Virus record (IMG/VR): IMGVR_UViG_3300023443_000129
Span: 1-39,772 of that record
Source: a virus
Length of the DNA: 39,772 nucleotides
Strand: one strand, 5' to 3'
Shown: piece by piece, positions 1 through 39,772 of the stretch
Layout of the letters: each line of letters begins with the position of its first letter
Position numbering within the stretch: the stretch's first letter is position 1
The notes under the pieces: generated by a model
Seen by the model: only the letters and a program-made list of their open reading frames with translations
Database searches by the model: none
What the model was told of the DNA's origin: nothing
Position numbers and translations under genes: made by a program

Positions 1-144
1 AGACTCTTGACTGCCTATCGATTGCTCTAAGTCAGTTATCAGGCCATCAACCTTCGATAGCTTGGCTTCTAACTTCGCATCCTTCGCGTCAAACTCTTTA
101 CCTCTTGCCGCTAGGGTTTGCGTTTTCTGTGTGTAATCAGACTC
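1..144. repeat. Terminal direct repeat, copy 1 (identical to 39629-39772)
   Basis: Compared by eye: 1-144 equals 39629-39772 base for base. The repeat lies inside an open reading frame, so it is most likely a circular-assembly overlap or terminal redundancy. Confidence 0.9.
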
Positions 145-408
145 TCTTAAAGTGCCTTTCTTCCATTCCTGAATCTGTTCAAGGGTGACCTCTTCGTCAT
201 CTATTAGATAGACTCCAGGTTCCTCGACTTCTTCATCCGGTGTGTTGGCGGATACTGACTCTTCGCTTTCCTCTTCGGCTTGCGCTTCAGGTTCAGCGGG
301 GGCTTCTAGTTCATCAACTTCCTCAGAGGGTGCTTCTTCCGAAGTCTCTGGCTTACGTTGATCTTTTAAATATGCTAATGCGTCTTGTGAATTATCCAAA
401 GATTCCAT
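1..408 (-). CDS. Scaffolding-like protein, N-terminal part of a gene that wraps the window ends (continues 39628 down to 39107; 309 aa after removing the duplicate 144 bp)
   Basis: ATG at 408 (MESLDNSQDALAYLKDQRKPE...) and the frame is open to base 1. Codon phase at 144 equals phase at 39772. Acidic and coiled-coil rich; lies between the portal and major capsid genes. Confidence 0.6.
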   Translation of the reverse strand, partial: MESLDNSQDALAYLKDQRKPETSEEAPSEEVDELEAPAEPEAQAEEESEESVSANTPDEEVEEPGVYLIDDEEVTLEQIQEWKKGTLRESDYTQKTQTLAARGKEFDAKDAKLEAKLSKVDGLITDLEQSIGSQES

Positions 409-422
409 TGCTGGGTGATCCT

Positions 423-728
423 CTATAGTCCGATTAATTGTTTAGCTTTGTCCATTAGGGTTATGGTCTGTTGACCAATAGCACCGTCAGTCATTACTGA
501 TTTAAAGTAACCTTCAAACTTCTTTATTGTCTGCATCTTGCGCCAGATCTCATCACGTTCGTCTGACTCTTTGAACTCTGTTGAGCAGAACTTGCTGTAT
601 AAATCGCCCTTGATAGCTGTTATGGCCTCGATAACCATTGGATCAGCCATTACCTGGCTAGCTCTGGTGGCTCGGCTTATATCGTTAGTGGCTTTGTTAC
701 GCTGCTCTATTGCCGTTACGTTATCCAT
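423..728 (-). CDS. Hypothetical head-module protein
   Basis: 101-aa ORF. The start overlaps the portal stop by 8 nt and the stop is 14 nt before the scaffold ATG. No motif recognised. Confidence 0.6.
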   Translation of the reverse strand: MDNVTAIEQRNKATNDISRATRASQVMADPMVIEAITAIKGDLYSKFCSTEFKESDERDEIWRKMQTIKKFEGYFKSVMTDGAIGQQTITLMDKAKQLIGL

Positions 729-2730
729 TGCTGCCCTTCCCTGGTATGTCCACTTCGTTCTCTACTTCTAGTTTAGTATATTTAAACTCCATATCTACCA
801 TGAATTGGCGCATGTTCTGCTCCATCTCGGCAATCTGGGCTGTATGCTTGGCCTCTGCTTCCATTAGCTTAACTGTATTGTCAGTCTGAGCCTTAAGTAA
901 TGTAGCCTCTGCCCTTACTTGCTCGGCCTCAGCTAATGGATTCTTAGCATTTGCCTGGAACTGTTCAACCATACCCATTAACTGCTCGTTCTCTGCTAAC
1001 AGGGTTTCTTGTGGCTTCTCAGGGTTATTAAAGTAGTTATCTACTCTATGTAATCCCATTGCCTGTACAGTCTTAGTCAGTACGTTATAGGTCTTCTTCT
1101 CATCAACTAACACTGAGCCTGTAGCTTTCATTTGAGCCTGTATCGACAATAGAGCGCCCATATTCTGTAGTACTTCTTGGTTGTCACCTGCAGCTAAACC
1201 TACGTTAGAGATTAGATGACTGTCATGTCTCCATAACTTAGGCGTAATAGTAATAGGGTTACCGGTAACCATGATCTCTTTCTGATCGTTGTTGTATCTG
1301 GACGTTAACCATACTAACCCTTCGAATAGATCTCTCAATCCAGTCTCGGCAATCACCCTAATGACTAGCTCTACCTTGGCTGCTGCAGCATCGGCTACAC
1401 CCTCGAACCTTGTTGCTGTTTCATTGTATAACTTATCAGCATCTAGTCCTTGGTTGGCTAGCATCTGACCTGTCGACGCTGCCTGAGTTGAGTCTACATA
1501 CTGAATAACCTGCAGCGCTTTGTCACCAATGTAAGGCGTTTCAAGCTGAGCTACTGCCATTCGTGGGTCTGTTGCTGTAGTTCTTACAATTCCGTTGGCT
1601 CTTTGAACCAGCAAGTCATCGATGTTAGTCACATCTTCATTGACTACTACTCGGCCACCATTAACCCGGTAGATATTGTCTAATACCTGTCTGATTAGCA
1701 CAGTCTTGATTCGTTGAGTCTGTAGGGTGACCTCGGCTCTACTTCTGCCTATCACTGTATAAGGCATTAAGATAGCTGATGAGATAGCGTAAGGAACGTG
1801 ACCGAAGTACTCATTATCTAATAGCTTATTGCCAGCCAGGATTACCCTTCGTCTCTCTGGTACTCCATCGCCATCGTAATCAACCAGTATGTACAGGTCG
1901 TAGACTTTGATAATCTCAGAGGCCCAATGTGATACGTCGTTGGTCTCATCTAATCCGCCCTCATCTCTGTGTCTAATAGCAGGTAGGGCAGATTTATCTT
2001 CTTTCTCGTTAGCAGGTAGGGATTTAACCAAGTCCTCATCATAACCTTGAGCTATTAACTCGCCTCTAGTCATGAAGGAGTAATCACCTACTAACTCAGC
2101 GTCATCTTTAGTTTCAGAGTTAGGAGTGATTAGGAAGGCTTCACTAGGAACGCCTCTAATGTCATTACGCTTAATGGTTTGGTCTAGCTTGAACTTAACG
2201 TAGTGACCATCCTCATCTACTGCCTGCTCGATAATGTCATCGTCTGGTATGTCAGCAAGGATCATAGCCAGCTCAGTTTCATCTAAGCCATCGTATTCAA
2301 TCTCATCCTTCTTTTCTTCCTCGACATACTCGTATTTTAATACGCCTACCTTTTGGATTAGAGTGGCTTTACAAAAGTCATGTATAACCTTAAAGCCGCC
2401 CTTCTGGTGTCTGACCATCCAGTTTATATACTGAGTCTTCTGGAGTGCTGCAGCTGTTTCTACTTCATTAGCTGCCACCGGCTCAAACGTCATTATGTCA
2501 GCTGAACCAAGTAACGCCCTTACTACAGAAGGCATGTCACTCTCGATTACATCAGCCACATCCGTAGAAGTAACCTGACTAGACCCCTCCATCTCATCAC
2601 CATAAGGATCACCAAGATATCTCTGGTAGAAGTCCTCATTCTTTTTGATGTACTCGCCTTGATTATTAACCGCCAAATCTTTAGCTGAGTTAACAATCGC
2701 AAGTAGTTCGGAGTCTGTCATTTTAGCCAT
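721..2730 (-). CDS. Portal protein
   Basis: 669 aa, the next large gene after TerL in the direction of transcription. Size and position are typical of a podovirus portal. Confidence 0.7.
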   Translation of the reverse strand: MAKMTDSELLAIVNSAKDLAVNNQGEYIKKNEDFYQRYLGDPYGDEMEGSSQVTSTDVADVIESDMPSVVRALLGSADIMTFEPVAANEVETAAALQKTQYINWMVRHQKGGFKVIHDFCKATLIQKVGVLKYEYVEEEKKDEIEYDGLDETELAMILADIPDDDIIEQAVDEDGHYVKFKLDQTIKRNDIRGVPSEAFLITPNSETKDDAELVGDYSFMTRGELIAQGYDEDLVKSLPANEKEDKSALPAIRHRDEGGLDETNDVSHWASEIIKVYDLYILVDYDGDGVPERRRVILAGNKLLDNEYFGHVPYAISSAILMPYTVIGRSRAEVTLQTQRIKTVLIRQVLDNIYRVNGGRVVVNEDVTNIDDLLVQRANGIVRTTATDPRMAVAQLETPYIGDKALQVIQYVDSTQAASTGQMLANQGLDADKLYNETATRFEGVADAAAAKVELVIRVIAETGLRDLFEGLVWLTSRYNNDQKEIMVTGNPITITPKLWRHDSHLISNVGLAAGDNQEVLQNMGALLSIQAQMKATGSVLVDEKKTYNVLTKTVQAMGLHRVDNYFNNPEKPQETLLAENEQLMGMVEQFQANAKNPLAEAEQVRAEATLLKAQTDNTVKLMEAEAKHTAQIAEMEQNMRQFMVDMEFKYTKLEVENEVDIPGKGSNG

Positions 2731-2732
2731 GA

Positions 2733-2912
2733 TTAAGCCTTCAAGTTATCTGCAGATGCTTTCTTTAGTTTCTTCTTAGGTTCTGGCTTATCTTCAACGT
2801 CTACAACTCCGGCTACTGTTCGGGGAGTCTTGTTAAGTACATTCATCTTACGCTCAAGGGTTTCTACCTGTTCACGTAGTCCGTTTATCTCTTGTTGCAT
2901 CTTTATGCTCAT
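2733..2912 (-). CDS. Small coiled-coil protein (59 aa, below the ORF-track cutoff)
   Basis: ATG overlaps the TerL stop (ATGA) and the TAA is 2 nt before the portal ATG. Sequence MSIKMQQEINGLREQVETLERKMNVL... with a Lys-rich tail. Confidence 0.5.
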   Translation of the reverse strand: MSIKMQQEINGLREQVETLERKMNVLNKTPRTVAGVVDVEDKPEPKKKLKKASADNLKA

Positions 2913-4330
2913 GCTATTGCCACCTTGCCGTAGTTAATTGAAGACCACTTTTGAATCTTGGGGAATCTTAAACCCATCATTATACAGTCCGACTCGTTAG
3001 GTGATGTTATCTGGTGTCTGCTTAACATCTCTTGCTTGGTCATGATCTGTATAAACCCGTTGTTGTTTGGCTTCTTTGGTATCCTGCATATCTCAGACTT
3101 AAGGTTCTCAATGTTCTCAATGTTGGAGCTAAATGATATCAACTCCTCTACATCTATTACCTTCTCATCATTGATTACCGCTTTATAAGTCCTGTAACAC
3201 CTGTCTCTAAGATTCCAATAATACTGAGCACGTTTATTCTTGAACATGTGCTTATTAAGTGTTTGAGCTTTAGAGTCTTCTATATCCTGGTACTTATCAT
3301 CAGGATTATCCGGCGACTCACTACCTTTGAACATCTCCAGCTTGATCGACTTACCATCTAGGGCTGCTGCGATCTCTCGCTTAAGACTTGCCCCTAATCC
3401 GTCACCGTCCCAGCTGAACACATCCACGTTATTCTGAATAGCTGCTTCTAATGCTACGTCACAGTTATCGTTTACATCTTTCTTATCGTATGACTTTGAC
3501 TCAAGTATAACCGAACCATGGCGTATTGCGTAGGCTGCTGCATCTTTACCCACATCACTTGGATCGTGGCTTAGTATCTTCTGCCCTCTTGGCTTAAACC
3601 CTAGCTTAATGTGAGCATCAATACATGCCTCGAACCACTCTTGAGGGATTATCGAGTCTTCAACCTCATCATTAAATCCGCCTTCCCAGATATGATTGTA
3701 CTTAGCTGTTGACCAGTTCTCTTTGTTATCTAGTCGCTGCTGGTCTAGTTCCTCTGGAAAGAATGGATTGTCTTTGTGGTTGATTAGAATGATTAGCCTT
3801 AGATTGTCCTCATAGTATCCGTTCTTTAGTATCTCTTTGTGAAATGGATTAATGAACTCTTGGCTGAACGGATCTGAACTGGATTGAGGGTTGGCAGTAA
3901 ACCAGCATTCTGAACCGGCTTGTCTAATGGTAGGTAGTAGATCATCGATACTCTTCTGAGACATGGTTTGAGCTTCTTCGACCCATGAGTACTTGAATCC
4001 GTGAGCTGATTTTATAGCTGCCGTGTCTCGACTCATTCCTTTGTATCTGAAGCCACCACCACCGGTAAAGTCTATCTTACTGTCTGTAATACTTGAGCCA
4101 TGAACGTCTAGCCTATCTATCTCTGCCTTGAGTAGAGCGTGTACCGAGTCACTGATAGAGTTCTGATACTCTCTTAAGCACATTACATTAGCTTGCTCTG
4201 TCTGGGACTTCATAATGAGAGCGCCACCTACACCCATTGATTTGCCTGAACCCCTGCCACCTATGATTATCTTTAATCGCTTAGGTGTGTTGACTATAGG
4301 TAGTAGCTTACTCGGAAGCTGTAGGCGCAT
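2909..4330 (-). CDS. terL: Terminase large subunit
   Basis: 473 aa with Walker A IIIGGRGSGKS and Walker B-like YSWVEEAQ, plus a C-terminal nuclease-size domain. Overlaps TerS by 23 nt. Confidence 0.85.
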   Translation of the reverse strand: MRLQLPSKLLPIVNTPKRLKIIIGGRGSGKSMGVGGALIMKSQTEQANVMCLREYQNSISDSVHALLKAEIDRLDVHGSSITDSKIDFTGGGGFRYKGMSRDTAAIKSAHGFKYSWVEEAQTMSQKSIDDLLPTIRQAGSECWFTANPQSSSDPFSQEFINPFHKEILKNGYYEDNLRLIILINHKDNPFFPEELDQQRLDNKENWSTAKYNHIWEGGFNDEVEDSIIPQEWFEACIDAHIKLGFKPRGQKILSHDPSDVGKDAAAYAIRHGSVILESKSYDKKDVNDNCDVALEAAIQNNVDVFSWDGDGLGASLKREIAAALDGKSIKLEMFKGSESPDNPDDKYQDIEDSKAQTLNKHMFKNKRAQYYWNLRDRCYRTYKAVINDEKVIDVEELISFSSNIENIENLKSEICRIPKKPNNNGFIQIMTKQEMLSRHQITSPNESDCIMMGLRFPKIQKWSSINYGKVAIA

Positions 4331-4691
4331 TCATTACCTCTACTGTCCACTTATGTTCTTGAGGCTTGCCGCCTGGTCCTGATATCTCTTGGTCCTGCTT
4401 ATCATGGAATCCATGCTTACCTAAAGCCAGCTTAACAATGTTGCTGTTTAGGTTACCTAGTAGCCCACCATTCATCAGAACTCTTTGCTGACTGGTCTTA
4501 CATTGAGCTAATATCTCCGAAAACTCATTGTCTTCTTGACTTGCCCAATCATATAGTGTTGATTCTGCTATCTTTATCGCACAAGACATTCCGACCACAC
4601 TGGGTATGGCGTCGTCATGCTCTTTGTAGTTCGCTATGTATTCCAAAGCCTGCTCTACGATCTCTGGAGTGTACTTAGTTGGTCTTGCCAT
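4308..4691 (-). CDS. terS: Terminase small subunit (N-terminal HTH type)
   Basis: 127 aa. MARPTKYTPEIVEQALEYIA...STLYDWAS is the usual small-terminase HTH opening. Sits immediately upstream of terL. Confidence 0.65.
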   Translation of the reverse strand: MARPTKYTPEIVEQALEYIANYKEHDDAIPSVVGMSCAIKIAESTLYDWASQEDNEFSEILAQCKTSQQRVLMNGGLLGNLNSNIVKLALGKHGFHDKQDQEISGPGGKPQEHKWTVEVMNAPTASE

Positions 4692-4729
4692 AGTGTCATT
4701 CCTTATATCAGGGTCATGACTGGTTAGTA

Positions 4730-4942
4730 TTACTCGCCCATATTGGCGTTTATCTTGCCGGTTACAGCAGTCTTTGCTGTAGCCTTAGCTGTTTCCATTG
4801 CTGCCGGGGTAGTTGGCGTATTGAACTCTGTATAGAATCTGTGCCTCTTTTCTCCCTGCATATAATCACCGCGTACAGATATAACCCTGCCGAACTCTTT
4901 TGGCTCCATGCTGAACGTTACGTCGTCGCTAGTGATAGTCAC
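4730..4942 (-). CDS. Hypothetical protein
   Basis: 70-aa ORF with a GTG start overlapped by the stop of the upstream micro-ORF. Confidence 0.5.
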   Translation of the reverse strand: MTITSDDVTFSMEPKEFGRVISVRGDYMQGEKRHRFYTEFNTPTTPAAMETAKATAKTAVTGKINANMGE

Positions 4943-5031
4943 TTCTTAACCTTTTTAACTGTACGCTTCTTAGCTTGCTTCTTCTTTGTAGTAGCTGCTC
5001 TTTGTCCACGTTTGGGTAGTTTATGAGCCAT
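4939..5031 (-). CDS. Lys/Arg-rich micro-ORF (30 aa)
   Basis: MAHKLPKRGQRAATTKKKQAKKRTVKKVKK. The ATG overlaps the upstream stop (TAATG) and the TGA overlaps the downstream GTG start. Confidence 0.35.
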   Translation of the reverse strand: MAHKLPKRGQRAATTKKKQAKKRTVKKVKK

Positions 5032-5318
5032 TAGATTAGACCCTTAACATGCTCGATAAACTGATTCTTGCTCATATCTGGGAAATACTTATAGAGCGAC
5101 TTAGCGCTGGCCAATCCTGCTTGAGCCTCTGCAAAGGAGACTAGACCTTTCTGGGTTTCGAATATCTCTGCTCTAGCCGCCTTAACCATCTTATTTGTAG
5201 AGTCATCAGCTTGAATCACTGCTTTCAATTCATTCAGCTTGGCTTGAATAGGGGCTTTCTTAGCCTCTAGAGCGTGAAACATATTCGATTCACTTTCTGT
5301 AAATTCACCTGTTTGCAT
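5031..5318 (-). CDS. Hypothetical protein
   Basis: 95-aa helical ORF that abuts the upstream gene. Confidence 0.55.
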   Translation of the reverse strand: MQTGEFTESESNMFHALEAKKAPIQAKLNELKAVIQADDSTNKMVKAARAEIFETQKGLVSFAEAQAGLASAKSLYKYFPDMSKNQFIEHVKGLI

Positions 5319-5732
5319 TTATTCCACCGTCCATGAGCTAGTAGTCCAATCTAAAGTTAGGGTCTCGGCTGATGCCAAGGTTAAATCTTGACCAAAGTCG
5401 AACCAAAATACAATGGGGTCTAATGGGCTTGCCGGGGTGTTGTTGTAAATACCCACATGTCTAAACGTTGCTACTGCCCCTGATGCCGTCAATACGAGAT
5501 CAGTAAATAGATGCGTTAATATGCCTGAAGTCTGCCCACTTGAGTTTGTGGTGAGGTCACGAGTACTTAGATTCGTGTAGCTTATTTCGGTAATGTCAGC
5601 CAGCACAGCATTAGCCACAACTGGAATATTAGCGTGAGTGGTCAGGAATACGGTAAATTGGTCAGTGGATGACGTGTAAACCCCTTCTTCTTTATCCTCT
5701 ACGACTTGATAGAACTTCGTTGCTGCGACCAT
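5319..5732 (-). CDS. Fibre-associated hypothetical protein
   Basis: I chose the ATG at 5732, which overlaps the fibre stop (TAATG) and gives 137 aa. The C-terminus TSSWTVE echoes the fibre C-terminus TTWTVQ. Confidence 0.55.
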   Translation of the reverse strand: MVAATKFYQVVEDKEEGVYTSSTDQFTVFLTTHANIPVVANAVLADITEISYTNLSTRDLTTNSSGQTSGILTHLFTDLVLTASGAVATFRHVGIYNNTPASPLDPIVFWFDFGQDLTLASAETLTLDWTTSSWTVE

Positions 5733-7534
5733 TATTGTACCGTCCACGTAGTTGATGAATCTGTTTGGTTAGTCCAGGTTGTTGCTGCGTTAGCCTGGGC
5801 AGACCATGAAGTAGATGAATCCGCTTGTACTGTCCATGGGTCAGATGAAGACGGCAATGCTATATCTGTTACTGAGTAAGTATAGCTTACAGAGTCAGCA
5901 CTTAAAACCCTAGCTGTCAACAGTCCTGCATCGGTAACTGTGTAAGTATATGCCACCGTATCGGCTGTTAGTGTCTGCCCTAGATTTAAGTCAGCATCCG
6001 TAACTGAGTACGTATAAGGTACGGTCTCTGTTGTTATCACACTACCAAGCAGAAGGTTTATATCTGTGACTGCGTAGTTGTAGGCTGTGGATTCGGCGAC
6101 TAATACCCGATCTACTTGAAAATCTATCGCCGTGGCAGTGTATGAATATGATACTGATTCAGCTGTTAGAGTGAAGTCGCCTACAGGCGTAAAAGTAAGC
6201 GTTACGTCCGTTGGCGTGTAAGTGTACGATACACTCTCGGTTACAAGGTTTATGCCTCTTTGCAGGTCTACAGCTGTTGGTGTATATGTGTACGATACTG
6301 ATTCAGCAGTTAGAGTATTGCCAGCTTCATCAGCCTCCTCAATCAGAAGCCCCCACATTTTAAGCCCGGTGCTTGGCTCGGCTACTGAGAATTCTGCGTC
6401 ATAACCGTCAGAGGTAAATTCAGTCAGTGTGCCCACGTAACTCTCAGTACTACCCTCGTTTAGCGAGTCAAACATGGTCGCGCCTGAGATGGTGCCGTTA
6501 TTCATTACTGTAGCGCCATCTTCAACGCTCATTGAATTACAGTATTGATTATCTGCGTCTGCTGTTAGTAGTGATGCACCTGCTACGGATGCAAAGGTGT
6601 CAAACGCTGTATTCTCAGTCATCATCCCGTATAGAAAACCAGGCGTGAAAGAGGCTCCGGAGTAATCAAAGCTACCTGTTGCGGTGGGCATGGTATCGGT
6701 GAAGACTTGAATAGCTGGGGAGTTTGTAAGCGTTAACGCAAGATAAACTGTAACGTCACCACCTGGACTACCTGAGTTTATATTGACGTCCCAGCCTGCT
6801 GCTACTGGGGTATCTAAGTATGACTCCCACTGGGTTGCATCTGAAATTGATTGTGCTTGTGATGAGGCTGTAGTGCCTGCTTCGAACGTTTCTTGGTTGG
6901 CTCTCTGGGTGGATGCGTTGTTATTGCTTCCCCACGTTGAACCGGCTTGATTGGAATTAATGAAATCAACTACGCCTAAATGATAGCTGGCTTGTGTTGC
7001 AATGCCTGATGTGGCGTTTGATGCAATGTTGCCCAGAAATACAAGGCTTGGAGCTGCTGAGAATCCGAGACCATTGAACGTGTTTCCGCCGTTCTCGTTA
7101 GTGTAAGTCCCTACTCCAGCCTCAGCTACATCATCACCACCAATCAAAATACATGTTACAAAAGCAGCTACACCGGCATTGTTGTTTGTTATGTCGATTA
7201 CAACGTTATCAGTATTGAATGAGTCAAAATCACCCTCATAAGCTAATGTACCAGCGCCTACCAGGGCATATAAGCATTTAGTACTAGATATAGCTCTCTG
7301 GGTATTAGACGTAGCTAAGCCATCCTCATCAGCTACAGCTATCCCGAAATTGCCTGTACCGTCCGTAACTCCCCAACCCATAGCGGCGTCGACTGTCAAA
7401 GTAGAATCGGCTGTACAGAGCGTAGGAATGAATATGGCAGCTTTTGGAGTACCAAACCCAGATACAGTAAAGGTCTCTAAGCCGGTATCCGTTCGGATAG
7501 CCTGCCTGACAACTGCCATCCTAAAATCAGCCAT
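5732..7534 (-). CDS. Tail fibre-like protein with internal tandem repeats
   Basis: 600 aa, rich in Thr/Ser/Gly/Asn. Carries seven 22-aa repeats and four 10-aa Trp repeats at the C-terminus. Confidence 0.6.
   Translation of the reverse strand: MADFRMAVVRQAIRTDTGLETFTVSGFGTPKAAIFIPTLCTADSTLTVDAAMGWGVTDGTGNFGIAVADEDGLATSNTQRAISSTKCLYALVGAGTLAYEGDFDSFNTDNVVIDITNNNAGVAAFVTCILIGGDDVAEAGVGTYTNENGGNTFNGLGFSAAPSLVFLGNIASNATSGIATQASYHLGVVDFINSNQAGSTWGSNNNASTQRANQETFEAGTTASSQAQSISDATQWESYLDTPVAAGWDVNINSGSPGGDVTVYLALTLTNSPAIQVFTDTMPTATGSFDYSGASFTPGFLYGMMTENTAFDTFASVAGASLLTADADNQYCNSMSVEDGATVMNNGTISGATMFDSLNEGSTESYVGTLTEFTSDGYDAEFSVAEPSTGLKMWGLLIEEADEAGNTLTAESVSYTYTPTAVDLQRGINLVTESVSYTYTPTDVTLTFTPVGDFTLTAESVSYSYTATAIDFQVDRVLVAESTAYNYAVTDINLLLGSVITTETVPYTYSVTDADLNLGQTLTADTVAYTYTVTDAGLLTARVLSADSVSYTYSVTDIALPSSSDPWTVQADSSTSWSAQANAATTWTNQTDSSTTWTVQ
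5855..6316 (-). repeat. Coding tandem repeat, seven units of about 66 nt (22 aa, one unit 26 aa)
   Basis: The core [AT][ED][ST]V.Y.Y..T starts at aa 410, 432, 458, 480, 502, 524 and 546 of the 600-aa protein. Confidence 0.8.
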
Positions 7535-7848
7535 TAACTAAAGCTCGCTATTCTAGCCCAGAAAATATCTTTATCGGTGTAATCACTGCCTACCCTTCTA
7601 GTGATCTCTGCCAGAATAAGCAGGTCGAAAAACTCACGTAAACGCGCGACAGGATCGGCACTAGTAGAGATGGCTACCCAAATGGTCTGCATATCGGTCT
7701 GCTGGTCTTGAGTGAGGTTGAGCGCAGTAATAATACCTTGTACCGTTAGCTTGCCTCTGTGTAGTTCTCGGAAAGAGGATGTAACGCTGTGTACGGAAAT
7801 CCTCTCACCATCCAGGCCTACCATTCTCTCAAACAAAGTAACCATCAT
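7534..7848 (-). CDS. Hypothetical protein
   Basis: 104-aa ORF with start and stop each sharing 1 nt with its neighbours. Confidence 0.55.
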   Translation of the reverse strand: MMVTLFERMVGLDGERISVHSVTSSFRELHRGKLTVQGIITALNLTQDQQTDMQTIWVAISTSADPVARLREFFDLLILAEITRRVGSDYTDKDIFWARIASFS

Positions 7849-8165
7849 TACCCCTTAGATAAACTTGGTGGATCTGATAAAACACATTCAGGCTCTACTA
7901 GCATTATTGTGCCATCATCAGTACAGTCGATTATTGTACATGCTCTAGCCTGTATAAATAACATTCTACAGCCATCAATTTGAATCGTGAAGCTTACAGT
8001 TCCTTTGGGTAGCTCCATCATCTTAGACCGCTCTTGATCGCCTAAGTAGTTACCCCATATCTCAAAATTTACGGTATCTGAGTTATCACCTTTGGGGCTT
8101 AGATTAATAGTTCGATCTGCGGCAAATGCTGATACTGAAAATAGCATTAAGAATATGAATCGCAT
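7848..8165 (-). CDS. Secreted protein with a Sec-type signal peptide
   Basis: MRFIFLMLFSVSAFA/ADR signal sequence; 105 aa. Confidence 0.55.
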   Translation of the reverse strand: MRFIFLMLFSVSAFAADRTINLSPKGDNSDTVNFEIWGNYLGDQERSKMMELPKGTVSFTIQIDGCRMLFIQARACTIIDCTDDGTIMLVEPECVLSDPPSLSKG

Positions 8166-8310
8166 ATAACCCCCATAACATAGTTACATTGAATTATACA
8201 CTATAAACGCTTAAAGGGACCGTAGGCCATGGAATAGACAAATATGATTATCACTGTGAAGAATAACCCCAGCCGCAAGGGGAGACAAACGGCCAGGGCT
8301 ATTTGGGGAA

Positions 8311-8541
8311 CTACTTTTTTTGAGTGTAGATTAAATACAATGATACTACTGAGCTAATGAGAGTCACCCAGTGGTTAGATGGATCTATCTGAGTTAATGC
8401 TGTGGCTGATGCTACTAAACCCGCTACACCGGCATAGGTTGAGCCTTGTTTAAGTCTGTGGACCTCTGCATCCTTAACCTTATCGAACTCATCCCAAAAC
8501 CTGGTCTTAACTGTATCTCTGAATCTAGTCCACTTACTCAT
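8311..8541 (-). CDS. Holin-like two-TM membrane protein
   Basis: 76 aa with two hydrophobic helices (AGVAGLVASATALTQI and WVTLISSVVSLYLIY) and a 4-nt overlap with the upstream gene. Confidence 0.4.
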   Translation of the reverse strand: MSKWTRFRDTVKTRFWDEFDKVKDAEVHRLKQGSTYAGVAGLVASATALTQIDPSNHWVTLISSVVSLYLIYTQKK

Positions 8542-8963
8542 GATTCATCCTTTTTGTCGGTTGCTCTGCGATTCCGTTCTTCTTCCTTTCCTTTCTCTTT
8601 GCCTTCTAATAAGCCTAGTATCTTGCCTATTAATAACGCTGTTTCTTCTGCTTTGCTACTAACATGATTCGTTAGTGTGGTTAGGCGGTCAATTATCTGG
8701 CTATGATTTAGGTCAACTTTTGCACTCGTTTGATCGATGTCTTTGCGATCTTCCAAGCGATGCTCTTCTAAAACATTCACTTTCGTTTTTAAACCCTTCG
8801 TTTCATTAGAACCGAATACAGCTTTTCTTGTCTCTTCGATGGACTGAAGCCACTTTTTTACATAGTACCTTGCAATCATTAATGCGACCAGCAAAACGGC
8901 TGCCATCAGGGTGCCACTCTCCGGACTTACAAATAACGCGGCCAACTCTTCTTTAGCTGGCAT
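8538..8963 (-). CDS. Membrane-anchored coiled-coil protein
   Basis: 141 aa with an N-terminal TM helix LMAAVLLVALMIARYYV, then a coiled coil and a charged tail. Confidence 0.5.
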   Translation of the reverse strand: MPAKEELAALFVSPESGTLMAAVLLVALMIARYYVKKWLQSIEETRKAVFGSNETKGLKTKVNVLEEHRLEDRKDIDQTSAKVDLNHSQIIDRLTTLTNHVSSKAEETALLIGKILGLLEGKEKGKEEERNRRATDKKDES

Positions 8964-8997
8964 AGATTGCCCTTACTTAGTGATTGATATTTATCTA

Positions 8998-9026
8998 ATA
9001 GTAGGCAAATCCAGCCTATTAATCAA
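8998..9026 (-). promoter_or_regulatory. Sigma70-like promoter TTGATT-17 nt-TACTAT
   Basis: On the minus strand the -35 is at 9026-9021 and the -10 at 9003-8998, with an exact 17-nt spacer. It lies in the 64-nt gap upstream of 8963. Confidence 0.45.
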
Positions 9027-9027
9027 G

Positions 9028-9222
9028 CTAGTGGGGTATTTTGGGGCGGCCCTCATATATTCTTAATCGCTCTGTTTGCTGCCTTGTTAGATCGCTGAAC
9101 CCGTCTATTGATCGTTTAAGCATCTGTATATCAGCCACCTTCATCTCTAGCGCAAGCTCTAGGCCCGCTACAGTCGATTCATACGCTTTCAGTGTTTGTC
9201 TTAGTCTCTGTACTTCGTCCAT
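9028..9222 (-). CDS. Coiled-coil hypothetical protein
   Basis: I chose the ATG at 9222 (MDEVQRLRQTLK...), which is preceded by GGGAGGGAAG. 64 aa. Confidence 0.5.
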   Translation of the reverse strand: MDEVQRLRQTLKAYESTVAGLELALEMKVADIQMLKRSIDGFSDLTRQQTERLRIYEGRPKIPH

Positions 9223-9379
9223 CTTCCCTCCCTGTGTCAATAAATCCATCACATGTGATGCTACCCTCTGCAACTGTATAACTCCCAACAGTGTAACGCC
9301 TGCCCGTTGGTCTTGGTCTAGCTCTGTAGCATCTAGATCTTGATGGGCATAGCTTGTTGAAGCATAGTGACCCGCTCAT
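9179..9379 (-). CDS. Arg/Cys-rich hypothetical protein
   Basis: 66 aa. The ATG overlaps the ninG stop (ATGA). The 3' end overlaps 9028-9222 by 44 nt in another frame. Confidence 0.35.
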   Translation of the reverse strand: MSGSLCFNKLCPSRSRCYRARPRPTGRRYTVGSYTVAEGSITCDGFIDTGREDGRSTETKTNTESV

Positions 9380-9942
9380 TCGCTGATCTCCTTTATTTTA
9401 TCTTTGTACTTCTGTTTGATCTCTTTGATCTGTTCAATGGTGTAGCGCTTAAGGCTATGATCGCACTCTAAAGCCTCTACCCGGGCTATTCCTATCTTCT
9501 TAACTAACTCTATTCGATATGCTGCTGCGTTGCCTGATAACTCTCTGTTGCACCTGACTGCTTGCTTATGGCAATTGTCTTCGTTGAATCTTAGGTTAGG
9601 TCTAGCCCCTACACTCAAGTAGTGACCAGCATCCCATCGACTCCCTTTTAACAGGTTGTCATCATTCGTCACGCACCCACAACATATGCAAGAATCTTTG
9701 GCATCTCTAAGCCTGATGAACTTATTGAATATTGCTTGAGTTTCAGCCAACCACTTACCCTTGCTCTTCAGCTTCTCCTTAGCCGCTCTGTGGGCCTTAC
9801 GTTCTAGCTTAGCTTTGACCTTGCTTTCCTTGGCTTGCTTCTTACGGGCTAACTCAATGGCGCAGCCTGGACTACAGGCCACTTGTGTAGATGTGTAAGG
9901 GTTTATTATCTCTGTCTTACAGTTCTTACACTTCTTTGCCAT
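9376..9942 (-). CDS. ninG: NinG/Rap-family recombination endonuclease-like protein
   Basis: MAKKCKNCKTEI...C..C zinc ribbon, a Lys-rich linker, then a Cys/His-rich C-terminal domain (DSCICCG...DAGHY...NCHKQAVRCN) as in lambda NinG. I chose the ATG at 9942 because the longer ORF overlaps a small TM ORF. Confidence 0.7.
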   Translation of the reverse strand: MAKKCKNCKTEIINPYTSTQVACSPGCAIELARKKQAKESKVKAKLERKAHRAAKEKLKSKGKWLAETQAIFNKFIRLRDAKDSCICCGCVTNDDNLLKGSRWDAGHYLSVGARPNLRFNEDNCHKQAVRCNRELSGNAAAYRIELVKKIGIARVEALECDHSLKRYTIEQIKEIKQKYKDKIKEISE

Positions 9943-9944
9943 CC

Positions 9945-10097
9945 TTAGATAACCCACCTTATAAACGCAGCGATTATAATCACCCAACATACGACATCAA
10001 TCACCGTAATAGGATCTTCAACCCAACCTCTGTTTTTCCAGCAGAACTTGCCGTCTTCAAATATCGTAATGCAGTAATTATGAGTTAGTATCTTCAT
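9945..10097 (-). CDS. Small membrane protein (50 aa)
   Basis: MKILTHNYCITIFEDGKFCWKNRGWVEDPITVIDVVCWVIIIAAFIRWVI. The TAA is 2 nt before the ninG ATG. Confidence 0.45.
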   Translation of the reverse strand: MKILTHNYCITIFEDGKFCWKNRGWVEDPITVIDVVCWVIIIAAFIRWVI

Positions 10098-10115
10098 CCT
10101 TAGTTAAGCTCCTTG

Positions 10116-10391
10116 TTATACAAAACACGCCAAAAAAGTATCATCTTCTAGCATCCAGTTTTGGTGCCTCAACTCAACCACATCAGCCTCGGTTATTCCC
10201 GCCTCTACTAGAGCCTCAATGCCGACCGAATAGATAACGTCGTGGTTTGCGCCTTCTATCCCTCTATCAGGTAAATATTTCTGAACAATTAATAGCCCCT
10301 TTATAGCGTTACATCCTTTTTCAGATAGACCCTGCCCGCCGAGATCATCGTCATTCATCACCTGTATAAATCTTGCTTCTGTTACTTTCAT
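10116..10391 (-). CDS. Hypothetical protein
   Basis: ATG at 10391 follows AAAGGAGGGGGAGAG and overlaps the ninB-like stop (ATGA). 91 aa. Confidence 0.6.
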   Translation of the reverse strand: MKVTEARFIQVMNDDDLGGQGLSEKGCNAIKGLLIVQKYLPDRGIEGANHDVIYSVGIEALVEAGITEADVVELRHQNWMLEDDTFLACFV

Positions 10392-10801
10392 CTCTCCCCC
10401 TCCTTTGATGGCCAAGGCACATCGACATTAAATTCATTTAATAAGTGACAATAGATCACCTTGTGAATCTTACCGTAATCACCCCGATTAGCCTTGGTAG
10501 TACTCTCTTCATCAATCATAGATACCTGTACAGACTTCCATATAAGCTCTTTAACCAGCGTTTGGTTCCACGGTATAGCAATGGCAGGGCTTAGTACTTT
10601 GTGCATGTCTAGCGCCTGATGGTTAAGCTCTCCCGCTACCATTTCACAGTAGAGGTGTAGTGATGCGTTCTGCACGTTAGTTCTAGTCTTACCTGTTTTC
10701 ATCGTAGTGACTAGATAGCCGTGCTTCTCGTACTGCTCGTATACGTTCTTGATATGCTCTTTTAGCGACTTGTCACTGTTAATTATTGTCTGGTCCGTCA
10801 T
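10388..10801 (-). CDS. ninB: NinB-like recombination protein
   Basis: 137 aa. The RT.VQNA.LHLYC stretch and a later ESTTK..RGDY...I segment parallel lambda NinB RSLDQNRKLWACL and GQSTSRMRVGEF. Confidence 0.45.
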   Translation of the reverse strand: MTDQTIINSDKSLKEHIKNVYEQYEKHGYLVTTMKTGKTRTNVQNASLHLYCEMVAGELNHQALDMHKVLSPAIAIPWNQTLVKELIWKSVQVSMIDEESTTKANRGDYGKIHKVIYCHLLNEFNVDVPWPSKEGER

Positions 10802-10962
10802 TAGCCAGCCTTCCTGGCGTCTTCTTTGTAGTATTGCTGAGTGCCTGCTTTTATATCCTGCATAACCTTTTCCATCTCTGATACTTGCTCGATGGTTAGA
10901 GTCATATACACGCCATCTTTGCAGACTATATATTTACCATTCTTTGGTCTGTAACTAATCAT
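10801..10962 (-). CDS. Small hypothetical protein (53 aa)
   Basis: ATG at 10962 follows GGGGGGAG, and the stop overlaps the ninB-like ATG (TAATG). Confidence 0.5.
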   Translation of the reverse strand: MISYRPKNGKYIVCKDGVYMTLTIEQVSEMEKVMQDIKAGTQQYYKEDARKAG

Positions 10963-11029
10963 ATACTCCCCCCTGTTAAATATAAAAACCCTACTGCTAT
11001 TACAATACAGATTAATGTTGTTAATTCAT

Positions 11030-11257
11030 TTACTGATAGCTTTCGAAGCCGCATCTTAGAATCCTTTCTAATTTAGCTTTAATCAATACTGCATTACTTT
11101 GGAATAGATCCCTTTCGTCGTCTATCTCTTGCTGCTCTAGCTCACTGTAATTGTCAGTTACATATCCGCAAGCTTTAGCCTCTTTCCATTCGAATGCGAA
11201 ATAAGGGGCTAACATGCTATGATTAACTAGAAATATACGCCCGCCTTTCCTTTCCAT
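11030..11257 (-). CDS. Hypothetical protein
   Basis: 75-aa ORF. Confidence 0.5.
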   Translation of the reverse strand: MERKGGRIFLVNHSMLAPYFAFEWKEAKACGYVTDNYSELEQQEIDDERDLFQSNAVLIKAKLERILRCGFESYQ

Positions 11258-11293
11258 GGATCACCTCTTTTCTAATCGTAAAAGCGACATTAC

Positions 11294-11479
11294 TTATATT
11301 TGAACCAGCTTAGGCATGTATTTGATCTCGAATAGCCGATTAACGAAAGCCAACTGCTCGTTACAAATATTGTGCTTTTTAGCTATCTGAAGAAGATCAT
11401 TAATGAACGGCTCTAGGTGCTCAACTTCAGCCTCAAACCCGTCACATTGATCCTGCATTTTCGATTCCATATGCTCCAT
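11294..11479 (-). CDS. Hypothetical protein
   Basis: 61-aa acidic ORF. Confidence 0.5.
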   Translation of the reverse strand: MEHMESKMQDQCDGFEAEVEHLEPFINDLLQIAKKHNICNEQLAFVNRLFEIKYMPKLVQI

Positions 11480-11489
11480 TAACTCTCTC

Positions 11490-11705
11490 CTATTTACGGC
11501 AGTATTTAGATTTGTTCCACTTTTTGACGGCTCTATTTATAATTCGTTGTTCATTATCGTACTTTTTGTAGTGCTCTTCTGGTCCTTTAGCACAGCATTC
11601 TCCTTCCCAGTTTTGGCAAGCGACAAGCCCGACGGACATGTAAGCTTTCCATTTAAACTCTACTTTATCGCTTTTACAGAATGGGCATCTGTTAATCTGG
11701 CTCAC
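11490..11705 (-). CDS. lar: Lar-like restriction-alleviation-family zinc-ribbon protein
   Basis: GTG at 11705 follows AAGGGGGAGGG. 71 aa. CPFCKS...V.C......CCAKGP....A..KWN matches the Lar-family pattern CPFCG...C..C.a.gp...A...WN. Confidence 0.4.
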   Translation of the reverse strand: MSQINRCPFCKSDKVEFKWKAYMSVGLVACQNWEGECCAKGPEEHYKKYDNEQRIINRAVKKWNKSKYCRK

Positions 11706-11745
11706 GTTAACCCTCCCCCTTATGACAAATCTTATATTTACTACC

Positions 11746-11767
11746 CAAAAACCCACAATTAAGTGGG
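11746..11767 (-). terminator. Intrinsic-terminator-like hairpin CCCAC-TTAATT-GTGGG followed by T5
   Basis: Read on the minus strand: a 5-bp GC-rich stem followed by TTTTT. Confidence 0.4.
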
Positions 11768-11854
11768 CACCAGTGCGCTGGATTTAATGAGTTAGTCCAT
11801 GATATGCAGCCCTCTTTCAGCTCCGTCGAATACCCCTCTTGGGATGTGCCTAGA

Positions 11855-11874
11855 AAGCCCCAGTTAAGGGGCTT
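11855..11874 (-). terminator. Hairpin AAGCCCC-TTAACT-GGGGCTT followed by TCTAGG (conserved element, copy 1)
   Basis: 7-bp stem located 26 nt after the stop of 11900-12250. A near-identical element occurs at 19285-19302. Confidence 0.45.
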
Positions 11875-11899
11875 AATTAAATTTGCGCTAACGACAAAT

Positions 11900-12250
11900 T
11901 CACGATTTGTCTATAAACCTGAATCTATCAACCATGTTCCAATTAGCACGACCAATAGTAGTCTTTACTATGTTGTCCCCATCATACTGAACCTCTATTT
12001 CAGTATCGGGGTTATCAATTTTGGGAGCATCTTTGGTCGGGATTGGGTATTCGATCCACTCAGCGTCTTGTTTGTGGTTACATGCAGGGCAATGGTCTTC
12101 TTCGTCAGCACTGCCTATGTAACACTCCCAGCCCTCATCTTCAGCTTCAGCCCTTGCACAGTCGGAAGTCTCCCAAAACTTTTGACCATCAATTTCCAAC
12201 AAAAGCCCGCACACGTTGCAGCCTAGTTGCACATAATTGTTAGTACTCAT
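11900..12250 (-). CDS. Zn-ribbon hypothetical protein
   Basis: 116 aa with CNVC...CPAC. Confidence 0.6.
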   Translation of the reverse strand: MSTNNYVQLGCNVCGLLLEIDGQKFWETSDCARAEAEDEGWECYIGSADEEDHCPACNHKQDAEWIEYPIPTKDAPKIDNPDTEIEVQYDGDNIVKTTIGRANWNMVDRFRFIDKS

Positions 12251-12276
12251 TTAAATTTGCTCCTTCGACAAATCAG

Positions 12277-12423
12277 CTATTTACGCAGCTTGATTAGTAA
12301 TTTTTTAACCTTCTCATGTTCTTCTGGTGTTGCCCATACTTTGCGTTGTACGCGCCCCTCTTTGCGGTGACGGGCATCACTTGCCGCCGATCTCTCGCTA
12401 CTGGTTTTGGCTTTATTTTTCAT
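12277..12423 (-). CDS. Small basic putative DNA-binding protein (48 aa)
   Basis: MKNKAKTSSERSAASDARHRKEGRVQRKVWATPEEHEKVKKLLIKLRK. Resembles small plasmid/phage regulators of the SAER..R.R..G.. type. Overlaps the upstream gene by 11 nt. Confidence 0.4.
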   Translation of the reverse strand: MKNKAKTSSERSAASDARHRKEGRVQRKVWATPEEHEKVKKLLIKLRK

Positions 12424-12670
12424 TCATGAAATCCCAAAAGAAACTATCTGATCCAATTAAAAGCCAAATAGCCATATCCAAATTCCCATCATCCATAACA
12501 TCCTGCTGCCTAAACCACTTATGAAACGATTCCAAATCCTCGACTACTCTATAAATATCAATGATTTCTTTTGTGTTGATTTTGAACAAATGAGCAAGGG
12601 CCTCTGTTGGTCCTGCATGCCTAGCTGCCGCCTCTATAAATCCGTTAATCATCGCCTCTGCATCTTTCAC
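12413..12670 (-). CDS. Hypothetical protein
   Basis: 85-aa ORF. Confidence 0.55.
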   Translation of the reverse strand: MKDAEAMINGFIEAAARHAGPTEALAHLFKINTKEIIDIYRVVEDLESFHKWFRQQDVMDDGNLDMAIWLLIGSDSFFWDFMNEK

Positions 12671-12687
12671 GCTGTACCCCTTGGCGG

Positions 12688-12924
12688 CTATAGCGCCGCC
12701 TTCATTTCTTGGTATATGTTCTTTAGCTCACCGGCTTGGTAGTGGTCCCAAACTGCGCCAAGGTGTACCCACTGCTCTCTCTCTTCTATGGCGCTTATTG
12801 AAATCTTAAAGTCTGACTCTTTGGTAATTTTCTCGGCTAGCTCCTGAACCTTTTCCCAATCACCCTTCTTATTAACGTTGGCTTGGATGACCATTTCTTC
12901 GTTGTTTATAGTAGCTAGTCTCAT
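12688..12924 (-). CDS. Hypothetical protein
   Basis: ATG at 12924 follows CAAGGGGAACGAC. 78 aa. Confidence 0.55.
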   Translation of the reverse strand: MRLATINNEEMVIQANVNKKGDWEKVQELAEKITKESDFKISISAIEEREQWVHLGAVWDHYQAGELKNIYQEMKAAL

Positions 12925-13071
12925 GTCGTTCCCCTTGGCGTCTGTTGTTTCGATGTAGTAACTATAACAAACCGTTGGCGCCAACGCAAGCATCCGGGGT
13001 AAATGAACGAAACTAATTTAAAACTGCGCTAACGACAGTACTTCGTTTTGATCTGCTTTACGTTCCATGTA

Positions 13072-13737
13072 TTACTCCATATTCAAACGTTCTCGAATAC
13101 TACTTAGTGCTTTAAGCTTAGCCTTAGAATCTGACTTTCTGCTTAGATCTTCTAATGCTATTGGACTGCCTTCACTTGTAATTGCTAGCATCTGTTTTAC
13201 AGAGTCAGTATTTTTATCTAGCCAGCCAAGATTAATAGCCGCGAGAGTGTCCTGGTGTTTCTTGCCCAGCCTTTCTTCCAAACCTAATCCGGTAGGAGCA
13301 GTGTAGAAATACTCGGCCTGCTTGCCTTCTAGCTTGGCCGTTTCAACACTCTTTTTATATGACTCCAAGAATGCCATTCTTGCAGATATCATATCGCCAC
13401 GTTCTAACGAATCACTACAGGCACCCATACCATCCATCATTTGCTGATTAACATAGCCGCCGTCTGATTCGCCCTTGGGCAGTCTGTTCCATGCTTCCTC
13501 TGGCGATGGATAACCTAAGCTCTCATTGATCACACTTAGTATATCGTGGGGGGTTGGTGCTTCGCCTGATGACCTTACATAAGCGTCTATGGCCTTAGTC
13601 ACCACTTGAATAGAATGGTCTGATAGTAAGTGCCACCACATATCAAAAGCGTCTGGTCCTACTGGCTTGCCGAATCTTGATACACTCATTGCAGCGTTTA
13701 ATGATCTGCCTAGCTCATTTCTATCTGACTCATTCAT
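13072..13737 (-). CDS. Replication-module protein (possible organiser or helicase-loader type)
   Basis: 221 aa. The start overlaps the initiator stop by 1 nt. The functional guess rests on position only. Confidence 0.4.
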   Translation of the reverse strand: MNESDRNELGRSLNAAMSVSRFGKPVGPDAFDMWWHLLSDHSIQVVTKAIDAYVRSSGEAPTPHDILSVINESLGYPSPEEAWNRLPKGESDGGYVNQQMMDGMGACSDSLERGDMISARMAFLESYKKSVETAKLEGKQAEYFYTAPTGLGLEERLGKKHQDTLAAINLGWLDKNTDSVKQMLAITSEGSPIALEDLSRKSDSKAKLKALSSIRERLNME

Positions 13738-14537
13738 TAGTTTAGCTCTCCATCGAATGTATTACCGTTGAATGTTGCCGAGGTTGGCTGTCTTTCCCAT
13801 GAGTTTACTTCGCTATCAAAGCCGGTCTTAGGCGCTTCTGTTATTACCTCATCATTCCATAGCTCGCCGTTAAGGTAAGAGGATGGATTGGGTATAAACT
13901 TCTTATCAGTAGAAACGTATGCAATCTGTAGGTGGCCAGCTATCACACCGAACTGCTCGAGACTTGGCTTTAGCCTTTTCCATATCTTTTCGCACTCTTT
14001 ACGCTTAGTTTTCTTTGGGTAGATATTCCAAAACCTATCAAAACCTACGTATTCAGGGGCCTCCAGCTTTGCCACTCGAGTAGTCGCTTTCTTAGTAGAC
14101 TTAACTTCGGCACGTTTCTTAGTCCTTTCGTCGTAGTCCCACATTCTAAGCATCATAGCGCCCTTTCTATTGTCGCCATTTCTAATCATCGTAGGAGACA
14201 CCATGTTGCACCCAGACCTAACCCTTTTTAAAAAGCCCTTTTCATAAAGCTCCTTAAAGACTTTCTTAACAACAAAGATACTCACACCCGATTGCTCTGC
14301 TATTTCTTCTTGAGTGCCTTGTATTAAATTTGATCCATCTCGAGATCCAATAACCCAAGCCAATAAATCAGTTGTCTTTGCGCTGCCACACTTAATGTAG
14401 CTCGAGAGCATCTCTGCATATGCCTTCTCCCATCCTGACTTTTTGGCGCTATCTATAAATATCGCCACATCTAACTCTTCGCCTGTTATCTTATCTATGA
14501 CCATATAAGTTTCTGGGTTGAAGTAATCGTAATCCAT
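13737..14537 (-). CDS. RepL-like winged-helix replication initiator with a C-terminal FW.IYPKK domain
   Basis: The N-terminal 140 aa parallels plasmid RepL (ID.ITGE...W.KAY...L....K..DLL.W......N.I.GT..EIA...GVS...V.K....L.E.GFLKR...G..MV.P). The C-terminus carries FDRFWNIYPKKTKRKECEKIWKRL...NPSSYLNGELWNDE. Confidence 0.55.
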   Translation of the reverse strand: MDYDYFNPETYMVIDKITGEELDVAIFIDSAKKSGWEKAYAEMLSSYIKCGSAKTTDLLAWVIGSRDGSNLIQGTQEEIAEQSGVSIFVVKKVFKELYEKGFLKRVRSGCNMVSPTMIRNGDNRKGAMMLRMWDYDERTKKRAEVKSTKKATTRVAKLEAPEYVGFDRFWNIYPKKTKRKECEKIWKRLKPSLEQFGVIAGHLQIAYVSTDKKFIPNPSSYLNGELWNDEVITEAPKTGFDSEVNSWERQPTSATFNGNTFDGELN

Positions 14538-14641
14538 TTTATACCCTTTTCGGTAGTTCTGATATACTGATAATAGTTAGTATCTAGGGTAATGTACACC
14601 TTTAAAGGTAGTTATTTTATACCTAGAGTGCTGATAAAGGT

Positions 14642-14676
14642 ATGGATACCTACCAATAGAGGCATGGATACCTACC
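14642..14676. repeat. Two exact 13-bp direct repeats ATGGATACCTACC spaced 22 bp start to start (iteron-like)
   Basis: Copies at 14642-14654 and 14664-14676, inside the 226-bp gap upstream of the initiator gene. Confidence 0.6.
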
Positions 14677-14763
14677 TTTTTTTAAGGGTGCTTATTGTTA
14701 CTTATCATAGTCTTGGGGTGTTTATGACCTACTTCCCTCTATATCTATATACTGTCCAACTTA

Positions 14764-14958
14764 TTAGCTGCCAACTACAACTATTTCATTTCCACAACAT
14801 GGCTTTACAGTGATTGTGTTGTGATCGCCAATACAGTTGATTGTTATCCCCTCTAAGCAGGCTGGAGTTATTGTGTACCTAACGCCATCCATATCTATTT
14901 CTATCCGCTCACTGATGATATCCACGGTCTTATCATTGTCTAATCTAGTTATTCTCAT
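14764..14958 (-). CDS. Hypothetical protein
   Basis: 64-aa ORF with GAGGAAATT upstream of the ATG. Confidence 0.5.
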   Translation of the reverse strand: MRITRLDNDKTVDIISERIEIDMDGVRYTITPACLEGITINCIGDHNTITVKPCCGNEIVVVGS

Positions 14959-15011
14959 AATTTCCTCTGTGTGTTTAATTAATTAGTATTGCTACTTAGC
15001 TAGATCCCCCT

Positions 15012-15278
15012 CTAATCGTAGTTATGACCAATCAGGTCAAACTTAGGTAGCCACCTGTCTTCACTGTCAATCAAGATAGACGCCACTTTGATAAACTCTG
15101 CCAGCTCGTTTCGATTATAAATCCTTAACTCGCCACCTAAAACAACTTCAAAGCTGGTAGAATTTATAGGCACCACCATTAAAGTCTTATCCCTCATAGA
15201 AACACCTATATCACCATCGACATCAATATAGGTGCAATCTTTCAAGTCATCCTCGAATAAATCTATTACATCGCCCAT
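15012..15278 (-). CDS. Hypothetical acidic protein
   Basis: 88-aa ORF preceded by TTAGAGGGATACC. Confidence 0.6.
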   Translation of the reverse strand: MGDVIDLFEDDLKDCTYIDVDGDIGVSMRDKTLMVVPINSTSFEVVLGGELRIYNRNELAEFIKVASILIDSEDRWLPKFDLIGHNYD

Positions 15279-15294
15279 GGTATCCCTCTAACTC

Positions 15295-15468
15295 CTATGT
15301 CTGGCTGGTGTCAATAAGTGCCTTGTTCCGCACTGTTAGATTCCATGTGTACGGATGGTCAGCTTTATACTTCTCAGTTGAACACTTAATGCACCGCGTC
15401 TTATTGTCTCCGTTGTTCATTGGAGTATCGACGGCATTGTCACAATCAAAACATTTGATCTCTTTCAT
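15295..15468 (-). CDS. Zn-ribbon protein
   Basis: ATG at 15468 follows TAGAGGGGGATACC. 57 aa with CFDC...CIKC. Confidence 0.55.
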   Translation of the reverse strand: MKEIKCFDCDNAVDTPMNNGDNKTRCIKCSTEKYKADHPYTWNLTVRNKALIDTSQT

Positions 15469-15488
15469 GGTATCCCCCTCTATGTATC

Positions 15489-15701
15489 TTATGTGTCGCA
15501 AGAAGTTATGCTGTGCCCGATATCATAAGCGCCTCTAATATCGCCATCTACTAAATACCAATGAGAGCCGTCGCCATACTTCACATAATCTCCAACATCT
15601 ACACCATCAACACTCACGCCATAAACATAAACGCAATCACCCTCGCTAAAGTTGGAGCACCCGGCAATCATTAGAGCCATCATTAGTATTAATACTTTCA
15701 T
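15489..15701 (-). CDS. Lipoprotein
   Basis: MKVLILMMALMIAGC: a signal peptide with a canonical lipobox I-A-G-C. 70 aa. Confidence 0.65.
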   Translation of the reverse strand: MKVLILMMALMIAGCSNFSEGDCVYVYGVSVDGVDVGDYVKYGDGSHWYLVDGDIRGAYDIGHSITSCDT

Positions 15702-15772
15702 CTTATCCCCTCTATGTTGTCTGTTAATTACTAATCAGCCAGCAAGCAAAGCTAATAAATATCATTAATAAA

Positions 15773-15979
15773 TTATTCACCTACTGCCTCCTCGGAATCC
15801 CATCGCTCCCTTCTTAATATCGACAATTCTTTTTTAAGCCGCGCCACCTCTCTGGACTTCTTCTTCCTTGCGTGATCGGCCTTAGCTCTCCAAGACAGGT
15901 TCTCTGCTAGCTGTAGGACTATGTGGTCAATCTCATCATGCAGATTGAATATCTGAGCCTCTATTTCGTCTTCGTTCAT
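15773..15979 (-). CDS. Coiled-coil hypothetical protein
   Basis: 68-aa ORF preceded by AAAGGGGATAAC. Confidence 0.6.
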   Translation of the reverse strand: MNEDEIEAQIFNLHDEIDHIVLQLAENLSWRAKADHARKKKSREVARLKKELSILRRERWDSEEAVGE

Positions 15980-15989
15980 GTTATCCCCT

Positions 15990-16088
15990 TTATTTAACTA
16001 TTAACCACGCAACCATTAGAGCAATGTTAATTACCGCCATAGGTGCCATTAGCATTAGAATCACTTCAAGTTTCTTTTGGTGTTTCAT
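15990..16088 (-). CDS. Micro membrane peptide (32 aa)
   Basis: MKHQKKLEVILMLMAPMAVINIALMVAWLIVK preceded by GGGGGAGAC. Confidence 0.4.
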   Translation of the reverse strand: MKHQKKLEVILMLMAPMAVINIALMVAWLIVK

Positions 16089-16097
16089 GTCTCCCCC

Positions 16098-16190
16098 TTA
16101 TGAAGTTATAAACATTACAGCTATAAATAATGTTGTTACTAGTCCGATGCTCGCTAATCCCAGAATTATTACTTCAGCTATTAGTTTCAT
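16098..16190 (-). CDS. Micro membrane peptide (30 aa)
   Basis: MKLIAEVIILGLASIGLVTTLFIAVMFITS preceded by GGGGGGTG. Confidence 0.4.
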   Translation of the reverse strand: MKLIAEVIILGLASIGLVTTLFIAVMFITS

Positions 16191-16212
16191 CACCCCCCTA
16201 TATGCCCTAAAA

Positions 16213-16380
16213 TTAAATTTCATACTTTCCACTGCTTCTCTTTATGTCGCCTGCTTCTTCTTCATCCCACAAAATACCTGTTAATGCGTCTATTACTATG
16301 TTGCTATTCGCAGCACATAAAACACAAAGTATATTCACGGCACTCTTTACCACTGCGTATTCAATTGATGTTCTGTTCAT
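16213..16380 (-). CDS. Small hydrophobic protein (55 aa)
   Basis: MNRTSIEYAVVKSAVNILCVLCAANSNIVIDALTGILWDEEEAGDIKRSSGKYEI preceded by TAGGGGGAGTG. Confidence 0.45.
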   Translation of the reverse strand: MNRTSIEYAVVKSAVNILCVLCAANSNIVIDALTGILWDEEEAGDIKRSSGKYEI

Positions 16381-16388
16381 CACTCCCC

Positions 16389-16667
16389 CTATGTGTCCTT
16401 AAGTTCGCTTGCTGAATAGTGAATATCTGGTTCAGCGCTTATTTCAAATTTCTTGCCACCAACCTCTATCACAACTGATCCATCCATCAAATAATAATCG
16501 TGCCCGACATTAGATTGCTCGGCATACTCAAGTGCTGCATCCTCTGCCGTCATAGCTTGGACAGGCTTACACTCCTCTCCGTCCTCGTTTATAATTTCAA
16601 AGCTCTTGCAGTGGCAGACTTTAACCCTGTCTAGCCTGTAACCACCGCATTTATCGCATTCCCACAT
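16389..16667 (-). CDS. Zn-ribbon hypothetical protein
   Basis: 92 aa with CDKCGG...CHC. Confidence 0.6.
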   Translation of the reverse strand: MWECDKCGGYRLDRVKVCHCKSFEIINEDGEECKPVQAMTAEDAALEYAEQSNVGHDYYLMDGSVVIEVGGKKFEISAEPDIHYSASELKDT

Positions 16668-16680
16668 GTCATACCTACCC

Positions 16681-16932
16681 CTATGTGTCTTGTGTGTTAA
16701 GCATTAATAATAATTTCTCTACGGCTAGTTCAATCTTAGACTCTAGCTCTTTAATCCGTTTAGCCATGTTCCTGATGGTGTCGTAGTCTTCGTCAGCTTC
16801 TAGGCTTTCAGGCAGGTCTAGCTTATCCATCACGAAGCTTAAGCCTGCATTTATGTGTGTCTCACCATCAATAAATCCTTGGTCGTATCCTGCTCTGTAC
16901 GTCTGAACTTCTGCTATTTCTTTTGTGTCCAT
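16681..16932 (-). CDS. Hypothetical protein
   Basis: I prefer the ATG at 16932 because a GGAG lies 7 nt upstream. The ORF-track start is 16944. Confidence 0.55.
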   Translation of the reverse strand: MDTKEIAEVQTYRAGYDQGFIDGETHINAGLSFVMDKLDLPESLEADEDYDTIRNMAKRIKELESKIELAVEKLLLMLNTQDT

Positions 16933-17006
16933 TAGTTTCTCCATTAGGCCGCGTTTGGTTAGTCTGTCATGCTCCTCGTAAAAAGAGCGTTAATTCAGTG
17001 AAAGGT

Positions 17007-17255
17007 TTAGTCGTTTCTTGGATGTGGGTCGTCTTCATAACCACCTTCTTGATCGTAGCTAGGGTCGTTTTCTAACTCGCTCCCATCGAACGCACCGACA
17101 ATCCCAGATGGCCACCTGCATTGATATTTACAGCCCTGCTTGTCAATATACATTCCAATGACTTCTAAAAATGCATCGTGTTTGGTGCCTCTTTCTGACT
17201 TGTGCCGTGAGTACCATACAATCTCACCTAGCCCGAATTTAGTTTCTATCCTCAT
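17007..17255 (-). CDS. Hypothetical protein
   Basis: 82-aa ORF. Confidence 0.55.
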   Translation of the reverse strand: MRIETKFGLGEIVWYSRHKSERGTKHDAFLEVIGMYIDKQGCKYQCRWPSGIVGAFDGSELENDPSYDQEGGYEDDPHPRND

Positions 17256-17274
17256 CTCTATACCCTCTCAATTG

Positions 17275-17646
17275 TTAAATAAACCTACCTTCACCTAGAC
17301 CAACAAACCCTAATGCTTTGCCTGATGCCGCATGACAGCCGTTAAACATATTGGCCTGCCCTGCTGCTCCGTTAGCATCAAATGGGTTATAGGCGTTCTG
17401 AACTCCTGATGCTCTCTCCCTCATCTCTCTAAAGCTTGCCGCTCTAAGCCTCGATAGCTCTATCCACGTATAGCCTGTTTGGCATGGCGTATTATCAGGA
17501 ACTAGATAACCGTGAGCCTCTAAGAAGCTGTCAACGTCGATAGAGTCAGACACACAGTCATCACAAAGCTTATTAACTAGCTGATCAATCTTTGACATAC
17601 CGATCATTACTATCTTGTCTAGCTCTGTTCTGGTTGTACGTTTCAC
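17275..17646 (-). CDS. Hypothetical protein
   Basis: 123-aa ORF with a 4-nt overlap with the upstream gene. Confidence 0.6.
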   Translation of the reverse strand: MKRTTRTELDKIVMIGMSKIDQLVNKLCDDCVSDSIDVDSFLEAHGYLVPDNTPCQTGYTWIELSRLRAASFREMRERASGVQNAYNPFDANGAAGQANMFNGCHAASGKALGFVGLGEGRFI

Positions 17647-17843
17647 AATCTACCCCTCACAAACTGTTTCGGCTTAACTTTAGTGTTATCCCATACGTGA
17701 GACCTCGCTATAGGCCCTGCACTGGCTTTAACCTCACTTGCGGACATACTTGCCCATTCACAAGCAAAGCACGCTCCTGAGCCTGTGAGAGCGTCTGTAC
17801 CCTTTAGAATGTTGTTACATCCTGATTCTTTGCATCTATCCAT
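17643..17843 (-). CDS. Cys-rich hypothetical protein
   Basis: 66-aa ORF with C..GC...CFAC. Confidence 0.55.
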   Translation of the reverse strand: MDRCKESGCNNILKGTDALTGSGACFACEWASMSASEVKASAGPIARSHVWDNTKVKPKQFVRGRL

Positions 17844-17845
17844 GA

Positions 17846-18016
17846 TTACTCTCCTTGTTTAGATTCTATGCAGTGAGGACAGCCAACCATGAACCCGTGA
17901 GGGCAAGTAGCAGCATCCTCTGCCCTGCACATCTCTTCGATACACTCTTGCTCTCTGCATCTGTGCCAACGCTTACCATGAGGGAATATTGATTTATCCT
18001 GCTTGTCGTCACTCAC
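17846..18016 (-). CDS. Cys-rich small protein (56 aa, GTG start)
   Basis: GTG at 18016 lies 6 nt after AAGGAGAGAG. Sequence SDDKQDKSIFPHGKRWHRCREQECIEEMCRAEDAATCPHGFMVGCPHCIESKQGE. The stop is 2 nt before the next ATG. Confidence 0.45.
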   Translation of the reverse strand: MSDDKQDKSIFPHGKRWHRCREQECIEEMCRAEDAATCPHGFMVGCPHCIESKQGE

Positions 18017-18039
18017 TTACTCTCTCCTTTGTTAATGGG

Positions 18040-18139
18040 TGGAATGAGCGGGTCGTGACTCCCGCTGGCCTACACTCTACTGCGCAGAGGCCCCCTATCT
18101 AGCAATCCCAGTGGACGCCCACCTTCCTGCTACCATTCC
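18040..18139 (-). ncRNA. tRNA-like clamp module 1 (non-cloverleaf interior)
   Basis: On the minus strand, 5' GGAATGG pairs with 3' TCATTCC followed by an unpaired A. The hairpin GCGGG-AGTCACGA-CCCGC sits in the T-arm position. The interior does not fold as D or anticodon arms. Confidence 0.25.
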
Positions 18140-18165
18140 ATTGTTCTTTAATTTGCTTATGAAGG

Positions 18166-18287
18166 GGCTATACCGGGCAGGATTCGAACCTGCTACACAA
18201 GGGTTTATTAGGATTGAGCGTCCATAGTCCCTCTGCTCTACCGGAATGAGCTACCGGCGGTAAGTTTCTCAGGCTCACCATATAGCC
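18166..18287 (-). tRNA. tRNA-derived element with non-canonical insertions (pseudo-tRNA or tRNA-like ncRNA; no anticodon assignable)
   Basis: Canonical elements: D-arm TAGCTCATTCCGGTAGAGC (18235-18253), anticodon-type stem GAGGG/CCCTT, variable loop GTGTA, and T-arm GCAGG-TTCGAAT-CCTGC (18177-18193). Non-canonical: the anticodon loop is 25 nt, and the acceptor 5' strand is split by a 23-nt hairpin insert. Confidence 0.35.
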
Positions 18288-18460
18288 ACCACATAAACAA
18301 ACTATTGGAGTCGGGTATCTCACTCAAGAGACTTTCAGCTAACCGAGGAGCTACCTCAATCTCTACGTTTCAGGTATCAGCCAGGGTACGCGCACCACCA
18401 AACATATAAAGGTGATTTCCCGTCACCACTCGTACCTGTCTCACGCTACAGGGATGCAGA

Positions 18461-18625
18461 TTAAAATCCTGCCATCTCTCTTTGAAACCTTATAGCCTCT
18501 TCTGTCGCTTCAATTTGAGCGTTTACAGCCTTCATCAATCTGTACCACCTGATAAGACCTATAACCCCGTGAATGACCATCGAAGCGCCAACTATGATGC
18601 ATGTAATCGAAACTATGGTATTCAT
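18461..18625 (-). CDS. Small membrane protein (54 aa)
   Basis: MNTIVSITCIIVGASMVIHGVIGLIRWYRLMKAV... The ATG is 3 nt after the upstream stop and preceded by AAGGGG. Confidence 0.5.
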   Translation of the reverse strand: MNTIVSITCIIVGASMVIHGVIGLIRWYRLMKAVNAQIEATEEAIRFQREMAGF

Positions 18626-18628
18626 AAC

Positions 18629-18883
18629 CTACCCCTTGAATCCAAATGTACCTTTAAACCCGAATACCGCGCCGCATGTATAAGCGTAACTAATGGCATC
18701 TGTCTGCTTATCTACATATACCTGTACATCGCGCCTAGTACCCTCGCCAGCCTCTTTCATAGCTTTGCAGATGTTCTGCTTAGTCGTGTTACAACAGGTA
18801 GCTATGTCCTCCTGAGTACGTCCACTGTCATTATAATATTGCGTTAGAGTAGTTATATACTCGCTCTTTTTGATCTCTCTCAC
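18629..18883 (-). CDS. Cro-like HTH regulator, first gene of the leftward operon
   Basis: GTG at 18883 lies 6 nt after AAGGAG (the ORF-track TTG at 18910 has no SD). The HTH-like stretch is RTQEDIATCCNTTKQNICKAMK. Confidence 0.45.
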   Translation of the reverse strand: MREIKKSEYITTLTQYYNDSGRTQEDIATCCNTTKQNICKAMKEAGEGTRRDVQVYVDKQTDAISYAYTCGAVFGFKGTFGFKG

Positions 18884-18909
18884 ATGCTTCTCCTTAGTCG
18901 ATATAAACA

Positions 18910-18938
18910 AGCCTACGTTAATACTCTGTTTACGTCAA
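18910..18938 (-). promoter_or_regulatory. Candidate leftward promoter TTGACG-17 nt-TAGGCT
   Basis: On the minus strand the -35 is at 18938-18933 and the -10 at 18915-18910. It uses the same -35 hexamer as the rightward promoter. Confidence 0.35.
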
Positions 18939-18971
18939 CACATATAATTACTTCATTGATGGTTATATCTA

Positions 18972-19000
18972 TTGACGGTAATAAGTTATTACCTTACTAT
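18972..19000 (+). promoter_or_regulatory. Rightward early promoter TTGACG-17 nt-TACTAT
   Basis: -35 at 18972-18977 and -10 at 18995-19000, 36 nt upstream of the first plus-strand ATG. Confidence 0.55.
18977..18993. promoter_or_regulatory. Perfect 17-bp palindrome GGTAATAA-G-TTATTACC (candidate operator)
   Basis: It fills the spacer of the rightward promoter. A related palindrome lies at 22631-22647. Confidence 0.45.
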
Positions 19001-19035
19001 TACTACATCAACTCAACAACACCAAGGGGAACGAT

Positions 19036-19275
19036 ATGTTTGATGGAATATTTACAGTAACTAAAGGCTCAACAACTTTTGATCAATCATGCGGAATATC
19101 TTATGTGATGGACTGGGATATAGGCGAGGGTAAGGCGTATTTACCTAGGAGCTACGATTGGGGTCAATCATTCATAACGCCACTAGGGGAAAAGTTGAAG
19201 CGAGATGCCCAATTGAGACACGAGGCTTATTTGGAAACAATGAAAAACGTGGCATACGTTAGCGAAAGAAGCTAG
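19036..19275 (+). CDS. Hypothetical protein, first rightward gene
   Basis: 79 aa, preceded by AAGGGGAACGAT. Confidence 0.65.
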   Translation: MFDGIFTVTKGSTTFDQSCGISYVMDWDIGEGKAYLPRSYDWGQSFITPLGEKLKRDAQLRHEAYLETMKNVAYVSERS

Positions 19276-19284
19276 GCAACAAAC

Positions 19285-19302
19285 AGCCCTTTAATTAGGG
19301 CT
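19285..19302 (+). terminator. Hairpin AGCCCT-TTAATT-AGGGCT followed by TTCTAGG (conserved element, copy 2)
   Basis: 6-bp stem located 10 nt after the stop of the first gene. It aligns with 11855-11874 read in transcript sense. Confidence 0.4.
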
Positions 19303-19332
19303 TTCTAGGTATAACCAACAAGGGGAATAACA

Positions 19333-19590
19333 ATGATAGAAATACCTGAAGGATGGAACGTAGATCGTGATGTTAAGCCTATACCAGATAGACGGTTTGA
19401 TTTTAACTACTGGCATGAAGATCATGATGGTTCAGACGGTGGTGATGGTTTAGCGGGTACGGCTTCTAGTGTAGAGGATGCTGTAGAGCAGATTAAAGAG
19501 ATTGAGAAAGACCTTAGAGATCAGCTCGAACAGGCTACAGGCTGCTCTATGGATGGATTGGATAAGCTTAGTATTAGGGGTGATTCATGA
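19333..19590 (+). CDS. Highly acidic small protein
   Basis: 85 aa, roughly 30 percent Asp/Glu, preceded by AAGGGGAATAACA. Confidence 0.65.
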   Translation: MIEIPEGWNVDRDVKPIPDRRFDFNYWHEDHDGSDGGDGLAGTASSVEDAVEQIKEIEKDLRDQLEQATGCSMDGLDKLSIRGDS

Positions 19591-19805
19591 AGGCTAAAGA
19601 CACAAAGCAAGAAATTATAGGCAAGGCGCTCGAAGGAATGCCGCCATCAAACGCAGAACTAAGAACAACACGACTAACTCGCCGTGAGATGTTCGCTATG
19701 GCTGCTATGCAGGGGATACTTGCTAACAGGTGGCATACCCCTGATAACCTAGCCCAACACGCTGTAGATAGAGCAGACGCACTACTTAAGGAGTTAGATA
19801 AGTGA
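19587..19805 (+). CDS. Hypothetical protein
   Basis: 72 aa with an ATGA overlap with the upstream gene. Confidence 0.6.
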   Translation: MKAKDTKQEIIGKALEGMPPSNAELRTTRLTRREMFAMAAMQGILANRWHTPDNLAQHAVDRADALLKELDK

Positions 19806-20017
19806 ACATATACACGCTAGTACTCGACACTGTGAATATGAGCCTTTAGTAGAGACCTATGCTGATGGTGAGGAGTCGGTTAGAGCAGCAACGAGATATG
19901 CCAGACAGTATCCTATGTGGGAGGTGTTCCCAGTCCCTCACATGTACTTTCAAGCGCTCTTGGATGATAAGGGTTCTAGGGTTTACATTAAAGAGACTGA
20001 GCTTATAGGGGGAGATC

Positions 20018-20398
20018 ATGAGGGAAATTAAGTTTAGAGCTTGGTGTGATATGGATGATGGAGTCATGTTGCAGCCTGGCGATAATTACGGAACCAAAAC
20101 AGACTTAGATTGTGTTCAGTACCTTAACCAAGGCCAGAATATTATTCTAATGCAGTTTACAGGGCTTACAGATAAGAACGGTGTAGATATCTATGAGGGG
20201 GATATTGTAGAGAATAAGCTAGGGAGAGTATGTAAGATTTTTTGGTTCCAGGCTTCGGGTTGTTGGGATTCAGCATATTTGTACGATAAGGATGTTTTTG
20301 ACGATGCCTTTAGAGGATACCACGTTAATCAATGGGAACACTGCATTGAAGTGATCGGCAACATATACCAGAACGAAGAGTTATTAACGTTAACGTAG
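20018..20398 (+). CDS. yopX: YopX-family protein
   Basis: MREIKFRAW...MQFTGLTDKNGVDIYEGDIV...EVIGNIYQNEELL are the hallmark YopX motifs. Confidence 0.8.
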   Translation: MREIKFRAWCDMDDGVMLQPGDNYGTKTDLDCVQYLNQGQNIILMQFTGLTDKNGVDIYEGDIVENKLGRVCKIFWFQASGCWDSAYLYDKDVFDDAFRGYHVNQWEHCIEVIGNIYQNEELLTLT

Positions 20399-20425
20399 GG
20401 TATGCCCTACTATGGAGATTTAATT

Positions 20426-20602
20426 ATGAGTGAGTTAAAGAAAGACTTAATAAAGCTTGTATATGGTACGGCTAGGATAGCCAAAGGTGAGGAGCATGTG
20501 ATTACAGAAGATCACTCTATTAACGATGTTTTAAGGTGGGTTGTAGAGCAGCTTCAAGGGGATAAATCAGAGGTAGAATTTCTACTAAAAAACATGGATT
20601 AA
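20426..20602 (+). CDS. Hypothetical protein
   Basis: I prefer the ATG at 20426 because a GGAG lies 9 nt upstream. The ORF-track start is 20402. Confidence 0.5.
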   Translation: MSELKKDLIKLVYGTARIAKGEEHVITEDHSINDVLRWVVEQLQGDKSEVEFLLKNMD

Positions 20603-20630
20603 AAGTTTAATCAACCAAAGGAGAGAGAGT

Positions 20631-20786
20631 ATGAAAACAGTACTAGCAATGAGCTTTATGATCGCATTTTATACAGGTGAGCGGTTAAGTGGTATGAATA
20701 AGATATGCTTCTATGATGGCTTAGGAAGTACTTATACGATCAATGTGGCGAGTTATGCGCTATGTCCGTTAAGTATTAATATTTAG
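20631..20786 (+). CDS. Small protein with a hydrophobic N-terminus (51 aa)
   Basis: AAAGGAGAGAGAGT then ATG. Sequence MKTVLAMSFMIAFYTGERLSGMNKICFYDGLGSTYTINVASYALCPLSINI. Confidence 0.5.
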   Translation: MKTVLAMSFMIAFYTGERLSGMNKICFYDGLGSTYTINVASYALCPLSINI

Positions 20787-20976
20787 TCTTTACATAACAG
20801 CTAGATATCTATACTTTTACAAGGCAATAAAAAACCCAGATCATTGAGCGGCAAACTCTACTGGGCTTTAAACGTTATTCAAGTGGTGAATATAATCTAT
20901 TTCGCCATTCATATCAAGAATACACCTTAAAGCCCCTTGCTCGCCTTTGATCATAAATCAATTAATGGTGAGCTAT

Positions 20977-21276
20977 ATGAACAAATACATCAAAAAACCA
21001 ATCCCTATAGAAGCTGTTCAGCTAACAACCAAAAACGTTTGGGAGGTCTACGCGTTCATCAATGGCGCTCCTAAGCTCGATTGTCGCATGGCTGAGGATA
21101 GATGGGGTGAGTACGTAAACATCGTTAGAAACGAAGGTATGAAGCTTAAGACGCTAGAAAGTGATGGGCAGACTCAAACGGCTGATATTGGCGATTGGAT
21201 ACTAAAAGGTATTCAGGGTGAATTTTACCCATGTAAGCCTGACATCTTCAAAGAGACATACGATCTAATTAAGTAA
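20977..21276 (+). CDS. Conserved phage hypothetical protein
   Basis: ATG at 20977 follows GGTGAG. MNKYIKKPIPIEAVQ...GDWILKGIQGEFYPCKPDIFKETY is a pattern seen in many phages with unknown function. Confidence 0.6.
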   Translation: MNKYIKKPIPIEAVQLTTKNVWEVYAFINGAPKLDCRMAEDRWGEYVNIVRNEGMKLKTLESDGQTQTADIGDWILKGIQGEFYPCKPDIFKETYDLIK

Positions 21277-21669
21277 TCGCTACAGTCGATGTTAGCGGTC
21301 ACGACTTTAAACCTAATCGCCTAGTTTGCCTTTTACCCACCCGAGGCATGGATACTAGAAACGGCACAGGGGGTTATTGATAGGCCGTACACGCGGCAAT
21401 GTCTAATAAGTTCATAGTTAGTATATTGGTTAAAACCTTGCTAGCAGCGAACAAATCAGGCGTAAGGAGCGTGTGATAAGGGAGTCATGGTATCGACTCT
21501 AAAACAAGTCCTTAAGCGGTTAATACCATAGTACCGCCAACGTAAGCTCTACAGACCTCTAGCTTCTTCGTAGGTTGTTCAGTTTATGAGCCTTAAATAT
21601 TCTTTAATTAGAGTGTTTAGGGTTCTTTATGCCCGAAGATACGACATAACTTTTCGTAGGTGTTAAAAG
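21277..21669 (+). other. 393-nt ORF-free segment (candidate ncRNA or regulatory/origin region)
   Basis: No ORF over 26 codons on either strand. Contains a candidate H-type pseudoknot at 21487-21537, a 13-mer shared with the iteron region, and a TTCGTAGGT direct repeat. Confidence 0.4.
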
Positions 21670-21915
21670 ATGATCATTACTAAAGATTGGATTATGAGTA
21701 ACAGAACTAAGAAAGGAGCTTGGACTAGATCACAGATACAAGCACTAGGTATTGACTGGCCGCCAGCTAAGGGTTGGATAGGCAGGGTAGTAGGCAGTGA
21801 GATAACTAGAGGTAATCGGTATCAGTTTGAATCTAAGTGGACTGCTAAAGACATTAAGAAAATGGAGAAGGTATGTACAAAGAAACATGGGAGTTTGAAG
21901 ACGGACGAATGCTGA
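21670..21915 (+). CDS. Hypothetical protein
   Basis: 81 aa with AGGTG 8 nt upstream. Confidence 0.55.
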   Translation: MIITKDWIMSNRTKKGAWTRSQIQALGIDWPPAKGWIGRVVGSEITRGNRYQFESKWTAKDIKKMEKVCTKKHGSLKTDEC

Positions 21916-22136
21916 ATATTGTTTTCAGAGAGGGCCATCTTGAAGAGAATGTAACTAGAGATATTAAGCCTTATTTCAATAATATTGTAGAGGAGTGGAT
22001 ATTCCCAATTCCTCACACAAACGGTCTACCTGTAACGGCTGATAGTCCTGATGATGTAATTATATATAAAGCACTTAATTCAAATAAAGGAGAAAGAGAT
22101 GAGTGGAACACTAGAATGGCGACCAACAATGAATGA
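21873..22136 (+). CDS. Hypothetical protein
   Basis: 87 aa with GGAGAAGG upstream. Overlaps the previous ORF by 43 nt. Confidence 0.5.
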   Translation: MYKETWEFEDGRMLNIVFREGHLEENVTRDIKPYFNNIVEEWIFPIPHTNGLPVTADSPDDVIIYKALNSNKGERDEWNTRMATNNE

Positions 22137-22311
22137 TTGGAATCATGGCGCTAAGGGTAAGGTTAGAGATCTGCTAGCCGATAGATCCACCCTAGATATG
22201 AAAGATTTAGAGTGGCTTAGGGGGCTGCTTGACTCTGGGCTTGATGATGCGTCAGAGCTAATCGACGCAATTCACAACCACGGCGAGATCGACGTAAGAG
22301 TCTCATATTAA
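22099..22311 (+). CDS. Hypothetical protein
   Basis: 70 aa with AAGGAG 6 nt upstream. Confidence 0.55.
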   Translation: MSGTLEWRPTMNDWNHGAKGKVRDLLADRSTLDMKDLEWLRGLLDSGLDDASELIDAIHNHGEIDVRVSY

Positions 22312-22330
22312 CTAGCAAGGGGAGAACACA

Positions 22331-22570
22331 ATGGAATGGATTAAAAGATTATTCGGACAGCCTTTGGATATGTCGCCAAAGTGGGTCAACACGGCAGATA
22401 GAATGCCAAGCTTTCAAGGCCAGTACTTAGCTGTATCAACTCACAGGATCGTTTACGCTACTTACTATATTAAGGACGTAGGATTCTTTCCTATGTCTCA
22501 TAGCGTATCTGACACACCTATAGGAGTAGTTACCCACTGGTCTGTATTGCCACCTCTACCAAAGGAATAA
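22331..22570 (+). CDS. DUF551-like protein
   Basis: W..TADRMP......L..........Y........VTHWSVLPPLP is the typical DUF551 signature. Confidence 0.5.
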   Translation: MEWIKRLFGQPLDMSPKWVNTADRMPSFQGQYLAVSTHRIVYATYYIKDVGFFPMSHSVSDTPIGVVTHWSVLPPLPKE

Positions 22571-22610
22571 GCCCCGTTACATCTTATAACAAATGAGTGT
22601 AAACCTTTAG

Positions 22611-22647
22611 TTTACATATGCTGAGTATTGGTTAATAATGTATTAAC
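22611..22647 (+). promoter_or_regulatory. Internal promoter TTTACA-16/17 nt-TAATAAT overlapped by the palindrome GTTAATA-ATG-TATTAAC
   Basis: -35 at 22611-22616, -10 around 22633-22639, palindrome at 22631-22647. All lie in the 111-nt gap before 22682. Confidence 0.4.
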
Positions 22648-22681
22648 AGTTAGGAAATAACAATAACCAGGGAGCAAGACA

Positions 22682-22996
22682 ATGATCAGTCAAGTAGCAG
22701 AGTTTATCGAGTGGGTACTAGGGCAGCAAGACGGGGAGAATACTTTAGCTGAGATAATGTGTGTAGCTAACACTAAGCAGCTAATGGAGTCCTTGGCAGA
22801 GGTTAGCCAGAACATGGTATTGCCTATAAATCATCGTCACTACGCAATGCAGAGCGTTATCGTGCTAGATGATCACCTTGAGAAAGAGGGTTGGTACAGC
22901 GCAATGAAAGAGGACAAGGAGTCTACGGAAGAAGGCTGTGATGGCATAGCAGAGCAGCTAGCACTTGATAAGTTTAATGCGAGGCTACCACTATGA
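22682..22996 (+). CDS. Acidic hypothetical protein
   Basis: 104-aa ORF preceded by CAGGGAGCAAGACA. Confidence 0.6.
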   Translation: MISQVAEFIEWVLGQQDGENTLAEIMCVANTKQLMESLAEVSQNMVLPINHRHYAMQSVIVLDDHLEKEGWYSAMKEDKESTEEGCDGIAEQLALDKFNARLPL

Positions 22997-23193
22997 GCCG
23001 CCTAGTTAGAACAGCTAACGATGAGATGAAATATGTTGTAGGCATGTACTCCGTTGTTCAGAAGTACGAACACAAAGCAGATATATTCTGTCTTCGTGAA
23101 CGGCTTCATGTCGCTATAGAGCAGGCTTTAGGAGCCGAGCTAGATTGGGAGCGAATCGACCAACAAAAGGAATTGTCATGCCAAGCACACTAG
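22993..23193 (+). CDS. Hypothetical protein
   Basis: 66 aa with an ATGA overlap. Confidence 0.55.
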   Translation: MSRLVRTANDEMKYVVGMYSVVQKYEHKADIFCLRERLHVAIEQALGAELDWERIDQQKELSCQAH

Positions 23194-23369
23194 ACGACTT
23201 ATCAATAGTATTTGGCTGCATGTTTAAGGCTGTAACTGATCTTAAATATAAGGCTGTATCATGGTGGAACTCAAGGCGTGTTGGCGAGGTTAAGTATATT
23301 GTATTGGGTATTATAGCGGTGTCGCTGATGTCTTTTGGTGTGCCGATGCTTAATATTTTAGGCTGGTAA
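23178..23369 (+). CDS. Small membrane protein
   Basis: ATG at 23178 follows AAGGAA. C-terminal TM helix YIVLGIIAVSLMSFGVPMLNILGW. Confidence 0.5.
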   Translation: MPSTLDDLSIVFGCMFKAVTDLKYKAVSWWNSRRVGEVKYIVLGIIAVSLMSFGVPMLNILGW

Positions 23370-23389
23370 TTTTAATTAAGGGGAAAGTA

Positions 23390-23587
23390 ATGAACGATAA
23401 AGAAAAGGTGGCGGCTCTCTTGTCTGAGCTTGGAATAGGGTCAGCAGGTTCCGAGTACGATACGGAAGACGAGACATACATAGTGTGCGAGGTGGGGGAT
23501 AAAAAGGTTACTGGATACTCTGGCTTCTCTTCGGCCTTTAAGTTTGATGGCAACGGTAAATTTATAAAGATGGAGTTAGGGGAATAG
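23390..23587 (+). CDS. Hypothetical protein
   Basis: 65 aa preceded by AAGGGGAAAGTA. Confidence 0.6.
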   Translation: MNDKEKVAALLSELGIGSAGSEYDTEDETYIVCEVGDKKVTGYSGFSSAFKFDGNGKFIKMELGE

Positions 23588-23588
23588 T

Positions 23589-24116
23589 ATGCAGAATAAA
23601 CCGAAGACGCATTACAGAAAGGTATTTAAATCAGATCACTTAGGGTCTGCTGATCTTGAGGATATGATTGAAGCAGGTACACAGCTAATATTTACGATAG
23701 CCCACGTTAAGCAAGAGTATGGTGTGATGGTTGCTGGCAGGAAGGGTAATCACAACATAGCTTATTTTAAGGAGAAGATTAAGCCGCTGGTATTGAACGC
23801 TACGAACTCAAAGATAGTTAAGAAGTTCTGCAAAGGTAGCTCGTTTGTTGAAGACTGGAAGGATGTACGAATCCAGATATACATTGATACTAATGTTAAA
23901 ATGAAGGGTGAGACGGTTAGTGGTGTAAGGATTAACCCTCAGCAGCCTAGAGCTAGCAGGCCAACAGTATCTAAGGATAACGGCAACACTTGGGCGAATG
24001 CTAAGAACGCTTACAAGCGTGATGGAAACTTTCATGCAGTATCTGAGAAGGCTGATATCTCGAAGGAATCAATGGATTTAATAATCTTTGAGTGTGATGA
24101 GGAAGCTAATGCTTAA
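23589..24116 (+). CDS. Conserved phage protein of unknown function, upstream partner of the exonuclease
   Basis: 175 aa. HYRKVFKSDHLGSADLED...LVLNATNSKIV...W....I.IY......KGE.VSGVRI is a pattern recurring in phage recombination modules. Confidence 0.6.
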   Translation: MQNKPKTHYRKVFKSDHLGSADLEDMIEAGTQLIFTIAHVKQEYGVMVAGRKGNHNIAYFKEKIKPLVLNATNSKIVKKFCKGSSFVEDWKDVRIQIYIDTNVKMKGETVSGVRINPQQPRASRPTVSKDNGNTWANAKNAYKRDGNFHAVSEKADISKESMDLIIFECDEEANA

Positions 24117-24747
24117 GTTCTATGACATAGAGCAGAACTCGGACATATGGTTTGCAAAGAGGGCTGGCAAGCTAACCAGCTCTAACCTGGGCAAAGTGAT
24201 GGCGAACTTTGGAAAGGCCTTTGGTGAGCCTGCTAAGAAGCTTGCAGTGCAGATAGCAATAGAGCAGATAACTGGACAGCCGATATCTAACGACTACTCT
24301 AACGCACATATGGAAAGGGGGCATGAGCAGGAACCTATAGCCCGTATGCTGTACGAAGAGGAAACCTTTAGCACGGTATCAAATGGCGGATTCTACGGCT
24401 CTGATACGCTTGGCTGCTCTCCTGATGGACTTGTATTTGATTGTGGTGTAATTGAGATTAAATCAGTTATTGAGAGCGTCCACTATGCGAATGTTAAGCG
24501 TCAGAATGTAGACCCTGCTTACCGATGGCAGTGTATTGGGAATCTAAAGTTAACAGGTAGAGATTGGTTAGACTTCGTTAGCTACTCTGCCAATTATCCA
24601 GATGATAAGCAGTTATTTATCTACCGGCTGAACAAGGATGATTACAGCAAAGAGTTTCAAATGATTGACGATAGGGTTGAGCAGTTTCTAGAGTTAGTCA
24701 GAACTACAAAGCAGTCAATATTGGAGAGCAGTTACATTTTGAACTAA
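24109..24747 (+). CDS. exo: YqaJ/lambda-Exo-type PD-(D/E)XK exonuclease
   Basis: ATG at 24109 follows GGAAG. Q.SD.W...R.GKLTSS......MERGH.QEP.A...Y......GCSPDGLV...IEIKS. Confidence 0.7.
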   Translation: MLKFYDIEQNSDIWFAKRAGKLTSSNLGKVMANFGKAFGEPAKKLAVQIAIEQITGQPISNDYSNAHMERGHEQEPIARMLYEEETFSTVSNGGFYGSDTLGCSPDGLVFDCGVIEIKSVIESVHYANVKRQNVDPAYRWQCIGNLKLTGRDWLDFVSYSANYPDDKQLFIYRLNKDDYSKEFQMIDDRVEQFLELVRTTKQSILESSYILN

Positions 24748-24759
24748 CTGGAGAACATC

Positions 24760-24951
24760 ATGACTACGATAGAGATGTGGGATAGAGGGGCCAAAGTAAG
24801 ATCGATAGCAATAAGTGCAGGGGTAAGGGAGCGTGATGTAGTTGCTGATATTGAATCACACGGACGGCACATTAGATCACCCTTGCCTAGAAACAGTTAT
24901 GAGCAGGTTAATCGAATGAGGAGGAAGGCCAATGAAGTGCGGGGAGCCTGA
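24760..24951 (+). CDS. Small putative HTH protein
   Basis: 63-aa ORF. The HTH assignment is weak. Confidence 0.45.
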   Translation: MTTIEMWDRGAKVRSIAISAGVRERDVVADIESHGRHIRSPLPRNSYEQVNRMRRKANEVRGA

Positions 24952-25171
24952 GTGTGATGAGGACTCCAGAACTAAGGGGCTTTGTGCCATGCATTACACA
25001 AGGCTCTGGCGGCATGGATCTACTTCAGCTCATAATGGCCATAAGGTTAGGGACATAGCATTAGATGGGCTTATTAAGTTTAAGAGTACGGTGTTAGGTA
25101 AGTCAATTAGACAGATTGCGCGTGAAATGGATGTTTCTCGGTGGTCTGTTACTAAAGCGATTAAGGGGTGA
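24932..25171 (+). CDS. Zn-ribbon (GLCxxHYxRxxxxG) plus C-terminal HTH DNA-binding protein
   Basis: CGEPEC...KGLCAMHYTRLWRHG, then SIRQIAREMDVSRWSVTKAIKG. Confidence 0.45.
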   Translation: MKCGEPECDEDSRTKGLCAMHYTRLWRHGSTSAHNGHKVRDIALDGLIKFKSTVLGKSIRQIAREMDVSRWSVTKAIKG

Positions 25172-25174
25172 GGG

Positions 25175-25372
25175 ATGAAGACTGTAAGTATATTTGTAAT
25201 AGCTTTGCTGTGTATTGGGTGCAGCTCATCAGTACAGGACTATGAGATCCGTGGATTCATTAAGGCTTGCGAAGACAAAGGAGGCGTGGCATTTATTAGT
25301 ACTTTCATGGGAAGTACTGCTGCATGTATGGATGGAACGTTTGCTAGCTGGAAGATTGAGGAGAGTAGCTAG
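25175..25372 (+). CDS. Signal-peptide or lipoprotein-like small protein
   Basis: MKTVSIFVIALLCIGCSSS has an imperfect lipobox. 65 aa. Confidence 0.5.
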   Translation: MKTVSIFVIALLCIGCSSSVQDYEIRGFIKACEDKGGVAFISTFMGSTAACMDGTFASWKIEESS

Positions 25373-25492
25373 ATGATAACCATACCCAACGAAGTAATCA
25401 CAGCTCTAGAAATATTGGCAGGGCTTGTAACGTTTGGCGCTGTTGTAATATGTGTTTGGGCTTATCGGATAAGGAATCGTAATGAAAGTTAA
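25373..25492 (+). CDS. Single-TM micro-protein (39 aa), holin/pinholin-size
   Basis: MITIPNEVITALEILAGLVTFGAVVICVWAYRIRNRNES. The ATG abuts the upstream TAG, and the 3' end overlaps the peptidase start by 11 nt. Confidence 0.45.
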   Translation: MITIPNEVITALEILAGLVTFGAVVICVWAYRIRNRNES

Positions 25493-25802
25493 AGAAGGGG
25501 TAGTTCTAGCAGGGCTAGACATTAAGATGCGGCCGGTGTTGATAGCTGCTGAGAAGATATGGAGCAACTACGGCCAAGAGCTAGTAGTTACCTGTGGCCT
25601 TAATGGTGAGCACTCGGCAGGCTCCTATCATTATTATGGGCTAGCATTAGACTTTAGGCATCGTTACTTTACTGACATTCAAAAGGATATGGTGGCAGAG
25701 GAGTTAATGGATAAGCTTAGGCGTGTAGAGAATTGCCAAGTGTTCCATGATTACGATGTTGTTATTGAGAATACCCACATCCATGTCGAATATGATTCAT
25801 AG
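25482..25802 (+). CDS. Peptidase M15-type (zinc D,D/L,D-peptidase fold) endolysin candidate
   Basis: SYHYYGLALD matches S.H..G.A.D, and a terminal THIHVE supplies the second His. 106 aa. Confidence 0.55.
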   Translation: MKVKEGVVLAGLDIKMRPVLIAAEKIWSNYGQELVVTCGLNGEHSAGSYHYYGLALDFRHRYFTDIQKDMVAEELMDKLRRVENCQVFHDYDVVIENTHIHVEYDS

Positions 25803-25811
25803 GGGTAGGCA

Positions 25812-26018
25812 ATGGATATTGATGACGTTATGGCATTGCAGCAAGAAAACAAGGATGTGATAGGCAGACACGAACCTATGCCCCAAACTATCGAGTATTA
25901 CAAAGCTCAACAGGAGAGAGAGGGCGAATTGATCCTTAAGATGAAAGAGGAGATTAGCCGGTATAAGGCTAGAATTAATACTCTTGAACAGAAGCTAGCA
26001 AGCAAGAAGGGTATGTAA
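25812..26018 (+). CDS. Coiled-coil hypothetical protein
   Basis: 68-aa ORF. Confidence 0.55.
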   Translation: MDIDDVMALQQENKDVIGRHEPMPQTIEYYKAQQEREGELILKMKEEISRYKARINTLEQKLASKKGM

Positions 26019-26251
26019 TGGCAATTGACGACTATCCAAGACCAATCAAGCAAGCGCCGAGCAGGATTAAATCGGCTGAGAAGCTAGAGGAAGAGGAGCA
26101 ATTGAGCAAGGATATTAAGGAGTTTCTAAAGCGTAATGAGGTCAAGCAGGGAAGCCCGTTATACACAAAAGAGCAGTATAAGGGGTTGTCTGATAATGAG
26201 AAAAAGGCTAAGTCTAAGTATGTAAGAACCGTAAGCTATGGGAGTTTTTAA
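26018..26251 (+). CDS. Lys/Glu-rich hypothetical protein
   Basis: 77 aa with a 1-nt overlap. Confidence 0.55.
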   Translation: MAIDDYPRPIKQAPSRIKSAEKLEEEEQLSKDIKEFLKRNEVKQGSPLYTKEQYKGLSDNEKKAKSKYVRTVSYGSF

Positions 26252-26577
26252 TGTTAAAGAAGGTAATAAGTAAACTAGCAGAGCATGACTTTCCTGATTA
26301 TATCGATTTAAGTATCGAGTCTAATCAATTACAGGTATTGGCTAAGCAGATAGAGAATAATCACCTGTTGGATATTAAGACTGAGAACAACGCAGAGCTG
26401 GCTAGTAATGCTCAAACTCAGCTAACTGAGAACTCAATATTCAGGGAGCTGATTAAACGAATGATTCCTGAGATGAGCAGAGACGATATTAATATGGTGT
26501 TTAAGCACTGTAGAGATCTTGGGATTACGATTACCAAGAACTCGATAACCGTAACCCCTAAGTCTACGACTGTGTAG
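26251..26577 (+). CDS. Hypothetical protein, last rightward gene
   Basis: 108 aa. The 3' end overlaps the 3' end of the tailspike by 14 nt. Confidence 0.55.
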   Translation: MLKKVISKLAEHDFPDYIDLSIESNQLQVLAKQIENNHLLDIKTENNAELASNAQTQLTENSIFRELIKRMIPEMSRDDINMVFKHCRDLGITITKNSITVTPKSTTV

Positions 26578-28498
26578 CTGTACCGCCCGTCATTGTCCAT
26601 GCACTATTGGTAAATAGTAACTCTGCCGTATGACCTGCGCTAGTAAAGGCTATCGAGGTGAATCCTAGTAAGCTAGTTGGGGTAAGCGTTCCAGTACCCC
26701 CCGCACCTGATAACATCACTACAGTCTTACGTTGACCATTAGACCCGTTAGCTAGTGTATATGCGTCACCTGCCGTGGTCGTTATGTGGGTTACTTGTGA
26801 TGTTACATCAACCGCCCCAGCACCCTCTATAGCTTGAGCTGTCTGGTCAGTGACTATAACGCCTCTGAATTTAGTCTGGTCGTTTGCATTACCTATCAAA
26901 CTTACGCCTGTAGTGGTTTGCATCTGTGTTTGACCGGCTTCACCCGAACCCGTAGCAGCGCCACCTTTAATTACTGCATTGCCGCCGTTCTGGTCAGTAC
27001 CTTCTCCATCACCACCTAACATAGTGTTAGAACCGCCAGTACCGTCTTTACCTGTTCCGCCTTGAGTGGCAAAGGTTCTACCTGTATTAGTAGTTATCTG
27101 AGGACTAGGTTTAATTGAGTGCATAGCGTAAGTATTCGCACCAGCTAGGGAGAGCACATAGTTATTAGTACCAGCGTCTTGCGTGTTATCCGCGTCAGTC
27201 GTAGCTAGTAAGGTAACGTGGTTCCTGGTAGAAAAGGCAGTCATGTTTAAGTCAGGCCCGTCCCCAGGACTAGCTCCGTTTCTCTCACAGTACAAAGTAG
27301 CGTGATTACCTATAGACTGTGTACCAGAAGCACCACCTATATTCATGCCACCAGTTAGATTCTCCTGAAGTATACCCATAACGATATTACAGGCATCACC
27401 TAATAGCAGGTTAATACCCCAACCTGTATTTGATAGAGCGTTAAAGTCTATTAGGGTAAGTGTATTTGAGCTAGTAGCAGAGTTGGTCCCTTGAAAGGAC
27501 TGTATTCGTATACCATCGCCACCATTCAAAACAGAATCTATTTTATCAAGCTTACCTGAGTTGCCAGCTCTCCAGTAAATACCGTGAGATGAGCAGGATT
27601 TAATTCTAATATCGACTAGATGAATATGAGAACCGGCATCAACATCAATTCCTATTCCTGTCAGGGCCGTGCCATCTATTTGAAACCCTCCTATTCTAGC
27701 AAACTCGCCAACAGTTAGAGAAACCGCATCAAAAGTACCTGTGGGGATTATCTGGCTGTCCTCTCTCGCGCCTGATCCAAATACTCCTACACGCTTGCCC
27801 CATGATAATTTGGCATTAGTAGCGAACTTACCAGCGCCTATAGTCATATCTGATCGACCGTCAAAGGATACTCCTACAAACGTATAGCAGTTGTTGAAGG
27901 CCGCTGTAGTTACTGTTGCGTTTGTATTGTCAATGTAAGCGCCAAACTGTTTAATTCTATAGATGTCATCAGTGAATAAACCTTTAGCTTGATGAGTGTC
28001 GAGGTTTATAAACGATCCCGCATCAGGAGTACCAGTTGCAGCCGCGACAACATCGTAATCATTGCCGCCGCCATCCCCTATTGAGTAATAACCTAAAGTC
28101 CTTAGATGGTCTCCGATGTTTAAAGTAGTGCTAGCTACCATTAAGGCTACAGTTTCGAATAGCTCAAACGCCTCCCCGGCAAGGGCCTGCTGCGGGAGCG
28201 GGCCATGAAACCAATCGGCATTACCTGTTGTATCAGCATCAGCATCTACAGCGTTTGTATATAGAGCTATCTTGTACTCTTGGTCGGTGAAAGGCGTGAA
28301 TATGGCGCTACTGCCATTCAACGGATAACCCGCGCTATCTAATGCGCACTTAGCTAGGGCACCTGTGCCAGTACTAGTCGAGTACATATTAATAGCTACG
28401 TTAGACGTATTGTAGAGCTTTAGGAAATACCCGCTAGCTAGTGTGCCGTCTGTCTTCTGATACTGTATTGTTGCGCCGCTTATTGGGGTAAAAGACAT
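26564..28498 (-). CDS. Tailspike with a pectate-lyase-like right-handed beta-helix
   Basis: 644 aa. LGYYSIGDGGGNDY...IKQFGAY.DNT, then many Gly/Asn-rich beta-helix-like rungs. Last gene of the late operon. Confidence 0.6.
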   Translation of the reverse strand: MSFTPISGATIQYQKTDGTLASGYFLKLYNTSNVAINMYSTSTGTGALAKCALDSAGYPLNGSSAIFTPFTDQEYKIALYTNAVDADADTTGNADWFHGPLPQQALAGEAFELFETVALMVASTTLNIGDHLRTLGYYSIGDGGGNDYDVVAAATGTPDAGSFINLDTHQAKGLFTDDIYRIKQFGAYIDNTNATVTTAAFNNCYTFVGVSFDGRSDMTIGAGKFATNAKLSWGKRVGVFGSGAREDSQIIPTGTFDAVSLTVGEFARIGGFQIDGTALTGIGIDVDAGSHIHLVDIRIKSCSSHGIYWRAGNSGKLDKIDSVLNGGDGIRIQSFQGTNSATSSNTLTLIDFNALSNTGWGINLLLGDACNIVMGILQENLTGGMNIGGASGTQSIGNHATLYCERNGASPGDGPDLNMTAFSTRNHVTLLATTDADNTQDAGTNNYVLSLAGANTYAMHSIKPSPQITTNTGRTFATQGGTGKDGTGGSNTMLGGDGEGTDQNGGNAVIKGGAATGSGEAGQTQMQTTTGVSLIGNANDQTKFRGVIVTDQTAQAIEGAGAVDVTSQVTHITTTAGDAYTLANGSNGQRKTVVMLSGAGGTGTLTPTSLLGFTSIAFTSAGHTAELLFTNSAWTMTGGTATQS

Positions 28499-30423
28499 TA
28501 TCTGGATTCCTTGCGTCTGAGTAGTTTCTGCATAGCGTTTAGTGCGTTCGTGTCGTTTATGCCTCTGGCCTTCTCTAGCTTCCTAGCTCCAGCTCCTACA
28601 ACGATATCAACTATTCCCGCTTGGCCTCTTGCTGCCTGCTTTACAGTTGATTCGAATTCACCCTTTAAAGAAGTCCTAGCCACTGCTCCGAACCTTTCGT
28701 CTAGAGTATTAGCGAACTGAGTTAAGTCTCTAGCATCAACATCAAAGGTTGCGCCTAAGTTTCTGGCTGTTCTATCAATATCATCAAGCGAGTTATCTAA
28801 GGCTATGCGACTCTTTCTGTTGCTTAATAAGCCTCTTAAGTCTTGGCCTATAGCTTTGTCAGCACCGGGTTTAAACACGTTAATAGAGCCGCCTAAGATC
28901 CTTTCGAACTCGTTCATAGTACCGATAGCATTACTTAGCTTGTCGTTAATGGCTGCGTATGGCTTAGATACATCACGAATAGAGTCATTCAAAGAGGCCC
29001 TAACAGCTTTAGCAAAGTTCTTGCCTGTTTTGGGTAGCCCTTTAGCTTGCTTATTGAAGTCTATAAGGTCATCTAATTGCTTTTTAAGGTTGTGCGCTCT
29101 GGCTGCGTCTACCGGGCCTGGCTCAGATAGTAAATCTACAACATCCTTAACCATCTTTTGAGAGGTTGGATTCTTGGATATCTCAGAACCTACAAAAACA
29201 CCTCTCTGCTTAAGAAAGCTATTAAGCTGTCGAGTATCACCCAGCACCTCATCAGGTATATTAATTCTAAGGTCGTCTAGCTTACTGAATAGAGCAGCTT
29301 CAATAGGCTGCGTATCAATCTCTAAACCCTTAAGACCTCTAACTGTTCCTGGCCCTTCTAGTAAGTTCTCGCCAGGCTTAGATGATTTATTGGCTAGCTT
29401 ATTAAGGTCTTTTCTTAATGTGTCCGCCTCTTTCCTTATGAATTGGAATCTACCTAAAACATGCTCCCCTGGTATATCAGTAGGTCTTGAGTCTTTGGCC
29501 TTTGAGGAGTCCGATAGTATCTGTCGAGTCATCTTCAGCATTTGATTCATGTCGCGCTTAGTAGACGTATTAGCACCCTTAGCCGCTGATACATCGCCTT
29601 TCCTAAAGCCCTGCCTCTGTAGCTCTACGCCTAGATCATCAGGGACTATCTTGCCCTGCTCTAATCTAATATCAGCTAAGAAGTTGTCAGTACCGCCGCG
29701 CTTAATCTTGCCCACTACGATCTGATCAACTACTTGCTCGACTGACTTTCTGCCCTGGATTGCAGGTAAGGTATCAACGTCATCAACAATAGATCCAAAG
29801 TCTATACCACGCTTAGTAAGTTCCTTTTCAAACACTGGAGCAGGTAACCCGGTCTTCTGGTCTATTAGGTTTTTATTCTTACCAAACTTAGCTGTAATGG
29901 TTTGTAGTGCCTCTCTGCTAGCCGCTGCTACTGGCGCTCTAGCTGCTTGAGATATTGCGCCTAACTCTACCGCTACAGGGGGAAGGGCTGCTAATGGGGC
30001 TAGAACCTCGCCTAGCTGGCCTAATCTCTCTTTGCCTAGCTCTGTAGTAGGAGGAAGAGTGCCTCCGCTAGCCCTTAATGCTGATTGCTCAGCTATCCTT
30101 TCAGCTGATTCTCTAGCCTCTTGAGGGCTGTCCGCTAATGGTCCAAAGCTTCCCCCTGCTATCTCTTTCACTAGCTGTTCAAGTGTGCCGCCAACACTGC
30201 CCAGTAGCCCGGTAGTCGCACCGGTTCCTATGGCTCTAGCAGTCTCTGCAATAGCTGTTAATTGATCGGCTAGACCTCTATGGGCTTCTGGTGCTGGACC
30301 TTCGCCCACTCCAATATCACCACCCGGGTCGAATGACTCAAGATCAAACGTAGGCTCTGGCTGAGCAGTAGATAAGTCAAAGCCGCTTGATTCAGGCTTA
30401 GCTGTGGATATGTCAAAAGCCAT
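28498..30423 (-). CDS. Large internal/ejection-type virion protein
   Basis: 641 aa, Ala/Leu/Gly-rich and helical. Its position is analogous to the P22 ejection proteins. Confidence 0.45.
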   Translation of the reverse strand: MAFDISTAKPESSGFDLSTAQPEPTFDLESFDPGGDIGVGEGPAPEAHRGLADQLTAIAETARAIGTGATTGLLGSVGGTLEQLVKEIAGGSFGPLADSPQEARESAERIAEQSALRASGGTLPPTTELGKERLGQLGEVLAPLAALPPVAVELGAISQAARAPVAAASREALQTITAKFGKNKNLIDQKTGLPAPVFEKELTKRGIDFGSIVDDVDTLPAIQGRKSVEQVVDQIVVGKIKRGGTDNFLADIRLEQGKIVPDDLGVELQRQGFRKGDVSAAKGANTSTKRDMNQMLKMTRQILSDSSKAKDSRPTDIPGEHVLGRFQFIRKEADTLRKDLNKLANKSSKPGENLLEGPGTVRGLKGLEIDTQPIEAALFSKLDDLRINIPDEVLGDTRQLNSFLKQRGVFVGSEISKNPTSQKMVKDVVDLLSEPGPVDAARAHNLKKQLDDLIDFNKQAKGLPKTGKNFAKAVRASLNDSIRDVSKPYAAINDKLSNAIGTMNEFERILGGSINVFKPGADKAIGQDLRGLLSNRKSRIALDNSLDDIDRTARNLGATFDVDARDLTQFANTLDERFGAVARTSLKGEFESTVKQAARGQAGIVDIVVGAGARKLEKARGINDTNALNAMQKLLRRKESR

Positions 30424-30425
30424 TC

Positions 30426-31229
30426 TTATAGCTCCTCAAAAGTACCATCAGGAAATACCCTGGCCCTATTGCCTTGTGCATCAGTCATTATTACGCCTGC
30501 TTCACCACCTTGGTTTAGAAGCTGTTCAGTAGGAGTAACGTTAACCCCTAGCTCTCGCTCTTTGGCCTGAACTTCTCTTACCTTACCTTCAATGAATGCG
30601 TCCAGTTGAACTATCTTTTCTGCTGGCGCTGCATCTAAATCCCCCATTGTAGCCTTGAGTGATTCGCCTTCTTGGAAGGTAAAGGCCGCTCCAAAGGTCT
30701 GCTTAAGTAGTGGCAATACTTGGTTGTTAATTATCGCTCCAAACTTAGCTCTAGCTGTTGCACCTTTAGTTGATCCAAAGCCCGACTCCTTGACTGCTGA
30801 GTCAAATATTCTGCCTGCAAAAGTGCTGGTAACAAGTGGCGCTAATTCTTTAAGCTGCCCAACAACATCTAGCAAGCCAGGTAACGAAGCATCAGCCCTC
30901 TTAAGGTCTGTTAGCGTATCGCCTCTAGCTGCTGCCTCTTTCTCTGCTAGCTTGACTGCCTTCTTAATGGATGCCTTTGCCTTGCCTACAACGTTGGACT
31001 GAGATGCTTCACCTGCTGCCTTGCCAGACGCCTCTCCTTTCTTGATAGTCTCTTTGCTCGCCGCTACCTTTGCTGTTAAATCTTCGTCTAGAGCTACCCT
31101 TTCAGCCCCGGTAATAGCAGCTCTTGGAATTAAACCTAGCTCTACAGCAGCAGCCTTAGCCGTGGCATTCGCCTTGCTGATATCAAAGTTACCCTGATCA
31201 TCTAGTGCTGATGATATGTCGGTTAGCAA
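30426..31229 (-). CDS. Internal virion protein, probably the downstream part of one gene with 31324-31689
   Basis: The only start is a TTG without an SD. The frame stays open upstream to 31379, spanning the C8 run at 31363-31370. Confidence 0.5.
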   Translation of the reverse strand: MLTDISSALDDQGNFDISKANATAKAAAVELGLIPRAAITGAERVALDEDLTAKVAASKETIKKGEASGKAAGEASQSNVVGKAKASIKKAVKLAEKEAAARGDTLTDLKRADASLPGLLDVVGQLKELAPLVTSTFAGRIFDSAVKESGFGSTKGATARAKFGAIINNQVLPLLKQTFGAAFTFQEGESLKATMGDLDAAPAEKIVQLDAFIEGKVREVQAKERELGVNVTPTEQLLNQGGEAGVIMTDAQGNRARVFPDGTFEEL

Positions 31230-31323
31230 GCTTTGGCGGTCTCTTTGGTCGATCGTTGCCTTGACTGTCTGAGATCGTATAGCACTAACCTCAGCCTTAG
31301 CCCGACTAATATACTGAGCACGG

Positions 31324-31689
31324 TTAGCTCTGAACTCTGCTAGCTCTTGAGCCTGCTCTGCTGGGGGGGGTTGTCTCCATTATGGCTTGTTCTACGCCGC
31401 CCATATCTCCAGCTTCAAAGGAGTTTATGCCCCTCTGAGTAGCTATTAGCATTTGCGTCTGCTCGGCTAGGTCTGCTTCTCTTTCGCCTGTTGCTACATC
31501 CTGCTCTAGTATCTGCTGCTTAAAGGGGGCTTGTGCTAGCGCCTGCTGGCTGAGTGCGGCCCTGTCTTCTAATAACTGTTGACGAAATGGAACCGCCTTC
31601 GCTTCTCGAAAAGTATCAATTGCGCCCTTAACTGTTTGCGCCCCGTCTGGGATATTTCCAGCTAAAACTAGTCTAGTGTCTAAAGCCAT
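31324..31689 (-). CDS. Internal virion protein, upstream frame of a split gene
   Basis: 121 aa. It ends 37 nt after the C8 run, in a frame that yields the odd tail PPSRAGSRASRVQS. Confidence 0.5.
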   Translation of the reverse strand: MALDTRLVLAGNIPDGAQTVKGAIDTFREAKAVPFRQQLLEDRAALSQQALAQAPFKQQILEQDVATGEREADLAEQTQMLIATQRGINSFEAGDMGGVEQAIMETTPPSRAGSRASRVQS

Positions 31690-31701
31690 GCTCTCACCTA
31701 T

Positions 31702-32340
31702 TTATTGAAGTAACCCGCCGCCGCCAAAGAGATTGGCCCCCGCCTGTATTGCTGCCGCCCCCTGCTGAGATGCAACATTAGCCGCCACTATTGGAACGCC
31801 AGCAGCAGCGCTAGACTTGCCAGTTATCAAGCCTTCGCCTGCCCTGGCTTGCTGGGTTGCTATCTGCCCACCGAATTGAGTTTGGTTAAACAGCTGCCCA
31901 AATCTTTGCTGATTGGCTTGCATCCTGTTCTGGAAGTCTAGTTGCTGCTGCCTAACATCCCTATCTTGGAATTGCCCGCCAAGAACTAGAGCATTTCTAG
32001 TCAGGCTATCACTGGTTCCACGCGACCCCCCCAGACCTAATGCAGCCCTTTGGCCGATTAGATTCTGCTCCTGCTCTCTTGCTAGGGCTTGGAATAATGG
32101 ATTGTTTGTCACTCTGCTTGGGTCTAGATTGAACCCTTGGAACTCGTTCTGGCCTAGAACTGATTCACCCAATAGCCCTGCCGCCTCGGTGCCTTGATCA
32201 ATAAAAGGGGAAGTTATCCCCTGGCCAAACGCTAAAGCCTTATCAGCGCCCTCTCCTAATAGCTCCGCAGACTTTCTAGCTGCGTCCTCTTGACCGCCGC
32301 CGGTGAGGTCTATTCCTGTCTTTTTTCTAAGGTAACCCAT
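31702..32340 (-). CDS. Gly/Gln-rich internal virion protein
   Basis: 212 aa of low-complexity Q/G/A composition, typical of podovirus internal proteins. Confidence 0.5.
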   Translation of the reverse strand: MGYLRKKTGIDLTGGGQEDAARKSAELLGEGADKALAFGQGITSPFIDQGTEAAGLLGESVLGQNEFQGFNLDPSRVTNNPLFQALAREQEQNLIGQRAALGLGGSRGTSDSLTRNALVLGGQFQDRDVRQQQLDFQNRMQANQQRFGQLFNQTQFGGQIATQQARAGEGLITGKSSAAAGVPIVAANVASQQGAAAIQAGANLFGGGGLLQ

Positions 32341-32341
32341 G

Positions 32342-32779
32342 TCACACCTCTGGCTTAATCAGTCCGTAGTAAATCTGTGAGTATACTTTGCCGCCCTTTA
32401 AATATGACGATCTGTTAGTTCCTTCTTGCTCTAATCCTATCTTCAATGCCCACTTACACACATCTGGGTACAGTTCTGGCACTTGAGCAACTATCTTAAT
32501 AGCCTTGCTGTTGGTCCATAACCACTCAATACACGCTAAACCAAACTCTACACCCTTCGACTTGTCTAACATTTGTACGTGCATCTCTGCGGTGACTGCG
32601 TTCATCGGTTCGAATATCATTAATCCGCTTAAAGCATCGTCAATTAAGTATAGTGCACCCGTGTTGTGTTCATACTCTTCAACTGGCGGTGATCCGTCTT
32701 CACTAATCCTATTGTATATCCATTCATCACATAGAACTGATTTAATCTTGTCCACATCAGTCGTAGAAAATACAATCAA
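32342..32779 (-). CDS. GNAT-fold-like protein embedded in the virion module
   Basis: 145 aa. KIVAQVPELYPDVCKWALKIGLEQEGTNRSSYLKGGKVYSQIYYGL resembles the C-terminal half of GNAT acetyltransferases. Confidence 0.4.
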   Translation of the reverse strand: MIVFSTTDVDKIKSVLCDEWIYNRISEDGSPPVEEYEHNTGALYLIDDALSGLMIFEPMNAVTAEMHVQMLDKSKGVEFGLACIEWLWTNSKAIKIVAQVPELYPDVCKWALKIGLEQEGTNRSSYLKGGKVYSQIYYGLIKPEV

Positions 32780-33114
32780 GTTACGTTGGCTCCTGAACAG
32801 TTGGCGTTCACATCAGTTCCAGCGTCTTGCGTAGCCTGAGCCTTCATTCCAGGTTCTAGAACCTCGCCTTGTATCTCGATAACGTTCCAAGTCTTGCCCG
32901 CTGGGATAGCCTTAGATACTAGCTCGTTAGTAGTGCCTGCACTGCCGCCACTAGCTATAATGTGTACAGCTACGCTTCTAGTGCTTGAGCCTGTGTTGTT
33001 AAATGACAGCTTTCTAACTATTGCTTTAGTGTTGCCTGCAACCTCGCCCACAACATCGGACGCCGTAGAGCTTAATTGAGTGGTATTTGTAAAATTCTTA
33101 GGATCTCTGGCCAT
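32776..33114 (-). CDS. Small Ser/Thr/Gly-rich virion-module protein
   Basis: 112-aa ORF. Confidence 0.55.
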   Translation of the reverse strand: MARDPKNFTNTTQLSSTASDVVGEVAGNTKAIVRKLSFNNTGSSTRSVAVHIIASGGSAGTTNELVSKAIPAGKTWNVIEIQGEVLEPGMKAQATQDAGTDVNANCSGANVT

Positions 33115-33115
33115 G

Positions 33116-33439
33116 TTATTTGCTCGCTATGTGAATGTCACAGGTTGATAGTGCGCCCTGGGCTGTGGTTACTTTTCCGCGTATGTATTGTGCTGAGGTG
33201 GTGCCTTCAACAAAGCCCGCCCCAGTTACAGTATAACTGCTGTCCTGCCAATCAGATCCATTCATGCTTATTTGTATAGTTATTACATGAGTGGTGTTAG
33301 TTCCTGAATTGGCATAGACATACATCCCAATACTAGTATTTCCATTGATGTATAGGCTATCGGTTGTGCTGTTTGAGTTAGAATCTAATGCCTCTGACTC
33401 TAACGAGCTTCCGTCGCTATGGCTTGCTGAATAAAACAT
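33116..33439 (-). CDS. Small Ser/Thr/Asn-rich virion-module protein
   Basis: 107-aa ORF. Confidence 0.55.
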   Translation of the reverse strand: MFYSASHSDGSSLESEALDSNSNSTTDSLYINGNTSIGMYVYANSGTNTTHVITIQISMNGSDWQDSSYTVTGAGFVEGTTSAQYIRGKVTTAQGALSTCDIHIASK

Positions 33440-33442
33440 ATT

Positions 33443-33757
33443 CTAATAACTCATAATTAATATGGTTGAATTTCCTGCCCTGGCGATTCCCGAGATCTCA
33501 CCTATAAAAATATTAGGGGCTAGCATTACGTCAGCAGATGTCCCTTTGTGCAAGATTATGCTGCGCTTGTTGTTGTCTATCGATGCACTTTGAAACTTTA
33601 AAAATACATCTTGGTTTCCGTCGTTAGTCATAGAAACTCTGATTGTATCTTTGGTGGTCGTTATTAATGCGGTTGCCGTAGAGCTGTTTATAGGTATTCC
33701 GGCAGGCATTGAAGCTTCATCGTTTGTGTTTTCGTTCTGCCCTATTGTGATAGTCAT
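33443..33757 (-). CDS. Small Thr/Asn-rich virion-module protein
   Basis: 104-aa ORF. Confidence 0.55.
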   Translation of the reverse strand: MTITIGQNENTNDEASMPAGIPINSSTATALITTTKDTIRVSMTNDGNQDVFLKFQSASIDNNKRSIILHKGTSADVMLAPNIFIGEISGIARAGNSTILIMSY

Positions 33758-34497
33758 TCCATGTCCACCAGTAAAAATTCAGTTATGCCTTTTACTTCCG
33801 CTGCTCCACTATCCAGCTTTACTTGAACCCTGTAATCAAACCTCTCAGGTATAGGGAACTTGGCCAATACCTCGAAGTTAAGCTGATTTTGATAGACCGG
33901 GAATACTCCAGTGCTAAGCCACACAGGGTCTGGGTTAGTGCTTGCCCTGAACCTAACCGAGAACTCACCGCTTATATTTTTGGATAGCATCTGAAAGTTT
34001 TGGAGTATGTAAGCGTCCTTACCGGCTGGAACTGTAAAATGCCCATCTGATGAAAGCCCCTGTGTTGGTGCGATTACGCTTCTCGCATCCCCGCCTGATG
34101 CAACTTGAGCCGTGATCGTTCCCACGTTCCACCCTACGCTGCCAGAGGTTACAACCTGCATACTAACCGGCCTGAAATTAGAGTTAGTTAGGGCAACCTC
34201 AGTAGTGCCGTTCAATGCAATCAATTCTACTTGGCTTAAATAATCGTCGTCTAGAGTGGTTACTAAAACAAGCCTAGCACCGGTCCCTGCCGAAGTATCG
34301 TTAGTATCATCGCTTACGATGCCCCAAGTCTCTGCTGCTGTAGGGTAGACAAGATCACCAGGGCCACCCCAAACATCTCTCAGGGTTGTTGTAATAGACC
34401 CCGACGCTATACCGCTCACAAGGCTATGCCCGTCTATATTCCCTTTAGCTACTTCAATAAGAAAATCAGTAGTCCCAATTCTACTCATGCCGACCAC
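33754..34497 (-). CDS. Virion-module protein
   Basis: 247-aa ORF, beta-rich. Confidence 0.55.
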   Translation of the reverse strand: MVGMSRIGTTDFLIEVAKGNIDGHSLVSGIASGSITTTLRDVWGGPGDLVYPTAAETWGIVSDDTNDTSAGTGARLVLVTTLDDDYLSQVELIALNGTTEVALTNSNFRPVSMQVVTSGSVGWNVGTITAQVASGGDARSVIAPTQGLSSDGHFTVPAGKDAYILQNFQMLSKNISGEFSVRFRASTNPDPVWLSTGVFPVYQNQLNFEVLAKFPIPERFDYRVQVKLDSGAAEVKGITEFLLVDME

Positions 34498-35072
34498 TCC
34501 CCTGCTGCTAGAGTGTAATAGACGTCTAATACATCATTCTTGCTCGGTATCGCTGTCGGGGTTGAGCCGTTAACATCCCCAACCAACGATATAGATGCAT
34601 CTCTTCGAATCACTGTAATCATTTCACCATCGTCGGGGGCAAGGTTGAGGGTTATTGTTAATGCTGCTGTGTTATTGCAAATAATCAATTGATTGCCTGT
34701 GGTAGTGAAAGCTGTGTCGCCTGTGGCTATTGTAATAACCTCTAAACCACCGGCAATAAGGGCGCTATTATCTGCATTCTCTAACTCTTCCACTCTCTCG
34801 CTTAAGTCTAGGACAATCTGCATCTCGGCACTTACTTCTAACTCTTCAATCAGTTCATCAGCGTTTGATGTTTGTATGCCCGGCTCGTATAGCTCACCGT
34901 TCTGCACATCTGTAACAAAGTCATCAGTGCCGCCAAGCTTAGACCAAACCGCCTGCTTCCATCGGTTGTCATACTCGTACCACTCTTCACCCTCTTCAGT
35001 TAGCCGACCTCTCTCATCAAAGAACCTTTCTGGTAACTGCTTAAGGTATCGATCAACCTTTATTCCACCCAT
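34485..35072 (-). CDS. Virion-module protein with a central acidic coiled coil
   Basis: 195-aa ORF. Confidence 0.55.
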   Translation of the reverse strand: MGGIKVDRYLKQLPERFFDERGRLTEEGEEWYEYDNRWKQAVWSKLGGTDDFVTDVQNGELYEPGIQTSNADELIEELEVSAEMQIVLDLSERVEELENADNSALIAGGLEVITIATGDTAFTTTGNQLIICNNTAALTITLNLAPDDGEMITVIRRDASISLVGDVNGSTPTAIPSKNDVLDVYYTLAAGEWSA

Positions 35073-36514
35073 TAATCACCCAATATCTTAAGGCCAATAG
35101 ATGCGCCTTGAATGGATGCGAATACAGGATCGTAAACAGTAACCCTTGCAACTAGATCGTAGAATGACTCGGTATGGCTTACTCTGATTCTTATTCGTGA
35201 CTCGCCTGTCCTGCCCATTTCTACGTCAGCTTCATTAGTAAATGAATCAGCACCATCAAAGCTAAATTGTATGAATGCTTTAGGGTTGGAGCCTTGCCCC
35301 GATGGTAGTCCCACACCCTTTTTAAACACTACCTCGAACCAGCTCATCATCAGCCTAGCGCCTTCCGAACCAACTAACCCACCATTGATAGGGGCTAAGG
35401 TTCTTTGTCTTACAACGTTATCACCGTCATCAGTGAACACGTTTAAATCTAACTCTAAGATATCACCTGTTCCACGCTTGCAGATAAGATGTTTGTTAAA
35501 TGCTTTGACGTACATAGCGCCTATATAAATATCCTTATCGGCACCGGTTGATAGCGAGAACCAATCATCGACACCGGGGCTTAGCGCGTGACTCTTCTCA
35601 CTAAATACAAAGGTTTGGTTGTTGTTCTCGAAGTTAATAACGTAGTAGTTACCACCCTGGATAGAGATCGTATAGCCCACCGCCGTATCGTCTGCGTAGA
35701 CTTCCATTACGTTAGACATAGCGCCTGATGTTATGTTGGTTGACTGGGTAGAGCTGAACCTATGAATATTCCCGTCGGAACCACGAAAATATGTATATCT
35801 AATGGTCTTGGCTACGCTATGAAGGTCTTTTAAACCTATCTGCATAGTGCCGCCATCAGTCTTAACTATGAACGGGTCAACAGTTGCTAGTGACCAGGAC
35901 TCTATTGTCTTAGCCCCCATCATATAAACACGTTCGTGGAAGGTCCAAACACGCTTTAAATTATCTGATGAACTCTCGGCTGTTGCTGTGTAGGTTGGTA
36001 CATCTGGATCACCAAACAATGAGACTGCAAACTTACCACCACCAGCGTCATACACTGCGAACTGAGATATAAACGCCACACTATTCCCGGCTCTATGACC
36101 AACAGGAAACGCGGATGTAAAATCTGACAAAGTAGCGCTAGATGTATCGTATTGATACGCCCTGTCGCCCGTCATGATGATTATATTTATACCGTCATCA
36201 TCTATTATGCACCTGCTATTACCAGCTATAGCCCCTCTCGATGTCTCAACACCTGAAGAGTCGACGCTATATAAGACCTGGTCACTAATCTTATAAGTGA
36301 TGCCGTTTAGTTCCCAGATACCACGATCACCTGATCCTGTGATAGTTGCAAAACCCTTGCTGCCAGGCCATGGGTTTAAAATAGACTGATGCCCGCCGGT
36401 ATGATTAACCTCTGGCATGTAATTCATAGTCACCTGAGAGCTGAAAGAACCGTCACGGTGCTCAGCTGTTGGGCCTACTATGTTAACTGCTTGCCGTTTA
36501 AAGGAGGTGATCAA
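35072..36514 (-). CDS. Tail hub protein (position and size like P22 gp10)
   Basis: 480 aa, two genes after the capsid-accessory genes. Assigned by synteny only. Confidence 0.4.
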   Translation of the reverse strand: MITSFKRQAVNIVGPTAEHRDGSFSSQVTMNYMPEVNHTGGHQSILNPWPGSKGFATITGSGDRGIWELNGITYKISDQVLYSVDSSGVETSRGAIAGNSRCIIDDDGINIIIMTGDRAYQYDTSSATLSDFTSAFPVGHRAGNSVAFISQFAVYDAGGGKFAVSLFGDPDVPTYTATAESSSDNLKRVWTFHERVYMMGAKTIESWSLATVDPFIVKTDGGTMQIGLKDLHSVAKTIRYTYFRGSDGNIHRFSSTQSTNITSGAMSNVMEVYADDTAVGYTISIQGGNYYVINFENNNQTFVFSEKSHALSPGVDDWFSLSTGADKDIYIGAMYVKAFNKHLICKRGTGDILELDLNVFTDDGDNVVRQRTLAPINGGLVGSEGARLMMSWFEVVFKKGVGLPSGQGSNPKAFIQFSFDGADSFTNEADVEMGRTGESRIRIRVSHTESFYDLVARVTVYDPVFASIQGASIGLKILGD

Positions 36515-37140
36515 GGCGTAGCACCCTCCAGTCTTATCCTTGGAGCTGATCCGTACTTACCTTTCCTGTCGCCAATGTTCACGCCACGAATAGCATTGAT
36601 AAACTTTTCGTAATAGAACTCTGCCTTCTCCTCTTCTTGAGCCTGCAGCCACAAAGCCCAAAGGGAGCCAAACAAATACACCTGTGGGTGGTCAGTTAGG
36701 ATTGCATTAGTAGCGTTGGAATCACTCAAAGCAGTTAGCTTAATATAAAGCAGCATCTCTATTTCGTAATCTGAATCAGGCACTCGATCAAACTCTAGCT
36801 GTGAGGTGACAGTGTAGAACCTTGGCTGTCCACTATTGCCGTTTAAATCCAATTGATCAGGAGCCATATATCTAACATCTATATCCCTGCCTGATAATTT
36901 AAGCATCAGCCTTCTCATCTCTAAGAAGCCAGCGGGTAACGCCAAGTATCTATCTGAAGTAGATAGTGAAGCGGTCTGTCTAGACTCCATACTTCTAAAC
37001 CTGATGGGGGCGATAGAGTTCGAATACATCTCTGCCTCTGCCATAGCAATGAAGTCTTCTAGATCGTCGTCCTTCATCTCTTTGCGAGTAGACTGTTTTC
37101 TAATTGATGCTTTCAGATTATTAAAATTGTCTAAAGCCAC
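36511..37140 (-). CDS. Head-to-tail adaptor candidate
   Basis: 209 aa. Assigned by synteny only. Confidence 0.4.
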   Translation of the reverse strand: MALDNFNNLKASIRKQSTRKEMKDDDLEDFIAMAEAEMYSNSIAPIRFRSMESRQTASLSTSDRYLALPAGFLEMRRLMLKLSGRDIDVRYMAPDQLDLNGNSGQPRFYTVTSQLEFDRVPDSDYEIEMLLYIKLTALSDSNATNAILTDHPQVYLFGSLWALWLQAQEEEKAEFYYEKFINAIRGVNIGDRKGKYGSAPRIRLEGATP

Positions 37141-37457
37141 TAGATAGTCCCCGCTCTCGTTCTTAGCTTATAAAACTCTCGTGAGTTAAGTTTAGCGGCT
37201 AGCCACTTACGATGCTCTTTTGCAAATGGATTACCGCCTAACTCCTTCCACCATTGGGCTGCTACTACCTCGGGTATAGAGGCGACTTTGTGAAAATCGC
37301 CCTTCCAAGTAGTACCTTTTTCAGTAACATTGTACTCATCACTGTTAGCTTTAAGGTACTTTCCAACATCTTGAACGACTTGTATGTGAAATCCACCGCT
37401 GTTGTCTTTATGGAATATCTCATGCACATCTCCATCCGTATCTAGTAGCTTACCCAT
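37140..37457 (-). CDS. Hypothetical head-module protein
   Basis: 105-aa ORF. Confidence 0.55.
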   Translation of the reverse strand: MGKLLDTDGDVHEIFHKDNSGGFHIQVVQDVGKYLKANSDEYNVTEKGTTWKGDFHKVASIPEVVAAQWWKELGGNPFAKEHRKWLAAKLNSREFYKLRTRAGTI

Positions 37458-37458
37458 C

Positions 37459-37746
37459 TTAGTACTCCACTGGCGTAACTGTAGCGACCTGTCCGGCCGT
37501 TAGCTGCAAGACTGATATGGTAGTCAGACCTACAACGTTGAACACCATGGGGGCTGCGTTAGAAACAATAATAGACTCTGCGGTTGCTGTGGCAGCAATG
37601 CCAGGGAGCACGTAAGTACTCCCCTCTACAGTAACCAGAACAGTCCTAGCCTTATTTCCTGAGCTATCGTTAGGAATAGTAATGGCCTGACTAGTGCCAC
37701 TAGTTGTTACTCCCGTACCTTCACCAGTTATCTGTAGAGCTTGCAT
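37459..37746 (-). CDS. Small beta-rich head-module protein
   Basis: 95-aa ORF. Confidence 0.55.
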   Translation of the reverse strand: MQALQITGEGTGVTTSGTSQAITIPNDSSGNKARTVLVTVEGSTYVLPGIAATATAESIIVSNAAPMVFNVVGLTTISVLQLTAGQVATVTPVEY

Positions 37747-37749
37747 AAT

Positions 37750-38109
37750 CTACCTCTTAATAGCTACGGTTACAGTTACAGCAACAGTGCCAGTGCTAGC
37801 GCCATCTGTTTCAATCTCGATAACATCACCTTCAGCTACCGTTCTTAAGCTTGTAGGTCTAGACGTATCTGAGTCACCGACCGCACTACCTGATTGAGCA
37901 ATAGTGATAAGCCCGTTAGTCATAGCAACACCGCCAATCTTTGGAGTGATATCCGCATCTGCTCCAGTGATAGCACCGTTTAAGGCTGTGCTTACTTGCA
38001 TCACGTCACCGGCACAATGGTCCGGTATAGCGATAACAATCTGCCCTGCTGTTGAAACGTCAGCAATATGACCTGTTAAAAATACATAGTTTCCATCAAA
38101 CGCACTCAT
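37750..38109 (-). CDS. Capsid-accessory/decoration-like protein
   Basis: 119 aa immediately after the major capsid gene. Gly/Ala/Thr/Val-rich, like the DUF2190-type proteins found in this position. Confidence 0.4.
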   Translation of the reverse strand: MSAFDGNYVFLTGHIADVSTAGQIVIAIPDHCAGDVMQVSTALNGAITGADADITPKIGGVAMTNGLITIAQSGSAVGDSDTSRPTSLRTVAEGDVIEIETDGASTGTVAVTVTVAIKR

Positions 38110-38156
38110 AATGATCTCCTAAAACGGGGCTTTTACACCCCTATAAATGGTTATGA

Positions 38157-39107
38157 CTACGCAACAGTTAAGTCGTTAACTGAACCTGAACCTGCTTCGT
38201 TCTGAGCTTGCAAGGTGGTTTCCATGATCAATTGTACTCGATCAGTGTCTCCAGTCTTAGCCAAGTCATGACGGGATAATGGTCGAAGGTCAGCCTTCTT
38301 CCAAAGATCCATGTCTAGTACTAAAGCAGTCTTAGGACGCTGGAACCGGTTGGGGATTACTTTCATAGTCCCGAAGTCACTAACATAAACGTCGATAGCA
38401 TTAACTAATGTCTTACCAGTTGCATCGATGTTACGAGTAGATCCACCAGAGAAAGCTGATAAGGCTTGCTTGTTGAATGAACCAACCATGATAGTGTCTG
38501 GCTCTCCGCCGTTATCAAAACAGCTAGCAATAACTGTCTTGAGTTGGGCTTCGGTGAAGGCTCGTACATCACCATCGGTTCTAGCGTTAGTGCCGTTAGC
38601 TCCAGTAGGAGAAGCCCCCGAACCACCACCGAAGTCGTCGTTAGTACCAATGAAGGACTCGATACCACCTAACTCACGGGCAGTTGAATCATCGCCAGCT
38701 ACTTGAGCGTTGTTAGCAAGCAAAGACGTTTCAAGATCTCGCTTGATCTCTTTAGTCATCTTCAATATTTGGTAATCCATCTCATCAGCTCGACCAGCTG
38801 AATCCATGATGCGCTGAGTACCTGTTACACGTGGAACCTTATCCAAGATCTGAGTGAAGTTAAACACTCTGGTAGTAGGTATTGAGGCTGTAGTAGTTGC
38901 GTCATCACCTTCAATGACGGCATTAGTACCACTTGCAGCGGCTAGGCTGTCAGTCTGCCATTCATGCTTAGTAGATGTAGCCGTCACTGAGGCTATCATG
39001 CTTTGGAAAGGTGTCTTGGTTGGAGAAATCATTCGAATGAAATCTGCTAAGTCTTCACGGTTGCCAATCGCATCGTATGAACTAAAAGTATCTGCTGGTT
39101 GTGTCAT
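38157..39107 (-). CDS. Major capsid protein (HK97 fold, SU10-type)
   Basis: 316 aa. The N-terminus ...YDAIGNREDLADFIRMISPTKTPFQSMI....ATSTKHEWQTDSLA... is the hallmark of this capsid family. Follows the scaffold gene. Confidence 0.8.
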   Translation of the reverse strand: MTQPADTFSSYDAIGNREDLADFIRMISPTKTPFQSMIASVTATSTKHEWQTDSLAAASGTNAVIEGDDATTTASIPTTRVFNFTQILDKVPRVTGTQRIMDSAGRADEMDYQILKMTKEIKRDLETSLLANNAQVAGDDSTARELGGIESFIGTNDDFGGGSGASPTGANGTNARTDGDVRAFTEAQLKTVIASCFDNGGEPDTIMVGSFNKQALSAFSGGSTRNIDATGKTLVNAIDVYVSDFGTMKVIPNRFQRPKTALVLDMDLWKKADLRPLSRHDLAKTGDTDRVQLIMETTLQAQNEAGSGSVNDLTVA

Positions 39108-39772
39108 TATCCTGCCCTCTTTGATTTAAGATAAGCCATGCCATCTGCATCGTTGCCCGACCGTTGTAATCGTTTGGTAGCATCAGTATGCACCCCTGTA
39201 TTTTGAGGTCGTTGGCCTGCTTTAGTTGGTTTAATTACTTTGTGAGCTTTCTTTAGCTTCTTAGCTACCTCTGGCTTGGCATCTTTCAATGCTCGATACT
39301 TTGCTGCGTCTGCGTATATCGGCCATAGTTTAGCGTCAACAATCCCATTCATTTCTTGATCGGAAAAGCCCTGTTTAGAAAGATAATCGCCTATCACCTT
39401 CAGCTCCGTATTCATTGCGTCGGTTGCTCCTTTGGAGTCCACCCAATGCGGCATCAATGTCGGTAATAACTGCTGCTGCTCACTCACATAGAGCGCTTGC
39501 TTATCATCCTCGGCCTTCTTTTTAGATTCCTTAGCAACATCGAGAGCTTTCTGCTTCTTCTCAATCTTAGCCTTCTCTTTTAAATACTGTGAAGGGTCAT
39601 CATCTGCTAATTCATCCCAATCAATCTTAGACTCTTGACTGCCTATCGATTGCTCTAAGTCAGTTATCAGGCCATCAACCTTCGATAGCTTGGCTTCTAA
39701 CTTCGCATCCTTCGCGTCAAACTCTTTACCTCTTGCCGCTAGGGTTTGCGTTTTCTGTGTGTAATCAGACTC
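39107..39772 (-). CDS. Scaffolding-like protein, C-terminal part (gene wraps to 408-145)
   Basis: The frame is open from 39772 down to the stop at 39107 (222 codons). The ORF track shows only the internal GTG at 39487. Confidence 0.6.
   Translation of the reverse strand, partial: ESDYTQKTQTLAARGKEFDAKDAKLEAKLSKVDGLITDLEQSIGSQESKIDWDELADDDPSQYLKEKAKIEKKQKALDVAKESKKKAEDDKQALYVSEQQQLLPTLMPHWVDSKGATDAMNTELKVIGDYLSKQGFSDQEMNGIVDAKLWPIYADAAKYRALKDAKPEVAKKLKKAHKVIKPTKAGQRPQNTGVHTDATKRLQRSGNDADGMAYLKSKRAG
39629..39772. repeat. Terminal direct repeat, copy 2
   Basis: Identical to 1-144. Confidence 0.9.

Follow-up and report, generated by a model that had tools for sequence, protein, structure and literature searches.

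Why does the early operon of this phage contain a 444-base stretch (18017–18460, the minus strand being transcribed) in which no gene can be recognized? We addressed this question in the 39,772-nt virus record IMGVR_UViG_3300023443_000129 of IMG/VR, the whole of which is hereafter called the window. The gap lies in an early or immunity-type operon that follows a Cro-like gene, and one or two to three small genes separate it from the divergent early promoters; the genome encodes a RepL-like replication protein and no integrase. It exactly fills the interval from the upstream stop codon to a ribosome-binding site and lies on the operon's coding strand. On that strand no promoter-like site was found within it, nor is there a conserved terminator in or downstream of it across the loci compared below. 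The region contains no plausible ORF: the overlapping ones are all short and non-conserved, and an ATG within the conserved stem described below runs into a stop after 4 codons in one relative (L017) and is not an ATG in another (L014).

A sequence-only reading of this locus had proposed a non-coding structured RNA with a rearranged tRNA-derived module inside the early operon, to be given up if the region held an ordinary tRNA or a conserved small ORF or was absent from relatives. The proposal stood: ARAGORN reported 'tRNA-???' with no normal anticodon, no conserved small ORF was found, and the element is conserved in relatives, with compensatory changes. The gap is a real, conserved, folded, non-coding and strand-specific RNA within an early polycistronic mRNA. 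Its parts, all on the minus strand and listed in the direction of transcription, are the following.

18453–18460, minus strand: 5' boundary U-CUGCAU-N, beginning immediately after the stop codon of the upstream gene
18435–18452, minus strand: hairpin H1, made of CCUG, a 10–11-nt loop ending in GU(N)GAGA, and CAGG; present in 10/10 loci
18411–18427, minus strand: hairpin H2, GGUGA-CGGGAAA-UCACC; present in 8/10 loci
18305–18410, minus strand: variable multi-hairpin domain, which includes the CAGGTACG/CGTACCCTG helix; 96% identical to L015
18281–18304, minus strand: 5' strand of the long stem, UAGUUUGUUUAUGUGGUGGCUAUA (inverted repeat I1)
18173–18280, minus strand: cargo 1, a non-decoding tRNA-derived module (ARAGORN and Rfam tRNA match)
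18149–18172, minus strand: 3' strand of the long stem, UAUAGCCCCUUCAUAAGCAAAUUA, whose 19-mer TAGCCCCTTCATAAGCAAA is exact in 10/10 loci
18140–18148, minus strand: linker AAGAACAAU, which puts A(-2)U(-1) before cargo 2
18036–18139, minus strand: cargo 2, a four-arm tRNA-like module (MFE folds)
18014–18035, minus strand: trailer UUAAC-AAAGGAGAGAG-UAA-GUG, comprising the ribosome-binding site and the GUG start of the next gene; invariant across loci

In nine related metagenomic contigs an element free of ORFs occupies the corresponding place in the operon; with the window, this makes 10 independent loci where an ORF-free gap has common anchors and the flanking genes differ. The useful related loci came from a large protein collection, via the neighbouring proteins, and an exact-pattern metagenome scan yielded one true new locus (L023) along with three chance matches. 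Exact-pattern scans of IMG/VR gave a single match, due to chance, and that of the GTDB genomes gave chance matches only, so that no prophage copies were seen in the species representatives. DNA similarity to the region and the 20 kb around it was found in no phage GenBank record, E. coli genome or plasmid; RepL and the 123-aa protein as IMG/VR queries gave nothing useful, and an exact look-up of two flanking small proteins found neither on record. The element is absent from a more distant relative (L031), and there is no second copy of it in the window genome, including the divergent early operon.

Comparison of these loci showed that the conserved part is a scaffold, consisting of the two 5' hairpins, the 24-bp stem, the linker and N-CCA-UUAAC ahead of the next ribosome-binding site, whereas the tRNA-like modules are not conserved and both cargo 1 and cargo 2 differ completely from locus to locus. 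Module number differs as well, with elements of 330–560 nt carrying up to four modules. What the modules keep is their shape: they are stem-closed and often tRNA-derived, and none of them decodes. Between the window and L015 the Cro-like first early protein is 93% identical and the 5' domain 96% identical, and the modules are wholly replaced. The gap is a modular cassette, a constant scaffold with exchangeable modules. This moves the centre of the element away from the module at 18166–18287, on which the sequence-only reading had focused and whose slot is filled by unrelated sequence in the relatives; the GGTG arms and GAAA loop ends that it had listed as shared among hairpins also turned out not to be conserved features.

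Because the cargo regions are not homologous, ordinary covariation tests do not apply to them, and the MAFFT alignment of the whole element is reliable at the anchors only. The named helices are 92.5% paired, versus 38–49% when the partners are slid. Changes on both sides were observed at three pairs, a level matched by 1/500 shuffles, and H1 adds a further compensatory change. The G.U pairs are functional on the transcribed strand only. Folding z-scores of the stem with cargo 1 range from -2.8 to -6.1 in 10/10 loci; those of the whole element are modest (mean about -1.7), and several cargo 2 modules are no more stable than shuffled sequence.

The CTGCAT of the 5' boundary is invariant in 9/10 loci and reads ATGCAT in L030, and the upstream genes are not homologous. 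Hairpin H1 of L029 has CCCG/CGGG, a compensatory change from U-A to C-G. H2 is missing from L018 and L030; at its pair 3, U-A and C-G are found in 4 loci each, its pair 1 is either G-C or G.U, and a weak terminator-like T tail is limited to the window, L015 and L016. The long-range helix that had been described around H2, in which CAGGTACG (18438–18431) pairs with CGTACCCTG (18390–18382) and encloses the hairpin at 18427–18411, was confirmed base by base. The variable domain to which this helix belongs is unrelated outside the window and L015 and absent from L030; GGAGAG/CUCUCC, differing through G.U only, closes it in five loci.

Of the long stem, the sequence-only reading had seen the top 7 bp and missed the rest. 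It comprises 24 bp with two mismatches and is 91.3% paired across the 10 loci. The stem is near invariant, with 16/24 pairs that never vary and top 2 pairs that covary, and includes three G.U pairs, one invariant U.U mismatch and one toggling U.C mismatch. As DNA the repeat is 79% complementary, and the remainder consists of G.U pairs that are workable only in RNA of the transcribed strand. A site for RNase III calls for mostly paired dsRNA of at least 20 bp, about two turns, which the long stem provides, cleavage itself being only predicted; we counted this substrate length, with the fixed mismatches, in favour of cutting by RNase III. An alternative partner for the 3' strand of the stem, located in the upstream gene, is present in the window only and was treated as a chance match.

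Cargo 1 retains a canonical D-arm and T-arm and combines them with a 23-nt hairpin insert, a 4-bp acceptor remnant and a 25-nt loop. All the stems and loops that had been listed for the region were found in place on the minus strand in a base-by-base check, those of this module being:

18287–18281, minus strand: GGCTATA, start of the 5' strand of the module
18280–18258, minus strand: 23-nt insert T-GGTGAG-CCTGAGAAA-CTTACC-G
18257–18254, minus strand: CCGG
minus strand: D-arm TAGCTCATTCCGGTAGAGC
18233–18229 and 18203–18199, minus strand: stem GAGGG/CCCTT
18228–18204, minus strand: 25-nt loop with an inner GGA/TCC helix, in place of the anticodon loop
minus strand: variable loop GTGTA
18193–18177, minus strand: T-arm
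ending at 18166, minus strand: 3' strand CCGGTATAGCC of the module

ARAGORN placed its 'tRNA-???', with no assignable anticodon, at 18169–18260 of the minus strand, where the Rfam tRNA model (RF00005) scores 34.2 bits (cut-off, 29; E = 0.0014 for the whole window). Nevertheless, cargo 1 lacks what defines a decoding tRNA. Instead of a 7-nt anticodon loop with U33 it has the 25-nt loop, whose inner 7-nt loop CGCUCAA carries G at the U33 position. Where a decoding tRNA has a 7-bp acceptor whose 5' end is free and whose 3' end is NCCA, cargo 1 has 4 bp (CCGG/CCGG), followed by the 23-nt hairpin insert and running on into the 24-bp stem, and cmscan flags two of the acceptor pairs as non-standard. 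Nor is there an orthologous tRNA in the relatives: the same slot holds 47–170 nt in the other loci, and the sequence is unrelated in all nine. The only other slots that match the tRNA model are those of L016 (46.1 bits) and L015 (23 bits), both with enlarged anticodon regions, so that only three modules exceed 20 bits. Where a module is still recognized by the tRNA model, its D-arm and T-arm fit that model and the defect is always in the anticodon arm. The T-arm GCAGGUUCRAAUCCUGC is common to cargo 1 of the window and cargo 2 of L015 and L016, and the motif GGTTCRA occurs 6 times in 4,071 nt within the elements versus 17 times in 83,778 nt outside them.

Apart from this tRNA fragment, no Rfam family contains the element. 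In the window region only tRNA passes, with GOLLD, ROOL and C4 absent even at E <= 10, and the nine related loci likewise gave no C4, GOLLD or ROOL match at E <= 10; this disposes of the suggestion that the region belongs to a large ornate RNA class such as GOLLD or ROOL. ARAGORN found no tmRNA in the window or the related loci. A match to the HTH-XRE RNA on the opposite strand (20.7 bits; cut-off, 49.8) consists of 14 nt that are not kept in the relatives, and was rejected.

In cargo 2 a 7-bp acceptor (GGAAUGG/UCAUUCC) is accompanied by U8-A9, by a T-position hairpin that directly adjoins the 3' strand and by the tail A-CCC-A. The earlier description of this module, GGAATGG (18139–18133) paired with TCATTCC (18047–18041) and followed by A at 18040, was correct, but the interior, which it had called non-cloverleaf, folds with a four-arm cloverleaf topology. 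Bacterial RNase P contacts the leader, the acceptor–T-stem ruler and the RCCA end of its substrates and prefers U(-1) and A(-2) (PMC4919922). We accordingly looked for a U(-1)/A(-2) leader, G(+1), an acceptor and T-stem stack of ~12 bp and a 3' RCCA (PMC4919922). In the window, cargo 2 reads AAU↓GGAAUGG...GCGGG-loop-CCCGC/UCAUUCC/A-CCC-A (the arrow marks the junction with the linker), which has the layout of an RNase P substrate, cleavage being predicted only. In six loci including the window, cargo 2 begins at an A(-2)U(-1)↓G(+1) junction and combines an acceptor of 7 bp with a hairpin at the T position. The acceptor is anchored at one and the same place in all six, with a different sequence in each; in four of them it is directly adjoined by a T-position hairpin of 5 bp, which gives a 12-bp stack, and a 3' N-CC(A/C) end is present in five. 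The junction ACAAT↓G is kept in the window, L015, L016, L018, L023 and L029, and the RNase P substrate design as a whole is common to L015, L016, L018 and L029 and partial in L023. On the other hand, AAU↓G is absent from 3/9 loci with a cargo 2 (L014, L019 and L030), and CCA from L023 and L030.

RNase E, an enzyme that some bacterial groups lack, may be relevant to the other end of this module. In the E. coli pathway as outlined in PMC2190699, RNase E cleaves 1–3 nt past the encoded CCA. We counted the agreement of the cargo 2 ends with the leader, ruler and RCCA contacts in favour of processing by RNase P, and the encoded CC(A) end in favour of 3' processing of the E. coli type. Among the four roles that had been suggested for the region, an RNase P processing platform fits best, although it fits cargo 2 and not the module then emphasized; RNase Z, proposed along with it, is an unlikely participant where a 3' CCA is encoded.

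We tentatively favour the view, about which we are slightly more doubtful than confident, that RNase III and RNase P cleave the element as a processing cassette, which releases non-decoding tRNA mimics. All the nuclease assignments in it are ones that we infer. Host RNase III would cut the 24-bp stem, host RNase P would cut at AAU↓G ahead of cargo 2, and 3' trimming would take place beside the encoded CC(A). This would separate the two immediate-early cistrons from the early genes downstream, release cargo 1 within a stem-loop RNA and cargo 2 as a tRNA-like RNA of ~100 nt, and give the downstream mRNA a new 5' end a few bases before its ribosome-binding site. Processing leaves two features unexplained. 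A single RNase P or RNase III site suffices for punctuation, so there is no account of 330–560 nt with up to four modules, and the lower part of the stem is invariant in sequence, beyond what pairing demands.

The released RNAs might instead be the product: acting in trans, they would decoy or sponge up a host factor that reads the elbow and acceptor of tRNA (candidates are nucleases of tRNA-targeting defences and enzymes that process or modify tRNA), with the scaffold as a platform for expression and exchange. Such a function would suit an accessory element, absent from L031, whose modules vary in number among loci, are fully swapped between near-identical phages (the window and L015) and retain the D-arm and T-arm with the anticodon arm always the altered part, and its location in an early operon of small, mostly unannotated, exchangeable ORFs. 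However, an anticodon-nuclease decoy should keep its anticodon loop and no module does, canonical D and T loops are lost in many modules, with just the three mentioned above 20 bits, the entire early region is mosaic, so that cargo swapping is not special to the RNA, and no partner protein is encoded nearby. We consider this unlikely, and we are equally sceptical that the element represents an unrecognised class of phage ncRNA, a display scaffold for mimics that are swapped by recombination at the invariant stems and act in trans. Drift of an ancestral pair of phage tRNA genes, with the conserved blocks as leftovers of mosaic junctions, appears quite improbable: the modules are indeed tRNA-derived, with the same T-arm in the window and in L015 and L016, and these phages have identical patches at many gene boundaries, but there is no canonical tRNA among the modules of 10 loci, and the lesions are concentrated in the anticodon arm and not spread over the molecule. 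Moreover, each locus keeps its closing stems, with sequences of its own; compensatory changes are seen in H1, in H2 and at the top of the long stem; and compact phage genomes do not as a rule retain 350–550 nt of dead sequence at one site across ten lineages.

The remaining readings fare worse. A cis-antisense immunity RNA of the P1 C4, P4 CI or N15 CA type, excised by RNase P and pairing with its own transcript to control the downstream genes, would have the variable loops as specificity determinants; variable cargo would suit heteroimmunity, the operon is of the early or immunity type, following a Cro-like gene and with a RepL-like protein and no integrase, and the module has hairpins inside a closing stem, with ends of the RNase P type. 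We judge it very unlikely, given the lack of a C4 match and the chance level of cargo complementarity to the 1.2 kb upstream or 3 kb downstream: the best ungapped cargo–target matches are 11–13 nt, as expected for the search space, in a comparison that misses short loop–loop contacts, and duplex energies of cognate and non-cognate pairs are equal (-77.3 versus -77.2 kcal/mol downstream), a crude measure that misses 6–8-nt loop–loop contacts. Even more doubtful is an antiterminator acting in cis, a put-like RNA or nut-like site in the position of lambda nutR/tR1, in spite of the location downstream of divergent early promoters and of the two adjacent conserved hairpins H1 and H2. In HK022, put is found as one copy per early operon, upstream of terminators; here there is a single genome copy, none in the divergent operon, and no conserved terminator follows. 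Inspection by eye showed no boxA in the conserved blocks and no arginine-rich N-like motif in the first ORF of the divergent operon, H2 is missing in two loci, and the long stem and tRNA-like modules would be left unexplained. Finally, a DNA-level element (an origin, a single-strand initiation site or a recombination site) strikes us as scarcely credible. A 24-nt inverted repeat with a variable spacer could be a recombination junction, near-repeats lie on both sides of cargo 2, and an extra module in L029 is enclosed by a duplicated UAGUUUGUUUA; nevertheless, the incomplete complementarity of the repeat as DNA, made good by G.U pairs in RNA of one strand, the absence of detectable iterons or tandem repeats and the exact fit between stop codon and ribosome-binding site all speak against it.

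The proposed processing cassette has partial parallels among known RNAs. The C4 RNA of phages P1/P7 and the P4 CI and N15 CA RNAs are closed by a tRNA-like stem, and host RNase P cuts them out of a longer transcript. For C4, PMC4919922 (its ref. 206) names the P1/P7 precursor as a substrate of RNase P. The element resembles C4 as a small RNA within a phage or phage-plasmid operon with a tRNA-like closing stem, but differs from all three RNAs in having no sequence or covariance-model similarity to them and no detected target complementarity, in being 4–6 times larger and multi-module, and in its 24-bp stem, which they lack. The T4 stable RNAs C and D (species 1 and 2) are phage-encoded, tRNA-like and non-decoding and are made by the tRNA-processing machinery, but lie among real tRNA genes, whereas the element has no real tRNA, a conserved non-tRNA scaffold and a place in an mRNA operon. 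A tRNA cluster in LUZ24-type phages was considered as a precedent, but the first 16 kb of LUZ24 contain no annotated tRNA. In the gammaherpesvirus 68 TMERs, which are viral tRNA-like RNAs joined to hairpins, and in engineered 'tRNA scaffolds' a non-aminoacylated tRNA-like body is a handle for processing and stability, with the payload at the anticodon-arm position; TMERs need eukaryotic Pol III and RNase Z, the scaffolds are man-made, and the element has no homology to either. GOLLD and ROOL are large phage-associated structured RNAs often found beside tRNAs; the element is smaller than these and its conserved core consists of a few simple helices. The tRNA-like bacterial Y RNA YrlA (RF02553), as characterized in PMC4201824, has intact D/T elbow contacts, no free decoding and a long stem attached. 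The element is likewise a tRNA mimic with an attached long stem, but its ends leave via the acceptor side, whereas those of YrlA leave via the anticodon-side stem and the acceptor is capped. The YrlA model scores 13.9 bits on the element (cut-off, 69), aligned through the T-arm only, and no Ro60/Rsr (TROVE) gene is present among the window ORFs scanned. RNase P has mRNA substrates (PMC4919922), and tRNA punctuation, the early RNase III sites of T7 and operon mRNAs cut by RNase P resemble the element as structured spacers between cistrons that depend on host nucleases, but the known bacterial and phage cases are single short sites and not a 330–560-nt array of exchangeable tRNA-like modules.

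That phages encode non-decoding look-alikes of tRNA (RNAs C and D of T4, C4 of P1) has been known for decades, but they are few and mostly unexplained. The ten natural variants on one scaffold, which differ in the modules inserted, amount to a ready-made mutational series that tells what may change from what has to be kept: the closing stems, the junction A-U↓G, N-CCA and, in the long stem, the lower 20 bp. The element makes testable both the use of host RNase P and RNase III by phages to punctuate early mRNAs and the use of non-decoding tRNA mimics as RNA decoys. Its scaffold might be a natural counterpart of the engineered tRNA scaffolds for stable RNAs in bacteria and, if the modules did form a trans-acting class, the locus would be an RNA-based, cassette-diversifying one for counter-defence or host takeover.

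Two minor observations concern the borders of genes in these phages. The type of ribosome-binding site that follows the element recurs at other gene junctions and is thus not element-specific, and identical junction patches of 20–40 nt are shared at many gene boundaries, in genomes whose early operons are made up of small, mostly unannotated and exchangeable ORFs.

The structured RNA region noticed in the sequence-only reading occupies window positions 18460–18017 on the minus strand, bounded exactly by the stop codon that ends a 54-aa ORF (18461–18625) and by the GUG that starts a 56-aa ORF (17846–18016). All the stems, loops and coordinates were borne out when checked base by base, and the region indeed holds no plausible ORF, the overlapping ones being short and non-conserved. 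Metagenomic contigs reached through homologues of the Cro-like protein and the downstream 123-aa protein, together with L023 from one exact-word scan, revealed an ORF-free element of 329–556 nt at the same place in ten loci (the window, L014–L019, L023, L029 and L030), in which the genes upstream and downstream of it are non-homologous. The element has so far been seen only in these ten contigs, with none further in IMG/VR, GTDB genomes, GenBank phages or plasmids. It is missing from L031, a more distant contig with a Cro-like gene, and is therefore accessory. The L030 contig is a fold-back, with an inverted duplication of the Cro-like gene end and a 44-aa gene (3340–3500 and 3940–4121); it is probably an assembly chimera, so its element was read on the minus strand only.

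Comparison of the ten loci gave the following anatomy.

Parts of the element, 5' to 3' on the transcribed strand
5' boundary: conserved; UAAU-CUGCAU-N, directly after whichever upstream gene is there
Hairpin H1: conserved; CCUG, a loop ending GU(N)GAGA, then CAGG
Hairpin H2: in 8/10 loci; GGYGA-CGGGAAA-UCRCY
Multi-hairpin domain after H2: variable; GGAGAG/CUCUCC closure in five loci, domain missing from L030
Long stem: conserved, 24 bp; UAGUUUGUUUAUGUGGUGGCUAUA pairs with UAUAGCCCCUUCAUAAGCAAAUUA
Cargo 1, long-stem interior (window 18280–18173, minus strand): variable, 47–170 nt
Linker: conserved; AAGAACAAU
Cargo 2, after the linker (window 18139–18036, minus strand): variable, 0–154 nt
3' trailer: conserved; N-CCA-UUAAC directly before the ribosome-binding site AAAGGAGAGAGUAAGUG

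That this is a real RNA is supported by the covariation in relatives that had been proposed as a check: compensatory changes were found in H1 (CCUG/CAGG to CCCG/CGGG in L029), H2 and the top of the long stem. In H2 and the long stem, 92.5% of the cells are paired, against 38–49% with the partners slid by 1–3 columns. Both sides have changed in H2 pair 3 (U-A versus C-G, 4:4 across loci) and in the long stem's uppermost two pairs, a level matched by 1 of 500 shuffles. The long stem contains three G.U pairs and H2 one, and the long-stem repeat is only 79% complementary as DNA; the structure thus belongs to the transcribed strand. Folding of the stem together with cargo 1 gives z = -2.8 to -6.1 at every one of the ten loci, and the z of the whole element averages ~-1.7 as compared to ~-0.2 for adjacent coding sequence. 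In the lower 20 bp of the long stem the sequence itself is fixed, down to a U.U mismatch and a U.C mismatch alternating between pair 17 and pair 18, which points to a putative sequence-specific reader.

The cargo includes tRNA-derived modules. The tRNA model scores above 20 bits in three of them, window cargo 1 (34.2 bits, cut-off 29), L016 cargo 2 (46.1) and L015 cargo 2 (23), and relaxed ARAGORN also called L014 cargo 1. In the window, ARAGORN reports 'tRNA-???' at 18169–18260 (minus strand), without an assignable anticodon, and the Rfam alignment places 25 nt where the 7-nt anticodon loop should be and has two non-standard acceptor pairs. In every called module the D-arm and T-arm fit the model and the abnormality sits in the anticodon arm, enlarged or inserted by 14–50 nt beyond canonical; none is capable of decoding. 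The T-arm GCAGGUUCRAAUCCUGC recurs across slots: the window has it in slot 1, L015 and L016 have it in slot 2, and L014 carries a variant of it in slot 1. GGTTCRA is enriched about seven-fold inside the elements.

Cargo 2 starts at G(+1) directly after ACAAU in six loci, each with a different 7-bp closing stem (GGAAUGG, GGCGAGA, GAUAAGG, GGAAGAG, GGCGGGG, GUUUGGU). U8-A9 is kept in three of the six, and four have a 5-bp hairpin lying flush against the 3' strand to form a 5+7 stack. At the 3' end, the tails read A-CCC-A, A-CCA, C-CCA, A-CCC-A and U-CCA; L023 has none. By these features the window's cargo 2, earlier described as having a non-cloverleaf interior, is a cloverleaf in topology, although its D-side arm is over-long and its T-loop non-canonical.

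Beyond tRNA, a permissive Rfam scan of the region returned only noise, and the element belongs to no Rfam family, contrary to the suggestion of a large ornate RNA class. YrlA scored 13.9 bits (cut-off 69). An HTH-XRE RNA match on the opposite strand (18375–18425, plus strand; 20.7 bits versus 49.8, E 0.18) rests on the 14-nt AAAGGUGAUUUCCC, the complement of H2, and is probably due to chance, as it is not kept in relatives with the GGCGA variant. Parts of the upstream gene, namely its last codons including GGCAGGAUUUUAAUCUGC (18456–18473) and GAAGAGGCUAUA (18491–18502), are 83% and 92% complementary to the cargo 1 T-arm (18176–18193) and the top of the 3' stem strand (18161–18172), respectively. 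These complementarities could permit alternative, translation-dependent pairing; being present in the window only, both are probably fortuitous.

The window and L015 share a Cro-like protein (93% identical) and a 5' domain (96% identical), and yet their cargo 1 and cargo 2 are entirely different. Mosaicism extends over the entire early region of these phages, with identical 20–40-nt patches at many gene junctions, so that cassette exchange is a property of the region and not of the RNA alone. Between otherwise unrelated cassettes such patches look like recombination linkers. A stereotyped junction, AACAAGGAGAG(AG)UAA-n-AUG/GUG, occurs at window 17856, 18029, 20618 and 31039 and at L014–L030 junctions, as a result of which many small early proteins end in ...QGE; ribosome-binding sites of the element's type are also used elsewhere in these phages. 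Cargo 2 is flanked by the near-repeats AUUAA(AG)AACAA and AUUAACAA (window 18150–18020 and other loci). L017, which lacks cargo 2, has a single fused AUUAACAAAGGAG instead (4310–4350), an arrangement that looks like an insertion footprint. In L029 (4148–4265), an extra hairpin module ahead of the long stem is flanked by duplicated UAGUUUGUUUA, which copies part of the 5' stem strand. This suggests that a module was gained through the stem sequence, as a site of either duplication or recombination.

Cargo 2 agrees with the set of features recognised by bacterial RNase P: U(-1), A(-2), the acceptor/T-stem ruler and a 3' RCCA pairing with the P15 loop (PMC4919922). E. coli RNase E cleaves 1–3 nt beyond an encoded CCA (PMC2190699); in the element, AU-rich UUAAC lies at this point, right ahead of the ribosome-binding site. 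The long stem, an imperfect 24-bp helix, matches an RNase III site in size. We therefore infer that the element is a processing cassette. RNase III would cut within the long stem, RNase P at 18140|18139, and 3' trimming would occur near 18036, which would uncouple the cistrons for the Cro-like protein and the membrane protein from the early genes downstream and release two structured RNAs. Among the earlier proposals the RNase P platform fits best. The earlier interpretation holds in part: the RNA is genuine, but the emphasis belongs on the scaffold and its swappable cargo rather than on the one tRNA-like module. In predicted working the element most resembles the tRNA-like RNAs that P1, P7, P4 and N15 embed in operons and that RNase P processes, and also the stable tRNA-like RNAs of T4, but differs from them in being a multi-module array with a conserved scaffold and exchangeable cargo.

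A trans-acting decoy or sponge would fit the accessory, variable and early character of the element and account for the amount of RNA kept; since none of the modules keeps an anticodon loop and degenerate ones are numerous, we regard it as doubtful. Decay of tRNA genes is a still weaker candidate, as it does not account for the upkeep of closing stems, for lesions that keep to the anticodon arm, or for a scaffold that stays invariant. A cis-antisense RNA of the C4/CI type, with neither a covariance-model match nor above-chance complementarity to the 1.2 kb upstream or 3 kb downstream, appears very unlikely, and slightly more so the put- or nut-like antiterminator, the former of which had been suggested earlier: the element is present in a single copy and there is no conserved terminator. 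Least probable of all is an element acting at the DNA level, against which speak the G.U pairs and the way the element fits exactly between stop codon and ribosome-binding site. The element is set in a complete, circularly permuted genome (~39.8 kb) of an uncultured phage.

Genes of the window
Structural: SU10-type portal, SU10-type major capsid protein, terminase, gp3-like small terminase
Early region: NinG, YqaJ exonuclease, YopX, RepL-like replication protein

Transcription diverges near 19000, as judged by GC skew, and the first two minus-strand genes, encoding the Cro-like helix-turn-helix protein and a small membrane protein, precede the element. Among the window's genes, none for an RNA-processing or tRNA-related enzyme was identified. 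Three ORFs of 600–644 aa (5732–7534 and 26564–30423, minus strand) have no Pfam match; the 600-aa ORF, the only one of them covered by the PHROG scan, has no PHROG match either. The element and the 20 kb surrounding it have no DNA-level match among GenBank phages, plasmids or E. coli genomes, and the portal is only ~31% identical to those of LUZ24-like phages. The N-terminal half of the RepL-like protein (13737–14537, minus strand) is ~31% identical to RepL of Proteus, Providencia and Arsenophonus plasmids (24–41 kb). With such plasmid relatives, and no integrase found in the window, the phage may persist as a plasmid; its host may be a gammaproteobacterium.
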